Positions 1 through 64,000 of a stretch of 64,000 nt of DNA are shown piece by piece (within the stretch, counting starts at the first letter, position 1; every line of letters begins with the position of its first letter). Source of the DNA: an uncultured virus (IMG/VR IMGVR_UViG_3300028384_001589) (taxonomy: Duplodnaviria > Heunggongvirae > Uroviricota > Caudoviricetes); the IMG/VR virus record IMGVR_UViG_3300028384_001589. One strand, 5' to 3'. The position numbers and the translations under genes are program-made. The notes below the pieces were generated by a model. It was not told where the DNA came from. It saw only the letters and a list, made by a program, of their open reading frames with translations, and did not search any database.

Positions 1-591
1 TACATTGTGTGAACCAATCATGTTAACTGTGTTACGAACAAGTGCAGTCAATGCCTTAGGCTTACGACCCATATCACCCTTCATATCACCTTTGTTAAAC
101 TGATCAACATCTGTAGGTGTTAGTAACATACCCAATGAGTCAATAACAAACAGTACCTTAGGACGTTCTTCTTCCGGCATATCTTTATAGTCTGCCATAA
201 ACGTTGATACTGTTTTAGCAACATCATCAATCATGCTCATGTTAAGTTTTAATAGTTTATCTTCGCTTGTGTCTACGTCAAGTGCTTGTAACCATGCTTC
301 GTCAAGTGCATTCTCCGAGTCAATAAGAACTACAAAGATGCCTTGATCCTGTGCCGCCTTTACAATATTACCTGAACAAATGTAAGACTTACCTGCACCG
401 GATTCACCTGCAAATACAGTTACTTTACCTAATGGAACACCTTTATTAAAGTCACCACTAATAAGATAATTGAGTGCATAGTTACCTGTACTAATCCAAT
501 CAGTCGGATCGTTAAATCCTGCACTCATACCTGTGATCGACTTAGTTAAGTTTTTACGAAACTTAGAAACGTCAAATGCTTTATTAGCCAT
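1..591 (-). CDS. uvsX: RecA-like recombinase UvsX (3' end runs off window)
   Basis: Not in the ORF track. Manual translation from ATG at 591 (GGAGA RBS) gives MANKAFDVSKFRKNL...WISTGNYALNYLISGDFNKGVPLGKVTVFAGESGAGKS, with Walker A and a RecA-type N-terminus. Lies directly downstream of gp32. Confidence 0.93.
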   Translation of the reverse strand, partial: MANKAFDVSKFRKNLTKSITGMSAGFNDPTDWISTGNYALNYLISGDFNKGVPLGKVTVFAGESGAGKSYICSGNIVKAAQDQGIFVVLIDSENALDEAWLQALDVDTSEDKLLKLNMSMIDDVAKTVSTFMADYKDMPEEERPKVLFVIDSLGMLLTPTDVDQFNKGDMKGDMGRKPKALTALVRNTVNMIGSHNV

Positions 592-611
592 TACTTCTCC
601 TTTAGCAATTC

Positions 612-635
612 GGGAGTAGACATAAGCCTACTCCC
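612..635 (-). other. Intergenic hairpin between gp32 and uvsX
   Basis: GGGAGTAG...CTACTCCC inverted repeat with no U-tract on the minus strand. More likely a processing or stability hairpin than a strong terminator. Confidence 0.5.
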
Positions 636-648
636 TTAATGTGTTTGC

Positions 649-1641
649 TTATGACTGACGTGAACGGATCATTGCAAGAATGTCTTCCGCCTTGTTATCA
701 GTTTTAGGTGCTTCTGCTTCTACTGCTGGTGCAGTTGGAGTTGCTTCTACCACTGGTTCAGCCGCTGGTGCTGGTGCAGTTGCTGGAGCACTCTGACTCG
801 TTGCAGTTGCATTACTTGATGCCGCTACATTCGGATCACCTGTTCTTGCCGCCATTCCCGCTGGACGGAAATATTGACCAAAACGTTCTGGATCGTATGC
901 TTCACCGTCAACAGATGCTTGGAACATCTCTTGCATTACCTTAAGTTCTACATCTGTAGGTTTCTTAGGTAAAAAGTCTCCCAAGTTAAACAAGCCATGC
1001 TTGTCAATTGCCGCCTTCTCATCTTCAGTGATTGGACGCTCTCTACGAGCCCAGTTTGAAGTTGAGTAGTCTGCATAACCACCTTTAGAAGTTTTTACAA
1101 TTCTAAAGTCTACACCTGCTGTGTAGTCTGTTGGCAGTTCTTCCATGTCCGGATCAAGTAGAGCAGATTTAATTAATTGGAAAATTTGTGGACCAATAAT
1201 AAAACGTCTAATTGGATTTTCTGGAAGTGACTCCTCGTTAAGTCCGTTTTCAGTTACGAACCCTTGGAAAATGTATGAACGCTTCTTCCAATACTTACGA
1301 CCCATATCTTCAAGAGTTGGATCTTTAAACCAACCACGTACTTCGTTAAGAATTGCACATGATTCGCCGTACATTTCCATACATGGAATCTGTACTTGTA
1401 CTGGACGACTGTCCGTTTCACCTTTCACACCTGCGAAAGGAAGTTTGATCATCAAACGTTCTTTCCAAAAGAAGTCTGCATTTTGATCACCATCAGGTAA
1501 GAAACGTACAGTTGACTGTTCGCCTTCCTTCAAGTTCCAAAATGGGTAAATTGCGTTGTCGCCGCCGCTTGATTGATTAGAACCACCTGTGCGTGATTCT
1601 GCTTCTTTAAGTTTAGCACGAATTTCTGCTAATGTTGCCAT
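649..1641 (-). CDS. gp32: Single-stranded DNA-binding protein, T4 gp32-like
   Basis: Contains VRFLPDG, YWKKRSY and YADYSTSNW motifs and an Ala/Pro-rich acidic linker ending EDILAMIRSRQS. Adjacent to uvsX. Confidence 0.88.
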   Translation of the reverse strand: MATLAEIRAKLKEAESRTGGSNQSSGGDNAIYPFWNLKEGEQSTVRFLPDGDQNADFFWKERLMIKLPFAGVKGETDSRPVQVQIPCMEMYGESCAILNEVRGWFKDPTLEDMGRKYWKKRSYIFQGFVTENGLNEESLPENPIRRFIIGPQIFQLIKSALLDPDMEELPTDYTAGVDFRIVKTSKGGYADYSTSNWARRERPITEDEKAAIDKHGLFNLGDFLPKKPTDVELKVMQEMFQASVDGEAYDPERFGQYFRPAGMAARTGDPNVAASSNATATSQSAPATAPAPAAEPVVEATPTAPAVEAEAPKTDNKAEDILAMIRSRQS

Positions 1642-1709
1642 AATAATGCCTCCTATATAAAATGCCTTTGGCTGTGTTGTGCCTTGATTGTGTTTAGCAC
1701 ATAATATAC

Positions 1710-1738
1710 ACTATACACAAACTTACTTATAAAGTCAA
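1710..1738 (-). promoter_or_regulatory. Sigma70-type promoter for gp32-uvsX
   Basis: Minus strand reads TTGACT-17 nt-TATAGT upstream of the gp32 leader. Confidence 0.7.
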
Positions 1739-1763
1739 GTGAAACTTTGTCAAAAAACTGAAA

Positions 1764-3365
1764 TTATTGTTCCAATCCTGCCAAAGTTTTAATTCTTGAC
1801 ATTTCTTCGTCTTGGCCTGTTACCAATTCCTGCATGATTTCTGTTGCATCTCTAATTGCTTCATCACCATACTTCTTTTCAACTGCTGTCATTACAGCCG
1901 TTTCACCTTTAGGGAATTGGTTAGTAGTATAATCAAAGTGTCCTTTGATAAACTCATCTAAAGGTAATTCTTCTTCTTCTTTGTCTTTTAACTCGTCTGG
2001 AGCATCTGCTTTTGAAATAGCACCATCTTTGTCAATTTTGACATCCATAGTGTCGTCGTCTTCTTCGTCATCTGCGCCTTTTTCTGCCATTAGTTCTTCT
2101 GCTGACCAAAAGTCTTCAACTTGTAGTCCTGCTAATCTAATAGCATCTTCGAGTGTATGTTCTTCACCATCTGAAGTTTTAAATTTGGTTCCTGGCTTAG
2201 CACCTTTGGCTTTTAGTTCACGTACCTTTTGTGCGAACTCGTTGCCTTCTTCAATTTCTGGACCTTGTTCGTGTTTTGATGTAGCAACTACATTGTCTAA
2301 GTGTGAAGCATACTCATCTTCCATATCGTATCCTTCATCTGTGTCGTTTTCTTGCTCAACTGCTACTTCTTCATCAGTTTCACCTAACAAGTCGTCTGGT
2401 CCAATTTCTGTAGGCTTTGTGTTTTCTTTAACAAGATTGTAAATGTAAGGAAATACACTTTTTAGATCTTCGTTGAACTGACGAATAGTTAATTCATCAA
2501 TCCAATTTGATGAAACATCTTCTGGTACTTCTTCAAGCACAGTTTCTTCAAATGATTCAAACGCTTCTTTGTAGTTTGAAACCCTTTGTAGTTTAGCAAC
2601 TGTTTCTTTTACTGTTTCAATTCTTTCATTAACAATATCCATGTAACCAGCAAGACCCTCCGCCATTACACTTGAACGATTCATGTAAGTTTTAAATGTA
2701 CGTAATTTAGAAAGTTCTTCGCTGAGTGATACGATGTGCTTTCCAAATGCGTCATATTGATTACCACCTTCACTTACGTGGGTAGCCATTGCACGAGCGC
2801 CGTTCAAATGTTTAAATGGATATTTGAACCTTTCGCCTTCAGCACTTTCAATATAAATTGAATCAATTTGTTGTGTTCTGCCTGCAGGATTTTCATGATC
2901 CACAGGACCTCTATGCTTGACAATCATTCTTGCATTGCCAATGTCTTGGAAACTTGTTTTCGAAGTTCCGTACATTTTACTTTCACTCATTGTATTTTCT
3001 CCGGGTCTGTTTTGTGATAGATATTGGTAATCTCTTTTGTCTAAGTTGCTTTTAGTAATATCTCTTGTATCAAAATTTAACATACGCTTTTTAGCAAATG
3101 TTCTCATTTCCTTCATAAAATCGTACCAGTTACTTTTAATTGTATCTGGAGAACCTTCAATTAAATCGTTGTTATAAAGTATAGTTATACTTTTTTCATC
3201 TAATGTAACATTGACTTTAACACCTTCTTTAAAGTCAAAATCAAAGAAACGTGCTTTGTTTGGCACATTAGTGATAAGTGAATCATCATCGCCTAAAGTG
3301 ACTGATGGATATCTACCACGGATCTTATTAAACAGTTCTTCTGCAATTTTATCTAAGTTGATCAT
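1764..3365 (-). CDS. Hypothetical acidic late protein (possible head or scaffold-associated)
   Basis: 533-aa ORF, very Glu/Asp-rich in the C-half, with two xxxLAGL motifs. Preceded by ATAAATA at 3371-3377. Confidence 0.6.
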   Translation of the reverse strand: MINLDKIAEELFNKIRGRYPSVTLGDDDSLITNVPNKARFFDFDFKEGVKVNVTLDEKSITILYNNDLIEGSPDTIKSNWYDFMKEMRTFAKKRMLNFDTRDITKSNLDKRDYQYLSQNRPGENTMSESKMYGTSKTSFQDIGNARMIVKHRGPVDHENPAGRTQQIDSIYIESAEGERFKYPFKHLNGARAMATHVSEGGNQYDAFGKHIVSLSEELSKLRTFKTYMNRSSVMAEGLAGYMDIVNERIETVKETVAKLQRVSNYKEAFESFEETVLEEVPEDVSSNWIDELTIRQFNEDLKSVFPYIYNLVKENTKPTEIGPDDLLGETDEEVAVEQENDTDEGYDMEDEYASHLDNVVATSKHEQGPEIEEGNEFAQKVRELKAKGAKPGTKFKTSDGEEHTLEDAIRLAGLQVEDFWSAEELMAEKGADDEEDDDTMDVKIDKDGAISKADAPDELKDKEEEELPLDEFIKGHFDYTTNQFPKGETAVMTAVEKKYGDEAIRDATEIMQELVTGQDEEMSRIKTLAGLEQ

Positions 3366-3377
3366 ATTAATATTTAT

Positions 3378-4970
3378 CTAATAAACGCCTGTTACAAATA
3401 TTGGCATTGGAGGATCAAAATCGTCATCATCCATGCTATTTTGACGAAATGTGTTGTATACTCTTGGATCCCAGTCCTTGAGCACAGCCATCATTCGTAT
3501 ATTCAATAGTACTGCACTGACAAGATCGTCAGTTTCACCTGTTTTTGCTTTGTAACTTGTCCCACTTGCTACAAATCCTTTTAGTTCGCTTATTAATGGC
3601 TTGCTGTGTATTTTCATTTGATCGTTTTCAACCATTGTTTTGAATTTAGAACAAGCACTGATCTTTGATCTATGTGTTGTATTAAATCCTTTGCGAAACT
3701 TTCTAATATGTCCTTTTCGTATCGGCTCACTTACAAACAGTCCTGGAATATTTTCCTCACCTACGTCCTGTACCACAAGCAGAGCCGCTTCACCAATTGT
3801 ATTGTTTTCAATGCTCCAATAGATATTATTTGCCGCTGGTGCTTGGCATACATCATTAATATGATTGCAAATATCTTTTAAAATTCTAATCTGTTGTGGT
3901 ATTGGTGTTGTGTTGTGTCGCCATTCTGCTACCTGTTCATAACTTGGTAATTCAAATACTTGAATTGCCGCGTAGTCGCCACCTGTACCCATACTTGGGT
4001 CAAGACTTATACAATATGTTTGTTTAGGATCTAACTTTTTATACCAACGTGCTTGACCCATATTTTCAATTGGATCGTCTCCTACAAGACTTGCAAGTTT
4101 GATCGAGTTGATTAGTGTTTCGTCATAGACTAAGAATTCACAACCATACTCACGTCTGAATCTTTCTTCACCAATACGTCCTATTTCTGCCTTTTTCCAT
4201 TCTTCATCTCGGTCTGGGTGTTGGTCCCAAGCAACAGTAAATCCATGGAAGCCGTTTATACCTACATCGTTTTCATTTCCGTTTTCGTCAAACTTGTTTT
4301 GACTTTCCTTCCAAATGATAGCGAACGTGTCTTCGTCTGAGTTAGGTGTGCTTGTAATAATAGCACGACCACCTGTTGCCAGTGTAGGTGATATTGAAGT
4401 CCAAAACTCTTCAGCAATATTAGGATTCACAAATGCAAACTCATCACAGTATAATAACGAAATGGACATACCACGTCCTGTGTTGCCTGTTGTGGTAGCA
4501 CTTACAATACGTGATCCGTTTTCAAATTCAAGAGAACCTTTGTTATAGTTTACCACACCTGCTCTAATATGATCAGGACACATTTCATAAACATATCTAA
4601 TACGTTGCATAATTTCTTGTGCACCTGTGTATTTGTGTGCGGCAATTAGCACAGTTTGATCTGGATGAAACATTGCATACCAAGCAAGATAAACTGCGGC
4701 ACAGGTTGTTTTACCTGTTTGTCTTGGTAACATATTAACATTAAATCTATGATCGTGATAACTTTGCATCAAACCCACTTGGTATACAAATGGATCAAAT
4801 AACAATTTACCTTTTACTGGATGTTGGATATATGCAAAGTTTCTTGCAAAATGCAAGTAGCCAGAATTAGGATCCATACACTTTTGTAGATCTTCAATCT
4901 GCTGTTGTGTAAATCTTTCTCTTGTATGTGCCTTTTTGGTTAAGACACCATCTAAACTTTTGTTTGCCAT
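3378..4970 (-). CDS. gp17: Terminase large subunit, T4 gp17-like
   Basis: Walker A LPRQTGKTT, Walker B LLYCDEFAFV, motif III TSTPN, FRREYGCEF, and nuclease acidic motifs SLDPSMG.GGDY and DDLV. Confidence 0.96.
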   Translation of the reverse strand: MANKSLDGVLTKKAHTRERFTQQQIEDLQKCMDPNSGYLHFARNFAYIQHPVKGKLLFDPFVYQVGLMQSYHDHRFNVNMLPRQTGKTTCAAVYLAWYAMFHPDQTVLIAAHKYTGAQEIMQRIRYVYEMCPDHIRAGVVNYNKGSLEFENGSRIVSATTTGNTGRGMSISLLYCDEFAFVNPNIAEEFWTSISPTLATGGRAIITSTPNSDEDTFAIIWKESQNKFDENGNENDVGINGFHGFTVAWDQHPDRDEEWKKAEIGRIGEERFRREYGCEFLVYDETLINSIKLASLVGDDPIENMGQARWYKKLDPKQTYCISLDPSMGTGGDYAAIQVFELPSYEQVAEWRHNTTPIPQQIRILKDICNHINDVCQAPAANNIYWSIENNTIGEAALLVVQDVGEENIPGLFVSEPIRKGHIRKFRKGFNTTHRSKISACSKFKTMVENDQMKIHSKPLISELKGFVASGTSYKAKTGETDDLVSAVLLNIRMMAVLKDWDPRVYNTFRQNSMDDDDFDPPMPIFVTGVY

Positions 4971-4987
4971 ACTGTTAGTATTTACTC

Positions 4988-5015
4988 AAAAAAATAGGCC
5001 CCGGAGGGCCTATTT
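4988..5015 (-). terminator. Rho-independent terminator
   Basis: Minus strand AAATAGGCCC-TCCG-GGGCCTATTT followed by a T-run, downstream of ORF 5041-5679. Confidence 0.8.
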
Positions 5016-5040
5016 GAGTTACTTGATAATTTATAGATTA

Positions 5041-5679
5041 TTATTTACAACCGCAATCTTCGCAACCTGGATTGCATTCGCAGTCGCCGCCATCATTGCA
5101 ATCGCAACCTGTGCCTTCCGACATATACTCTGCTAATTTTGCTGAAAGTTCTGCTTTAATTTCATCTTCAAGTGCCATTGGATTGTCAGCACCTGCTACT
5201 TTTGGATAAGATTTCTTTTGACCCATTTCAGATCCGCCTGACAAGTCTTTTGTCATGTAGTGTTGATCTTGATACTTTTCGTCTGGCTCGTTTTCATAAT
5301 CTTCTGCGGATAATTCTTCTGCACATCCTGAGTTACCTAAGTGTACTTTACCACAAATTTTGCAAGGCTCTTTTTGCATACCTGGTTTAAGATCATCCAT
5401 ATCATCTTTTTTACCCATGTCCATGTCATCGTCTTTGCCTTTGATAAGGTCTCTCATTTTACCCATGTCATCCATCGGATCTGGTGGACCCATAATTGGC
5501 ATTGGAGGCATATCTGGCATATCTGGTTTGTCATCAATGCTTTTGTCACCTTTTAGTGCCTGCATTAATTTGATAACGTCTTCTGCGTTATCGCCTGACA
5601 TATTAATTGACGCCGATGCCGCTTCATTTAATGCTTCGTCCAACGCCTCTATTTTTTTATAAATGTCTGTAAATTTCAT
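5041..5679 (-). CDS. Acidic, Met/Pro-rich hypothetical protein with Cys-rich C-terminus
   Basis: 212 aa. Internal CKICGKVH and C-terminal CDCNDGGDCECNPGCEDCGCK. Confidence 0.65.
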   Translation of the reverse strand: MKFTDIYKKIEALDEALNEAASASINMSGDNAEDVIKLMQALKGDKSIDDKPDMPDMPPMPIMGPPDPMDDMGKMRDLIKGKDDDMDMGKKDDMDDLKPGMQKEPCKICGKVHLGNSGCAEELSAEDYENEPDEKYQDQHYMTKDLSGGSEMGQKKSYPKVAGADNPMALEDEIKAELSAKLAEYMSEGTGCDCNDGGDCECNPGCEDCGCK

Positions 5680-5681
5680 AA

Positions 5682-6242
5682 TTAACTCCCAATTGGACTT
5701 TTACTTACACCAGCATCTTCCATTTGCTTCTGTTCAGCGTCTGGCTTTACTTCTGCTACTGGACTGTTTGTGTATTCTTTTCTTACGCCTTCTAACTCTT
5801 TAAGTAGGTCCATTACTCTGTTTGCACCAACTTCTTGTTGAGCAGATTCTGCTTCCATTTCTTCTTTTGTTAGTTTGACTTCGTATGGTTCGTTGCTTAC
5901 TTCTTGGTAAACTTCTTGAGGTGCGTTCATGTTACGTACCATGATGTGTGCTTGTGATTTACCAATGTTGTAACCTAAATATTCTTGTAATGCTTCAGCG
6001 TGTGTAGGATATGTAATTGTTGCTTCGTAGTATGTTACTTCCTCATTTTGTAATTGCGGAAAGTCTAATGGGCGTTCTTGGATAGGTGTTTTCTTGCCTG
6101 GTGTAATGTTTGTTACGCCAAACTTTTTTAATGCAGTTTCTAACTTATCTGCAATACCATCATTGTCGCCAGCAATACCAATTTTAAATTCGTATGTTTT
6201 GCCGTTATATGCTTCTGTTAAATATTCGCTGTATTTTTTCAT
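5682..6242 (-). CDS. Hypothetical protein, possible internal head protein
   Basis: 186 aa. N-terminus MKKYSEYLTE resembles the T4 capsid-targeting sequence. ATAAATA upstream at 6264-6270. Confidence 0.6.
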   Translation of the reverse strand: MKKYSEYLTEAYNGKTYEFKIGIAGDNDGIADKLETALKKFGVTNITPGKKTPIQERPLDFPQLQNEEVTYYEATITYPTHAEALQEYLGYNIGKSQAHIMVRNMNAPQEVYQEVSNEPYEVKLTKEEMEAESAQQEVGANRVMDLLKELEGVRKEYTNSPVAEVKPDAEQKQMEDAGVSKSPIGS

Positions 6243-6262
6243 ATTGTTTATCCTACTACAAG

Positions 6263-6760
6263 TTATTTATCCATGTTTTTAAGTTTTTCTAATAAACTAT
6301 TACGATCTGTAACCACGTATCCGTCGCCGGAAACAACATTATCTTCATTCCCTGCGTCTTTATCTTGCTTTTCTTTCTTTAATTGCAGTTCAACCATCTT
6401 TAGTTTTTTATCTAATTTTGCAACTTTAGCATCTAAGTTGGTTTTAAGCATTTGTCCTGCAACTTCAAATACTCTGCCAGAATAACGGCTTTCTACATTC
6501 ATACCCAGATCCATTAGATCTTCATATGCGTCCATGGCCTTGGTTGCTACTTCATTAAGTTCTTTATCAGCCATCTCTCCAAGACCTTTTACTTGTGGTA
6601 ATGCCGCTGATATTTTATCAAGTTCTGCTATATTACGCTGTGTTTCTTCGTGTTCAACGATTGCAGTTTGTTTTTCTTCTTTTTTTGAATCATTTTTATC
6701 TTGCTCTATGATTTCTTTAGAATCAGGCAAGTTTAATAATTCTTCTAATTTTTTAGTCAT
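6263..6760 (-). CDS. gp16: Probable terminase small subunit, T4 gp16-like
   Basis: GRVFEVAGQMLK followed by a coiled coil resembles the conserved core of T4-like TerS. Near terL, with a late promoter at 6787-6793. Confidence 0.65.
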   Translation of the reverse strand: MTKKLEELLNLPDSKEIIEQDKNDSKKEEKQTAIVEHEETQRNIAELDKISAALPQVKGLGEMADKELNEVATKAMDAYEDLMDLGMNVESRYSGRVFEVAGQMLKTNLDAKVAKLDKKLKMVELQLKKEKQDKDAGNEDNVVSGDGYVVTDRNSLLEKLKNMDK

Positions 6761-6794
6761 GTGTCGAATCCATTAAATGCTACTATTATTTATC

Positions 6795-7232
6795 CTATTT
6801 TCTCGACCCTGAATGAAAAATGTCTTTCTCTGTAACCACTCTAAAGTATAGGCCTTTGTCTTTACACCATGCTTTAGCGGCTTCCCATTTAGCCATATTC
6901 AAAACAACTTGTGCTTGTTTGTACTTATTTCTTCCTGCACTTTCAAGTGTTGTCTGATTATCGGGTTTGACTTCTATTACTTCTGCACGTTGTTTACCTT
7001 TTTTATCAGAATATGCAATAAAGAAATCTGGAACATAAACAGTATGTTTGCCTGTCAATGGATTTCTATAAGGAATCTTTACTGCTTCACTGGCCCATTT
7101 TGCAACATTGGGGTTTTCATCACAAAATTTCATAAAAGCAAATTCCCAACTACTTCTATACAAAGGAGTTTTGCGACCTATATACTTGTCTGGGTTTTTT
7201 AGATTGTAACGCCCTTGTGCAAACTTGGCCAT
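6795..7232 (-). CDS. gp4: Head completion protein, T4 gp4-like (TnsA-like endonuclease fold)
   Basis: Motifs YRSSWE..FM..CD, W.SE...IPY, Y.PDF, IEVKP, N.AKWEAA and F.VVTE. Confidence 0.9.
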   Translation of the reverse strand: MAKFAQGRYNLKNPDKYIGRKTPLYRSSWEFAFMKFCDENPNVAKWASEAVKIPYRNPLTGKHTVYVPDFFIAYSDKKGKQRAEVIEVKPDNQTTLESAGRNKYKQAQVVLNMAKWEAAKAWCKDKGLYFRVVTEKDIFHSGSRK

Positions 7233-7233
7233 G

Positions 7234-7602
7234 TTACACCTCTATGTTTCGTGATTCAGTCCTGTTAACTGTGTTGTCCAGTTTGTAACCTAATGTGGAA
7301 ATTTTTTCTCTATTATAATTTAATACTTCAGTTACAACACTGCTTAATTGAATTTCGTCTTGCTTTTTTAAAGTATCTAATAATTGAAATACATTTACAT
7401 CGTCTAACTTTGCTTGTTGTAAAAGAACTGTTCCTACAGCAATCGAACCTTCTTTAGAAAATCCTCTGCTTTCAAAAAAACCAATTACTGCATCAACTTG
7501 GTTACTTGGAAAACTAATTTTTCCTGTAAAATATTGATTAAAAAATTCTTTTACTTCTTTAGCACTGTCGGGATTATTTGTACTTCCTGTGTTGCTATTC
7601 AT
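7234..7602 (-). CDS. Conserved hypothetical virion-module protein
   Basis: 122-aa ORF tightly coupled between the tube-like gene and gp4. Confidence 0.65.
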   Translation of the reverse strand: MNSNTGSTNNPDSAKEVKEFFNQYFTGKISFPSNQVDAVIGFFESRGFSKEGSIAVGTVLLQQAKLDDVNVFQLLDTLKKQDEIQLSSVVTEVLNYNREKISTLGYKLDNTVNRTESRNIEV

Positions 7603-8957
7603 TATGCATTCCTTACAATGTTTGCTAAGTTATTTAATGTTTCACTGTTCTGTGCTGATTTAAATGAATCACTTGCTGAATCCCATGCACTGTTAATTGC
7701 ACTCACTGACGCATCGCCGCCTGCTTTTAAATGTGTCTTTTTAAAAGTTGTTGCTTTGGTCAAACTTTCTAATTGATCAGGATTGTTTGCAAGTTGACTT
7801 GCTACATCTGACAGACTTGTTGCGTTTGCTAAACTTGCAATGTTAGAAACTACACTTGCACCTGCAATAGCCGCTGTCAAAGAATTAGCACCTCCATTGC
7901 CTCCGCTTTTAGGAAAGAATGAATTAGCAACTCCACCAACCGGCGCACCACTTATGTCTCCCAATGCACCTTTGATAATACCAAAGCCTTCTTGGCGTAA
8001 ACCTTCTGAACTTAAACTTTTTGCATTAGCCACTGTGTTTGCACCTTTAAGCACTGTGCCTAATAATGCACCTGGAGAACTAAATGCTTGTCCACTTGTG
8101 ATATCTCCAAACACATCTGCCGCACCTGATGCAACTCCGCCAACACCAAATAAACTTGATGTTCCGCCGCCACCTAATGTTAACGGTGAAGGTGTTTTAT
8201 CATAATGTTCAGTTGCAAAGCCTTTAGGTGCTGAACCTTCTGTTACAGGTCCTCTTGAATACCAAACTGTTTCAAAGTTAATTGACATTGTACTTTGTGC
8301 AACTTCGCTGGTTGCTTGATCCATAGTATCATGTTGCCAACTTTGTATGATAGGATTTACAAGTGTAAATGCTGTATAACGTTTTCTTGACATTTGGTAC
8401 ACAATAATGCTGTTAAAGAACGGAGCAAAACTGTCATTGTCAAAACCGTAACGATACTGTTGATTAGATGTTCCGTATACGTTTGCTCTATTGTATGCAC
8501 TGTTAGATGTTTCTGGTGAACCTGCTTGGTCAACTGATGCATAGTTTCCGTCTTTGTAATAATATCTATAGTATGCTTCCCACATTGCTGTTGTTAAGCC
8601 GAAGTTATCATCGTGGAAAGTAATGTTACACGGACTATAGTCAATGCGTTTTTGTAAAACTCTTTTTCTATTGTATGCGTGTTTTGTTTCTGTAGTAATA
8701 TCAAATTTAGGTAAGTCAACACTCTTAACAAGCATATTAATTGTATTGCTATGTTTTGACGTTAGTTGCGGAATAATAGCAGAAGCATCTGGATTAATAT
8801 TAAATGCAACATGATAAAGAAATTTTACCTTTGGTGCAAATTTAAATGCATCGTCTACATATAGTCGAGCCGCGTGTTGAAAATCTCCAAGATTACCTTT
8901 TGGATTTAAAGCACCTTGTGCTAAGTTGTTTAGGAATGGTGTTAACTTATTTGCCAT
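7602..8957 (-). CDS. Tail-tube-related baseplate protein (gp48/gp54-like)
   Basis: Tube-fold-like pattern VKSVDLPKF..YNRKR..Y.P.NITFHDD with a Gly/Ala-rich C-half. Directly downstream of the tail tube gene, with its own ATAAATA at 8963-8969. Confidence 0.65.
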   Translation of the reverse strand: MANKLTPFLNNLAQGALNPKGNLGDFQHAARLYVDDAFKFAPKVKFLYHVAFNINPDASAIIPQLTSKHSNTINMLVKSVDLPKFDITTETKHAYNRKRVLQKRIDYSPCNITFHDDNFGLTTAMWEAYYRYYYKDGNYASVDQAGSPETSNSAYNRANVYGTSNQQYRYGFDNDSFAPFFNSIIVYQMSRKRYTAFTLVNPIIQSWQHDTMDQATSEVAQSTMSINFETVWYSRGPVTEGSAPKGFATEHYDKTPSPLTLGGGGTSSLFGVGGVASGAADVFGDITSGQAFSSPGALLGTVLKGANTVANAKSLSSEGLRQEGFGIIKGALGDISGAPVGGVANSFFPKSGGNGGANSLTAAIAGASVVSNIASLANATSLSDVASQLANNPDQLESLTKATTFKKTHLKAGGDASVSAINSAWDSASDSFKSAQNSETLNNLANIVRNA

Positions 8958-8994
8958 ACTAATATTTATCTAAACAATTATATGGGTAGATAAT

Positions 8995-9019
8995 AAAAAA
9001 GGCGCCGAAGCGCCTTTTT
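8995..9019 (-). terminator. Rho-independent terminator of the sheath/tube transcript
   Basis: Minus strand AAAAAGGCGC-TTCG-GCGCCTTTTTT, a cUUCGg tetraloop with U-tract. Confidence 0.9.
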
Positions 9020-9040
9020 GTGTTTTATACAATAAAACTA

Positions 9041-9670
9041 TTAACCAGCGCCGCCGCCAGTAACAAGTGTATTGACTGTTCTGCCAATTGCAGTACCAAT
9101 ACCAGTTCCTTGTGGTGTTTGAATTGCGTTATCGTATCTAATGTTAAGTGCTACAGTTACAGCATCTGAAGTTGCATATGCTAATGTATTGTAGTTTGCA
9201 CTCTCAAGATAACAACCGTACAATTCAAAAGTCTCTAAAACTGTTGCTGTGTTTGCTCCATTACCACCATCGAGGATTTCAATTCTTGTAACGAATTTGT
9301 AGTCTGCTCCTGATGCCGCACTTGACTGTTCGAAGAAGTCGAACTGTTTCTGTAACTGTTCGCCAACAAGTTTTTGTACATTGTTGGATACATCTTCACG
9401 TAAGTTAAGTGTGATTGGTTCCCATGTATGTTTACCTGCTAAAAATACTTTTGAGTTGTAAACATCTAAGGTAATCTGTTCGAAAGATACGTTAGGTCTT
9501 GTTACGTCAACTACTTGTTTTGTTAACTCTGTAGTTGGAGTGGATACGCCAAAGTTTTCAAGCGATACCCTAAAGCGGTATTGCAGTTTTGGCATTAACA
9601 AACCTTGTGAACTTGAACTTGCGTTACTGTCCAAAGGCACTGTTAATCTTGAGAGTGATGAAATTGCCAT
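9041..9670 (-). CDS. gp19: Tail tube protein, T4 gp19-like
   Basis: PKLQYRFRV, RP.VSFE, AGKHTWEPI.L.LR.D and L.IRYDNA motifs. Immediately downstream of the sheath gene. Confidence 0.88.
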   Translation of the reverse strand: MAISSLSRLTVPLDSNASSSSQGLLMPKLQYRFRVSLENFGVSTPTTELTKQVVDVTRPNVSFEQITLDVYNSKVFLAGKHTWEPITLNLREDVSNNVQKLVGEQLQKQFDFFEQSSAASGADYKFVTRIEILDGGNGANTATVLETFELYGCYLESANYNTLAYATSDAVTVALNIRYDNAIQTPQGTGIGTAIGRTVNTLVTGGGAG

Positions 9671-9700
9671 TATTTGCTCCTATTAATATTATTTATCATA

Positions 9701-12700
9701 TTATAGTCCCGCTATCTCACCAGTGTTTTTAAGTCTTAGTGGAATGTAAATAAATTCTACTGCTTTCACTGGTTCAATTGCTATGTCTACATATAACTCG
9801 TTTCTATCAATTCTTGAAGGTGTGTTGTTTGATTCATCACACACTACCAAGAAGTCATATAACGCTCTTTGACCTACAAGTTCTAACATTAAACTGTCTA
9901 CTTGTTGTTTAATCTCATCTCTTGTGATCTTATCGTTTGGTTCAAAGATATAAGGTTTAGCAAGTTTGTTAAGTTGTGATCTTAAGTAAATCACTAATCT
10001 TGCAACATTAATTCTATCTAATGAACTTGCGTTTCTTGCTCTTGTTTTTTGACCAAAGTTAACAAGTCCAGCACCAGTTAAGAATGTAATTGGGTTAACT
10101 GCATTGCTGTATAATGTATCTCTTTGACCTTCGTTAAGAGCAACTGTTTTAAATTCACCTTCTGAATCAATATAACCTGCACTTGATGCGTTAGTAATTC
10201 CACCACGTCTTGTACCTGCTGGTGCAAACCATGGATAAGAAACTTGATCACTTAGTGCAATCGTTCTAAGTATACCATGTGATGCTGGAACAACTACGTT
10301 GTTACCTGCGTTATCACTTGTGAATAAACTTGGATAAAACACACCCATGTATTCATCTCTGGATACTAAACCGTTATCATTATCTTCTACAGCACCATTT
10401 ACGTTAGTTGCCCAGTTGTTTAATGAAGTTGCATCTGGTGTTAGTCTAAATGGACTGTCACCTACGATAAACGCTGTTAAGCCTCTATCATTATTTAATG
10501 CAATCATTTCACCAATTAGTTCTGGATAACCTGGTGTTGACATTAAGTTAAAGATTCTTGATTCGTTATCTCTAATGTCTTGGTTGCTGTTCATTAATGC
10601 TTGTAATGCTTGTACTACAACTTTACGCTGTGCTTTACGTCCGAATGTACCTGCACCATCTTCTTGGTTAGCACTTTCAGTTACCCATCTGTGTGGATAG
10701 TAAGCACTCATTGACTCGTCATTGTTTCTACCATTGTCTTCTGCAAGATCAATATGGTTACGTACAAATTTCTTAACATTGAAACCTGAACGTCTTAGAT
10801 TAAACAGCATCATACCTTTTGGATACAGTGCTGGATCTGGAGCATCTGGATCTAAGTAGTTGCTTGTTAACAAGTCTTTGATTTCGCCTGCTGTGCCGCT
10901 GTTTGCACCTGCTGTGTTGTAACGTGCATCTGCAAATAGTACGCCGTTGTCTGTTGATTGATCTGAACTATCTCTTAATACAAATTTTAATGTTTGACCA
11001 TTGTATTGATAAATCTGTGGATAATTTTCAAGATCCGCTGTGGACACCCAAATATCACCGTCAACAAGTCCTGAACCATCTGACTGTTTAGTTGGTTCTG
11101 TTGCTGAAACAATCGGACCATTTGGATCTGTTGAAGAATAGTTAACTGATCCTGAAATATAGTTCTGGTAACCTACCCAAGTAGTACCATTGTGGATCAT
11201 AATATCTGCTTCGTCAACAACCGAGTTGTACCAAAGTGTACCATCTGCCGCTAAAGCATTTGGTGCATCATCGCCAGCAGTGTATGAAAGTACTTGCCAG
11301 TTTGACGCCATGTATTCTTTTGGATTTGTAGAACTGTCTGTGCCTGGTACATAATATAAGTTTGCTGTACCTGTGTTTGCATCTACATATGGTGTGTAAC
11401 CTGCAAGTGTTAATGCACCGTCTGTGTCAACAATTCTAAACTCACCACCGTCATTGTGTTCAATTACAATTCTGTTTGCACTGTCAACACTTGCAACAAT
11501 GTTAGTAAATCCTGCACTGTTGATTTGACCTGCAATTTCTTCAGCATCTGCCGAAGCACCTGTTGTTGTAATTGATACTTGGACTGGTGAGTTCAACGTA
11601 TCTTGATTAGTAATTGATTCAGCAATAGTAAATGTGTATGTACTTGCTGTTACTTGTGTATCAATAATGTCTGATGTAATTTTTGTTGCACCAGTTGCTA
11701 CACGTTTAAAGATTTTAAAATCAAATTCTGCTTGAGCATCTTCTGACACATTTGATTGTGCGTAGTAAGTGTCTACAGAAAGATTTGCGCCGCCACCTGT
11801 TGCATCAAGTGCTTTAAGAGCCTTCATGTTGTCAGCATAAATTGGAACATTTTTATTTTCCCAAAGTGCTGTATCGCCATTAAACTCTTTAACATAAAGT
11901 TTTGCACCTAAGTTTGCATCAGTAGTTTTAAACCAAACAGAACCAGTTGGTGCTGGCTCAGTGTCTGTTGATTTAAACTCTGGAATTGAAGTGTGTGGTC
12001 CAACGCTTAATTTTGGTGCGTAGTAAGTTTTTGCAGTAAAGCCTAATTCTGCCATCAAGCCTGTTCCTTCTGCAACAACAAGGTTTGTACCATCTGTTGA
12101 GAATAAGTTTACTCTGCTATCAGTTACTGAAGCACTAAATCCGTTACCTGTTCCTGCTGTATTAATAGCGGTAACAGTTGCGGCAACATCTGCACCAGCA
12201 GTAATTGTGTTACCGTTGATTGTAAATGTTAAGCCTTGTGTTACTGAAGCATTTTGTGAGCCTGCCGCTACTGGCCAAGATGCAATCCATGCGTCAGTTC
12301 CCACTTTAACCCAAGTACCACTTGAATTTTTGTAAAAGATTTTGTTAATTGTAGTTGTAGCAACAACAACGTAGTCCCCAATTTGTCCAACAGAAGGTTT
12401 AGGGTTGCCAGTTGCTTGATCGCCAACTAATTTTGTTTTGTCTGTAATTACAGTAGGTGTTTTCATTGTAAATGACTGTCCGCCAGTTGCTGTTGCGGCA
12501 TTGCCATTCCATTCAAAAATACCAACTCTTGAAATTTGTGTATCAAACCAATAAGTTCCACTTTCTGGATCTGCACTTGGTGCAGTAGCAGTTGCTTGAA
12601 GTTGATTTGTGTCAATGTCTGCTCTTACTACCCACGCTCTGTTAGAAACGCCTAAGTATGAGTAAGCCGCTTGTAGACCATATTCATTCAACTCACCGCC

Positions 12701-12958
12701 GTGTATTGGATTGTTGTTATTGTCTGTATAAAAAATTGGATCTCCAAAAGTTTCTGAAAGATCTCTTTGTGAAGTTAATAAGAAAGGTACGCCAGCGTTT
12801 GCTTTAGTCGTTCCTCTCGCTGTTCCTGTGCCACTTGCATTCGCTTTGTCTTGTGCAGTAGCAACGAAAATCATAGGGGTAGTACCGGGCTCAGCGGGAG
12901 TATAAAAACTCTCGTCGATTACGCTGACCTGTACACCTGGTGATACTAAGTTTGCCAT
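9701..12958 (-). CDS. gp18: Tail sheath protein, T4 gp18-like, with large insertion
   Basis: N-terminal LVSPGVQV.VIDES. C-terminal PWFAPAGTRRG, RDTLY...VNPI, GQKT, LDRINVARL, FEPND and EFIYIP. Confidence 0.95.
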   Translation of the reverse strand: MANLVSPGVQVSVIDESFYTPAEPGTTPMIFVATAQDKANASGTGTARGTTKANAGVPFLLTSQRDLSETFGDPIFYTDNNNNPIHGGELNEYGLQAAYSYLGVSNRAWVVRADIDTNQLQATATAPSADPESGTYWFDTQISRVGIFEWNGNAATATGGQSFTMKTPTVITDKTKLVGDQATGNPKPSVGQIGDYVVVATTTINKIFYKNSSGTWVKVGTDAWIASWPVAAGSQNASVTQGLTFTINGNTITAGADVAATVTAINTAGTGNGFSASVTDSRVNLFSTDGTNLVVAEGTGLMAELGFTAKTYYAPKLSVGPHTSIPEFKSTDTEPAPTGSVWFKTTDANLGAKLYVKEFNGDTALWENKNVPIYADNMKALKALDATGGGANLSVDTYYAQSNVSEDAQAEFDFKIFKRVATGATKITSDIIDTQVTASTYTFTIAESITNQDTLNSPVQVSITTTGASADAEEIAGQINSAGFTNIVASVDSANRIVIEHNDGGEFRIVDTDGALTLAGYTPYVDANTGTANLYYVPGTDSSTNPKEYMASNWQVLSYTAGDDAPNALAADGTLWYNSVVDEADIMIHNGTTWVGYQNYISGSVNYSSTDPNGPIVSATEPTKQSDGSGLVDGDIWVSTADLENYPQIYQYNGQTLKFVLRDSSDQSTDNGVLFADARYNTAGANSGTAGEIKDLLTSNYLDPDAPDPALYPKGMMLFNLRRSGFNVKKFVRNHIDLAEDNGRNNDESMSAYYPHRWVTESANQEDGAGTFGRKAQRKVVVQALQALMNSNQDIRDNESRIFNLMSTPGYPELIGEMIALNNDRGLTAFIVGDSPFRLTPDATSLNNWATNVNGAVEDNDNGLVSRDEYMGVFYPSLFTSDNAGNNVVVPASHGILRTIALSDQVSYPWFAPAGTRRGGITNASSAGYIDSEGEFKTVALNEGQRDTLYSNAVNPITFLTGAGLVNFGQKTRARNASSLDRINVARLVIYLRSQLNKLAKPYIFEPNDKITRDEIKQQVDSLMLELVGQRALYDFLVVCDESNNTPSRIDRNELYVDIAIEPVKAVEFIYIPLRLKNTGEIAGL

Positions 12959-12988
12959 CTTGTGTTCTCCTGTTGAACTTATTATATG

Positions 12989-12996
12989 TATTTATA
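12989..12996 (-). promoter_or_regulatory. T4-type late promoter for tail sheath
   Basis: Exact TATAAATA on the minus strand about 30 nt upstream of the sheath ATG. Confidence 0.8.
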
Positions 12997-13064
12997 CAAG
13001 AGTCAGATAATTTAACCAAAATATACAGTCTAAAAGGGCAAAAAAAGGTTAGGTAAATAACATT

Positions 13065-13403
13065 ATGCGTCCTTTATGCAAATGTGGTAAGCGTCCTGTC
13101 GCTGTAAACTATAAGAAAGGTAATAAAACTTTCTATAGAAGCCAATGTGATGTTTGTGTAAGGAATAAAGGTAAAAACCGAGGAAAACCAAAGTGGTACT
13201 TGGCAGGGTACCGTCAAAAAGACCATTGCGAAAAATGTAACTTCAAAGCCTCTTTCAAAGAACAACTAAGAGTATATCACATAGACGGTGATCTTAATAA
13301 TTGTAGACCTGGTAACTTAAAAACTGTTTGTGCTAACTGTCAGATTGCTATGCAGAGAGTAGGCGCCCGGTGGAAACAAGGCGATCTTGCACCTGATTTC
13401 TAA
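13065..13403 (+). CDS. Zn-finger / HNH-like small protein
   Basis: CKC, CDVC and CEKC Cys motifs, then VYHIDGDLNN..NL.TVCANC, an HNH-like pattern. GTAAATA upstream at 13053-13059. Confidence 0.7.
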   Translation: MRPLCKCGKRPVAVNYKKGNKTFYRSQCDVCVRNKGKNRGKPKWYLAGYRQKDHCEKCNFKASFKEQLRVYHIDGDLNNCRPGNLKTVCANCQIAMQRVGARWKQGDLAPDF

Positions 13404-13959
13404 GTTGCTCAAGTGTTCCGTTGTTTTCAATAGTTTGTGTAAATTTAGTATGAGCCCATGCCCATTCCGAAGGGTGTACATCCTTTGGTTCAACACCTAC
13501 ATCTTGATATATTCTAAACCATACAGGATCTTGTCCACGCTTTACTCTCCAAACTTCACCGCCAATTTCGTATAGCATTTTTGCTTCGTTAGGAAAACGT
13601 GTATCAGGTAAAACAAAATTAGTATCTGGATTATTAAGGATATGTTGTTTTGTTAGACTTACCCAAATACCATCATAAAACCCGTTACGCATACACTCTG
13701 TGCCAAACTCTTGTAGCACCAGCCTTGGAGTAATAGATCTACCAGTTTCTGCTGTCCAATACGGATCTTCTGTTTCACGCCATGCTCTTGATTCGTCAGT
13801 TTTACCGTCAAGTAGTTCTCTATCCCAATTAAACATAACACCTACAGCATCTTTTAATTTGTCTGCAAATGATATTTTTACAAAATTGTGATTGTCAATT
13901 AGATATTGGGCGACAGTATCTTTACCTGAACCAATTAAACCACATATGCCAATGATCAT
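13348..13959 (-). CDS. gp1: Deoxynucleoside monophosphate kinase, T4 gp1-like
   Basis: P-loop GLIGSGKDT plus SFAD.LK, PR.VLQ.FGTE, DTRFPNE and HPSE. Confidence 0.93.
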   Translation of the reverse strand: MIIGICGLIGSGKDTVAQYLIDNHNFVKISFADKLKDAVGVMFNWDRELLDGKTDESRAWRETEDPYWTAETGRSITPRLVLQEFGTECMRNGFYDGIWVSLTKQHILNNPDTNFVLPDTRFPNEAKMLYEIGGEVWRVKRGQDPVWFRIYQDVGVEPKDVHPSEWAWAHTKFTQTIENNGTLEQLRNQVQDRLVSTGRLLSA

Positions 13960-13984
13960 TTATATCTCCTAAGTAGAAGTATAT

Positions 13985-14013
13985 AGTATATGATATTTGT
14001 TTTAGATTGTCAA
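13985..14013 (-). promoter_or_regulatory. Sigma70-type promoter for dNMP kinase
   Basis: Minus strand TTGACA-17 nt-TATACT. Confidence 0.8.
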
Positions 14014-14020
14014 GTGGTTT

Positions 14021-14779
14021 TTAGCCAATTGTGAAGCCGTATCCAGCACCGCCGGCAACCTGAGTTTTTAGATCTTCTTCAAGTTTTTCCATTTCTGCTT
14101 GTGCTTCTGCTTTAAGAGCATCACCGTTTAGTGTTGATCCACCTTGTGGACCAGCAATAGTAGCAAATTTAGATCTTGCCTCACCAAGCATATATTTGCA
14201 CTTAGCAAGTGTGTAATCTTTGATCCACTGTTTTGCAAGATAATCAGTGAACAATTCAGAATCTGGTCTGTAATTGTACACATACAAAAGTAAATTCTCT
14301 TCGGCTCTCGGTCTTTGTAAGATTGTAAGTTTTTTAGTTGTAGTATTCCATTTGAATTCAATAAACGAACCAAACATACGTCCTACAAGTTCTTGGTAAC
14401 TTGCAAATAAATTGTAAGTTGCAAGTCCGCCCATGTTTGAACTTGAAAGCAAATATGTATTTGTATAGGCTAAGTTAAACGGCTCAAACAATGTTCCGCC
14501 ATCGCCGCCGCCAGTTCTTGATCCAATTGATCTACGGAAAATTTGACGTACTTCAACAATATTAGGATCTAAAATATAATCATTCTGATCAATTACTGTT
14601 TCTAAAAATACGTAACTTTCTTCTACTGAATTATCAGATCTTTGTCTGAATTTGTCCATAGAACTTTGTAATGCTATTTCATAGTGCTTGGGATCTAACT
14701 CAACGTCGATCATGCCGCCGCCAAGCATAGCATCTACGTAATCAAATATTTCTTGTTTTTGTGTTTGTAATGTAGCCAT
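14021..14779 (-). CDS. gp13: Neck protein, T4 gp13-like
   Basis: LGGGMIDVEL, W.KDYTLA..K..LGEARSKF..I.GP.GG.TLNG..LK.EA. Confidence 0.88.
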   Translation of the reverse strand: MATLQTQKQEIFDYVDAMLGGGMIDVELDPKHYEIALQSSMDKFRQRSDNSVEESYVFLETVIDQNDYILDPNIVEVRQIFRRSIGSRTGGGDGGTLFEPFNLAYTNTYLLSSSNMGGLATYNLFASYQELVGRMFGSFIEFKWNTTTKKLTILQRPRAEENLLLYVYNYRPDSELFTDYLAKQWIKDYTLAKCKYMLGEARSKFATIAGPQGGSTLNGDALKAEAQAEMEKLEEDLKTQVAGGAGYGFTIG

Positions 14780-14798
14780 AAATCAACGTCTCCATATG

Positions 14799-14819
14799 TA
14801 TTTATACAAACGCTAAATA
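14799..14819. promoter_or_regulatory. Back-to-back late promoters for gp13 and gp14
   Basis: TATAAATA on minus (14799-14806) and CTAAATA on plus (14813-14819) within a 48-nt divergent gap. Confidence 0.7.
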
Positions 14820-14827
14820 CAAGTACT

Positions 14828-15991
14828 ATGCCGAGAATTAGTTTATACAAACCTGAGAAGGGCAAAGACTACGATTTTTTAGATAGAACTATCACAGAAA
14901 TGTTTACTGTAGGTGGTACTGATGTCTTTGTACACAAATATTTAGGACCTAAAAATCCTGATGAAGAAGACGCTACGCCATCTCAGCCTCATTACGATGC
15001 TATCAAAGAAACAAATATCCAAGATATGCTGTTTATGGAAAATAGAGATCGCAAGTATGATCCGGACATCTATGTAATGCGTGGCATTTATAATGTACAA
15101 GACGTAGACTTTGATATGAGTCAGTTTGGCTTGTTCTTAACTAATGATACACTGTTTATGACTATTCCAATCAATTACAGTGTCAAAACATTAGGTAGAA
15201 AAGTAATGCCAGGAGATGTGTTTGAACTTCCTCATTTAAAAGACGAACACGCACTTAATGATTACAGTGTAGCACTAAAACGCTTTTATGTTGTAGAAGA
15301 TGTAAACAGAGCGGCAGAAGGATTTTCACAGAGTTGGTATCCACATTTATATAGAGTAAAACTAAAACAGATTGTTGATTCACAAGAGTTTAAAGATATT
15401 CTTGATTTACCTGCAGAAGAAGGTAGTTCACAATCATTGCGTGATGTGCTTTCAACATATGAAAAAGAAATGCAAATTAATAATGCTGTTCTTGCACAAG
15501 CAGAGGACGATGCTCCTAAGAGTGGTTATGATACTACTAACTTATACACTTTACAAGTTGACAAAGAAGGTAAACCAGAACTTGTTACTGCTGACGAAAC
15601 ACTTATCGATGCAAGTATAAACAGTGGAAACTTAGACGCAAGTCGAGTAAATGAAACACCCGATAGAGAAGGATACTCAGGTTATCTTATTGGTGATGGT
15701 ATTCCACCTAATGGAGAAGAATTTGGGTTTGGTAGCAGTTTTCCTTTAACACAACACAAAGGAGATTACTTTTTGCGTACAGACTTTTTACCTAATAGAT
15801 TATTTAGATATGACGGTCAACGTTGGGTCAAGATGGAAGACAGTGTAAGAATGACACTTACAAATACCGACGACAGAAAAACACAGAAAACTGGATTTGT
15901 TAATAATACAACAACAAATGACATTGGTGGTGAAACTGTTAAAGAAAGACAAAGTCTATCTCAAGCACTCAAACCTAAGGCGGACAATTAA
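14828..15991 (+). CDS. gp14: Neck / head-closure protein, T4 gp14-like
   Basis: D.LF.ENRDRKY, SQFGLFL.ND and PGDVFELPHL. Located between gp13-like and gp15-like genes. Confidence 0.75.
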   Translation: MPRISLYKPEKGKDYDFLDRTITEMFTVGGTDVFVHKYLGPKNPDEEDATPSQPHYDAIKETNIQDMLFMENRDRKYDPDIYVMRGIYNVQDVDFDMSQFGLFLTNDTLFMTIPINYSVKTLGRKVMPGDVFELPHLKDEHALNDYSVALKRFYVVEDVNRAAEGFSQSWYPHLYRVKLKQIVDSQEFKDILDLPAEEGSSQSLRDVLSTYEKEMQINNAVLAQAEDDAPKSGYDTTNLYTLQVDKEGKPELVTADETLIDASINSGNLDASRVNETPDREGYSGYLIGDGIPPNGEEFGFGSSFPLTQHKGDYFLRTDFLPNRLFRYDGQRWVKMEDSVRMTLTNTDDRKTQKTGFVNNTTTNDIGGETVKERQSLSQALKPKADN

Positions 15992-17409
15992 TGCAACACT
16001 TTTATGACGGACAAATAAGAAGATACATTACTCAGTTGATTAGACTTATGAGTAATTTTTCTTACAAAGACGGTGATGGAAATCTTAAACAGATTCCTGT
16101 AATGTACGGTGACATTACACGTCAAGTTGGTCACATCATGAGAGATAACTCAGAAAATAAAATTCCAAGTGCGCCGCGAATCGCTGTATACATGACGGGG
16201 TTAGAATTAGATCGTGATAGACTTGCTGATGCATCATATGTAGGTAAAGTTCATTTGAGAGAACGTGCTTATGACGAAGATAATGAAGAATACTTAAACA
16301 CACAAGGTAAAAATGTTACGGTAGAGCGTCTTATGCCGACTCCATATAGTTTAACAGTAAATGCTGACATATGGTCGACAAATACAGATCAGAAATTACA
16401 AATTATGGAACAGATATTAATGCTGTTTAATCCAAGTTTAGAAATTCAAACTACAGACAACTATGTAGACTGGACAAGTTTAAGTGTTGTTGAGTTAGAA
16501 AGTGTAACTTTTAGTAGTAGAAGTATTCCTACAGGAACTGAAAGCGAAATTGATGTTGGTACTTTAGGATTTAAAACTCCTATATACATTTCGCCTCCTG
16601 CTAAAGTTAAAAAACTTGGTGTTATTACAAATATTGTAATGAGTATTTTTAATGAGGAACAAGGCACAATTGACTTAGGTGAAAGTTTCCCTGAATTAAA
16701 AGCCTACAACGATGAATATGCAGAAAGACCTGCACAAGAACCAAATGACGGTAGTGCATCAAGAAAAGACACTGCTGGTATTGCACTTACTGCCTATAAT
16801 AATTACGATCTACTTGTAATGGGTACCCAAGCACAACTAATTCACAAAGGTGTTGTTGGTGGAACATCATGGCAAGGTTTTATAGACTCATTACCTGGTA
16901 CATTCCGTTCTGGTTTAAGTCAACTGCAATTAACACGTCAAGATCGTTCACAAAGTATTAACGGTTCAATTGCTATTAATCCTACAGATGATACAAAACT
17001 TTCAATTACTTGGGACACTGATACATTACCAAGTGATAAAGTTATTACAGGTGTAACAGGCGATAGAAATAAAATTGATTATATTATAGATCCAAAAAAT
17101 TATAATCCAAGTAAAATAAAAAATGCAGGTGTACGAATACTATTATTAAGTAATATCGGCGATGCTGATAATGCCTCTGGACCTACTGCTTGGAAAAATG
17201 CAGATAATACAGACTTTGTTGCTTCAGAAAATGATATTATTGAATGGACCGGAACAGCATGGAACGTACTATTTGACGCAAGTACAGAAAATAACATATC
17301 TTACACAACCAATCTAAATACCGGAATTCAATATAAATGGACTGGTACAGAATGGATACTTTCATTCGAAGGCGAATATCGAAACGGAACCTGGCGCATA
17401 CAATTTTAA
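15991..17409 (+). CDS. gp15: Tail terminator / sheath stabiliser, T4 gp15-like, with C-terminal extension
   Basis: HFYD.QIRRY, IPV.YG, MPTPY.L and Q..QI.EQIL..FNP. Confidence 0.85.
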   Translation: MQHFYDGQIRRYITQLIRLMSNFSYKDGDGNLKQIPVMYGDITRQVGHIMRDNSENKIPSAPRIAVYMTGLELDRDRLADASYVGKVHLRERAYDEDNEEYLNTQGKNVTVERLMPTPYSLTVNADIWSTNTDQKLQIMEQILMLFNPSLEIQTTDNYVDWTSLSVVELESVTFSSRSIPTGTESEIDVGTLGFKTPIYISPPAKVKKLGVITNIVMSIFNEEQGTIDLGESFPELKAYNDEYAERPAQEPNDGSASRKDTAGIALTAYNNYDLLVMGTQAQLIHKGVVGGTSWQGFIDSLPGTFRSGLSQLQLTRQDRSQSINGSIAINPTDDTKLSITWDTDTLPSDKVITGVTGDRNKIDYIIDPKNYNPSKIKNAGVRILLLSNIGDADNASGPTAWKNADNTDFVASENDIIEWTGTAWNVLFDASTENNISYTTNLNTGIQYKWTGTEWILSFEGEYRNGTWRIQF

Positions 17410-17412
17410 ATA
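17407..17412 (+). promoter_or_regulatory. Late-promoter-like TAAATA upstream of the NUDIX-hldE-hldD cassette
   Basis: TAAATA overlaps the gp15 stop codon, 10 nt before the NUDIX ATG. Same placement as other late promoters in the window. Confidence 0.5.
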
Positions 17413-17421
17413 ATTACTTGT

Positions 17422-17862
17422 ATGAGCAGTAAAATTACCTGTAGCGGAGCATTATTCTATGCATTAGAAACTAAACGTTTCTTGTTCTTGCATAGAACAC
17501 AAAGCAAACAAAACAATGTTTGGGGATTAGTAGGTGGTAAGAACACCACTGAAGAAACTCCGTTTAATGCACTCAAAAGAGAAATTGCAGAAGAAGTAGG
17601 AGAGGTTCCTAATGTTATTAAAAATATACCTCTTGAAACTTTTGTAAGCACTGACGAAAAATTTAATTTTCACACATATCTTATTGTAATCAAAAAAGAA
17701 TTCCTACCAAATCTAAATGAAGAGCATGACGGGTATGCTTGGGCAAGTTTTGGCAAATGGCCTAAACCATTACACCAAGGATTGCGTAATACATTACAAA
17801 ATAAAACTAACCTTACAAAGTTAGAAACTGTATTTGATTTAGTCAAACTATTAGAGGAATAA
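17422..17862 (+). CDS. NUDIX hydrolase
   Basis: Nudix box GG-x5-E-x7-REIAEEVG and LN.EHDGYAW. Confidence 0.9.
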   Translation: MSSKITCSGALFYALETKRFLFLHRTQSKQNNVWGLVGGKNTTEETPFNALKREIAEEVGEVPNVIKNIPLETFVSTDEKFNFHTYLIVIKKEFLPNLNEEHDGYAWASFGKWPKPLHQGLRNTLQNKTNLTKLETVFDLVKLLEE

Positions 17863-17864
17863 CT

Positions 17865-19112
17865 ATGATCAAAGTATATGGCGACATTATGCTGGATCGT
17901 TGGATATTTGGCTCTGCTGATCGTGTTAGTCCAGAAGCACCTATCCCTGTTTTATTAGAAGAATCACAAAGTTTTAGTGTTGGTGGTGCTGGCAACTTAG
18001 CATTAAATATTTCTTCAATTAACGGTGACGTAGAATTATATGGATCTGTAGGACAAGACAAAGAAGGATTTAAATTATTAGAATTAATTTCTCAAACTAA
18101 TGTAAACTGTAATGCATCTTCAGAAAATGTAACAACTACTACAAAAACAAGACTTGTAGGCCAAGGTGGACAACATATTTTACGTTGGGATAGAGAAGAA
18201 CAGTATAAAGGTATTAGTCCACAAGAGCGTTTAGTAAGTGGATTACAAGAAAATGACATTGTTTGTGTGAGTGATTACAACAAAGGTGTTATTAGAAAAG
18301 ATACAATAGAGAAAATTTTACAAGTAACTGATAAAGTTTTAGTAGATCCTAAACAAACTCCAGATTTTTACAAAGGTGCATATATTGTTAAACCTAATAT
18401 GAAAGAATACGAAAGTTGGTTTGGCAAATATACCAAAGAAAAAGCAATTTTAAAAATGCGTGAATACAACTGGAAGAACTTAGTTGTTACAGATGGTGCA
18501 AATGGTATTCATGTAATTGATGAAGATAATAAGTATCATCATTTTAAAGAAGAAGTACATGAAGTAGCAGATGTAACTGGTGCTGGAGACACTGTTTTAG
18601 CAGTAATTGCCTATGGTATTGAAAGAAATATGTCAGTTGCAGATAGTTGTAAGTTGGCGTGTTATGCCGCGGCTCGAACTGTCGAAAAAAGAGGCGTAGT
18701 AACTATTACTGTCGACGACTTAAAACCTACTACGGTATGGACCAACGGTGTATTTGATATACTACACGAAGGACATTTTAAACTATTAAAATTTGCAAAG
18801 TCAAAAGGTAAAAAATTGGTGGTAGGCATTAACAGTGATGCAAGTACAAAACGTTTAAAAGGTGAAACTCGACCTATTAACAATCAGTTACAACGTAAAA
18901 TGAATTTAGAATTACTGCCTTGGGTAGATGAAGTTGTAATTTTTGACGAAGATACACCAATAGATGTTATCAAACAGTTTAATCCGGACTTGATTATTAA
19001 GGGCGGAGACTATACAATAGAAACAGTAGTCGGACATGAAGATTATCCTGTTGAAATTTTTCCAACAGTAGAAGGTAGTTCTACTACAAAAATTATAGAG
19101 AGTATTAAATGA
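17865..19112 (+). CDS. hldE: Bifunctional heptose 7-phosphate kinase / heptose 1-phosphate adenylyltransferase
   Basis: PfkB domain (GDIMLD, R.SPEAPIPV, GGAGN, SDYNKG, VDPK, DVTGAGDT) fused to a nucleotidyltransferase domain (TNGVFDILHEGH, GINSDAS..RLKG..RPIN, KGGDY, SSTTKII). Confidence 0.95.
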   Translation: MIKVYGDIMLDRWIFGSADRVSPEAPIPVLLEESQSFSVGGAGNLALNISSINGDVELYGSVGQDKEGFKLLELISQTNVNCNASSENVTTTTKTRLVGQGGQHILRWDREEQYKGISPQERLVSGLQENDIVCVSDYNKGVIRKDTIEKILQVTDKVLVDPKQTPDFYKGAYIVKPNMKEYESWFGKYTKEKAILKMREYNWKNLVVTDGANGIHVIDEDNKYHHFKEEVHEVADVTGAGDTVLAVIAYGIERNMSVADSCKLACYAAARTVEKRGVVTITVDDLKPTTVWTNGVFDILHEGHFKLLKFAKSKGKKLVVGINSDASTKRLKGETRPINNQLQRKMNLELLPWVDEVVIFDEDTPIDVIKQFNPDLIIKGGDYTIETVVGHEDYPVEIFPTVEGSSTTKIIESIK

Positions 19113-19933
19113 AAATTTTAGTGACAGGACACGAAGGATTTATTGGTAGAAACCTTGCATCATACTTGCAATACAAAGGACACGAAGTAGAAGGCTGGGA
19201 ATGGCAGGAAAACAAATACCCAGATGCCCAAAAATACGATAGAGTTATTCACTGTGGTGCTATTAGTTCAACAACTGAAACAGATGTTGAAAAGGTTATG
19301 AAACAAAACTATGAGTTTACTATGAAACTTATCGAAATTTGTGACATGATGGGTACCAGTTTACAGTTTTCAAGTAGTGCAAGTGTTTATGGTCCTGGCT
19401 TAGACGGTTATAATGAAAAATCTAAGTGCTTACCACAAAGTCCATATGCTTGGAGCAAGTATATGATCGATAGATGGATAGCAGAATACCAGGACGACTT
19501 TAAAATTACAATTCAAGGCTTCCGATATTTTAATGTATATGGAAATTTTGAAGATCATAAAGGTGATCAAGCAAGTCCTGTAACTAAATTTACCAAGCAG
19601 GCAAAAGAAACTGGTAAAATTTTACTTTTTGAAAACAGCGATAACTATCTACGTGATTTTATTAGTGTTCAAGATGTTTGTTTAGTTCATGAAAAAATGT
19701 TAGATGTTGATCAAAGTGGTATTTTTAACTTAGGCACTGGTGTACCAAGGTCTTTTAAAAGTATTGCAGAAGTAATTGCTAAAAAATACAATGCAAAAAT
19801 TGTAGAAATACCTATGCCTGAAAAATTACGTGGTCAATACCAAGAATATACTTGTGCTGACATGACAAAAACACTGTCACACATTGACCATACTTTTATT
19901 AGACCAGAAGAATGGATACATGAGTCAAAATAA
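19109..19933 (+). CDS. hldD: ADP-L-glycero-D-manno-heptose 6-epimerase (extended SDR)
   Basis: TG..GFIG, GAISSTTE, SSASVYG, YAWSK (YxxxK), RYFNVYG..E.HKG.QAS, RDFI.V.DV and YQEYTCAD. Overlaps hldE via ATGA. Confidence 0.92.
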   Translation: MKILVTGHEGFIGRNLASYLQYKGHEVEGWEWQENKYPDAQKYDRVIHCGAISSTTETDVEKVMKQNYEFTMKLIEICDMMGTSLQFSSSASVYGPGLDGYNEKSKCLPQSPYAWSKYMIDRWIAEYQDDFKITIQGFRYFNVYGNFEDHKGDQASPVTKFTKQAKETGKILLFENSDNYLRDFISVQDVCLVHEKMLDVDQSGIFNLGTGVPRSFKSIAEVIAKKYNAKIVEIPMPEKLRGQYQEYTCADMTKTLSHIDHTFIRPEEWIHESK

Positions 19934-20621
19934 TTGCAAAGTTGAGTGGTGGAGTGTAGTGCCAGGTCTAACAAAAGTTGAACCTGTGCAGTCTGCTACT
20001 AAGTTTATACCTACTTGGTTTAAAAATATGCCAAGATTTTTAGAAGAGGACAATTATGCTGATAAAGGTACACTAAAAAACTGTCCCGGGTTTGTAGATT
20101 ACTATAAAAATGCTTATGTAGTTACTATGTGGTGTGACTTTCATCTAAAAGTTGATAAAAATGACTTTGCATGGCATTCAAGTAACCAAGACTTTACAAT
20201 GAGTTTACACTATGGTAACCAATTTAGAGATTATTTGCCAGAAAATGCAAAAAACGATTTTTTATGCGTTGCAAAAACCGATTGTCCATGGCGTGTGCGT
20301 ACAAGTCCGGGTTGGGCAATGATGCAATTACCAATGTTTTATGAATTTAATGAATATTTTGAATGTATGCCTGGTGTAACCCATACCGAATGGAGCCATC
20401 AGATTAATCAACAACTACTAATTAAAAAAGAAGGGGAATTTTTAATAGAAAAAGGTACTCCTTTAGCAATGTATGTTCCAATAAGGCTTACAGACCTTGA
20501 AACTACAGTGCAAGACGAAGACAAAGACAAATATGAAGCAAGTTTTGTAAGCAATATGATTTTTCAAAGCAAATTTCGTGGAGCATACAAAAAATTCAAA
20601 GACAAATGGAGTAAAAAATGA
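19920..20621 (+). CDS. Conserved hypothetical phage protein (possibly dUTPase-like fold)
   Basis: ATG at 19920 preferred over the track start at 19884. Motifs KNCPGF, WCDF, PW..RT.PG and IEKGTPLA. Translationally coupled to hldD and the cupin gene. Confidence 0.65.
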   Translation: MSQNNCKVEWWSVVPGLTKVEPVQSATKFIPTWFKNMPRFLEEDNYADKGTLKNCPGFVDYYKNAYVVTMWCDFHLKVDKNDFAWHSSNQDFTMSLHYGNQFRDYLPENAKNDFLCVAKTDCPWRVRTSPGWAMMQLPMFYEFNEYFECMPGVTHTEWSHQINQQLLIKKEGEFLIEKGTPLAMYVPIRLTDLETTVQDEDKDKYEASFVSNMIFQSKFRGAYKKFKDKWSKK

Positions 20622-21022
20622 GTAGGCTCGAAGGTAAAGTTGAAAAAGGTTGGGGATATGAACTAATCTGGGCAACTAATGACAAGTATTGTGGTAAAAT
20701 TATGGTATTTGCAAAAGCAGGCTCAAAATTCTCCATGCATTTTCACAGAGAGAAGGAAGAAACATGGTTTGTGAACAGTGGACGCTTTGAAGTTAAGTGG
20801 ATCGACACAAAAGATGCTGTATTATACAGCAAAGAACTTAAAGCAGGCGACACTTGGCACAATCCACCACTACAACCACATCAACTTATTGCTCTTGAAG
20901 ACGGTAGTTCGGTAAGTGAAGTAAGTACACCTGATTCAGTTGAAGATAATTATAGAATTATTCCAGGCGACAGTCAAAAAGACATTATTAAGAAAAATAA
21001 TCCGCCACCAATGCCTACTTAA
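20618..21022 (+). CDS. Cupin, sugar-phosphate isomerase-like
   Basis: KGWGYE, SMHFH..K.ETW.V..G, P..PH and EVST cupin motifs. Confidence 0.85.
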   Translation: MSRLEGKVEKGWGYELIWATNDKYCGKIMVFAKAGSKFSMHFHREKEETWFVNSGRFEVKWIDTKDAVLYSKELKAGDTWHNPPLQPHQLIALEDGSSVSEVSTPDSVEDNYRIIPGDSQKDIIKKNNPPPMPT

Positions 21023-21459
21023 CTAATATTACACCAATATTGTTCTGCACCGGGTTGTAGAGACTCACAACCTCGTATTAATAATTCCAGCATTTCGGGA
21101 AGATCCTGTGCTACACCTGATATAATAGCAAACAAAATAGCAAGAAAAAACAGTATAAAAGGACTAAGCAGTATTAACCACCAGTAGGTTCTAAATATAC
21201 CGTGTCCATGTGCTTTGCGATATTCTCGTTTACGTGCAAACCAATGCACTATTGCCCTTGCAATATGTTTTAGTCCGCCAACGAACCAATCACCTATAAA
21301 GTACCTTATGATTCTAACTACGATTAGTACAGGACTTGCAATTACTTCCCATAATAAAAGAAGTGCGTCTACGCATAGATCAACAACATGGTCAATGGTC
21401 CACCATTCTTTGAATCGTTGCCAGCGGCTCTTTTTTTCTATGCTTGTGCTTCTGACCAT
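21019..21459 (-). CDS. Putative membrane protein
   Basis: Two hydrophobic segments with basic, Trp-rich flanks. Start overlaps the end of the 2205-aa gene; stop shares TTAA with the cupin stop. Confidence 0.6.
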   Translation of the reverse strand: MVRSTSIEKKSRWQRFKEWWTIDHVVDLCVDALLLLWEVIASPVLIVVRIIRYFIGDWFVGGLKHIARAIVHWFARKREYRKAHGHGIFRTYWWLILLSPFILFFLAILFAIISGVAQDLPEMLELLIRGCESLQPGAEQYWCNIS

Positions 21460-24400
21460 CGTAGTACAATATTCGAGTTAACTGTTGCACCTGATGTTTT
21501 AAACACGTTAATTGCAAGGACGTCTGGTCCGTTCGGGAATGTACCTCTACCACCAAGTGTAGTATTGGTTAATTCTTTAATGAATGATAGATCCAATGTA
21601 GATCTTTCACCTGGTTGTGCAATGAATGAGAAGATTGTTTCACCTGGTTGTGCATACGGTGGTTGTACAAACTCAAATTCAATGTCTGTTGTACCTGCGA
21701 TAATAGCAGTATTATCTGATGTTTGGTTAAATGTAACATTGTAGTACTGCACACCAGCATATTCTTCTAACTTCACTGTAGAAACCTGTGTTCCCGCTGG
21801 GAATCTTGAATCGCTTACAGTAGTACCTTGTGTAACACCTGCCGCTTCGTAGTCTGCCGCTTGGAAGAAAATGTTGTTGGTAGGTGCATCTTTGAATGTC
21901 TTGGTTAGTGTAATACCAACATTCTGGTTAAACACATCTTGGTTTGGACGTTGTGATGTAAAGATTCTTCGCAAGTTACCTTGTGATCTTGAACTGTCTT
22001 GATATGTTGCAACCGAAGTAATTGTGGTACCAGCAGGATAATAGTTGTTACTGGTACTTTGTACACCAACACCGACTTCAAATAATGCTGTATTTGATTG
22101 ATAGAATGATTCAAGTACCCAGAAGTAATTTCTATTATTGTCTAATGCGTTATCCCATGATCTGTTTGAATTGGTATAACCTCTATCTATTGCGTTTGTT
22201 GTAGCAGTAATAGGTCCTTGTGTTGTAACCAATGAAGTAGTAGGTACAGCACCCGAGTTCCAGTTAGTAGAACCACCTGGTGCAACCTGTGCAAAACTTG
22301 GTTGTCCACCTTGTGCAAGTCCTGATAGTCCCTGCCAACCAACATCACTTGGGTTAAGTGGATAGTTCTGTGGATTTAGAATACCTTCAATAACAATACC
22401 GCCAGTATCTGATGCGCCTGGTTGATCTGTGGTAATTTCAAGACCTTCAAGTAGCAACTGTGCTCTGTTCAGTAGTTCACGTTCACCTAAATCTCCAACA
22501 AGTGCATTTGATACACTTGGTGCAAGTCGTAATAAGAACGATGTTGCTCTTGTAGTACTAACTTGAACACCAGTTGATTTGTATGAGAACAAGTATCCAC
22601 GATCTGAGTCAAAGCCGCCATCTGTAATAAACGCCGAACCCCAGTGTGAAATAACCGGTGATGCTGTGTTACTGATAAGCACAACTCCTGTATTTCTTGT
22701 ATGTGCCGCGGCACCGCCTCCGCTGTATGTTCTTGTTGCACCTGAAGCAAAGTTTGTCATAGTAGATGCTCTGGTACAACCTGTTAAATCCTTACCGTCA
22801 ACACCTGTGAAACGTATCATTTCAGCATCAATTAATACTGTACCGCCTTCTGGTGGCATAAACGAAGCGTCTTGCAATGATATAGTTTGTTGTGAATCGT
22901 CAATATCTTTAGATAATTTGCCAACAGGTCCTTCGTTGGTAATTTCATAACGCACAGGCATATTACCAGTACGCATAAATGCTTCTGTGTTAACGTTTGA
23001 GTTACGCATTCTGTGCATAAACACAAAGTTACCGTCTGCACCACGTAGCATATAGTCAATAAAACCAGCACCGTACCATGAATATTGAATACCTACCATC
23101 TGCATCTTACTGATATCGATGTTGTATCCGCTTGGTCCTGTACCGTCACCTCTATCTCTATTAAAGTCTTTTTGTTCTGTTTTCTTATCTCTTACCAAAC
23201 AGATCTTACTTGAACGCACATCAGTAACACCACGGAAGTCTGGTGTTAGGTACATTGTAGTGTTATCTACAACCTGTGATACAACATGGGTCATACCTTT
23301 AAGTACAATTCTATCACCTGCTTTTAGTTGTTCTCTAAATCTTGTTCCTGTACCTGTACAAGTGTTAGAGTCAACATCAATGTCAACAACACCTGCTAAC
23401 TGTAAAGTAGCAGTTCTTTGTACAGCACTAAATTGTGTACCATCGTATTCAAAGAAAATTCCGTTTTGATCATCAAATGCACCCGAGCGTACAGTTGCAC
23501 CATGGAATGTTTGCAATGATACTTGTGCTTCTGAACTTAATTCAGGCGTTAATGATCCTAATGCTGTTGTTGCAATTACTTCAAATTCGTTTTCGTCATT
23601 GACATCTGATACTGTATAATTTCCATTAAATCCTACAGTGTCGATACCAATAAGTCTTATACCTGCACCAACCTGTAAACCGTGTTCTGTTTCATCTGTT
23701 GTTACAGTAATAGTTGCACCAATGTCTTGTGATGATGCTGTAACATTTAGAATATTATAACTTGGAGCAAAAAGTGCACCAGTGGTATACATAATACCTT
23801 TACCTGACTGATATCTAATGTACTTTTTACTTTGACGAATTGCCTGTGCACCGTGTTGTGGTCCACCTGTACCTAACTGTACACCGCCATCATATGGTCT
23901 ATGAATAAAGAACGAGTCTGGTCTTGGATAAATTGTACCAATTACAGGTTGATCGTTATTAGTACCTGTGTCAATAAACCCTGGTGATCTACACTGGTAT
24001 TCAAGTTGATTAGTTGCTGGAACTGCTGTAGCACTAAATGGTCCTGCCGCAAGTGAGTGATTGTTTACACCATCGTCTGAGTTAATTGTTACAGCAAAAC
24101 TGTCTCCTGGTACAAGTCCATGTGGTGTAGGGAATGTTACTCGAATACTTGCCAACGCACTGTAGGTAATTACTGTTGCTTGGTTAATTGTAGAAGTAGT
24201 TTCTTCAGTCATTGTAACTGTACTGTATAAATCTAATTGTTCACCAGCAACTGCTGTGCCTGAATATGCAATACCAACAAAATTACCTTCTGTTGATTCA
24301 ACTGTACAACGCAGTGTTAAATCATTTGTAGGAGTATCACCGCCAAGTTGATCACCTGGAATAATAATTCTATCGCCTACCTGATATCCACTTCCGTCAT

Positions 24401-27400
24401 CTGTTGCAACAACAATACTATATGTGCCTGCACTTCTTGTTACATTAAACGTTGCATTTGCGCCAGAGTTTGCATCATTTGAACCACTTAATTCTGGATA
24501 ACTTCCACTGCCTGTTGCTCCAGTACCTGTGAATGAAATATTTGCGACTCCTCCGTCACCTGCATTTACACTTGTTACTGTTATTGTAATATCATTTGCA
24601 GGACTTGCTCCGCCTACTGCTGTACCATTGATTAAAAATTCTTGATCAACACCGTAATTTGAACCTGCATCTTGAACAGTAATTGTATAAATGCCTCCTG
24701 CTAAATCAATTTGGAATTGTAATCCTGAACCAATTAAATTCGATCCAACATTTACTGCTGGATATGATTTTGTATTTGCCGCGGTACCTGCTGTGCTTGT
24801 GCCGGTAATAGCACCATTAACATCAACGCCTGTAATTGTTACTGTTAAGTTATTTGTACCATCAACACCGCCTAAGTCTGAACCAAGGAATGTAAATGTT
24901 TCTGCGGCCAAATAACCTGTACCAGCATTTGTAACATTGATAGTGTATGCTGTACCAATTCTTTGAACATTAAAGTCTGCATCAACACCATTTACTGTTG
25001 TTGTAGTATATGTTGGTGAAGGATAACTTACATCTGCGTCAACTGCTGTACCTGATGCTTCAACTGTTGTGATACTTCCTCCAGCACCAATTCCTGTAAC
25101 TCTTAAAACACAGTCATTGGTTGCTGTTTGTCCACCTAATTCAAATCCATCAATAACAATTTGATCACCTACAGCGTAACCTGCGGATGTATCTGGTGAT
25201 GTTACGTCTGCTGAGTATGCATTATTTGTGTAGGTAATATCAAAAACAGGATTAGTACCTGTACCACCTTGGTATTCTCCAGTAACATCAAAGAACGAAC
25301 CATTACCGTCAAATCCTGTACCTACAAAAGTAAATGTTAAAATTTCTCCACCTGTATCTACAGTTTCTACAGTGATAGTAATATCGTTAGTAGTATCAGA
25401 ACCACCAACTTGACCGCCACTGATAATAATTCTATCACCAATCTCGTAATCTTGACCAGCGTTGTTAAGAACTACAGCATATACTCCAGTGGTTCTTGTA
25501 ACATCAAATGTAGCATTACTACCAATTGATTGATCATTTGTACCTGTTAGTCCTTGATAAAGAACTGTATTACCAACAAGTGTTCTTGTAGTTGCACTAC
25601 TAATTGTTAAATCATTACCAACTACGTTTGTTACAAAAGCCGCAGTTCCATCACCTCTGTCTACTGCCGCTCCTACATCAACTGCCGATGAGTCTTCAAC
25701 TGGTAACGTAAATGATCCTTGTGCTACGTCTGCTGTAAGAACTGGTGTAGTAATAACGCTTCCATCACCAACTGTACCAGTTACCTGAGAACCTAAAGGA
25801 ATACCTCCTCCTACTGCTTGAAGTGGAGCACCTAATGGTGGTTGTGTTCCTGAAATAGCAAGCCTATCTTCAGCAGTTTCTGATCCAAGTGCAAGTGTAA
25901 ACGAACCACTTGAACCTTGGCTTGTTACTGTGTAAGTTGCTGTATCACCTTGAATTGCCGCACCTGTGTAAAATGCCGCTTGTCTTAAAATTGTATAAAA
26001 TGTTTCTAAACTTGTACCTGCTGTTGTACCTACTTTTGCTTTAGCATAATAGGTAAACTGTGTTGTTGTAGGTGCTGTGTTTACAATAAATGTACCTTCT
26101 GCTCTACCATTACCAGCAACAGAAGCATCTAAACCTCTAATAGTAATTGGTTGTCCTGGTTCAACACCATGTGGACCAACTGTTGTAACTGTAATTAAAG
26201 ATTGACCAACGCCTCCCGATCCTGAAGAAGCATCAGTACTTACCGTGTTAACATCTGTGTCCGTACCCGGTACTTCATATGTTGATGGATACCCACGCAT
26301 TGTACCAATCGCCTGCCACTTAGTAGGCTGTAAGCCGTACTCAAAGTCAGCGTCAAGCATTGATAGAGAATTTGCAACTCTTTGTCTTTCAATAGCATCA
26401 GTACCAAAATCATATGGTCTTGTTCTTAAGTCACCTTGATCAACAAAAATTTGAAGTGTGTCAGATTCTGCAAAAATTGTAGGACTGTCTTCTACTGGTA
26501 AAAATGCTAAACCTTTTTCAATAACTTCTGTGATAATAGCAACAAGTTCTGTAACTCTTGTATTGGCTCCTAATTCACAATCGCCGCCTAAAAAGTATTG
26601 TGTTGTTTCTGGTGAACCGCCTTGTTTAGTAGGATATACTGCTTTAGTTATGATGTAATTGTTAATTAAATCTCGCATAAAGTTTTTTGCGGCAATTTCT
26701 TGTTCCCTTGTACCGTCAATTTGCGGTGTAGGACCTTTCCAATATTTAGATGCTGTGCTTCTTACATTTTTATTTCCACCGTATTGCATATCAGCAACAA
26801 TAGCATCAATATTAAATGCTGTATCTCTTTCACATTTGGCCGCGTTATAAGTATAACCGTCCCAGATACTTCCTGTTGATGCATTTGCAACTTGATCTGC
26901 AATCCATGCACGTACTTCGTCTTTGATAAATTCTTTGTTATTTGTAATTAATGCTCTACAGTTTGCAAGATACTCTTCGTTTGTAGTGTCTAAATCAAAC
27001 AATACCTGTGTAATTGTATCAGTAGTTTCTAAAAACTTTTGAAAGTAAAAATATGTAGGTGTAAACTCAATAGAATCATATGTGTATTTTACATCCGCAC
27101 CTTTTGTAGGATCACTAAAGTTAAACAACACTGTGTTGTTTGTTGTATCAGTAATTAAAAGTAAGTTATCTTGTGTAACTTTTGTAGGGAAAATTGCTCT
27201 ACTAATTTCTGCACGATGAAAGTCCGGCATACTCTCAGTGCCAAAGTAAATAACTTCGCCGATAGTGTCTGAAAGTACTTTTGTAACTTGTGCATCACTG
27301 TCTGATTCTTTAATATATTCTGAATTAATAGTTTGTGTAGTTACTACTGGACTTTGATTAGTTGTCCATGCTGTGTTTGTAGTAATGTAATTGTTAATTA

Positions 27401-28055
27401 ACCAAGCACAAAAACGTTTAGCCGCTCTCTCTGGATTTCTATCTCCGTCGATTTGAGGAATAGCACCGTCCCAATAAGTTGATGCAAGATAACGTGCTTG
27501 TTCATTACCGTTGTACCTTAGATCATAAAGCAATCCGCCTGGTTGATCTTGCACAGGGTTTTTAGGATCTCCACCAATAAGGTTATATCCCATATCTCTT
27601 TCACACTTAGCATCGCTATCATTGGTGTAATTGTAAAATACGTTTACAACAGAGTTTGCTGTTGCAGTTTGAAAACTTCTTGGTGTTACATCTGTAGTTG
27701 GTATGTTAATTGTAATGGTTGTTGCAGATGTTGCTATAACACGGAAAATATCTGTATAGTCAATATCAAGTGCAGGTGTAAAAGTTAATCCGCCATCAGC
27801 GAGATAGATATACGAACCGACACTGAAGCCGTGTGTGCCAATAGTAAGAACCATGTTTCCATTTGCAGTATCGTAGGTAACTTCTGACGGTGTATGTTGT
27901 GCACCGATTGCTATTTCAGCATTAATAAACGCTCTTACTTCGTCTTTGATGAATTCTACGTTGTTTTGGATTAACCAATATGCATTAGGTCTACGGTTTT
28001 CACTATAAGGAATACCGTTGTGGAAAATATAATCATTAATTTTTCTTTTTGCCAT
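21438..28055 (-). CDS. Giant virion structural / tail fibre protein (2205 aa)
   Basis: Thr/Gly-rich. Two KCERD helical repeats, five G..Y..GD.I...G..LGG...ND repeats, several TT..PHG beta modules, and C-terminus NGPDVL..WSEAQA. Confidence 0.85.
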   Translation of the reverse strand: MAKRKINDYIFHNGIPYSENRRPNAYWLIQNNVEFIKDEVRAFINAEIAIGAQHTPSEVTYDTANGNMVLTIGTHGFSVGSYIYLADGGLTFTPALDIDYTDIFRVIATSATTITINIPTTDVTPRSFQTATANSVVNVFYNYTNDSDAKCERDMGYNLIGGDPKNPVQDQPGGLLYDLRYNGNEQARYLASTYWDGAIPQIDGDRNPERAAKRFCAWLINNYITTNTAWTTNQSPVVTTQTINSEYIKESDSDAQVTKVLSDTIGEVIYFGTESMPDFHRAEISRAIFPTKVTQDNLLLITDTTNNTVLFNFSDPTKGADVKYTYDSIEFTPTYFYFQKFLETTDTITQVLFDLDTTNEEYLANCRALITNNKEFIKDEVRAWIADQVANASTGSIWDGYTYNAAKCERDTAFNIDAIVADMQYGGNKNVRSTASKYWKGPTPQIDGTREQEIAAKNFMRDLINNYIITKAVYPTKQGGSPETTQYFLGGDCELGANTRVTELVAIITEVIEKGLAFLPVEDSPTIFAESDTLQIFVDQGDLRTRPYDFGTDAIERQRVANSLSMLDADFEYGLQPTKWQAIGTMRGYPSTYEVPGTDTDVNTVSTDASSGSGGVGQSLITVTTVGPHGVEPGQPITIRGLDASVAGNGRAEGTFIVNTAPTTTQFTYYAKAKVGTTAGTSLETFYTILRQAAFYTGAAIQGDTATYTVTSQGSSGSFTLALGSETAEDRLAISGTQPPLGAPLQAVGGGIPLGSQVTGTVGDGSVITTPVLTADVAQGSFTLPVEDSSAVDVGAAVDRGDGTAAFVTNVVGNDLTISSATTRTLVGNTVLYQGLTGTNDQSIGSNATFDVTRTTGVYAVVLNNAGQDYEIGDRIIISGGQVGGSDTTNDITITVETVDTGGEILTFTFVGTGFDGNGSFFDVTGEYQGGTGTNPVFDITYTNNAYSADVTSPDTSAGYAVGDQIVIDGFELGGQTATNDCVLRVTGIGAGGSITTVEASGTAVDADVSYPSPTYTTTTVNGVDADFNVQRIGTAYTINVTNAGTGYLAAETFTFLGSDLGGVDGTNNLTVTITGVDVNGAITGTSTAGTAANTKSYPAVNVGSNLIGSGLQFQIDLAGGIYTITVQDAGSNYGVDQEFLINGTAVGGASPANDITITVTSVNAGDGGVANISFTGTGATGSGSYPELSGSNDANSGANATFNVTRSAGTYSIVVATDDGSGYQVGDRIIIPGDQLGGDTPTNDLTLRCTVESTEGNFVGIAYSGTAVAGEQLDLYSTVTMTEETTSTINQATVITYSALASIRVTFPTPHGLVPGDSFAVTINSDDGVNNHSLAAGPFSATAVPATNQLEYQCRSPGFIDTGTNNDQPVIGTIYPRPDSFFIHRPYDGGVQLGTGGPQHGAQAIRQSKKYIRYQSGKGIMYTTGALFAPSYNILNVTASSQDIGATITVTTDETEHGLQVGAGIRLIGIDTVGFNGNYTVSDVNDENEFEVIATTALGSLTPELSSEAQVSLQTFHGATVRSGAFDDQNGIFFEYDGTQFSAVQRTATLQLAGVVDIDVDSNTCTGTGTRFREQLKAGDRIVLKGMTHVVSQVVDNTTMYLTPDFRGVTDVRSSKICLVRDKKTEQKDFNRDRGDGTGPSGYNIDISKMQMVGIQYSWYGAGFIDYMLRGADGNFVFMHRMRNSNVNTEAFMRTGNMPVRYEITNEGPVGKLSKDIDDSQQTISLQDASFMPPEGGTVLIDAEMIRFTGVDGKDLTGCTRASTMTNFASGATRTYSGGGAAAHTRNTGVVLISNTASPVISHWGSAFITDGGFDSDRGYLFSYKSTGVQVSTTRATSFLLRLAPSVSNALVGDLGERELLNRAQLLLEGLEITTDQPGASDTGGIVIEGILNPQNYPLNPSDVGWQGLSGLAQGGQPSFAQVAPGGSTNWNSGAVPTTSLVTTQGPITATTNAIDRGYTNSNRSWDNALDNNRNYFWVLESFYQSNTALFEVGVGVQSTSNNYYPAGTTITSVATYQDSSRSQGNLRRIFTSQRPNQDVFNQNVGITLTKTFKDAPTNNIFFQAADYEAAGVTQGTTVSDSRFPAGTQVSTVKLEEYAGVQYYNVTFNQTSDNTAIIAGTTDIEFEFVQPPYAQPGETIFSFIAQPGERSTLDLSFIKELTNTTLGGRGTFPNGPDVLAINVFKTSGATVNSNIVLRWSEAQA
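24240..25560 (-). repeat. Five degenerate ~85-90 aa tandem repeats in the giant fibre
   Basis: GQDYEIGDRIIISGGQVGG..TND, AGYAVGDQIVIDGFELGG..TND, GTGYLAAETFTFLGSDLGG..TNN, GSNYGVDQEFLINGTAVGG..AND and GSGYQVGDRIIIPGDQLGG..TND. Boundaries approximate. Confidence 0.8.
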
Positions 28056-28061
28056 CTGCCT

Positions 28062-29099
28062 TTAAACTCCTAATGCAATCGCTAACGCTGTTGCTGTATT
28101 ATCCACGTACTGTTTGTTTGTTAAATGTTGACTTGTCACTGGTGCGTTCTGTCCTGTTGCTTGTTTAAATGTAGCATCTTCTGGTGTTACATTTCCTATT
28201 ACTGTATTATTTAACCCATTTTCGGCATTTAATGCTAAGAAAGATCCGTCTCTTGGTGTAGTTTGTCCTACACTCATATTGTTAATTGTACCTTCTTGCC
28301 CACTATTAACAGTTAAAATACCTGTTCCGCTTGGACTAATAGTTACATTTTCGTCTACAGGACTTAAATTAACTGATTGTGATGCATTCAATGTCAATGC
28401 ATTAACGTACATATTACTTAATGTACCTTCACCTGCAGGATTAATAGTTACTGTTCCGTATGCACCTTGCGGACTAATTGCAATTTCAGCATCTTGTCCT
28501 GTAAATGTTACATCGCCAATTACGTTTAAACTGCTAAAACTACCAATACCAGTAATTGTTGGATCTGCTGTTGTAATTGTTCCGTAAATAGTTCCGTCGC
28601 CTGTTGCGTAATATAACGTAGAAGGTGCAAGTGCTGGTACGTCGAAGAAAAATACACCTGTGGTTTTACCTTGTGCAGATAAACCTGTTAAAGTTGTTTC
28701 TGAAGCATCTGTTTCTTTATATGAAATGCCTTCGTTATATAATAGCACCGGTACATCGTTGATAGTAAGTTGTGAAGTTCCTTCTGGATCTTCATAAAAG
28801 ATATTCCAAGTTAAGAATGTAAAATTATTTAGATTAAAACTGTAAGTAGTACCACGTGTAAGGGCAATACTTGGATTTTCTCTAAGGATCTGTGTGTTTT
28901 CACTAAACACACCGTCTTGTGTAAATGCTGATCCTTCCCCAGTACCAACTTGGTTCATGTAAAATCTATCAGCAACAATATCTTCTTCTTCGACAAGATA
29001 TGTAATACTTTTTAGTGTAACATTACCTTCAGTATCCACAGTGAAGCCAGGACTTTTGAAGCCATATTCTGATTCAAACGGATTATAAGTTACAGCCAT
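28062..29099 (-). CDS. Virion structural / fibre-associated protein
   Basis: Degenerate cupredoxin-like module (L.RGTTY.F...VP..AP.TLYY), NKQYVD motif and C-terminal ALAIALGV. Late promoter at 29119-29125. Confidence 0.7.
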   Translation of the reverse strand: MAVTYNPFESEYGFKSPGFTVDTEGNVTLKSITYLVEEEDIVADRFYMNQVGTGEGSAFTQDGVFSENTQILRENPSIALTRGTTYSFNLNNFTFLTWNIFYEDPEGTSQLTINDVPVLLYNEGISYKETDASETTLTGLSAQGKTTGVFFFDVPALAPSTLYYATGDGTIYGTITTADPTITGIGSFSSLNVIGDVTFTGQDAEIAISPQGAYGTVTINPAGEGTLSNMYVNALTLNASQSVNLSPVDENVTISPSGTGILTVNSGQEGTINNMSVGQTTPRDGSFLALNAENGLNNTVIGNVTPEDATFKQATGQNAPVTSQHLTNKQYVDNTATALAIALGV

Positions 29100-29131
29100 A
29101 GTTTACTCCAAGCACCCATATTTATCCTACT

Positions 29132-29551
29132 TTATGCAGGCACTAAAACGTTTTGTGTTTGGAAATAGTTTGCACTAAACACACACTTTGCACCACGTCC
29201 TGGTGCAGAGTCGTCTAATGGTTTAGCATTTACAATTACATTTACATAACTGTCATTAACGTTTACAGATAAATCAATGATCTGGTTTCCAAGATTAGAT
29301 CTACCATACACAACAAGTTCTGCTGTGCTTGGTCCTGCAACCACTAAACATTTAACTATTTCTTTTTGGAAAGTTGATAAGTCTGCAACAATAGTATATT
29401 CAGCCGCACAAAAATCGCCAACAAGCCATCTATCAAGCAGTGTATCTTCTGTGATTTTCTTCCACGGTCCGTGATAACTTAGATTAGTACCATTTTTCAT
29501 TAGTACTGTGTTCTTTAATCCTTTGCCGAAAAACTTACCAATATCAAACAT
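29132..29551 (-). CDS. Hypothetical virion-module protein
   Basis: 139-aa beta-rich ORF with late promoter at 29569-29575. Confidence 0.65.
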   Translation of the reverse strand: MFDIGKFFGKGLKNTVLMKNGTNLSYHGPWKKITEDTLLDRWLVGDFCAAEYTIVADLSTFQKEIVKCLVVAGPSTAELVVYGRSNLGNQIIDLSVNVNDSYVNVIVNAKPLDDSAPGRGAKCVFSANYFQTQNVLVPA

Positions 29552-29588
29552 TTTAGTCCTCTTTAGTATATTTATCGCTTAGAAGGAT

Positions 29589-31397
29589 TTAATTTTTGAC
29601 TGTGATTAATGTAGCATATTCAGGCAAATATAGGTATTCTACGTCACTTTTAGCAAGTGTAGCAACAGCGTGATCTAATGTTTCTACCAAAGGATCACCA
29701 CCTAAATTAAAACTTGTGTTAAAGATAATAGGACATCCTGTTTTTTCTTTAAATGCTTTGATTAAATCATAATAGTGTGGATTCTGTTCTTTGTTTACTG
29801 TTTGAATTCGGCAGGTTCCGTCTACGTGAATAATAGCAGGAATCTTTTCTTCAATACCAGGCTGACAATTGACAGCATACATCATTGTAGGTGAACTTTT
29901 CATGCCACGCAAGTCAAACCATTCATGTACATCTTCTTCTAAGATACTTCCTGCAAATGGACGGAAGTATTCTCTACGCTTAACTTTATTAACATGATCT
30001 TTGCCATTTGGGTCTGTTGGATCGTACAAGAAACTTCTATTGCCTAATGCACGTGGGCCATTTTCAGAACGTCCTTGAAATACTGCAACAATATTTTTAT
30101 TTGTAATTAATTCAACCACATCTTTATGTTCAGCACTGCTTACTGTTGCTTCATATTTTTCTGCAACTTGTGTAATTTCTGAATCGCTGTAATGATATTG
30201 CGGTCCGTTGTACAATGTTTCTTTTTGTGGGTGTACTGTGTTGTCTTTGGTAATTGCCCTATGTTGTAACAGAGCCGCGCCCATTGCTGTGCCAGCATCA
30301 TTAGAAACAGGCTCAACGTATAAGTTAATACCTTCGTTTTCTAATTCTTTGAGATAGTAGTAATTTGCAACACAGTTTAGTCCGTAACCGCCACTAACAA
30401 CAACATTCTTTTTACCGCTCATCTTAACTGCTTTACGAATTAAGTTTGCAACTTGTTCTTGTGTTTGCGTTTGTACAGCATATGCCATATCTCTTCTATT
30501 GTTTAACTTAGTAACATCTTCATCTTGTCCTGTTCTATCTCTTAACGATTCAAAATAATTTCTATTAACATGAGCACCGTTAGGATATGTTGGAATAATC
30601 ATATTTCTATTTGACAACGGACTTGTTTGGTCATTAGTAAACAGTTTATATTCTCGGTTTAATTCACCATACGGAAAAAGTCCCATAGTTTTACCTGCTT
30701 CAATAAAACTAAAACCACAATAGTCTGTAACTGCTTCATATGTTTTAACAATACCAGCAGTTTCAGATAATACTACCTCAGGCACTTTACCTTCTTCACC
30801 AAAGAATCCTGCATCAAAGTCTTTAAACTCTGCACCAACAAGAGGTCCTCTTGTTCCTAAGTGTTTGTACAATGTTTTAAACATAGTAGGATATGCACAA
30901 TCAAAGATAGTTTCTGTTTCCCATAATGTTGTAGGAGGATTATGTTCACCATCTAAGTGTGCATCAAAAAATGTTCCTGCGCCGTCAACAATAACAGCAA
31001 CAGCATCGTCAAAACCAGAATTATAAAAACTTAGTGCCGCGTGTAGTTTGTGATGATAATAACTTAGATCAATTACTTGAGGATGATTTGGTAATAATTT
31101 AGTATCTCTATCAATTAATCCTAATTTACGTGCAAGACCTGTATAAACATCGTCTCCTGTAAAATCTACTTTGCCTGCTGTTTGTTCTAATCCTTGTGTA
31201 TGTGCTACTACAAGATAATCTAACTTGTCAGTGTAATCAAGAATCTTAATCATTGAAGCAAATGGTCCGCCGTCATATTTGTGTCTACTTAAACGTTCTT
31301 CTTCAATGCTAAAGACTACTTCTCCATTCTTAAGTAAACACACTCCTGCATTGTGTCCTCTTGCAATAGCGGCAATCCATAAATCTGGTTTTTTCAT
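29589..31397 (-). CDS. Carbamoyltransferase, CmcH/NodU/TobZ family
   Basis: GHNAG, EEERLSR.KYD, HHKLHA, VDGAG, GKTMGL.PYG, GG..LNCVAN, DAGTAMGAA, GPRALGNRS, KRREYFRPFA, HVDGTCRIQTV and NTSFN. Confidence 0.95.
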   Translation of the reverse strand: MKKPDLWIAAIARGHNAGVCLLKNGEVVFSIEEERLSRHKYDGGPFASMIKILDYTDKLDYLVVAHTQGLEQTAGKVDFTGDDVYTGLARKLGLIDRDTKLLPNHPQVIDLSYYHHKLHAALSFYNSGFDDAVAVIVDGAGTFFDAHLDGEHNPPTTLWETETIFDCAYPTMFKTLYKHLGTRGPLVGAEFKDFDAGFFGEEGKVPEVVLSETAGIVKTYEAVTDYCGFSFIEAGKTMGLFPYGELNREYKLFTNDQTSPLSNRNMIIPTYPNGAHVNRNYFESLRDRTGQDEDVTKLNNRRDMAYAVQTQTQEQVANLIRKAVKMSGKKNVVVSGGYGLNCVANYYYLKELENEGINLYVEPVSNDAGTAMGAALLQHRAITKDNTVHPQKETLYNGPQYHYSDSEITQVAEKYEATVSSAEHKDVVELITNKNIVAVFQGRSENGPRALGNRSFLYDPTDPNGKDHVNKVKRREYFRPFAGSILEEDVHEWFDLRGMKSSPTMMYAVNCQPGIEEKIPAIIHVDGTCRIQTVNKEQNPHYYDLIKAFKEKTGCPIIFNTSFNLGGDPLVETLDHAVATLAKSDVEYLYLPEYATLITVKN

Positions 31398-31398
31398 A

Positions 31399-32280
31399 TT
31401 AATATCCTACGTAACCTATATGACTGTATTCTACAATTTCTTTAAGAATACCTTCTTCAAAACTTATTAAGTCTTTGTTTGTTTCTTTTAGTGTGTCAAG
31501 TTTATTCATTGTATACTGTATTTTATCTGGAATTTTGTTTGTTAGTTTCAAACTTGGACGAATAATTTCTTTGTAATAATCAAAATGATGCCAATGACTG
31601 GGATGTAATTCTGTCCAATCTTTTTTAGTATTAGGATCGTAAAAAGAATACAATTGATCCTGCCTATTCCATGCAAAAATGCCTAACGGTTCTAAAAAAT
31701 CATCTCTGTTATATACAGAAAATTTAGGATTAGTATCTAACACATTTATTTTTTCTTGTGTTTTTTCTCCAAAACCCGGAGCATCTGGCATATCTGTTCC
31801 TAATTTATTCATATCACTAATTGACAACATTTTGTAATTGCAACCTATGCTATCTAACAATCCCCTTACAAGCACTATATTGTTTTGACCATACATATAA
31901 TAACTTTCTTCACTCCAGAAATTATTCAACCAATTATCATCAAAACAAATTTCTCTATTCATATAGTTAAAAATACTGCCTTTTGTTTTCCAGCCTGTGT
32001 CGTCTGTGTTTCTTACAGGATCACCTCTTTGGTTTAATTTAACTTCTTTGAACGTGTGCCAATCATGCCTAATGTGTGTTGTCCATTGAACAATAATTGT
32101 GTCATCTTTTGTAAACTTATTTTTTGCATTACACTCTGCTACTCGCTGTGCTATTGCTCTATTACCTAATCCAGGAAATCCCCAATTCTCATAATGATCA
32201 AACTCCATGCCAAGAAAGTCTGCATATGTAGGCCATGCATACATTGTAAAACTACAGCCAAATGCAAATAATCTCTTCAT
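31399..32280 (-). CDS. SGNH-like hydrolase/acyltransferase-fold protein, paralogue 1
   Basis: FGCSFT (GxS block I), G.GN (block II), IVQWT and late HPS motif. Paralogous to the next ORF. Confidence 0.65.
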   Translation of the reverse strand: MKRLFAFGCSFTMYAWPTYADFLGMEFDHYENWGFPGLGNRAIAQRVAECNAKNKFTKDDTIIVQWTTHIRHDWHTFKEVKLNQRGDPVRNTDDTGWKTKGSIFNYMNREICFDDNWLNNFWSEESYYMYGQNNIVLVRGLLDSIGCNYKMLSISDMNKLGTDMPDAPGFGEKTQEKINVLDTNPKFSVYNRDDFLEPLGIFAWNRQDQLYSFYDPNTKKDWTELHPSHWHHFDYYKEIIRPSLKLTNKIPDKIQYTMNKLDTLKETNKDLISFEEGILKEIVEYSHIGYVGY

Positions 32281-33173
32281 TAAAATCCTCTATACATTGG
32301 TTCGTGCTTTACTGCTTTACTAACTTCTTCTTGAAATGTTAAGAAGTTAGATTCGTTTAACTTAATATCTTCAATAGTATTACTAATTTTATTTTTATAT
32401 TCTGTTAAATCTATACCTAAATTTACAATCTGGTCTGCATAGTTAAAATGTTGTTTATGGCTTGGATGTACTTCTAACCACTTGCCGTTGTCTCCGTCAA
32501 ACTCGTAACTATCATTTTGATGTTTCCAACTGTATGTACCAATTGGTTCTAACCAATTAGGATGTTCTAAAACACTTTTATAAATTTCTAATTCTGGTTT
32601 GCTGTTATAAATGTTATCTTGGTCTGATATATTTTCATCATGTGCATTTGGAATGTCGGTACACATCTTTGCAAAATCTCCAATGCTTGTCATATACCAA
32701 TCACACTGTGTACTATCTAATAGTCCTTGTGTTAAACTCATATCATTTAAACTATACATCAAGTAACTGTGTTCGTCCCAGAATGTGTTTACCCATTTAT
32801 CATTATAAACAAACTGTCTGTTGTTAGGATTAAAAATACTGCCTTGTGTTTTCCAACCTATTTGATTGTTTTTTCTAAACCATACGTGTAAAAAACTTTT
32901 AGTGTCAAATTGCATAGGAACAAAAGTATGATAATCGTTCCTTATATGTGTGCTCCACTGTACAATTACTACATCGTCTTTTGTAAATTTATTTTTTGCA
33001 TGACATTCTGCTACACGTTCTGCAATGGCACGGTTTCCTAAACCTGGAAATGCCCAATTTTCGTATACTTCAAAATGATCACCAAGGATATCTGCATACG
33101 TAGGCCACGCATACATTGTAAAACTACAACCGAAAGTAAAAAGTCTACGATGCTTTGTCGAGTTCGCTGGCAT
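32280..33173 (-). CDS. SGNH-like hydrolase/acyltransferase-fold protein, paralogue 2
   Basis: Shares FGCSFTMYAWPTYAD, FPGLGNRAIA.RVAEC.AKNKFTKDD, GWKT.GSIFN and HPSH with the previous ORF. Start uncertain (33173 or 33197). Confidence 0.65.
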   Translation of the reverse strand: MPANSTKHRRLFTFGCSFTMYAWPTYADILGDHFEVYENWAFPGLGNRAIAERVAECHAKNKFTKDDVVIVQWSTHIRNDYHTFVPMQFDTKSFLHVWFRKNNQIGWKTQGSIFNPNNRQFVYNDKWVNTFWDEHSYLMYSLNDMSLTQGLLDSTQCDWYMTSIGDFAKMCTDIPNAHDENISDQDNIYNSKPELEIYKSVLEHPNWLEPIGTYSWKHQNDSYEFDGDNGKWLEVHPSHKQHFNYADQIVNLGIDLTEYKNKISNTIEDIKLNESNFLTFQEEVSKAVKHEPMYRGF

Positions 33174-34131
33174 CTGGGATTTCGACACGTTTTCCATCTT
33201 TAATCATACTATGCACTGACTTGACTACAATATCTTCTACTGTATCATTCATTGCCATAATACCTTCATTGGTTCTGTCTGAGAATTCGTCCATTGTAAT
33301 TCTAATTGGAGAATATACTCTTGCGCCTTCGCCCATATCAAGAATATCAAAATTTGTATTGTCTGGATAAGAAATATTTTCTTTAAATGTAGATCCAATA
33401 ACAACTGTTGCTTTTTTATCAAGTGCATAAGCAATGTGTTGACCAACACTATCACAACCTAAGAAATGATCTGCGGCATGAATTATACCTGCCCAGAATC
33501 TTAATTCAATATTTTGTGGAATTGCAACTGGTTCTTCTACTCCATGTTTGTTGAATTCAATAGCAATTTCACTCATAAAAATAATACCGTAGTCTTTGCT
33601 TAATTTTTTAATAATGTTTACTACATTTTCTGGTTCAAAACTTCTACCGCTTGGGTCAGCAATCATGCCGTTCTCATGCATAGTTCCTCTACCAAAAGGT
33701 TGAAATACTACAATCTTATCTTTTTTAGTTTTTTCTTTTACTTCTTGAATTAATTTTTGTCCTGTCATTACTTCTTGTTGACTAAGTTTAATTGTAGGAC
33801 GAGGTAATTCTCTTACACCTTTATTGTTAATTTCAATATCATAGCACTGTGCTAAACTTGCTTGTTGATTATAATATTCAAAAACTCTATAAGGTTCTGG
33901 TGTTACAAGATTCATATCTTTTAACTTGTCTTCAAACAAATTTTTATGCCAAACATCGTATGCTTTTTTATGTAAAATTGGATGGCCTTTGTAGAAGTCT
34001 GTGCCACCTTCGCATACTAAGATAAAATCGTCATCTGGGTTTTCTTCGTGATATTTTTCAAGTGCAGGAATACTGGTAATAACCCTTCCTGCTCCACCGT
34101 TAATAAAAAAGGCTGTATTTCTTTTTGACAT
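33145..34131 (-). CDS. Glycosyltransferase family 9 (heptosyltransferase-like)
   Basis: N-terminal GGAGRVITSIPAL, central VFQPFG, and C-terminal AADHFLGCDSVGQHIAYALDKKATVVIGST matching the GT9 DSG..H.A.AL..P.V..FG.T signature. Confidence 0.8.
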   Translation of the reverse strand: MSKRNTAFFINGGAGRVITSIPALEKYHEENPDDDFILVCEGGTDFYKGHPILHKKAYDVWHKNLFEDKLKDMNLVTPEPYRVFEYYNQQASLAQCYDIEINNKGVRELPRPTIKLSQQEVMTGQKLIQEVKEKTKKDKIVVFQPFGRGTMHENGMIADPSGRSFEPENVVNIIKKLSKDYGIIFMSEIAIEFNKHGVEEPVAIPQNIELRFWAGIIHAADHFLGCDSVGQHIAYALDKKATVVIGSTFKENISYPDNTNFDILDMGEGARVYSPIRITMDEFSDRTNEGIMAMNDTVEDIVVKSVHSMIKDGKRVEIPDASELDKAS

Positions 34132-34158
34132 TCTAATTAATTCCTTTGTTGCAATTAC

Positions 34159-34992
34159 TTATTGTGTGTTAATTATATCGTTCTCTTTCTTGACATAGTC
34201 CCAATAAAAATGTTGTTGACCTGTCCTTGGCACTTTTACTTGCCATTCTCCGTTATGTATTACGCCACTTTGAGAACTTGTAGGTAGTTCACGGTTTTCA
34301 CCGAATTTATCGCAACAACTATCAACAGTAATAATTGGAATACCATATGTATGACTCATCATTCTTAAATGCACATCATGCCAATCCATCCAAAGTTGAT
34401 CAGCATCATTTCCTCTGTCACCATTTGTACTGTGTAATATTAAATTTACAGAATGAATACTTGCCATTAAAGGCAAACTCGGAGCATTAAATCTAAATCC
34501 ATTACCCCAAAAGTCATTACAGATCATACCGCAGGTACGTACACCATCAAGATAGTGTGTTTTTGTTGTGCCTGGAGGATCTGCTAATACTTGATCCCAA
34601 CTGTGATGTGGACTATCTTCTCCACCTACAATGTACTGTTTGTTTGTTGCACCTAATAGTTCGCCTTGTTTATCATAATATCTAATTTGGTTTCTTCTAA
34701 TTGTGCCTCTGTGTTCTATATCTACCCATAATGTGCCTAATGCAATACCCATACCTTTTTTATTTGCATATGAAACTACTTCAAAAACTGCCTTTGCAAG
34801 ATCAGATACACCATTTGGTAATACTAAATCAAAACTTGGAAAATAACCTGATAATGAACCTTCAGGAGTTAATAGCCAGTCGCAATTATTTTCTTCTGCC
34901 CAGTCTATTGCTTTGAGAATTGCTTGTTTGTTTTCTTCGAGATTTTGTGTTACAGGTATTTGAGCACCCGCAAATCTAACTGTATTGTTCAT
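34159..34992 (-). CDS. Carbon-nitrogen hydrolase (nitrilase superfamily)
   Basis: Glu-Lys-Cys triad contexts TPEGSLSGY, NKQ and ICNDFW. TAAATA upstream near 34998-35003. Confidence 0.88.
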   Translation of the reverse strand: MNNTVRFAGAQIPVTQNLEENKQAILKAIDWAEENNCDWLLTPEGSLSGYFPSFDLVLPNGVSDLAKAVFEVVSYANKKGMGIALGTLWVDIEHRGTIRRNQIRYYDKQGELLGATNKQYIVGGEDSPHHSWDQVLADPPGTTKTHYLDGVRTCGMICNDFWGNGFRFNAPSLPLMASIHSVNLILHSTNGDRGNDADQLWMDWHDVHLRMMSHTYGIPIITVDSCCDKFGENRELPTSSQSGVIHNGEWQVKVPRTGQQHFYWDYVKKENDIINTQ

Positions 34993-35036
34993 ACAATTAT
35001 TTAATTATGCGGGTGTGTAATTTTTTTAGATTTGGA

Positions 35037-35996
35037 TTATGCAGTTCCGCAAGGTGAACGCGGAGTATCTACCTTCCATGCCGCGTAACGTTGACACTTG
35101 TGTACTCTAAATGTAGCATCTGCGCCAGCGCCTGCACCGTCAGCAACTGCTTCATATGTGTATGTAACATTAGCAAAATCTTTTGCCGCTCTACCTACAA
35201 CAATATCGTTACCATCGTTGACTGCCTGGTTACCGCTTAATGTTAATGCTGTTATAGCACCGCCGTCTACTGTCTTAACTGTTGCAACAAGTTCGTCTGC
35301 AATGATATAATCTTCTAATTCGCTTGCCGCAAATTTAATCTTATCACCAACTTCATAACCTGTGCCGCCGGCAGTAATTTCAACATCAAAACTATCACCA
35401 AATAATACAGGAATATCTCTTAGAGTTTGACGATACTCATTCCATGAATCTTGTAATGACTGTGGCATATCTGCATTTACTTTATCATCACTCCATTGTA
35501 GTAATGAAGTTCTGTGTCTACGCAAGTGAGCCCATTTAACGTGTGGTTGTTTCCACGGATAATGTGGTGTACCACCGTTTGTTGAACTTGCTACTTTGAT
35601 AAACTCGTTGTTAGAATTACATTCTATATCAAACTTTTCATATGTATGATCTGGTGGTGGATCTTGATATGTCCAATATGTTACACCGTTTGGTAATGTT
35701 TCTTCAATTAACTCATGCTCATCATCGTCAACATCACATTCCATAAGTGAACAAATAATTGGATTTTCGTTACAGTCAACAAGAACTTTTCTTAGGTTAC
35801 TTGCTGGTGTAAAGTCCATACCTTCTTCTTCTTCCATATATGCATCTGGTGAAATTCTATTTGTTACATTGTCAATGAATACCCACATAGTGTCTGGACC
35901 TTCATATGTATGTTCACCAGTTAATTGCTGATTGTCAAATTGTCCAAGATACTCATCTGGTTTAGGATATGTAAATGTTTTTCTAATATGTGCCAT
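35037..35996 (-). CDS. Tail fibre assembly (Tfa-like) chaperone with inserted fibre-type module
   Basis: W..LR..R..LL..SD....D.P......W..YRQ.LRD.P motif. Paralogue of 37501-38220. Confidence 0.75.
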   Translation of the reverse strand: MAHIRKTFTYPKPDEYLGQFDNQQLTGEHTYEGPDTMWVFIDNVTNRISPDAYMEEEEGMDFTPASNLRKVLVDCNENPIICSLMECDVDDDEHELIEETLPNGVTYWTYQDPPPDHTYEKFDIECNSNNEFIKVASSTNGGTPHYPWKQPHVKWAHLRRHRTSLLQWSDDKVNADMPQSLQDSWNEYRQTLRDIPVLFGDSFDVEITAGGTGYEVGDKIKFAASELEDYIIADELVATVKTVDGGAITALTLSGNQAVNDGNDIVVGRAAKDFANVTYTYEAVADGAGAGADATFRVHKCQRYAAWKVDTPRSPCGTA

Positions 35997-36006
35997 CGTT
36001 TTCCTC

Positions 36007-36729
36007 TTAGTAATATACCACGTACACTAATCCGCCTGCTCCTGGAGATCCACAACAGCAAACTTCACCATATGCCTGTGCCGACATTCCGCCGCCACCT
36101 GGGAATAAACCAAAGCCTTGCGATCCTCCCCAAGCACAACAACCATTAGGGCCGTTTCTAAATCCTGGGTTACCATACGAACCAGTTGTCATCATATTAC
36201 CTCTATCATGACAGTATTGGCTCAACTGTGATGTACCTTGTGTCACAGCAACACCGAAGTCCATACCACTGTGTCCGTGAACACAATATCTCATTCTACA
36301 ACATGAATAACAAGTTCTATACATGAAACATTCAGTTCTTAAAACTCTACCTCCACACGCTCTTGCACACCAGTTACCTGATCTACATACGTATGAATCA
36401 CAACCTCTTTGACAGTTTCCTCTTTGTCTACAGCAAGTTGAACCTGCCGCACAAATTGTGTATTGTTGACCTGGACTAACATCTACTGCTCTTTGTCCAT
36501 ATGTTCCACCTGATGATGGATATCCCATTTGACAGCAACAAGCGCCTTCACCTGCGGCACCTCCGCCCCAAATTTCAAATGTTGCATATGCTACTCCTGC
36601 TGGAACAGTCCACAAACAGCATCTTCCACCGTTGTTTGGAGTAGTAGTGTTGGTATTATATACTGCAAATTCCTGTGGAATTGCTTTCGGGTCATCGTAA
36701 CCAAACAAAAAATCTCTTAAACTTGACAT
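36007..36729 (-). CDS. Cys-rich, glycine-rich-domain adhesin-like protein 3
   Basis: WTVPAG..FEIWGGG, FPGGGG and GAGGLV framework. 24 Cys in 240 aa by manual count. Confidence 0.75.
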   Translation of the reverse strand: MSSLRDFLFGYDDPKAIPQEFAVYNTNTTTPNNGGRCCLWTVPAGVAYATFEIWGGGAAGEGACCCQMGYPSSGGTYGQRAVDVSPGQQYTICAAGSTCCRQRGNCQRGCDSYVCRSGNWCARACGGRVLRTECFMYRTCYSCCRMRYCVHGHSGMDFGVAVTQGTSQLSQYCHDRGNMMTTGSYGNPGFRNGPNGCCAWGGSQGFGLFPGGGGMSAQAYGEVCCCGSPGAGGLVYVVYY

Positions 36730-36744
36730 ACTACTATTTACTCC

Positions 36745-37485
36745 TTATGTTGACGTATAGTATACTGTTACTAATCCGCCCATTCCTTTTGCTCCACAGT
36801 AACAAGTTTCGTTATGTGTTACACCTGAAGCGCCGCCGCCCCCTGGGAACACGCCATGATCACCTTGACCTTGTCCATCTGTTTTATAACAGCCTGAACG
36901 TGACATTCTTGTGTGTGATGTAAATGGTGCACTTGGTATAAACTGGTGCATATCTGATGCACAGTGAGCAGAGCCATGTCCGCCTCCTGTTGTACCACAA
37001 ATTGCTAATGTAGCACCGTTAACACATCCACAGTTAAACATTTGACATCCGCTGTATGAACAGTTTTGACTCCAAAAACATTTTGAAGCCGCTTCTGAAC
37101 CACCCGATGAACACATACAAAATCCGTTTGGTCCACAAACATAACTTGGAAATCCTCTGCATGAATAACATCTTGAGTGACAACAAGTTGATCCTGCCGC
37201 ACAGATTGTAAACTGCTCACCTGCATCAACTTCGATAATACGTCTTCCGTAAGAACCAGAACCGCCGGACCATCCCTGCTGACAACAACAAACGCCAGCA
37301 CCAGGACCACCACCGCCCCAAACTTCAAAGGCCGCCCAAGTAGCACCCGCAGGTACTGTCCATTGACAGCATCTTCCTCCGTTGTTTTGAGTAGTAATAT
37401 TTGTGTTATAAACACGTAAACTTCTCAACGGAGTGGAGCCTGTTGATGTAGTACCGTACTGTAATAGTGTTCTTAAACTTGACAT
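36745..37485 (-). CDS. Cys-rich, glycine-rich-domain adhesin-like protein 2
   Basis: Same framework (NGGRCC.WTVPA, FEVWGGGG, CCCQ, TICAAGSTCC, FPGGGG). 23 Cys in 246 aa. Confidence 0.75.
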   Translation of the reverse strand: MSSLRTLLQYGTTSTGSTPLRSLRVYNTNITTQNNGGRCCQWTVPAGATWAAFEVWGGGGPGAGVCCCQQGWSGGSGSYGRRIIEVDAGEQFTICAAGSTCCHSRCYSCRGFPSYVCGPNGFCMCSSGGSEAASKCFWSQNCSYSGCQMFNCGCVNGATLAICGTTGGGHGSAHCASDMHQFIPSAPFTSHTRMSRSGCYKTDGQGQGDHGVFPGGGGASGVTHNETCYCGAKGMGGLVTVYYTST

Positions 37486-37500
37486 ATTCTACTGCTCCTT

Positions 37501-38220
37501 TTATCTCGGTGGGTTATCGTCTGCATCCACCGGCGCAATATCAGCACCTGGTTCTACTGGAAAATTAACCATGTAGGCCGGAATTTCATCGTCTGTTCCG
37601 TAACCAAATGTTGCTGGTAAATCACGCAATGCTTGTCTGTAATCTAACCATTGTTGCTTAACTGCCGCAGGCATATCGTCAGCAATTTTACTGTCCGAAC
37701 CTGCTAATCCATTATTTCTAACTGCAATTAATTGTTCCCATGATGTCCACGGTTGCTTCCATTGCATTGTCCATGTGCCGCCTACATACTTACCATCTGT
37801 TAGTGTTCCATCCATATTGTATGTACACATATCTAATTCATATGTATGATCAACATCTGTTGGATCTGGTCTTTCGTATGTAGTACCATCTGGTAAATTA
37901 ACTACAATATTTGTTTGTCCTTGTACAGTGTCCCATTCTACTTTTGCATCAAACAATGAGCAAAGCACAGGATCAGTTGCACAGTTAATTTCTACTTTGT
38001 ACTGATCTTCTGGTACAGGAAAATCTGCACCATTTTCTTCTTCTGTTAGTACAAGACGTGATGTATCTGAACGTCCTGTATCTCTATCAATGAATACCCA
38101 AATTTTATCTGGCCCGTTATACTCAGCAGTTGCGGTTCTCCCGTCATCATTTGTTTGGGCAAGATAGTCATCGGGCAAATCATATGTAAATGTCTGTGTA
38201 ATATTTGTGTTACTTGGCAT
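37501..38220 (-). CDS. Tail fibre assembly (Tfa-like) chaperone
   Basis: WEQLIAVRNNGLAGSD...DMP...QWLDYRQALRDLP. N-domain (TFTY..PD.YL.Q, Y.GPD..WVFID, PDHTYE-like) is shared with 35037-35996. Confidence 0.78.
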   Translation of the reverse strand: MPSNTNITQTFTYDLPDDYLAQTNDDGRTATAEYNGPDKIWVFIDRDTGRSDTSRLVLTEEENGADFPVPEDQYKVEINCATDPVLCSLFDAKVEWDTVQGQTNIVVNLPDGTTYERPDPTDVDHTYELDMCTYNMDGTLTDGKYVGGTWTMQWKQPWTSWEQLIAVRNNGLAGSDSKIADDMPAAVKQQWLDYRQALRDLPATFGYGTDDEIPAYMVNFPVEPGADIAPVDADDNPPR

Positions 38221-38240
38221 TTTTTATCTCCATTTCCTTA

Positions 38241-38972
38241 TTAACTATAACTTACTTTTACCGCACCTGCTTGACCCCAGCCGCCCCAGCAACAAGGTTC
38301 TCCACAGGCCGCTCCGCCGCCGCCACCCCCTCCGGGGAATTCTGCTAAACAGTGGAAACATGAGCCAGTGTTGGTAAAGTTACCAGCACACCAGTCTCTT
38401 GATCTTCTTGCATGACCAAACAGTGGAGTACCTCCTGTAAAGTTCCACATTTGGTTATGACAATATTGACTTCTCTTTGAACTTCCAGATACTTGTGGAA
38501 GTCCCCAATCACCTGTACCACATTGCCACACAAAACTTGGGTGACAAGTGTATGCGTCAGTGAAACAACACGCTTTACCAGCACAGCCACCTGGTGCACA
38601 GGTAGTAGGAATACTTGAACCTGTTACAAAACTTGGATAGCCATTTCCGCCAATACATCCGAAACAGCAACATACTGTTGAACCGCCTGCACAGATTGTA
38701 TATTGACATCCTGCTGTACTTTGAATAGTTCTAATAGCATAACTTCCGCCTGCCGCTGGTCTATTTGGAAACTGACAACAGCAACCGCCGTGACCGCCTC
38801 CACCGCCGCCCCATAGTTCAAACGTTACGTTTATAGTGCTGGCAGGTACCGTCCACAAACAACAACGACCACCGTTGCCGATGCTGTCTGATTCGTTCCA
38901 CACCCAAAACTGTCTTTGTACGCCTGACTTTGTAGGTTCAACGTCACTAAGTAATCCTCTAAGTGTTGCCAT
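38241..38972 (-). CDS. Cys-rich, glycine-rich-domain adhesin-like protein 1
   Basis: NGGRCCLWTVPA, FELWGGGGGG, CCCQ and FPGGGGGG. 24 Cys in 243 aa. Confidence 0.75.
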   Translation of the reverse strand: MATLRGLLSDVEPTKSGVQRQFWVWNESDSIGNGGRCCLWTVPASTINVTFELWGGGGGGHGGCCCQFPNRPAAGGSYAIRTIQSTAGCQYTICAGGSTVCCCFGCIGGNGYPSFVTGSSIPTTCAPGGCAGKACCFTDAYTCHPSFVWQCGTGDWGLPQVSGSSKRSQYCHNQMWNFTGGTPLFGHARRSRDWCAGNFTNTGSCFHCLAEFPGGGGGGGAACGEPCCWGGWGQAGAVKVSYS

Positions 38973-38989
38973 GCTATATACTTCCTATC

Positions 38990-39316
38990 TTATGTTCCAC
39001 TAATAATCCAACCGTACGTTGCACCTGTGTAAACAAGTGTAACCGCAGAGTTGTTAATATCAAGTGTTAAATCTTCATTTAAATTCTGGATTTTTGCGCC
39101 GTTACGTGCTACTGTTACGTTAGATGCACTAAATGCTCCCGTTACGTCAACAATCTGAACTGTGTCATTTTCTAACAAACTTGTAGAAATAGGTAGTGTA
39201 ATTGTAATTCCACCTGATGTACACAACACTCTATCGTTAACTTGGGCCGCATAACTTGTGCCTGTTGTTCTCAATACAGTACCAGCGGTTCCAGTTGTAG
39301 TAATATATCTTCCCAT
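38990..39316 (-). CDS. Small tail-fibre module protein
   Basis: TITLP, D..G.F...N.TV.RNG.KI, DL.LD.N and LVY....GW pattern seen in T4-like fibre repeats. Confidence 0.7.
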   Translation of the reverse strand: MGRYITTTGTAGTVLRTTGTSYAAQVNDRVLCTSGGITITLPISTSLLENDTVQIVDVTGAFSASNVTVARNGAKIQNLNEDLTLDINNSAVTLVYTGATYGWIISGT

Positions 39317-39337
39317 TGTTATATCCTTCTATTGTAT

Positions 39338-39655
39338 TTATGCCGCAGTCTCAATACCGAACGCAACTGCACTAACATTTCCTGAACTTGATCTTACAAC
39401 CAACCTCTTTCCAGCGTCCATTACTATACCCGATCTTTCTAATACACCGTGTGCTAACACTTCTGTTTCCCACTCAATGTATTCAGCCGCTGTCGGGGTT
39501 GCCGCGGCCGCAACGGCTACTTGTACGCCAATTGCTTGATTTCCTCTATTACACACCGATAATGTAACAACTGCATAGTTGTCAGTTGGCACAGTATATA
39601 CGGTGGTGTCGGTAGCGGATACTAAGTCTGCCGCTCCTAATCTTCCTGATGCCAT
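39338..39655 (-). CDS. Small virion adaptor-like protein (family with 53431-53760 and 61027-61374)
   Basis: YTVP...AVVTL.VCN and LE..GIV..AG..L.V. Follows the 1701-aa fibre. Confidence 0.65.
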   Translation of the reverse strand: MASGRLGAADLVSATDTTVYTVPTDNYAVVTLSVCNRGNQAIGVQVAVAAAATPTAAEYIEWETEVLAHGVLERSGIVMDAGKRLVVRSSSGNVSAVAFGIETAA

Positions 39656-39668
39656 AGTTTGTTCTCCT

Positions 39669-42600
39669 TTATCCCATCAAAAACATATTTAGCGCCACAG
39701 GTGCCCCATCAACTCCGCCTTGGAAATTGAACTGAGCCTTAACATTAATCGGAACTACTGTAGTTGTAGTAATTTCCTGTCCGGAAATTTGTACAAGACC
39801 AGCAATAATCTGGTTAACGTTAAGAGTAGATGCACCACCACCAATCTGTGAAGTAATATATGTTCTAATTGCTCTTTGAGTTGGTACAATACTGTCGCTG
39901 TTTGCGGAGAATGTACCATCGGTGCTAAACTCGTTAATTGTTGCGCCTGTGTTACCAACCGCAAGATTACCCAATGACAGTTCTTGTAGTCCTGAAATAT
40001 TAAATGCATCAGCATTCAATGTTGCAACACCAGTTGACTGTTCAACGTTAAACAATCCACCAACTCGGAAGTTACCATCTTGGTCTGTGGATGTGTAGAA
40101 TACTCTACCGCCACCGCCTTCTTTTGTTTCATTGTCCGGCTGTGGATCTTGTAAAGGTACGTTTGGATAATTTGTATTTGTAAAGTTACCAGTACCGATA
40201 TCCAGGAAGTCATGTCCTGTTAATCGTACTTGTGAGTATCTAATTCTTACTTCTGCACTTTCATAATGATTAGGTGCATCATCTACTGGAATTTCTGGTG
40301 ATACTTGTAACTGTGCGGTAAATGGTCCACTATCACCGCCTAATAAATTTGTAACTGCAACAAGTTTGTAGAATACGTTTGGTTGATTTGTAAATTCTAC
40401 GTTTGAACCTGCTCTTGGTTTTGATCTTAATCCTGCAACTTGAACAAACTTTCCTGATTGTAAGTTGTCCATATAACCGCCACCGTGTGTTACTTTACCG
40501 CCTGTGGTATATGGAGCCAATGCACTTGTGTCAATTGAAACTGTTAAGTTAGGATCTTCATATAATTCAATGCTGTTTGCATCAACAACTTTTGCAAAGA
40601 ATGTAGTTGGGTCAAAGAATCTTGCTCCTAAGCCTAATGCTTCTCCAATTCTTACTTTTGTTCCATCAAGTGTAATGCTGTGTCCAGTGATTGTTACTAC
40701 TGCTGGATTTGCTTGTGTAATTCCTGTAATTGTTTCTTCAATCTGTGTTGCTGTAATTGTAGCAGTAGCAGTTTCATAACCTGATCCTCTACCGCCATTG
40801 GTTGCTCCAGCAAATGTTGGTTGTGCTAATACACCGTCACCAATTCTAATTTCGAATGGTGCATCTGTTGTATTGTTTGGATCTGTAATAGTTAATGTCG
40901 CAGTATTATCATAACCTTGTCCTGGTTCAATAATTCTAATCTGGTTAATTAAACCGTCTTGTACTCTACATCTACCAATTGCTTTAATAGAAGTACTTGA
41001 TCCATCACCAACTGGAGTTGAAAACTCAAGTCTTGGTTCAATAACATATGTTGTTGTACTATCAAGTAATGATAAAATAGGCTCACCTAAAATGTGATCC
41101 CATCCTGGCGTGCCATCTGAATATTTTCTTACTGTTGCTTGTTTAGTACCTGCGTTAAATGTGTCAATATAAGCATACTGGCCTGCACCTAAACCTGCTT
41201 CAATCCAAATTGCCATTCCTACATACTGTCCTGATGTTGCAGTATCAGTGTTTGAAATTGTAATTTGTGTTGCGTTACCAATCTGTGCCGCGTTACCTGC
41301 TGTAATATAATCCTCACCACCAAACTCGTCATTTGTGTTAAGCAATCTTACTTCCATAACACCCGCTGTTCTGTAAACAGGAGTTACAGTACCAAGTCCA
41401 AAGCCGTCACCTACAAGTGAAATAACAGCATTACCGCCATTAGTATCATAATCTCTACCAGCATTGATATATTCTAATGAAAGAATTCTATCACTGTCTG
41501 TAATAATTTTACCAACTTGTGCTTGTTTGTCTCGGTTATCTGTGTATGCAATAACCGGAACTTCTGTTGCATCAACGCCTTCTGATACACAACCAAAGTC
41601 ACCATATGATGAGTTACCGTTTGTAGCACGTATCTTACCACCGTTTTCTGCAAGGTAACCAATGTGTCCATAGTATGAGAACACGGAAACAAGTTCTGTT
41701 CTACCTAAGTTTGTACACCATACGCCAATACCGTCACTTAATACCTGTGTAAAGTCGTTAGCAACAATAGAGTCGTTACCACCTGCGTGTAAATCACCGT
41801 CAATCTTAAGACCAACACATCCTGTACCAAACGTTGTTACGTTTTGTACATAACATGATTTATTTTTGACCCATACTTCTTCGTGTGCTGTTCCCCAGCC
41901 TGGATCAAGTGATACATAAGCACCTGCTGTTGGACGTTTTGTACCGTAAGTGTTTACTGTTCCTAAAACACCGTCTAAACCTTGTACAGTACAGTTTCTT
42001 AAACCTGTACCGTTTCTTACATAGAACATATCGTTTAGTGTAGAACCACTAACACTTCTGTAATACTGTTCTGCGGCCCTCTGTGCTTTGTAATTTCCAG
42101 TGTAAATTAAGTCATGCTGTATTGCTTCAATATAACGTTTTACGTCACGTTTACAACTTGCTTGTAATGTTGCCGCATCAGGTCCTGAAATATAATCTGT
42201 GTATGCAGGATATGTAGCAATGATATATCTGTTAACATCTTCTGCAATAAAGTCTTTGTTTTCTTCAAGTCTTAGCACAGCATCTGTATAACCTGCTGTT
42301 TTGTTTGGAGTATTGCTACCTGTTTTAGCAACGTCTGAACCGTTTGCATTTAATACAAAATCAATTTTATTTTTAATACCTGTAGCAATAGCCGCCGCCG
42401 CTGTTCCTGCCGCACTTGAACCTGCTGGTAATGCTGTATCTTGTGTTTCTGTATTACCTGATTGTGCTGTTACTGCTGTGTTTGTAATAATATCATCAAT
42501 GATACTTGCCATGTGTGTAATACCAGCAATTGAATATGCTGTATCTGCTGATTCAACAAGCGATCCTGCAGGAGTAATTTTTGTTGAACGTAATTCATCA

Positions 42601-44774
42601 CCAACAACTGCACAACTTTCTGGAATTACCATTGGAAGTACTTCTGCAAAAGAACCTGTCTTTACAAAGAGTGTATCGTTAGCAACAATCTCTGCTGGTA
42701 CACTGTTTGTGTTTCCTGCTGTTAATGCCGCACTTGCAATAGTTCTTAGATTAACAAGAATTTGTTGTGCATCTGGCTCTTCAACAATGGTGTTGTCTGT
42801 AATTTGTAGTGTTGGATTTGCTACACTTCTTGCCGCTTGATAATCTGTAGCAGGTGTGTCTTGCGTAATTACATCATCAATTAATGTTGTAACAAATGTT
42901 AGTGTTGCCGCAAATTCTGCTGTAATACCATCATTTGAAACATAATATTGATCAGCACTTGAATCAAAATATGCAAGAGTTTCTAATCTTGTTTTTCTGT
43001 TGCCACCGTGTGATAAATCCCAAATAAGTGCGTCAATGAATGTACCTAAATCTCTGCGCCAGTCTGCCGCAGTGTATGTAAATGAACCAGTAAATGGTGC
43101 ACTTGAGTTTACAATTTGTGTATCAACCCAACTAAGAGTTTCATCTTGAATAAATGCTTTGTTCCTTTTTAATAGTTGTGTTGCATAAGGTTTTCTTGCA
43201 CCTTCTTCAATTTGACGTAAACCAAAGTTTACAGTTCTAAAAGGTTTGTCAAGTGTTACACCTGACGCTGGTACTGCACTGTCGACACCATCAAGTGCTG
43301 TGTAGTAAACTGCATCAAGTTGACCAAAGTATGCCCATTCTGGATCTGTTCCTGCTTCATTAACTTTTAAAACCTGTCCTGGCGATCCTACTGGTAATCT
43401 TGTTGGACCTGCGCCACTGTAGTAAACAATATCACCACGTGTTGTTAAGTTACCAACTTCAGCACCACCGCTTAGTAGGTTCCAGTAGTTGCCTGCAAGG
43501 TCTTGGTCTGGTCTATTTTGTCCAGCACCGATTTGTTCTGAAGTGTGTGGAGCGATACAAACATAAGAGTTTACATCATTGATACCTCGTACAACATCAC
43601 CTTTGTCATAGTAAACAGCATTCTGCCATTCACCCTTCCAGTATAAACCTTCGTTAAGTTTATCCCAATAAACTGCATCTGGTGGTCTATTACCTGTACC
43701 ATCTGCAAGTGCAATAAATGTCCATCCACCTAAGCGTACTACATCACCTACTTTGTATGCAAAGTTATTATCATAGTCGCCACGGAATGTAAATCCTGTT
43801 GTAAATAATTCCCAATGGGTAATGTTATTAAATGGAGTTTGTCCGTAGTTATTTGTGATCGAAATATATGAATAACCACCGTATGTTACAACATCACCTG
43901 GTTGATAGTTTACATTGTTCTGCCAACTATCTTCAAATTCTAATCCTGGTACAAAGATTGACCAGTTTGCTTCATCAGCCGCAAGTGTTGCTCCCGATGT
44001 ATGGAATGTTGTACAAATCCAAATATCTGAACCATACTTAACAACATCATTAATTTTATAACGTGTTGATGTTGCCCAGTTACCTAAGTATTCAATACCT
44101 TTGTGTACGTAATCCCAACTTGCTTGATCTGCTTCAAGACCGTCAGCATCTGTTGCCGCGGCTGTGTGTCCTGTGTTACAAATGTAAACCTGTCCACCAT
44201 AGCGTACTACATCGCCTACTTTGTATCTTGTAGTTGCAGTCCAAACATTTCGCCATGTCATACCATTGGCAAATAAATCCCATTTTGTTTGATCAAACTC
44301 TAAACCGTCTGACGCATCTGCCGCCGATGTGTGTGCTTCTGTACAAAGATACATTACTCCACCGTAACGTACAATGTCGTTTACTTTGTATCTTGTTGCA
44401 ACACCCCAAGCACCTTTCCAGTCAAAGCCTTCTGCAAATAAATCCCATTTTGTTTGATCAAACTCTAAACCATCAGCCGCCAGCGCCGCCGAAGTATGAC
44501 CTGTGTTACAAACATATAAGTAACCTCCGTATTTTACAACGTCATTAGGCTTATATACTGTTGTTAGAGCCCATTCGCCCTTCCATTCAGTACCGTCTGC
44601 TAATAGGTCAAAATATGAAATATCTGTTGTAAATGCGTTAGAACTAATGTGCCCGGTATTAACGATATAGGTACGTCCACCGTATCTTACAACGTCGTCT
44701 TTGTAATATTGTTTGGCAGATGTCCATGCACCTTTCCAAATAAATCTAATTCTACCGAGTTTAAATTCAGCCAT
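39669..44774 (-). CDS. Large virion fibre protein A (1701 aa) with CBM5/12-like repeats and beta-helix-like core
   Basis: Eight W...Y...DVV.YGG..Y.C...HTS-type repeats, then GDELRST, NDSIVANDFTQ and GRVFYTSTDQDGNFRVG blocks shared with 44817-51074. Late promoter at 44802-44808. Confidence 0.82.
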   Translation of the reverse strand: MAEFKLGRIRFIWKGAWTSAKQYYKDDVVRYGGRTYIVNTGHISSNAFTTDISYFDLLADGTEWKGEWALTTVYKPNDVVKYGGYLYVCNTGHTSAALAADGLEFDQTKWDLFAEGFDWKGAWGVATRYKVNDIVRYGGVMYLCTEAHTSAADASDGLEFDQTKWDLFANGMTWRNVWTATTRYKVGDVVRYGGQVYICNTGHTAAATDADGLEADQASWDYVHKGIEYLGNWATSTRYKINDVVKYGSDIWICTTFHTSGATLAADEANWSIFVPGLEFEDSWQNNVNYQPGDVVTYGGYSYISITNNYGQTPFNNITHWELFTTGFTFRGDYDNNFAYKVGDVVRLGGWTFIALADGTGNRPPDAVYWDKLNEGLYWKGEWQNAVYYDKGDVVRGINDVNSYVCIAPHTSEQIGAGQNRPDQDLAGNYWNLLSGGAEVGNLTTRGDIVYYSGAGPTRLPVGSPGQVLKVNEAGTDPEWAYFGQLDAVYYTALDGVDSAVPASGVTLDKPFRTVNFGLRQIEEGARKPYATQLLKRNKAFIQDETLSWVDTQIVNSSAPFTGSFTYTAADWRRDLGTFIDALIWDLSHGGNRKTRLETLAYFDSSADQYYVSNDGITAEFAATLTFVTTLIDDVITQDTPATDYQAARSVANPTLQITDNTIVEEPDAQQILVNLRTIASAALTAGNTNSVPAEIVANDTLFVKTGSFAEVLPMVIPESCAVVGDELRSTKITPAGSLVESADTAYSIAGITHMASIIDDIITNTAVTAQSGNTETQDTALPAGSSAAGTAAAAIATGIKNKIDFVLNANGSDVAKTGSNTPNKTAGYTDAVLRLEENKDFIAEDVNRYIIATYPAYTDYISGPDAATLQASCKRDVKRYIEAIQHDLIYTGNYKAQRAAEQYYRSVSGSTLNDMFYVRNGTGLRNCTVQGLDGVLGTVNTYGTKRPTAGAYVSLDPGWGTAHEEVWVKNKSCYVQNVTTFGTGCVGLKIDGDLHAGGNDSIVANDFTQVLSDGIGVWCTNLGRTELVSVFSYYGHIGYLAENGGKIRATNGNSSYGDFGCVSEGVDATEVPVIAYTDNRDKQAQVGKIITDSDRILSLEYINAGRDYDTNGGNAVISLVGDGFGLGTVTPVYRTAGVMEVRLLNTNDEFGGEDYITAGNAAQIGNATQITISNTDTATSGQYVGMAIWIEAGLGAGQYAYIDTFNAGTKQATVRKYSDGTPGWDHILGEPILSLLDSTTTYVIEPRLEFSTPVGDGSSTSIKAIGRCRVQDGLINQIRIIEPGQGYDNTATLTITDPNNTTDAPFEIRIGDGVLAQPTFAGATNGGRGSGYETATATITATQIEETITGITQANPAVVTITGHSITLDGTKVRIGEALGLGARFFDPTTFFAKVVDANSIELYEDPNLTVSIDTSALAPYTTGGKVTHGGGYMDNLQSGKFVQVAGLRSKPRAGSNVEFTNQPNVFYKLVAVTNLLGGDSGPFTAQLQVSPEIPVDDAPNHYESAEVRIRYSQVRLTGHDFLDIGTGNFTNTNYPNVPLQDPQPDNETKEGGGGRVFYTSTDQDGNFRVGGLFNVEQSTGVATLNADAFNISGLQELSLGNLAVGNTGATINEFSTDGTFSANSDSIVPTQRAIRTYITSQIGGGASTLNVNQIIAGLVQISGQEITTTTVVPINVKAQFNFQGGVDGAPVALNMFLMG
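44269..44471. repeat. 38-nt perfect direct repeat (44269-44306 and 44434-44471)
   Basis: GCAAATAAATCCCATTTTGTTTGATCAAACTCTAAACC occurs twice, 165 nt apart, encoding GLEFDQTKWDLFA. Confidence 0.9.
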
Positions 44775-44816
44775 TGTTGGTTCCTAACACTATGTTAATT
44801 GTATTTATCATTATGT

Positions 44817-47800
44817 TTATTTCCCTGCCCCTGCTTCTTGCGGAGTTGTAGGATCTCCTTCATCAATAAGTCCAAAATTTGTACCTTGTACAAAGTAGGT
44901 TAAAGCCGCCATATCGCCATCAATTGGCTTTTCAAAGTTCATTTGTGTATTAATATTGATTTTTCTGTTTGCTTCAGAACTAATATTGTTACCTTGTACA
45001 CGAACTTCACCTGAAATCACAGCGTTAACGTTAACGTTTGTACCACCGCCACTAATTCTACTGTCAATATATCCAGCGATTGCTTTTTGTGTTGGTACAA
45101 TTTCATTACTATTTGCAGTAAATGTAGGATCTACTGAAAATTCTCTAATTACAGCGTTGGTTCCACCAAGTGTAACACCGCCTAATCGTAATTCACTCAA
45201 ACCATCTAATTCAAAATATGATGCATTTAGAGAAACAATACCAGTTGACTGTTCAACTTTAAACAATTCACCAACCCTAAAGTTACCATCCTGGTCAGTA
45301 CTTGTATAGAATACTCTACCGCCGCCACCGTTGTCTGTTTCTTGGAACTCTCTAACATCATAACCTTCAATTGGAGTTAGTAATGGATACTGTGAATTGT
45401 ATAAATTACCTTTACCAATTTCTAAGAAATCGTGTCCTGTTAAACGTACCTGTGAATACTGTTGTCTAATAGTTAAATTAGTTTCGTGTTCTGGCGATTC
45501 TGCTCTACCTAAAGTAGGACTGATTGATAGTGTAGCATCAAAGTTTCCTTCTGTACCAGTAAGGTCTGAAACACCTTGAATAGCATAGAAAATATCGTTA
45601 ATTTCGTCAATGTACAAGTTGTCGCCTGGTCCAGGTTCACGTGTTAATTCTTTTACAACAAGTTTATCACCAAGTTGATATAAGTCTGCATAACCATCAC
45701 CAGTAACAGTAACACCGATGTTGATATAGCCAGTACCTCTGTTAGTAAATTCAATTGGACCAACTGTGCCGTTTCTCATTCTCACATCATAGGTTACTTC
45801 TCTGGTATTGTCGTCATCGACAATAGTAAGAGTTGGGGGATTGTTACCATAACCCGATCCTGGTTCTTGAATATAAAACTGTGTAATTCTTCTTGTACCT
45901 AATTCAACTGTTGCTCTTGTTGTAGCACCTGTCTGTACATATTCAATACTTGAAAGTGTGCTTGAAGTGTTGATAGGATAAAATATTGGCCCACTATCTG
46001 TTACACCAAACAACATTTTATCATATGATCCGCTTACTGTTCCTTTGTCTGTCCAATAAACCCCATCTTCTGATTGAATAATACTTCCGCTTTCAGTAAC
46101 TCCTAAAAATACACCTTGACAATAATTTATTAAAACATTATCTGCAACGTTTGTATCTTCTCCTGCAAGCCAAACTGTGTCGTTGTGTGAAATACTTGCA
46201 TCAGTGAAACTGTAGAAGAATTTGTTGTTTACTGTTGAAATATCATTTGGAGAATCATATGTTGATGCAACAAATCTACCATTACCAAATCTTAAATCAG
46301 CAAGGTCGTGTTGTACATCACCAATGTTTTGTCCAGCACTCCAACTTGCTCCGTCGTCAACACTTTCCCAAGTATCGCCCGAACCGTTTGCAATAATCCA
46401 TTTGCCGTTACCGTAAACTATCCATTGTGCTCCACTTACGCCTGCTGTTACTTGACTCCAAGTTCCGCCGCCATCTGTTGACCTATAAATGTTTTGTGTT
46501 CCACTTGCGATTGCAATGTGTGTTCCGTTACCATATTCTAAACCAACAAATGTAACTCCAAAACTTAGCAAGTTGTTAGGCGAATCGCCCCACGATGTAG
46601 CATCATTTGACTGTTTAACTCTACCGTTACCATCAATAGCAACGTATTGAGTTTGTCCGCCTGCTACAGCAACATAATTTAAGTCTGCATAACTTGTTGC
46701 TTCTGTTAACGAAGTGCCATCTTCCGTCCACATAATTGTATTTGTACCAACAAGAACAGTTCTGTATGTTCCGTCTACAAGTTTTACAGCACTGTCTTTG
46801 AAATTGCTTCCAGTTTGAACAGTAGCATTACTTGAATTGTATGGTGGTGCACTAAATGAAATATATGGTGTGATTTCATAACGTGTTGTTTCATCTAACA
46901 CTGTTGCAATTGGCTCACCTGGTAATAAATGTTGCCAGCCAGGTTGATTGTCGATAGGTCTTTTGACTGTAACTGTTTTACTACCTGCACTTACTGCTGT
47001 AATTTCAATAGTAATTGGATTTCCACTGTTACCAACTTGTGTTGGATTAATTGTAATAATATCGCCTTCACTGTTACGTGTACCTTCATCTTCAAGTGTA
47101 AGTGTTACTACACCTAAAGCGTCAATGTTTACAGTAAATGTTGGTTCAGTAGCATCTGTGTCACTACTTGCACCTTTAATACCTGTGTATTGACCTTCTG
47201 CTAATGTTGGGTCAGCGGCACTTGTTACGTTCCAGCCTAATACACCACCGTTGTTCCAATCATAACTTGTGATAATACCGTACTGCCCTCTACCTTCACC
47301 TTCAACAATGGTAATAAGTTTATCCAAATAATATTCTTCATTGTTTACATCTTGGTTAGCAATTTGAATTTCAGTTGCATTACCGCCCTGTGCTCTGTTG
47401 TTAGCATAGGTATAGTTGTCACCGCCTGGTGTTGATGAGTCGCCTGGATCAGTAATTCTAATTTCAGTTACTGAACCGTTTCTAAATTCTGTTAATTTAC
47501 CTGCGGCATTTTCACCCGAACCTGTAATTGTTACAGTACCTTGTGTATAATGATTACCAGTGTTGGTATATCCTACAGCAAATAATTTATTTTCATCGTT
47601 GTAAACTTTTCCAATTTCTGCTTCTTTAGAATAGTTGTTTACTTTTGCAGTAATTGGTGTTTCGTCATTGTTAAAGCCGATTGCTACAGAACCATATTCA
47701 CCGTATGAGTTGTTACCATTTGTTGCACGTACTTTACCGCCTTCTGTACACAGATAACCTACATAACAGTAGTATGTAAACACTGATACAAGTTCTGATA

Positions 47801-50800
47801 AGCCATCTGCATTACACCAGTAACCGATACCGTCTTGGATAATCTGTGTAAAGTCGTTAGCAACGATAGATTTATTACCGCCGTTGTGTAGTGTACCATC
47901 AACTTTCATACCAACACACTTGTTACCAAATGTTGAAACGTTTTGTACATAAGTTGATTTGGTTGTAATCCAAACAGTTTCGTCGTCTGGGCCTTCACCT
48001 GGATCAAGTGCTACGAACGCACCGCCTGTTACCCTTTTAATTAAATATTGATCTGGATCTGTAAATTCACCCTGTAGACCCGATAGTGTCATATTTCTAA
48101 TACCACACCCGTTTCTTACACGGAACATATCTTGGTCATTTGTTTCTGGTGTAGGCTCAACAAATGTTGAACGTAATTCGTCACCAACAATAGCAACGTT
48201 AGCAGGTACACTGATAGGACAAATTTCCTGATAGCGGCCAGTTTTTACAAGAATAGTTGCTGGCGCTCTTGTACCTTCATCTTCTAAAATGTACTGTGTT
48301 GCATACTTAATTGTTTTAAATGGAGCAGTAGGAGTTAAACCTCTGCCTGCTGAGTTTGCATCAACACCGTCTGGTGAAACATAGTAAACATTTTCTGTTT
48401 GTTCTAAAGATTCCCATGCAAGGTCGTCATTTGCCATAACTTTGAACGAGTCACCTGGGTTACCAATTCCAACCCTTGCATGATCTGTTCCGTCATGTGT
48501 TCTAATATCACCTCTGTATTGTAATACATTATTGACACCACCTTCTGCAACAGTTACCCAGAAATTTTCCTGTGTGTACTCTATATCTAAATCTGGTCTT
48601 GATCCAGAATTAGATGCTTCGTGACGTTTGATACAACGATATAGTGTACCGTTGTATGTAACAATGTCTCCAAGGAAATATGAATTAGTTTCCGGAGACG
48701 CATTTACAATTACTGTTTCTTTCCAGTTTCCTCTAAACCTATCACCGTCAATTAATGTTAACCATTGATTGTTACTGTAGATAGTTGTTAGTGTGCCATC
48801 GTTACCTTGATCATCTTGATACATAGCACTGTGATTGTAACAAACAAGATAGTTTGCTTTGTATGCATCTCTTGGAACAATATACTGAACATACCTTTCG
48901 GTTGCCGCACTAAATCCTGAATCGTATGCCGCGGCATCAGCAACCTGTACACCATCTAACCAGTATGTTACACCGTTATCTAAGTAATTGTATTGACCAC
49001 CGTCATGGTGTCCATCAATTGATGTACTTAGATACAACGGATGTGTTAGGTTTGATGAATCATTCTGTAAAAATCTATATGTGTTTCCTTCGTATAAATC
49101 AATGTTCCCACCAACTGTACCATTAACATAATATTTGTTACCGTTGCCAGGATTACCTACTGTAATTGTTACATCAACAGTTGAACTTTGATCATCTGGT
49201 TCTGCACCTGTATTATCACGTAATGCAATATACAAGTAACCACCAAATCTTACAACATCACCAGTTTGGTATGATGTACCACTGTCCCAATATGATGCTT
49301 CTTCTTGTAGATCAGGATTTTGATTTATTTGGCCACCCATTCTGTAGCCTTGTGTTAGTAACTCCCAATCGCCAGTATCTTGTGTAATACCATTTACGCT
49401 CGGAATACTGTTTGTATTAATTGTTAAAGATGTATAACTGTATCCTCCATACTTAACAATATCACCAGGTTGATATGTTGCACTTTCTACCCACTGTTGT
49501 TCGTATTCGTATCCAGGCAACCAAATATCAAAGAAACTTTCTGCAAAAGTTGTTCCACTGTTGTGTCCTGTGTTACAATACCATATAGTTGGTCCGTATC
49601 TTAGAATATCACCTTTTTTGTATTTTTCTTTTTTAACAAAAATTTCAGTGCCGTCACCTGCTTCTGCTTCTAAATTACTTCTATCAGCAAGTGCATCATT
49701 CAAACGTCTGTATAATTTAAATGTATCTACTGTTACATTTCTTACATAATAATAAGTGTTATCACTTAATCCATCTCCGTCTGTTCCAGTTGTTGTATAC
49801 TGAACTAAATCACCTGTTGTTAAACCATGACTTGTTACTGTTACTATGCCGCCTGTAATTCCTTCTGATGTAATATCTCTACTTGCTACCCAATGTCCTT
49901 TGTAATCAATGCCGTCAATTAAAATTTCCCATGCATTGTTAGGTGCTCCGGGCATATCTTCTTCAAGACCAAGTGCGTCATCATTTGCACTTAAATGACC
50001 AATTACACAACGATATATAATACCACCATAACGTACAACATCATCTGCTACATATCTTGTTCTTGGCTTCCAATAATCTTTCCACTGATCTGATCTTGTA
50101 ACAACTGTCCACTTAGTTGAATCTAATTCAAGACCTGTAATAGTTGTTGATGACGTGTGTTCAACTGTACAACGATAAACAATACCGCCATACTTAACAA
50201 CATCACCAATTCTATAAATTACTTGAGGTAACCATTCATAGCGCCAATTTTGATCTGAAACAACTAATTTCCAATTACCAAAATCATCAATTCCAATTTC
50301 GCCTGGAGTTTCAATATTTAGATATGCACCTTTGTCTTTTGAATCTGGTGTGCCATCAAAGTAATAAATTTTGTCTGGTGCATCTGCTGGAACTGTAAGT
50401 CTAATTTTTCTATCACTTGCTGTTGCAAACGAACTTAGGTAAACTGACTCTGTTGTTTCAATGCCGTCAATAAAGTAAACAAGATTTGTACCAATGTCCC
50501 AATAGTCAATAAGAGGAGTATCAGGATTTACACCGTCTTCGTATACACTAAATCTTAGTGGATGTTCTTGTCCTCCAAAATCTACGTTTGATTGATCTGT
50601 TTGATCAAAAAGGTATGTGTGTCCTTTACGTATTGTAATAATATTTCTTTCAGTTCCATTTAAGAAAATTGCACCAGTTGAAGTGTTAGCACGACCTGTG
50701 TCAGTAATAGACCCGCTGTCTCTATCAACTGTTACTGTAATAGTTGTTGATCCTTCCGGAACTGTATACGGATCTGCTGTATGACCTACAATAGCCGCAT

Positions 50801-51074
50801 AGACTTGACCGCCATAGCGTACAACGTCATTTACTTTGTAATATGTACCCGGAGTCCATTGGTCTACCCATTGTACACCGTCTGTCATTTGTGTCCACTT
50901 AGGCAGTGTTTGATTTAGATAGTCAATGTAAAAGTCTGGATCTGATGTGTGACCATTCAAACAAACAAAGGTTTTACCACCATAACTTACAATATCATCT
51001 TTAATATATTGCTTAGAAGTCTGCCAAGCACCAGTCCATCTAAATCGGATTCTGTCAATTTTAAATTCAGCCAT
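44817..51074 (-). CDS. Large virion fibre protein B (2085 aa), paralogue of fibre A with extra modules
   Basis: Start MAEFKIDRIRF matches MAEFKLGRIRF. Contains CBM5/12-like repeats, two cupredoxin-like inserts and Asp-box repeats (RSTDGGGTW, ESVDDGASW). Confidence 0.82.
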   Translation of the reverse strand: MAEFKIDRIRFRWTGAWQTSKQYIKDDIVSYGGKTFVCLNGHTSDPDFYIDYLNQTLPKWTQMTDGVQWVDQWTPGTYYKVNDVVRYGGQVYAAIVGHTADPYTVPEGSTTITVTVDRDSGSITDTGRANTSTGAIFLNGTERNIITIRKGHTYLFDQTDQSNVDFGGQEHPLRFSVYEDGVNPDTPLIDYWDIGTNLVYFIDGIETTESVYLSSFATASDRKIRLTVPADAPDKIYYFDGTPDSKDKGAYLNIETPGEIGIDDFGNWKLVVSDQNWRYEWLPQVIYRIGDVVKYGGIVYRCTVEHTSSTTITGLELDSTKWTVVTRSDQWKDYWKPRTRYVADDVVRYGGIIYRCVIGHLSANDDALGLEEDMPGAPNNAWEILIDGIDYKGHWVASRDITSEGITGGIVTVTSHGLTTGDLVQYTTTGTDGDGLSDNTYYYVRNVTVDTFKLYRRLNDALADRSNLEAEAGDGTEIFVKKEKYKKGDILRYGPTIWYCNTGHNSGTTFAESFFDIWLPGYEYEQQWVESATYQPGDIVKYGGYSYTSLTINTNSIPSVNGITQDTGDWELLTQGYRMGGQINQNPDLQEEASYWDSGTSYQTGDVVRFGGYLYIALRDNTGAEPDDQSSTVDVTITVGNPGNGNKYYVNGTVGGNIDLYEGNTYRFLQNDSSNLTHPLYLSTSIDGHHDGGQYNYLDNGVTYWLDGVQVADAAAYDSGFSAATERYVQYIVPRDAYKANYLVCYNHSAMYQDDQGNDGTLTTIYSNNQWLTLIDGDRFRGNWKETVIVNASPETNSYFLGDIVTYNGTLYRCIKRHEASNSGSRPDLDIEYTQENFWVTVAEGGVNNVLQYRGDIRTHDGTDHARVGIGNPGDSFKVMANDDLAWESLEQTENVYYVSPDGVDANSAGRGLTPTAPFKTIKYATQYILEDEGTRAPATILVKTGRYQEICPISVPANVAIVGDELRSTFVEPTPETNDQDMFRVRNGCGIRNMTLSGLQGEFTDPDQYLIKRVTGGAFVALDPGEGPDDETVWITTKSTYVQNVSTFGNKCVGMKVDGTLHNGGNKSIVANDFTQIIQDGIGYWCNADGLSELVSVFTYYCYVGYLCTEGGKVRATNGNNSYGEYGSVAIGFNNDETPITAKVNNYSKEAEIGKVYNDENKLFAVGYTNTGNHYTQGTVTITGSGENAAGKLTEFRNGSVTEIRITDPGDSSTPGGDNYTYANNRAQGGNATEIQIANQDVNNEEYYLDKLITIVEGEGRGQYGIITSYDWNNGGVLGWNVTSAADPTLAEGQYTGIKGASSDTDATEPTFTVNIDALGVVTLTLEDEGTRNSEGDIITINPTQVGNSGNPITIEITAVSAGSKTVTVKRPIDNQPGWQHLLPGEPIATVLDETTRYEITPYISFSAPPYNSSNATVQTGSNFKDSAVKLVDGTYRTVLVGTNTIMWTEDGTSLTEATSYADLNYVAVAGGQTQYVAIDGNGRVKQSNDATSWGDSPNNLLSFGVTFVGLEYGNGTHIAIASGTQNIYRSTDGGGTWSQVTAGVSGAQWIVYGNGKWIIANGSGDTWESVDDGASWSAGQNIGDVQHDLADLRFGNGRFVASTYDSPNDISTVNNKFFYSFTDASISHNDTVWLAGEDTNVADNVLINYCQGVFLGVTESGSIIQSEDGVYWTDKGTVSGSYDKMLFGVTDSGPIFYPINTSSTLSSIEYVQTGATTRATVELGTRRITQFYIQEPGSGYGNNPPTLTIVDDDNTREVTYDVRMRNGTVGPIEFTNRGTGYINIGVTVTGDGYADLYQLGDKLVVKELTREPGPGDNLYIDEINDIFYAIQGVSDLTGTEGNFDATLSISPTLGRAESPEHETNLTIRQQYSQVRLTGHDFLEIGKGNLYNSQYPLLTPIEGYDVREFQETDNGGGGRVFYTSTDQDGNFRVGELFKVEQSTGIVSLNASYFELDGLSELRLGGVTLGGTNAVIREFSVDPTFTANSNEIVPTQKAIAGYIDSRISGGGTNVNVNAVISGEVRVQGNNISSEANRKININTQMNFEKPIDGDMAALTYFVQGTNFGLIDEGDPTTPQEAGAGK

Positions 51075-51107
51075 TTATTTTTCCGTTTCTATTACTGTAT
51101 TTAACCA

Positions 51108-51476
51108 TTATGGTGATACCCCATCTGGAAAATCATAATCTTGATTAATTCTAATTACTAAGTTTCCTTCATCGTCTATGTAATAAACTAAGTTTCTATC
51201 GTCCCATCTAAACTGTTCGTAGCGTAAGTTTTCAAATGAAATTTCATGCTCTTCGTCTCTACCTTCAAAAAACTCAATTCCTCTTTGAAAGTCTGGATAG
51301 TTTTGTACAGGATCTCCGGGTTGGTTAACTTGTACACCATCCGAACTTTTCATTTGATCTGATTTTACCAAGTATAGTTCGCCGTCTTGTGTTCTTCGTA
51401 GGCCATAAAAGTATCTACTACCCTTAACTGTTTTAAGGATTGTTCCTACTTCTGTACCTTGATAAAAACTTGCCAT
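51108..51476 (-). CDS. Hypothetical virion protein (paralogue of 52968-53429)
   Basis: RYFYGLRRT.DGEL, EFFEGRD and NL.YEQFRWDD are shared between the two. Confidence 0.75.
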   Translation of the reverse strand: MASFYQGTEVGTILKTVKGSRYFYGLRRTQDGELYLVKSDQMKSSDGVQVNQPGDPVQNYPDFQRGIEFFEGRDEEHEISFENLRYEQFRWDDRNLVYYIDDEGNLVIRINQDYDFPDGVSP

Positions 51477-51486
51477 AATCTATTCC

Positions 51487-52950
51487 TTAACTTACAATAT
51501 TAATTGTATTCCCCATATTACTATGTGCTGAACATTGATAGTACAAAGTACTTGGTGCATTCATTGGCACTGTGAATACAATGTATCCATTTCCTGCATT
51601 GTTGTTAACAACGCCTGTGTTATATGCCGCACCGCCATTTGATACTCTGATTTCAAATGGGTGTGAACCACCACTGTTATTATTAAAATAATAAGTCATT
51701 CCACGCATCAAGTATAAAACCGGATCGTTTGTGGTTGTTGGAAATCCTGGGCCAGTAAATGTATAATCACTTGATCCATTTGCTCCAAGTGTCCAAGTAA
51801 TACTTGCACCATTTAATGGAGCATAACTTGTACCATTAAATCCAATATACGATCCTCTAACTGCATTTGCTGTGGTTACATCACTTAATTCATTTAACGC
51901 TGTTGCACCAGTTGTGCCATTAAAATTAATTGTTAATGTACCTGCATCCATTTCAGTTACAATATCAGTACCGCCTGCAATAGTTAATGTATCTGTTAAA
52001 CCACTTGCTGTTGTTGAACCTGTATCACCTGCTACTGTTGCAAACAAGTTTTGGTCTGTTGATTGATCAACAACAAATTCTAATCCATCACCCGCTGAGT
52101 TCACTTTAACAAATCTATTTGCCGCGCCAGTAAATGCACTTGGAGTATCTGTTAAGTTTAAGAACGCTCCGCCAAATAATGTTGGAGTGTTTGTAAAGTT
52201 TGTGTAATCTAAAAAGTGTGCAGAGTCAAATCCATCAAGTGTATCAGCATCTAATCCCGAACCACCTGATGCAATATCAGCACCTGGTGCCCATTGTGAT
52301 CCGTCCCACTTAAGAACATCACCTGTGCTCGGAGACGAAGTTGAAACATTACTTAATGCGCCAATTGCAATATTGCCGACTTCTGCCGCTGTAACAGCAT
52401 CACTAAATTCAAGTCCTGTACCCCCCGAATTAACTCTAACAATTTTTCCATTTGCACTTGTATAATTTGTTGGGGAATCAGTTAAGTCTGTAAATGCAGA
52501 CGCACCGCCGCCACCACCGGATACTGTGCCTGGTCCCCATTGTCCTGCATCATTATCCCAAACAAGTGCTTGACCATCTGTTGCCGCTGTAGCAGATACA
52601 TTACCCAAGTCACCAAGGTCACTTGTTGTATCTAACATTTTATTCCAGGAGTTGTTGTGAGCGTAATATACTGCCGCATCAGCAGTTACTTTTGCCAACA
52701 TACCATCATAAGTTGTAGGATTAGGTAGTGCACCAAATGTAGGATATAGGAAAGTGATTTTGTTACTACCTGTTGATGTTGGTGGAAAACTATTTAAAAC
52801 GTTATTAGAAATAACTGTTAATTGATCTCCGTCTCCTAATGCTGTGTACAACTCATTAAAGTTGTTATTAATTTTTGTAGCACCTGCCCTTAGGTTATCA
52901 CCTTGACCATCGTTGGGCAAAATTCCTACGTTTACTACTTGTTTTGTCAT
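51487..52950 (-). CDS. Fibre/baseplate protein with T4 gp9/gp10-like N-terminus and C-terminal cupredoxin-like domain
   Basis: KQVVNVG..PNDGQGDNLRAGATKINNNFNELY, L.DL.NV...G..L.WD repeats, and HPF...TLYYQCSAHSNMG. Confidence 0.78.
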   Translation of the reverse strand: MTKQVVNVGILPNDGQGDNLRAGATKINNNFNELYTALGDGDQLTVISNNVLNSFPPTSTGSNKITFLYPTFGALPNPTTYDGMLAKVTADAAVYYAHNNSWNKMLDTTSDLGDLGNVSATAATDGQALVWDNDAGQWGPGTVSGGGGGASAFTDLTDSPTNYTSANGKIVRVNSGGTGLEFSDAVTAAEVGNIAIGALSNVSTSSPSTGDVLKWDGSQWAPGADIASGGSGLDADTLDGFDSAHFLDYTNFTNTPTLFGGAFLNLTDTPSAFTGAANRFVKVNSAGDGLEFVVDQSTDQNLFATVAGDTGSTTASGLTDTLTIAGGTDIVTEMDAGTLTINFNGTTGATALNELSDVTTANAVRGSYIGFNGTSYAPLNGASITWTLGANGSSDYTFTGPGFPTTTNDPVLYLMRGMTYYFNNNSGGSHPFEIRVSNGGAAYNTGVVNNNAGNGYIVFTVPMNAPSTLYYQCSAHSNMGNTINIVS

Positions 52951-52967
52951 ATCCTACTCCTACTCTC

Positions 52968-53429
52968 CTATGTTTGGTCGTATGTAATATTGTTATTGTC
53001 TAATGTAAGGTTAGTGTTATCCCATTCTCTATCACTGTCTGTAATAGTGATTGTATCACCTGCATATGTAACTGCACCATCATTAGGCCCTTGGTTAATT
53101 CTTACAACAAGTTCACCTTCGTCATTGACGTAATAAAATAAATTTGCATCGTCCCAACGAAATTGTTCATAATTTAAATTCTTGTATGTTAGATTATGTG
53201 CAGAATCTCTTCCTTCAAAAAATTCTGCGCCTTCATCAAATTCTGTAAAGTTGTCAACTGGATCACCTTCTTTATTAATTGCAATAGTGTCAGTCAAACT
53301 TAACTGATCAAGTTTTCCTAAAAATAGTTCACCGTCATCGGTTCTACGCAAACCATAAAAATATCTTTCGCCAAGATTATCTTCAATAGTCTGTGTAATT
53401 GTTTGACCTGTGTACCATTGATTTGACAT
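52968..53429 (-). CDS. Hypothetical virion protein (paralogue of 51108-51476)
   Basis: Same motifs as 51108-51476 plus a C-terminal WDNTNLTLDNNNITYDQT tail. Confidence 0.75.
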   Translation of the reverse strand: MSNQWYTGQTITQTIEDNLGERYFYGLRRTDDGELFLGKLDQLSLTDTIAINKEGDPVDNFTEFDEGAEFFEGRDSAHNLTYKNLNYEQFRWDDANLFYYVNDEGELVVRINQGPNDGAVTYAGDTITITDSDREWDNTNLTLDNNNITYDQT

Positions 53430-53430
53430 A

Positions 53431-53760
53431 TTATACTATCTCCACAAAACTCATTACGCAGTCAAGACTTCCGTCAATGTCTGCTTGTACATACAAAATA
53501 TTTGTTGCGGCTAAAATAATTTTCTCACCGCCGTTTAAAACTTTAAGTGTTGAATTTGGTGGAATCAACACATCTTTTAAGTAGTATCCTGTTACAGAAG
53601 TGTCATCTGCAATTAAAACATTTGCACTAACCACTGACGAGGTTAAGTTTGCTAAACTCAAACCAATTACAGTTGCCCTTGTACTTGGACCTACTTCATA
53701 GATCGGTACTTGAACTGTTCCTATTTCTTTTACTACTTTATTTTTAAAAAACGTTGCCAT
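53431..53760 (-). CDS. Small virion adaptor-like protein
   Basis: MATFFKNK, Y.V....ATVIGLSLAN, IPPNSTL...GGEKIIL and S.VEI. Confidence 0.7.
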   Translation of the reverse strand: MATFFKNKVVKEIGTVQVPIYEVGPSTRATVIGLSLANLTSSVVSANVLIADDTSVTGYYLKDVLIPPNSTLKVLNGGEKIILAATNILYVQADIDGSLDCVMSFVEIV

Positions 53761-53764
53761 TCTA

Positions 53765-56700
53765 TTATCCTATCGTCACTGCCATTTTAATTGCAATTTC
53801 TTCTGCGTCCTGTGCTGATACAGCACCTGAACTACCTGCAACCGAAACCCACTGACCAGTATTGTCATAAAGTTCAACCCTGTCATCCTGTGTGTTAAAA
53901 CGCATCATTCCTGTTTCTGGTGTTGGATGTCTATTTGACAAATCACCAACTGGAATAACAAACCCGCCTGTTCCTTCAATTTTGAAGTAACCATTTCCTG
54001 TTTGGGCAAGGGTTGTAACTGCACCGGCTACAGTATTAGTTATCGAATTTTGATTGAAACCAAAATTTTCAACAAGAACTCGTCCTGTTCCATTTGCTCT
54101 AAGGTTCAAATCAGCGTTTGTAGTAACAGTTCTTACAGTATTTCCTTCAATTTCAATGTCATCTACTGCTAATTTTTCAACATTGAAACGTGTTTGATTA
54201 ACGTCTGCAACCAATTGCCCACCAGCATAAAAATATAATGTATCGTCGTCTGCACCTGGTGTTTGCTCTGCTAAAATATATGTATCTTGATCAACATCAC
54301 GAACTCCGTTAAGTGTAATCCATTGTCCGTCATAACCTTCAAACACATCTGTGTCTGTGTTATAACGTAGCATACCAACTGCTGGAGTACCTGGACGTTG
54401 TGCTGTTGTACCTCTTGGTAATGTTAAACTACCAGTTGAATTAATGTCAACCGTTTCACTGCCTGGATCAAGAATCATATCTCCTGTTGATGAAATAATA
54501 TTTGTTTTAAAACTTAAATCGTCAACTTTAATTGATCCTGTACCACTTGCACGTAATTCTAAATCTTGGTTTGTGTTTGTAGTTTGAATTACGTTTGTGT
54601 TAATATTAATGTCGTCAATTTGTGCTTCGCCAGCATACAATTTACGCCATTCGTTTGTTGCTGTACCTAAAGTAAATGTTCCATCTTCACTTGGTACAAG
54701 ATTACTTGCAATACCTGCAACAATTTCAATACTATCAGTTGCTTCGTCACCTATTGTAATATTACCGCCAATAGTAACATCACCTGTTACATCAAGGTCG
54801 CCTGTAATATTAACATCGTCTGAAAAATTAACTATTCCGCTTTGTGCATCAATGTTTAAGTCACCACTTAAACTTTCAACAGTATTACCGCTTAGTCTAA
54901 TATTGCCTGTTTGAATTTTGTCTCCGTCGATAATTGTAGTCGACGAACCTGTGCTAAATCTTACACTTTGTAATGTATCAATGTTAAAGTTTGCATTTGT
55001 AAAGTTGACTGTACCATCTGCTTGATTAACATGGAAAACATCACCTACTCTAAAATCACCTTTATGGTCAACTGAACTAAAGTAAACATTTGCTTCGTTT
55101 AGTTTTGTAACTTCTTGACTTTGAATTACTGTTGTTGGATCGTTATCAACTTCTTTACCGTTGCCAATGTATGCAAGGTTTTGAGAGATAAGATACATAA
55201 CAACACCATTACCATCTCCGTAAATACCATAATTACCGTAAACACAAGCACTACCTATTGAACGTATTTCACAACCAAAGTCTGAAAAGTCTGCTAATTC
55301 AATTCCTGTAGCATATGCTCCGCCACCAAAGCCAATGTTTTGTAATACAATAACATCATCTTCAAAAGTGCTTGAACTATCTACACCATTAAATCTTAAA
55401 AGTATTCTTGAATCTGTATCATTTGAAACTTCATTTAATGGCGGTGTGTAAGATCCTAATGTATATCTTGCAACTGCTGATAGTCTAAAGTCGTCAACGT
55501 GTCCGTCCCAGAAAGATGATGCATTGAAAGCCGAGCCAATTAATAAAGGTTTGCTTGATCCTATGTCTGAACTAAATGCATTATCAGAATCAACTCTTGT
55601 ACCATTTACATATAAATTTATTGTTGACCCTGTTCTTGTTACAGCAACGTGTGTCCACGTTGTTGTTGATAATAATCCACCACTTAATAGTTCTGCACCA
55701 TTGTAATAAACTTTAACAACACCAGCATCTGCATAAAGATATAAACCAGTGTCAGTTGCAGTACCTGCTCTCATGTCAACAAGTGCTCTTGTTCCTGTTA
55801 CACTATTTGCATAAAACCAACCTTCAATTGTAAAGTCGCCTGTGCCAAATCCAAAGTCTGGATCTGTAGCAACTGAAATGTAATCACCTGTACCATCTAA
55901 TAATAAAGAACCTGTACCAAACTTTTTAATTGCTGTATCAATTTGTGCATTGTCTACTGCAACAACAGTTTTTCCGCCACGTTCGTATTTTGTTTCTAAT
56001 CCTGAAACGTTATTATTTAGATAGATGTAATTTCCATCAACTTCATTTACTGTTGCATTAACAACTGTACCTTGTGAATCTGTATATTGAAATACTTCTC
56101 CTGCTGTTGGTGTTCCTACAAGTCCACTTAATTTAACTTTTGTACGTCCAGTACCTTTTAATCCATTAGTACCGTTTTCGCCAAATATTGCTTTGTCAGC
56201 AAAGTATACAAATGAGTTAAGCCATTCTATTCTTGCACCATTTGTTGCATAAAGGCCAACTGCTCCTGGTGTAATAAATGTTACGCTGTGGAACAGCATA
56301 CTTGCTTCTCTTGAGTTTGCTGTTGCTTGTTCACCATCAAGTTTTGCACCTCTACCTGCATCGGCTTGGTCAAATCCTCTTGGATCACTTGCTGATGTTA
56401 CACTACCTTTTGTAATTACGCTAACATTTTTAATGTAAGGTGATCTTGATGTTACTTCAAAATTATTTGCAAAACTAAATGCCCAGCCTGTATCATTTAT
56501 ACTGTCATAGTAAAAATCTGCAACAGTTAAATTCATTATACTTGATTCACCTTGTAGCACAAAAGCGTTGTTGTTATTTGTACCTGATGTTGGTATAACT
56601 TTTACTGATCTAATCCCTTCACCAATAATTGTAACACCTGCTGGAACATTTAGTGGAAATACTTCTTCGTACTCACCAGGATAAATGTGAATTGTGTCAC

Positions 56701-57475
56701 CTGTACTTGCTACACTCAATGCTTGAGCAATAGTTAAGTATGGATCTTGTGGATGTTCTCCGCTGTGTGCATCGTCACCGTTTTTAGCAACATAAAAAAC
56801 ATTTCCTGGAGTTAGTGTTAGATCTAAATCTCCAATAGTAAGACCAGCAGTTGTAATACTTGTTGCTGTTAAATCATTAAAATAACCGTGTGCCCACTTC
56901 TTAGTAGAATTACCAATTGTGTATGTATTTGTTACGTCTGGAATTAAGTCAGACGCAATGTCTGCATTAATTGTAACTGTGTCAGTATCTTGGTCACCAA
57001 TGGTGATATCACCATCTGCACTGATGTTTCCAGTAGCGTGTAAATTACCTGTAACGTTTGTGTTACCATAAAAATTAATTGTACCTGTACCATTAGGACG
57101 AAACTCTAAGTTTTGATTAGTTCCTAATGTACGGATTACACTACCGTCAATTTCAATATCATCTACCTGTAATCTATCCTGATAAATTACACTGTTTGGT
57201 GTAGCAATATTGAATATTGATTGTGTAGTAGAAATAGTATTAGTACCACCGTCAATAGTAATATTACCGATAGGTAATGTGGTATCTAAAATATCTAATG
57301 TTTGAATTCTTGCTGATCCGTTAACGTCTAATTCCGCTTGTGGAGATGCAGTCTTAATTCCTACTCGGCTATTATTAACATCTAAGTAAAGTAGATCCGT
57401 TTCAAATGCTAAATCCACGCCTTGACGCAGTAGATTTGCCTTTAAGAGCGGACCAGATATACGACCAACTGCCAC
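53765..57475 (-). CDS. Large fibre protein C with LamG (concanavalin A-like) insertion
   Basis: True start is probably GTG at 57475 (AGGAGA RBS; MAVGRISGPLLKANL matches paralogue MSLGRISGPLLKANL). LamG motifs GDFTIEGW, WTHVAVTR, LYVNG and DDFR at about 55390-55960. Confidence 0.82.
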   Translation of the reverse strand: MAVGRISGPLLKANLLRQGVDLAFETDLLYLDVNNSRVGIKTASPQAELDVNGSARIQTLDILDTTLPIGNITIDGGTNTISTTQSIFNIATPNSVIYQDRLQVDDIEIDGSVIRTLGTNQNLEFRPNGTGTINFYGNTNVTGNLHATGNISADGDITIGDQDTDTVTINADIASDLIPDVTNTYTIGNSTKKWAHGYFNDLTATSITTAGLTIGDLDLTLTPGNVFYVAKNGDDAHSGEHPQDPYLTIAQALSVASTGDTIHIYPGEYEEVFPLNVPAGVTIIGEGIRSVKVIPTSGTNNNNAFVLQGESSIMNLTVADFYYDSINDTGWAFSFANNFEVTSRSPYIKNVSVITKGSVTSASDPRGFDQADAGRGAKLDGEQATANSREASMLFHSVTFITPGAVGLYATNGARIEWLNSFVYFADKAIFGENGTNGLKGTGRTKVKLSGLVGTPTAGEVFQYTDSQGTVVNATVNEVDGNYIYLNNNVSGLETKYERGGKTVVAVDNAQIDTAIKKFGTGSLLLDGTGDYISVATDPDFGFGTGDFTIEGWFYANSVTGTRALVDMRAGTATDTGLYLYADAGVVKVYYNGAELLSGGLLSTTTWTHVAVTRTGSTINLYVNGTRVDSDNAFSSDIGSSKPLLIGSAFNASSFWDGHVDDFRLSAVARYTLGSYTPPLNEVSNDTDSRILLRFNGVDSSSTFEDDVIVLQNIGFGGGAYATGIELADFSDFGCEIRSIGSACVYGNYGIYGDGNGVVMYLISQNLAYIGNGKEVDNDPTTVIQSQEVTKLNEANVYFSSVDHKGDFRVGDVFHVNQADGTVNFTNANFNIDTLQSVRFSTGSSTTIIDGDKIQTGNIRLSGNTVESLSGDLNIDAQSGIVNFSDDVNITGDLDVTGDVTIGGNITIGDEATDSIEIVAGIASNLVPSEDGTFTLGTATNEWRKLYAGEAQIDDININTNVIQTTNTNQDLELRASGTGSIKVDDLSFKTNIISSTGDMILDPGSETVDINSTGSLTLPRGTTAQRPGTPAVGMLRYNTDTDVFEGYDGQWITLNGVRDVDQDTYILAEQTPGADDDTLYFYAGGQLVADVNQTRFNVEKLAVDDIEIEGNTVRTVTTNADLNLRANGTGRVLVENFGFNQNSITNTVAGAVTTLAQTGNGYFKIEGTGGFVIPVGDLSNRHPTPETGMMRFNTQDDRVELYDNTGQWVSVAGSSGAVSAQDAEEIAIKMAVTIG

Positions 57476-58391
57476 CTTATTCTCCTTTAAGCGGGGATCA
57501 TTTTGTCCCTCTAACCTGTTTTGACCTTCCCAATCGCTGGTTAACCACGGTTTGTCCTGCAACGGCTTGGTCGGCCATTGTTGCATTAATAGTATTTAGC
57601 GTTTTTTGGATATTACCCGAGTATTATGTTCCAAAGGAAGTTCACATCTTCGGCGTATTCTTCAGTAACAGACTCACCGCCACCAGCCGCTAAAACCCAC
57701 TGTGTTCCGTTCCAACTTTCAAGGTATCCTCTGTCTGTGTTATAACGTGTTGCACCTGTTTCTGGGTTGCTTGGACGTTGGCTGTCATCACCAAATGGAA
57801 CAACAATACCCATAGTTTGATCAAACTTCAAGTATGAATATATGTCTGCTAATTGGAATGTAAATGCACTGTTTAGTGTGTTAGTAATTGTGTTATCTTT
57901 GAAAACAAGATCTTCTTGTCCAATAGAACCCAATCCATTAGATCTAAAAGAAATATCTGCATTAGGTGTAGCACTTGTTATTGTATTTCCGTCAATACTA
58001 AGTGTGTTTTGTGAGTCAAATCTGTTTGTTTCAAGAATTTGACCATTTAATAATGTATTGGTTGCTCCGCCTGTCACAAATCTAAATTCATTGTTTTGTA
58101 AATCAAAGAACGTGTCTCTGTCAGTGTCGTATACTCCAGGGAAACTTACATTACCTCCACTGTATCCTTCAAAAATACCAATCGAACTGTTGTAACGTAT
58201 ATCACCTACGTTATCTTTTCGTTGTGCATTTGTACCCACAGGAAGTTGAATACGTGTTGTACTGTCTATAGTAAGTTTTGTATTAGGTTGTAACTGCAAA
58301 TCGTCTATGTAAGATCCTAAAATATTACTTCGAGCAGTAATATTATCAAAAACTACATTTCCTGTACCACTTGCACGTAATTCTAAATCTT
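54536..58391. repeat. 32-nt perfect repeat shared by fibres C and D (54536-54567 and 58360-58391)
   Basis: TCCTGTACCACTTGCACGTAATTCTAAATCTT is identical in both genes and encodes DLELRASGTG. Confidence 0.85.
57476..57590 (-). promoter_or_regulatory. Candidate structured 5' leader of fibre C
   Basis: About 115 nt, GC-richer than its surroundings, between late promoter CTAAATA (57593-57599) and the RBS. Stems TGCAAC/GTTGCA, TGG-TTAA-CCA and GGGA/TCCC. Confidence 0.5.
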
Positions 58392-60468
58392 CGTTTGTAT
58401 TGTTTACTTGAATATAGTTTTCATTAAATGTAAAACTGTCAAGTTCTAAACCATTTAGATAAGAGTTTTTCCATCTTTTTGTAGATGTTCCTAAGTCATA
58501 TGTGTTTGTAACATTAGGATACAAATCTTGATCAAACGGTGTATTAAAATCTACCGTATCACTTGCTTGATCACCAATTCTTACCAACGATCCGCCAATT
58601 GTCAAACTTCCGTCAAGTGTAAGTTGATCCATTCTAACATTTGTAGGAATATTATGTACATTAGAAGGTGAAGCAAAATTAATTGGTCCTGCAACAGATT
58701 TAATTGTGTTAGGTGCAATAATTCTTATAGCACCAGTTTCAACATTGCCGCCATCAATAAATGAAGTTTCACCGCCCGGAGTTGTTACACGTAAACTTGA
58801 TATTCCACTTGCATCAACTGTGTCGGCATCAATACTTGTTGTACCGTCTTTTAGATTTACAAAGAAGTTATCACCAACTTTGAAGTTACCTAATTGATCC
58901 TGTGATTGAAAATAAACAGTACCATTATTAATTTTTACAACTTCATTTGCTGAAACATTTAAGGTATTGTCATTGGTTACATCTTTGCCTACGCCAATGT
59001 AAGCAAAGTTATGTGAAATTAAATATGCAAGTGTTTCATCACCGTCAGCAACAATACCGTAATTACCATAGATACTTGCTGATCCAATTGAACGCAATTC
59101 TCCACCTTTGATTAGTACACTGTCACTTCTCCATCTTCCTGGACCGTTAACAATATAGTACGATCTGTTAGCAAAATATGTAAAGGAATTTAACCACTCT
59201 ACTCTAACACCGTTAGTCATTGTAACAGCATCTACTCCAGGTGTAATAAATGTTACACTATGGAATAGCATACTTGCTTCATTTGTGTCGTGATCTAAAA
59301 CACTTCCATCAATATAAGCGCCGCGACCTGCGTCTCCACTTGCAAACCCTCTTGGATCTGTTGCACTTACTGCACTGCCTTGTGTAATTACTGTTACGTT
59401 TCTAATGTAAGGTGAACGTGTTGTAACTCTTGCATCTCCGGCAAATCTAAAAGCATGACCTTTATTGTTTGCACTGTCATAGAAAAAGTTTTTGATTGTT
59501 AAATTTTCAACTGTACTTTCACCGTTTAGTAAAAATGCATCTTCGCTTTGATTATCTGTAGTAGGACGTATTTCTACGTTACGAATATCTTGTCCTTTTA
59601 CTGTAACTCCTGCAGGTACTTCTAAAGGAAATTCTTCTTCGTAATCACCTGCATTAATGTAAACAGTATCTCCTGCTTGTGCTCGACTTAGAGCATATTT
59701 AATTGTACCTAAAGGACCTTGTGGACTTGTACCACGTCTTGTATTGTCGCCATTAACAGCAACATACCATATTTTACCCTGTGAAAGTGTAACTTCAATT
59801 CCATCAATGGTTACATTTTCTGCACTAATAACATTATCAACACTGAGTGCAGTTGATTCTAAATTAAATCTTTTTAGGTTTGCACCAATATTAAATGTAT
59901 CTGTAACATCTGGCATTAGGTTGCCGTCGATGTCGCCCCTAAATCTTACATTATCTTCATCGCCATCACCACCGATAAAAATATTTCCATCAAATGTAAT
60001 ATTACCAGTAGCATGAATGTTACCATCTGCTGTTACAGTTTTTGCCGCGGTAATTAATTCAATAGTTCCTGTACCGTTTGTTATAACATCTACATCTGCA
60101 TTTGTTGTGTGTGAGCCAACATAATTGTTTTGTATGTCAACCGACGATGTTCTAATACCGCCAACAACTACTCCACTGCCTGCGCCGCCAGCATGATTAA
60201 TATTAATATTTCCTGCAAGTGTGCTTATACCGTCTGGTCCAAACGTTAAGTCACCTATGTTTAGTTTATTTGTAATTGTAAGATCTTGTCCACTACTTCT
60301 TGCTCTAAGTGTACCGTCAACTGTAAATTCTCTTGGGCGTGTAAGGGTATTAATACCAATTTTTCCATCGGTATGGCCTATGTACAGTAAATCTGTTTCA
60401 ACTGCAAGGTCTGCTTCTCTTTGTAGATTTGCTTTTAAAAGCGGTCCGGAAATTCTTCCAAGGCTCAT
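57613..60468 (-). CDS. Large fibre protein D, paralogue of C without LamG
   Basis: Shares RSPYI.NV.VIT.GS, DPRGF, EASMLFHSVTFITPG and EWLNSF.YFA with fibre C, plus twin P.G...RP...G..RYN C-terminal modules. Late promoter at 60488-60494. Confidence 0.82.
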   Translation of the reverse strand: MSLGRISGPLLKANLQREADLAVETDLLYIGHTDGKIGINTLTRPREFTVDGTLRARSSGQDLTITNKLNIGDLTFGPDGISTLAGNININHAGGAGSGVVVGGIRTSSVDIQNNYVGSHTTNADVDVITNGTGTIELITAAKTVTADGNIHATGNITFDGNIFIGGDGDEDNVRFRGDIDGNLMPDVTDTFNIGANLKRFNLESTALSVDNVISAENVTIDGIEVTLSQGKIWYVAVNGDNTRRGTSPQGPLGTIKYALSRAQAGDTVYINAGDYEEEFPLEVPAGVTVKGQDIRNVEIRPTTDNQSEDAFLLNGESTVENLTIKNFFYDSANNKGHAFRFAGDARVTTRSPYIRNVTVITQGSAVSATDPRGFASGDAGRGAYIDGSVLDHDTNEASMLFHSVTFITPGVDAVTMTNGVRVEWLNSFTYFANRSYYIVNGPGRWRSDSVLIKGGELRSIGSASIYGNYGIVADGDETLAYLISHNFAYIGVGKDVTNDNTLNVSANEVVKINNGTVYFQSQDQLGNFKVGDNFFVNLKDGTTSIDADTVDASGISSLRVTTPGGETSFIDGGNVETGAIRIIAPNTIKSVAGPINFASPSNVHNIPTNVRMDQLTLDGSLTIGGSLVRIGDQASDTVDFNTPFDQDLYPNVTNTYDLGTSTKRWKNSYLNGLELDSFTFNENYIQVNNTNEDLELRASGTGNVVFDNITARSNILGSYIDDLQLQPNTKLTIDSTTRIQLPVGTNAQRKDNVGDIRYNSSIGIFEGYSGGNVSFPGVYDTDRDTFFDLQNNEFRFVTGGATNTLLNGQILETNRFDSQNTLSIDGNTITSATPNADISFRSNGLGSIGQEDLVFKDNTITNTLNSAFTFQLADIYSYLKFDQTMGIVVPFGDDSQRPSNPETGATRYNTDRGYLESWNGTQWVLAAGGGESVTEEYAEDVNFLWNIILG

Positions 60469-60499
60469 AGTTAATACTCCTTAACTATATTTATTGGAT

Positions 60500-61027
60500 T
60501 TACTTGTCGAAGTTATGTAGGACTGTTACTGCTTTGCCGTTTGGCACTGGTGAAAGGAATTTAATGTAATAACCGTCTGCATAAGGACTGTTAGGTCCTG
60601 CAAGATTACCACTTGAACTTTGTTCAAGTGTGTAGTTAGTTGTTGAAAGTTGTAGAACGTTTTCTACAACAACAAATACGCTCTGTGCTGAACTTGGTAC
60701 TGGATATGAACTGTCGTTTGCATCAAGAGGACCAAAGACAGTTTCAACTCCGTCGCCTGTTCCTAAACTTTGTTGTGTAATAGGTGTAGGTTCTTTAAGT
60801 CTAATTTCTTTCCATACACCGTTATCGTAAAATTCAACACTGTTGTTGTCGTTGTTAAAACGCATTTGACCAAGTGCAGGATTTGAAGGACGATCAGCGT
60901 CGCCTCCTACAGGAACTCTCATAGCCGCTTTTGATCTAAATTCAAACACACCGTTTGTATTATAGAAAGCACCCTGGCCTCTAAATACACCTCTGCGATT
61001 TGTTGTTTGTGCTTTTAAAAATCTCAT
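60500..61027 (-). CDS. Virion structural protein
   Basis: VPVG..ADRP...GQMRFN....VEFY...W module as in fibres C and D, followed by a GDG..T.F beta domain. Confidence 0.72.
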   Translation of the reverse strand: MRFLKAQTTNRRGVFRGQGAFYNTNGVFEFRSKAAMRVPVGGDADRPSNPALGQMRFNNDNNSVEFYDNGVWKEIRLKEPTPITQQSLGTGDGVETVFGPLDANDSSYPVPSSAQSVFVVVENVLQLSTTNYTLEQSSSGNLAGPNSPYADGYYIKFLSPVPNGKAVTVLHNFDK

Positions 61028-61374
61028 TACACTTCCAAGTAACTGACTGTAGCACTTAAATTATATGGTGCTTGTCCTGTTAAGATAATTCTATCTCCTG
61101 CGGATAATACCATCTTTTCAGTATCAAACGTAAAACTATCAGAACCAGCAACTTTAACTGCTTTTGCAATTTGTGTTTGTGCACCTACTGTAATTGCTCC
61201 GTTTGCCGCGTCTGCTGGAACAAAATAAAGATCAAATGTTGCATCGTTTGCACCTGTTAAATCTTCTGCGGCATGGTTACAAACAACTAATGTAAGAATT
61301 GCGTACTGTTTATCCGTTGGAACAGTTACTATTGCTTGTTGTGTGTTATCTACTAAAATATTTGCTATTGCCAT
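61027..61374 (-). CDS. Small virion adaptor-like protein
   Basis: TVP...YAILTLVVCN, EKMVLSAGD.I and VSYLEV resemble 39338-39655 and 53431-53760. Late promoter at 61380-61386. Confidence 0.68.
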   Translation of the reverse strand: MAIANILVDNTQQAIVTVPTDKQYAILTLVVCNHAAEDLTGANDATFDLYFVPADAANGAITVGAQTQIAKAVKVAGSDSFTFDTEKMVLSAGDRIILTGQAPYNLSATVSYLEV

Positions 61375-61388
61375 CGTAATATTTATCC

Positions 61389-62360
61389 TTACAATAGATA
61401 CCCATAAAGTAGGGCTCTATTTTTACTAATTAGTTCATCGTTTGTATTATTTGTATTTACAAAATATAAGCCGGTATTACCTACACCTTCTGACTTAGAA
61501 TACAGTTTAATTCCGTCTGTTGGTGCTAATGGATCTACAATTGGATCATCAGTTCCTGGAGTTTCTGTAATTTGTAATACATCATTGATTTTAACTGTAC
61601 CAGTCCCTGGTGCATCTAATACAATATCTCCATTACTTACAGTTCCTGAAATTGTTTGACCTGCAATTCTTAAATCATTAAGTTCGATTCTGTCTGGAAA
61701 ATATGTAGCAATGACAGAACTATCCATCATAAAGTCTACTCTACTTAATCCTACGCCATCAGTTGCATCTGTTGCTTCAACCTGTGTATTACCATCTGCA
61801 ATTTTTCTAATTTGCAAGTCTGTGAGTGTTTGATCAATAGCACCGTCTACATATGCTACGTTTGCTAATGCTTCGTCTACACCTATAATAGCATTTCCAT
61901 AAGCAGTTGCAGATCCAACTATTGTTACCGGTCTGCTATTTGTGTCAAGAAATAGTTCACTACCACCTGTTTGAATGCTTGGTGCTCTTATACCTAAATA
62001 ATTTCCTGCTGTATCTTTGAATGTAAATGTACCAAATGCTTGAACTGCTGGAGCATTTGGATTCACATATTCTAAACTTTCGTCAAATAATATCTGTGCA
62101 TCGTCTAAAGTACCTCTATCAATTCTAATACCTGCTGTAGTTTCTCCAACACCTGCGCCAGTTTCGCCTCTGTTGATTAATAGGATATTATCTTCAATTT
62201 CTAAATTAGTCGAACTTACTGTTACAGTTTCACCTTCAACTACCAAATCACCCGTAACTCTAACTTCACCAACACCTGCACCTGTGTCAAGTCTAATAGA
62301 TCCGTTGTTTTGAACTTTTACTGTAAAGTTACCATTTGGTACTGAAACATATTTTGACAT
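61389..62360 (-). CDS. Virion structural / fibre-like protein
   Basis: V.GDL.V.G.T.TV.S..L.IEDN....N.GE and AGI.IDRG motifs typical of phage fibre proteins. Confidence 0.72.
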   Translation of the reverse strand: MSKYVSVPNGNFTVKVQNNGSIRLDTGAGVGEVRVTGDLVVEGETVTVSSTNLEIEDNILLINRGETGAGVGETTAGIRIDRGTLDDAQILFDESLEYVNPNAPAVQAFGTFTFKDTAGNYLGIRAPSIQTGGSELFLDTNSRPVTIVGSATAYGNAIIGVDEALANVAYVDGAIDQTLTDLQIRKIADGNTQVEATDATDGVGLSRVDFMMDSSVIATYFPDRIELNDLRIAGQTISGTVSNGDIVLDAPGTGTVKINDVLQITETPGTDDPIVDPLAPTDGIKLYSKSEGVGNTGLYFVNTNNTNDELISKNRALLYGYLL

Positions 62361-62378
62361 TTTAAATCCTTAAACTAA

Positions 62379-62398
62379 GTGGGGGATTGCTCCCCCAC
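62379..62398 (-). terminator. GNRA hairpin, weak terminator or attenuator
   Basis: Minus strand GTGGGGGA-GCAA-TCCCCCAC followed by TTAGTTT. Confidence 0.6.
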
Positions 62399-62406
62399 CA
62401 ATGTTA

Positions 62407-62856
62407 TTATGCATCATCTGTGAAATCGTCGTCGTCAGTTCCTGCAAGATCGTCATCACCTGCTTCTTCAACTTGTACGCCGCCGTCTGTTAAGTCTGCA
62501 TCAAAGTTCCATGCAGTTGACTTACCGTCTAATGCGTTAGTACCTGTTGCACTTGGAGCCGCTAATGTAACTTTGCGTCCTGAAATTTTAGATACGCCAT
62601 AAGTTTCACCGTCGTCACCTTTTACTGAAATAGACATTTGACCTGCTGTCAAAGCCGCTGGTAAAACACCAGTTTGTAGAACACAAGTGTATTCTGTATC
62701 TGTTGCTCCAATTTCAGCAACAACAAAACGCTTTGATCCTTTTTGTCTTACAATATGACCTTCAACAACTGATGTACCGTTGTGAAAGTTAACTTTAATT
62801 TCGTTTCCTCCAGCAGTTGGTTCGCCGAAGTATCTTTTATTAAGTGGTCTTCCCAT
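62407..62856 (-). CDS. Hypothetical late protein (possible capsid decoration or structural)
   Basis: Start reassigned to ATG at 62856 (AGGAGA RBS; MGRPLNKRYFG). Flanked by a late promoter and a hairpin. Confidence 0.7.
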   Translation of the reverse strand: MGRPLNKRYFGEPTAGGNEIKVNFHNGTSVVEGHIVRQKGSKRFVVAEIGATDTEYTCVLQTGVLPAALTAGQMSISVKGDDGETYGVSKISGRKVTLAAPSATGTNALDGKSTAWNFDADLTDGGVQVEEAGDDDLAGTDDDDFTDDA

Positions 62857-62950
62857 TTGTTTTCTCCTATATAAGTAGTCCAATGCGGGTTCTATCCGCT
62901 ACGCTGTGGGTACAGCATAAGTCCGCCTTGCGGCTCGCTATTTGACACAA
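62857..62950 (-). promoter_or_regulatory. Candidate structured 5' leader RNA
   Basis: After ATAAATA (62952-62958) come hairpins GCC-GCAA-GGC, GCTGT-ACCC-ACAGC and GCGG-ATAGAAC-CCGC, with a possible closing stem, just before the RBS. Confidence 0.55.
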
Positions 62951-62954
62951 GTAT

Positions 62955-63374
62955 TTATCTAATTGTATAGAATGGTGATTTTTTCGGGGTTACAGTTAAA
63001 TTGATAAAATGCCTAATAAAATCAAAACGTGTGGCAAGTAATCCAAATAATTCGGTATTCATTCCTTCGTTGATCATAGTATAACTGCTTTTACCTATAT
63101 TACTATAATAATCAATGCTTATACCGTATTCAGGAAATACACCCGTAACAAACAAACAAGTATCACCCAATTCTTTGGCAGATAATCTATAAGGTTGTTT
63201 TAATGCTAAGAGTTCTTCTGCGAATGTAGTTTCAGGTAGGAAATTTGGTTTGTCAATTTTATCTGCAAGAAGCATTACTACGTAGGATTCAATTTCAATA
63301 GGTAATTGATATCCTGTAGTCTCGGATGCCTCCTTGACAATATCATAAAAGGCCGTTGTATATTCGTCCTTCAT
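62955..63374 (-). CDS. Hypothetical protein
   Basis: 139 aa with YVVMLLA, LGDTCLF.TG.FP and YY..IG.SSY. CTAAATA upstream at 63380-63386. Confidence 0.7.
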   Translation of the reverse strand: MKDEYTTAFYDIVKEASETTGYQLPIEIESYVVMLLADKIDKPNFLPETTFAEELLALKQPYRLSAKELGDTCLFVTGVFPEYGISIDYYSNIGKSSYTMINEGMNTELFGLLATRFDFIRHFINLTVTPKKSPFYTIR

Positions 63375-63391
63375 ACAAATATTTAGTCATT

Positions 63392-63429
63392 AAAAAAGGT
63401 TTATCCAGTCTCCCGAATAAACCTCTTTT
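63392..63429 (-). terminator. Rho-independent terminator closing the ncRNA candidate
   Basis: Minus strand AGGTTTATTCGG-GAGA-CTGGATAAACCT followed by a T-run. Confidence 0.8.
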
Positions 63430-63651
63430 AGGCATAAGCAAAATAGGGAGGACTCGGTTATACCTCCAACCCCTCGCCGCAGATACCATTCTGAAACCAG
63501 GGAGCCTGTAGCCGCTCGGTAGAGCGATGTGACTCAGCGTATTTCTACTACCAAGCCTGGGTACCACCCCTTTACAGCCAAGTTCGACGCTCTGGTAAAC
63601 GCCTCTTCCTTGCACTATATACATCGGACCGCTAAATCCTTTGTAACTTAT
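63392..63651 (-). ncRNA. Candidate free-standing structured non-coding RNA (~260 nt)
   Basis: GC-rich island with nested stems, bounded by a sigma70 promoter and an intrinsic terminator. The overlapping ORF is implausible. RNA family not identified. Confidence 0.65.
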
Positions 63652-63657
63652 AATACT

Positions 63658-63686
63658 AATATAACAAATCTTTGTGAAAAAAGCAA
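63658..63686 (-). promoter_or_regulatory. Sigma70-type promoter for the ncRNA candidate
   Basis: Minus strand TTGCTT-17 nt-TATATT with an extended -10 TGn. Confidence 0.6.
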
Positions 63687-63724
63687 TGGTTAGGTTAACC
63701 AAAATAGATGTTTTGAATAGTCAA

Positions 63725-63754
63725 TAAAAAAGGGCGACATAAAGCCGCCCTTTT
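63725..63754 (-). terminator. Rho-independent terminator of gp23
   Basis: Minus strand AAAAGGGCGGC-TTTAT-GTCGCCCTTTTTT, just after the capsid stop codon. Confidence 0.85.
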
Positions 63755-63771
63755 CGTTTTTGTATAATCTC

Positions 63772-63999
63772 TTATGAGAAAGATACGTTTGCTACAGACA
63801 CACGTGCCAAGTAGTCAGCCGCATTACCAAGAGATGATGCAGTGTTGTTTAACTCTACATAACCATATCTTGTCATGAACGAAACTACTGGTTCGAATGT
63901 ACCTGGATCAAGTACAACACCTGAAGACATTAGCGGAATGTATGGGCAATAGAATGCCGCCGCATCTGATTCTGATGTTCCTTTGTATCCAACAAGTAC
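63772..63999 (-). CDS. gp23: Major capsid protein, T4 gp23-like (C-terminal 75 aa only)
   Basis: Not in the ORF track. Manual translation gives VLVGYKGTSESDAAAFYCPYIPLMSSGVVLDPGTFEPVVSFMTRYGY...NVSFS*, the gp23 C-terminal signature. Confidence 0.96.
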   Translation of the reverse strand, partial: VLVGYKGTSESDAAAFYCPYIPLMSSGVVLDPGTFEPVVSFMTRYGYVELNNTASSLGNAADYLARVSVANVSFS

Positions 64000-64000
64000 G

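Follow-up and report, generated by a model that had tools for sequence, protein, structure and literature searches.

A diverged, free-standing manA-type RNA gene behind the major capsid gene of an uncultured jumbo phage

Genomic context

The window (the whole 64,000-nucleotide stretch analysed, virus record IMGVR_UViG_3300028384_001589) belongs to an uncultured aquatic giant (jumbo) phage of the Gp23 type. The 3′ end of a Gp23-family major capsid gene lies at its edge, and the nearest cultured relatives of the encoded C-terminus are jumbo phages of 285–469 kb (72–76% identity). The RNA gene is located on the minus strand, with the terminator of the capsid gene (hairpin arms 63754–63746 and 63736–63728) on one side and an ORF of 139 amino acids on the other (Table 1). 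Although the 139-aa protein has no match in Pfam or PHROG, its gene is linked to the capsid gene in all 20 loci in which it was found.

The 139-aa ORF is preceded by the motif TAAATA, which we take to be a late promoter from its likeness to the late promoter of T4. Across the window this motif lies at most 45 nt upstream of 21 of the 45 ORF starts. It is rarer overall than expected (51 observed versus 89 expected), and in seven cases it stands just 5–6 nt ahead of the ATG, a spacing that suggests leaderless late mRNAs.

The initial annotation had proposed an independent structured noncoding RNA gene at this site, consisting of a promoter behind the gp23 terminator, about 200 nt of GC-rich sequence and a second terminator. 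Each of these parts is recovered here: the promoter register recurs in homologues, the GC content is 0.505 in 63400–63599 versus 0.31–0.34 in the adjoining 200 nt windows, and the fold covaries. A simple signal scanner listed neither of the two terminators nor the TTGCTT/TATATT promoter register.

Table 1. Features of the RNA gene and its surroundings (window positions)
Feature	Position	Strand	Basis or remark
Gp23-family major capsid gene, 3′ end	63772..63999, continuing beyond the window edge	-	PF07068, E 1.7e-19; phrog_138 major head protein
Intrinsic terminator of the capsid gene	63726..63754	-	Perfect 9 bp inverted repeat and U run
119-codon ORF over the RNA, spurious	63343..63702	-	Open in 5 of 87 copies
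Sigma70-type promoter	63658..63686	-	-35 TTGCTT 63686-63681, 17 nt spacer, TG-extended -10 TATATT 63663-63658
manA-type RNA, 218 nt	63434..63651	-	RF01745 match and covariation
End pairing of the RNA	63651-63646 with 63439-63434	-	5′ and 3′ ends
P1, variable 5′ hairpin	63620..63645	-	Rfam alignment; 55–75% paired, badly aligned
P2, closes the central junction	63618-63615 with 63446-63443 (63443..63618)	-	100% paired, 3 of 4 pairs compensatory
P3, conserved internal loop; L3 63597-63592	63579..63612	-	Paired-cell count across homologues
P4, closes the P5-P6-P7 junction	63578-63573 with 63510-63504 (63504..63578)	-	92% paired, 6 of 6 pairs compensatory
P5; loop L5 GUGGUA 63567-63562, partner of L7	63559..63570	-	Covariation
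P6, long; GNRA tetraloop 63545-63542	63531..63557	-	Top covarying pair
P7; loop L7 UACC 63521-63518	63513..63526	-	Covariation
P8; loop L8 AUGGUA 63489-63484, partner of L9	63470..63502	-	Basal helix 96% paired, 4 of 4 pairs compensatory
P9; 11 nt loop L9 63462-63452	63447..63467	-	100% paired
Intrinsic terminator of the RNA gene	63392..63429	-	GAGA-capped stem and U run
TAAATA late-promoter-like motif	63380..63385	-	5 nt upstream of the next gene's ATG
139-aa ORF, separate unit from the RNA gene	62955..63374	-	Relatives in 20 viral loci

Relationship to the manA family

The best match in an Rfam covariance-model search, as the initial annotation had recommended, is manA (RF01745), with 45.3 bits and an E-value of 1.5e-10 over 63634–63437 of the minus strand (model positions 1–192 of 192), a score below the gathering cut-off of 55.2 bits. 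At gathering level Rfam lists nothing for this stretch. ARAGORN finds no tRNA or tmRNA gene, and the Rfam matches that rank next resemble terminators and fall outside the RNA core, in agreement with the earlier judgement by eye that this is neither a tRNA nor a tmRNA. That annotation had also considered a relation to manA possible; the relation stands, the element being a member of a catalogued class. Matches to manA are likewise obtained for 19 of the 20 homologues scanned, seven of them at or over the cut-off, and the copies at loci L022 and L042 and in Pelagibacter phage Mosig also pass it. The element thus grades into the manA family despite the score of the window copy, and it is almost certainly a manA homologue.

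In the available text of Weinberg et al. (2010; PMC2864571), manA is described from marine metagenomes, from T4-like cyanophages and from two gammaproteobacteria. It is graded there as cis-regulatory and probably a riboswitch, with a tentative pseudoknot, and the genes that it precedes are mannose, nucleotide, ibpA and photosynthesis genes. As far as the accessible portions go, the cis label is repeated in a 2023 cyanophage paper, which calls it unverified, and in a 2025 review. A description of manA as a stand-alone gene was not found in the literature covered, which included few subscription papers and no preprint supplements.

The window copy shares with manA, to the extent that the family is documented in RF01745 and PMC2864571, the full-length match, the order of the helices, a GUGGU-type L5, an ACC-type L7, an 11 nt L9 and a marine T4-like phage setting. 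The junction after P2 reads GUGCAAGGAAGA in the window copy versus GUGaCUGAAUAA in the RF01745 consensus, and by eye it is closer to two NZ_ rows in the part of the 2010 alignment that could be compared (PMC2864571). Between P2 and P4 the letters GUG..GAA.A and AA..UG are kept and the others differ; the invariance of this junction among the homologues is partly forced by the search pattern. Unlike manA in its 5′ UTR position, the window copy has a promoter and a terminator of its own. We file it as a manA variant because, on testing, the window copy falls short of the Rfam cut-off and does not occupy a 5′ UTR position. It is not a new class; it is a real RNA gene, a diverged and free-standing variant of manA.

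Homologues, secondary structure and covariation

Three sources supplied homologues: the DNA flanking genes for relatives of the capsid protein (80 loci retained), that flanking genes for relatives of the 139-aa protein (20 loci), and a pattern scan (at least 120 stretches). All homologue counts are lower bounds. The scan fixed the letters GUGCAAGGAA, UAC and AACUUG, so that their invariance is partly built in, and this also applies to the basal helix of P3 and part of L3. A profile search returned 148 matches, 133 of them near full length and with 93 distinct cores, 87 of which were aligned by sequence alone, without fitting the structure; one false match (L201), three incomplete copies (L151, L161 and L181) and two of another subtype (L022 and L042) were omitted. 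The median identity of the 87 copies to the window copy is 67%.

The window element is a folded RNA gene. For the minus strand the folding z-score is −3.17, with one of 200 shuffles as good, and for the plus strand it is 0.06. Without the terminator the core reaches only z = −1.92, and therefore it is covariation and not folding energy that carries the case. A model of 69 base pairs is paired in 82.9% of cells across the 87 homologues, against 67.1% for shuffled and 35–53% for slid controls, the latter comparison being favoured by the fact that the model was drawn on the window copy. Compensatory changes occur in 57 of the 69 pairs; a check of covariation had been suggested with the initial annotation. 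Covariation analysed without prompting from the model recovers P2 and P4 to P9, and RNAalifold reports compensatory changes in 23 of 29 pairs. The resulting fold contains nine helices, P1–P9, around a central junction; P1 and the upper part of P8 are poorly aligned. L6, the loop of P6, is of the GNRA type in 67 of the 87 homologues.

Seven pairings had been proposed from the sequence beforehand, and four of these hold across the 87 homologues: GGCGU/GCGUC (76% of cells paired), the GUA-GAAA-UAC hairpin (93%), CGCUC/GAGCG (84% in one part, 74% in the other) and the 3′ hairpin GGAGG/CCUCC (100%). The other three find no support. CCAGG/CCUGG (59%) and the AACC/GGUU pseudoknot (58% with one candidate GGUU segment, 55% with the other) were rejected on their low pairing, and the 3′ loop assigned to the latter pairs with L8. 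GGUACC/GGUAUC is paired in 83% of cells, mostly by wobble pairs or pairs that do not vary, and its formation would disrupt two helices that covary.

Conservation does not follow the codons of the overlapping 119-codon ORF; had it done so, this would by the terms of the initial annotation have spoken against an RNA gene. The length change is not a multiple of three in 50 of the 87 copies, and the identity by codon position (0.71, 0.68 and 0.68) displays no codon pattern.

Loop–loop contacts and self-assembly

Two loop–loop contacts covary, L5–L7 and L8–L9. The GGU of L5 is replaced by AGU, UGU, UAU or UGC in 30 rows, and in 28 of these L7 carries the exact complement (p about 0.008 over five loop types). 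A tree from which the loop columns were excluded requires at least nine changes of the L5 triplet. In 23 of the 57 rows with GGU, L7 contains a wobble or mismatch. For L8–L9 the mean longest Watson–Crick run is 4.29 compared with 2.97 after permutation (14 L8 types, p < 1e-4), with co-variants such as AUGGAAU/AUUCCAU, CUGAU/AUCAG and GAGA/UCUC, and the two central G–C pairs are kept in 81 and 82 of the 87 rows. In the window copy the L8–L9 match is short, consisting of three Watson–Crick pairs and a wobble, and five perfect pairs between L3 and L8 equal or better it. Across the homologues L3–L8 gives p = 0.10 by L8 type and p = 0.0002 over all distinct pairs, the second value being inflated by related rows. 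Pairings of L5 with L9 and with L3 are no better than chance among the 87 homologues.

Related RNAs have been visualized by cryo-EM. According to the available text of a preprint (bioRxiv 10.64898/2026.07.01.735769), manA RNAs form closed shells of 8, 10 and 60 subunits built from pentamers; the pentamers of the 60-mer are held by L5–L7′ and L8–L9′ contacts, and one decamer uses L6–P6′, L5–L7′ and L3–L8′. Helix numbers were equated with those of the preprint from its text description only, with the order of the helices and the GNRA loop at L6 as guides. On this basis the window copy resembles the 60-mer manA_A0F1 in its L5–L7 and L8–L9 complementarity and the decamer manA_pho34_A767 in that its P6 is long and GNRA-capped and its L3 may match L8; it mixes features of the two groups as far as the preprint text describes them.

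We propose that the transcript folds into the nine helices, closed by the end pairing, and that L5 pairs with L7 and L8 with L9, as the covariation supports. By analogy with the manA RNAs seen by cryo-EM, the loop pairs would most likely form between molecules and generate five-membered rings, from which closed shells of 8, 10 or 60 subunits could be built. Judged by this analogy, self-assembly of the RNA is rather probable.

The same covariation fits a monomeric RNA equally well, since it cannot separate pairing within a molecule from pairing between molecules. L5–L7 and L8–L9 would then be internal pseudoknots and the cages a product of high concentration. A tentative pseudoknot is indeed drawn in the part of the 2010 description available (PMC2864571). 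The accessible preprint text gives about 3 mg/mL RNA and 10 mM Mg for the cages formed in vitro, claims no role in cells and notes two constructs deposited as monomer models (bioRxiv 10.64898/2026.07.01.735769). Against this, the same text reports that all five named manA constructs are closed oligomers and that five constructs were sized by column in 2 mM Mg. We consider a purely monomeric RNA fairly unlikely and retain self-assembly as the preferred interpretation.

The transcription unit

The promoter of Table 1 would place the transcription start at 63651, from where a host sigma70 polymerase would produce a transcript of about 260 nt ending at the terminator. Context counts were made on 95 distinct loci with enough flank. 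A sigma70-type motif is present in the same register in 88 of these versus 52 of 475 shuffles (11%), and the extended TG in 74. A terminator is called at most 95 nt downstream in 56 of the 95 versus 41 of 475 shuffles (9%), by a detector that misses some terminators recognizable by eye (L172 and L228). The terminator stem of the window copy lies wholly 3′ of the manA fold, and its 12 tested pairs have a probability of at least 0.997 in the full transcript. Given this predicted constitutive terminator and the late-promoter motif of the next gene, the element is to be regarded as a free RNA gene and not as a leader. Very probably it is a transcription unit of its own, and its promoter type suggests early expression.

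Contigs containing the RNA are present in all four metatranscriptome runs examined (seawater, salt marsh, aquatic and marine, from four studies), some without one differing letter and others partly representing the alleles of relatives. They document presence only, with no strand, ends or level, in libraries that may contain DNA. One relative's contig (X1) extends 255 letters beyond the 3′ end of the RNA. Contigs over 62984–63382 or 63668–63724 were not found in the four runs; because relatives diverge in these flanks and contigs document only presence, these gaps do not speak for a discrete transcript.

A cis-acting leader or riboswitch controlling the downstream gene, the classification given to manA in the accessible text of PMC2864571, is very unlikely here. 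Its invariant junction bases could form a pocket, and among the 39 of 95 contexts without a called terminator there are six, Mosig included, in which an ORF begins 25–35 nt behind the RNA. A gene with a mannose-6-phosphate-isomerase domain follows the copy at L111 and an Hsp20 gene that at L140. The terminator stem of the window copy, however, does not overlap with the fold as an expression platform would, and terminator sequences have been replaced between cores that are 96–97% identical (L031 and L085). The window copy is not in a 5′ UTR position, and 56 of the 95 contexts are terminated. The genes downstream of the homologues, among them those for a cold-shock protein, gp32, Hsp20, rubrerythrin, redoxin, SPASM and cytidylyltransferase, are unrelated and have no pathway in common; of 16 tested, eight have a Pfam match. 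Even the namesake gene at L111 is cut off from the RNA by a terminator and a TAAATA motif, which suggests that the 5′ UTR label of manA came from adjacency. Where manA copies lie next to tRNA or tmRNA genes, as some do, they may be processed out of longer transcripts.

Distribution and allele exchange

The manA-type RNA is an accessory element with a patchy distribution. It occurs downstream of the capsid gene in just nine of the 44 capsid loci with at least 1.5 kb of downstream sequence. The three nearest cultured jumbo phages gave no match in a search with Mosig as a positive control, which could miss remote variants, and among partial jumbo-phage contigs the RNA is found in one of five and in none of five, fragments that prove no absence.

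Near-identical phages swap manA alleles. Only 35 of 6417 positions separate L095 from L096, and 30 of these fall inside the 216 nt RNA (2359–2574), a pattern that points to allele replacement by recombination. Compared with the window, L096 has 99% of the core in common and only 78% and 58% of the flanks. The shuffling of modules among helices was also considered and was dropped, as a four-gamete test for whole-helix shuffling among the 47 closest alleles yielded no sets.

A previously unannotated copy resides in the cultured Pelagibacter phage Mosig EXVC030M, a member of the Kyanoviridae with a 141 kb genome (MT647606.1, 108163–108379). It is 75% identical to the window copy over 57% of the query, has the same type of promoter and scores 206 bits with the model of this study and 64 bits with Rfam manA. 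Unlike the window copy it lies 25 nt ahead of a rubrerythrin gene and has no called terminator.

The position behind the capsid gene could point to a packaging or prohead RNA, which like the phi29 pRNA would form a five-membered kissing-loop ring on a capsid vertex. The manA pentamer is indeed made by kissing loops in the preprint text available (bioRxiv 10.64898/2026.07.01.735769), and the phi29 prohead RNA, as far as the accessible parts of its descriptions go (PMC5066667, PMC4201828), is likewise phage-encoded and self-associates by kissing loops, keeping structure and not sequence (PMC5066667). The two RNAs share no demonstrated homology, and the pRNA is essential in its phage family in contrast to the patchy manA (PMC5066667, PMC4201828). 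The low occupancy of the capsid slot and the negative search of the three closest cultured jumbo phages argue against a packaging role, as do copies beside gp32 or tRNA genes. In addition, T4-type packaging motors are not known to need RNA. We regard a prohead RNA as highly improbable and the favoured reading remains that of an accessory, self-assembling RNA.

In the same slot L093 (2748–2976) and L099 (about 2735–2975) carry a far more remote manA-like RNA, with the same promoter ahead and the same 139-aa gene after it. This variant has no Rfam match at E ≤ 1, folds at z = −2.84 and lacks a terminator visible by eye; its sisters L267 and L290 score 24.4 and 21.4 bits on manA. Seven viral non-coding stretches (L241, L242, L245, L258, L264, L293 and L305) contain a core of GUGGCAGAAYAA, a hairpin and UAAUGC. 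Five of these (L241, L242, L258, L264 and L293) were scanned and give no manA match at E ≤ 0.05. Stretches with this core may be further remote relatives of manA.

Possible function

Taken as a whole, we hold with moderate confidence that the element is a free-standing, early, accessory manA-family RNA that self-assembles. What the assembly might do is more tentative. Early in infection the RNA could engage a host or phage protein by its shape, serving as a multivalent scaffold or decoy, with no ligand sensing and no pairing to mRNA. We favour this role, itself doubtful, because the helices vary freely, the loops match each other and not a target, and the neighbouring genes are interchangeable. 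In more speculative terms, manA RNAs may be early phage genes and not leaders, their product an RNA-only, pentamer-based shell in infected cells, with alleles and even remote variants exchanged between related phages in one promoter-equipped slot downstream of the capsid gene because the paired loops would decide which RNAs assemble together or which host factor is bound.

A base-pairing sRNA (which the promoter and terminator would suit), a selfish passenger (which the allele swapping would suit) and a protein-coding gene (which the ORF spanning the RNA would suit) are together scarcely plausible, given that the exposed loops match each other and change together and leave no fixed seed, that the strong structural constraint speaks against neutrality and that the ORF is broken in 82 of the 87 copies.

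The locus on its own adds little, the manA family being already known. Since 2010 it has been listed as a probable leader or riboswitch (PMC2864571, in the text available), and the 2026 preprint adds cages in vitro and, in its accessible text, claims no role in cells. The promoter, the constitutive terminator and loops that stay complementary through at least nine changes argue that selection keeps a free RNA and its loop contacts. Whether natural RNA-only shells exist thereby becomes a testable question, and the cultured phage Mosig, which carries a copy, provides a system for it.

Neighbouring RNA elements

Several other structured RNAs are found near manA copies. In the window a freshwater-2 RNA (RF02980, 68.1 bits) at 62937–62854 of the minus strand, preceded by TAAATA at 62957–62952, leads into the ORF that begins at 62856, and a simple pattern places this RNA directly behind manA in 24 of the 95 contexts. 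At L152, L174, L175, L127 and L042 manA is preceded, at a distance of a few hundred bases, by a glutamine riboswitch aptamer (RF01739). Permuted tmRNA genes of the alphaproteobacterial type are present near manA at L101 (phage Mosig, 541–844) and L154 (435–766), a hint that those phages have alphaproteobacterial hosts.
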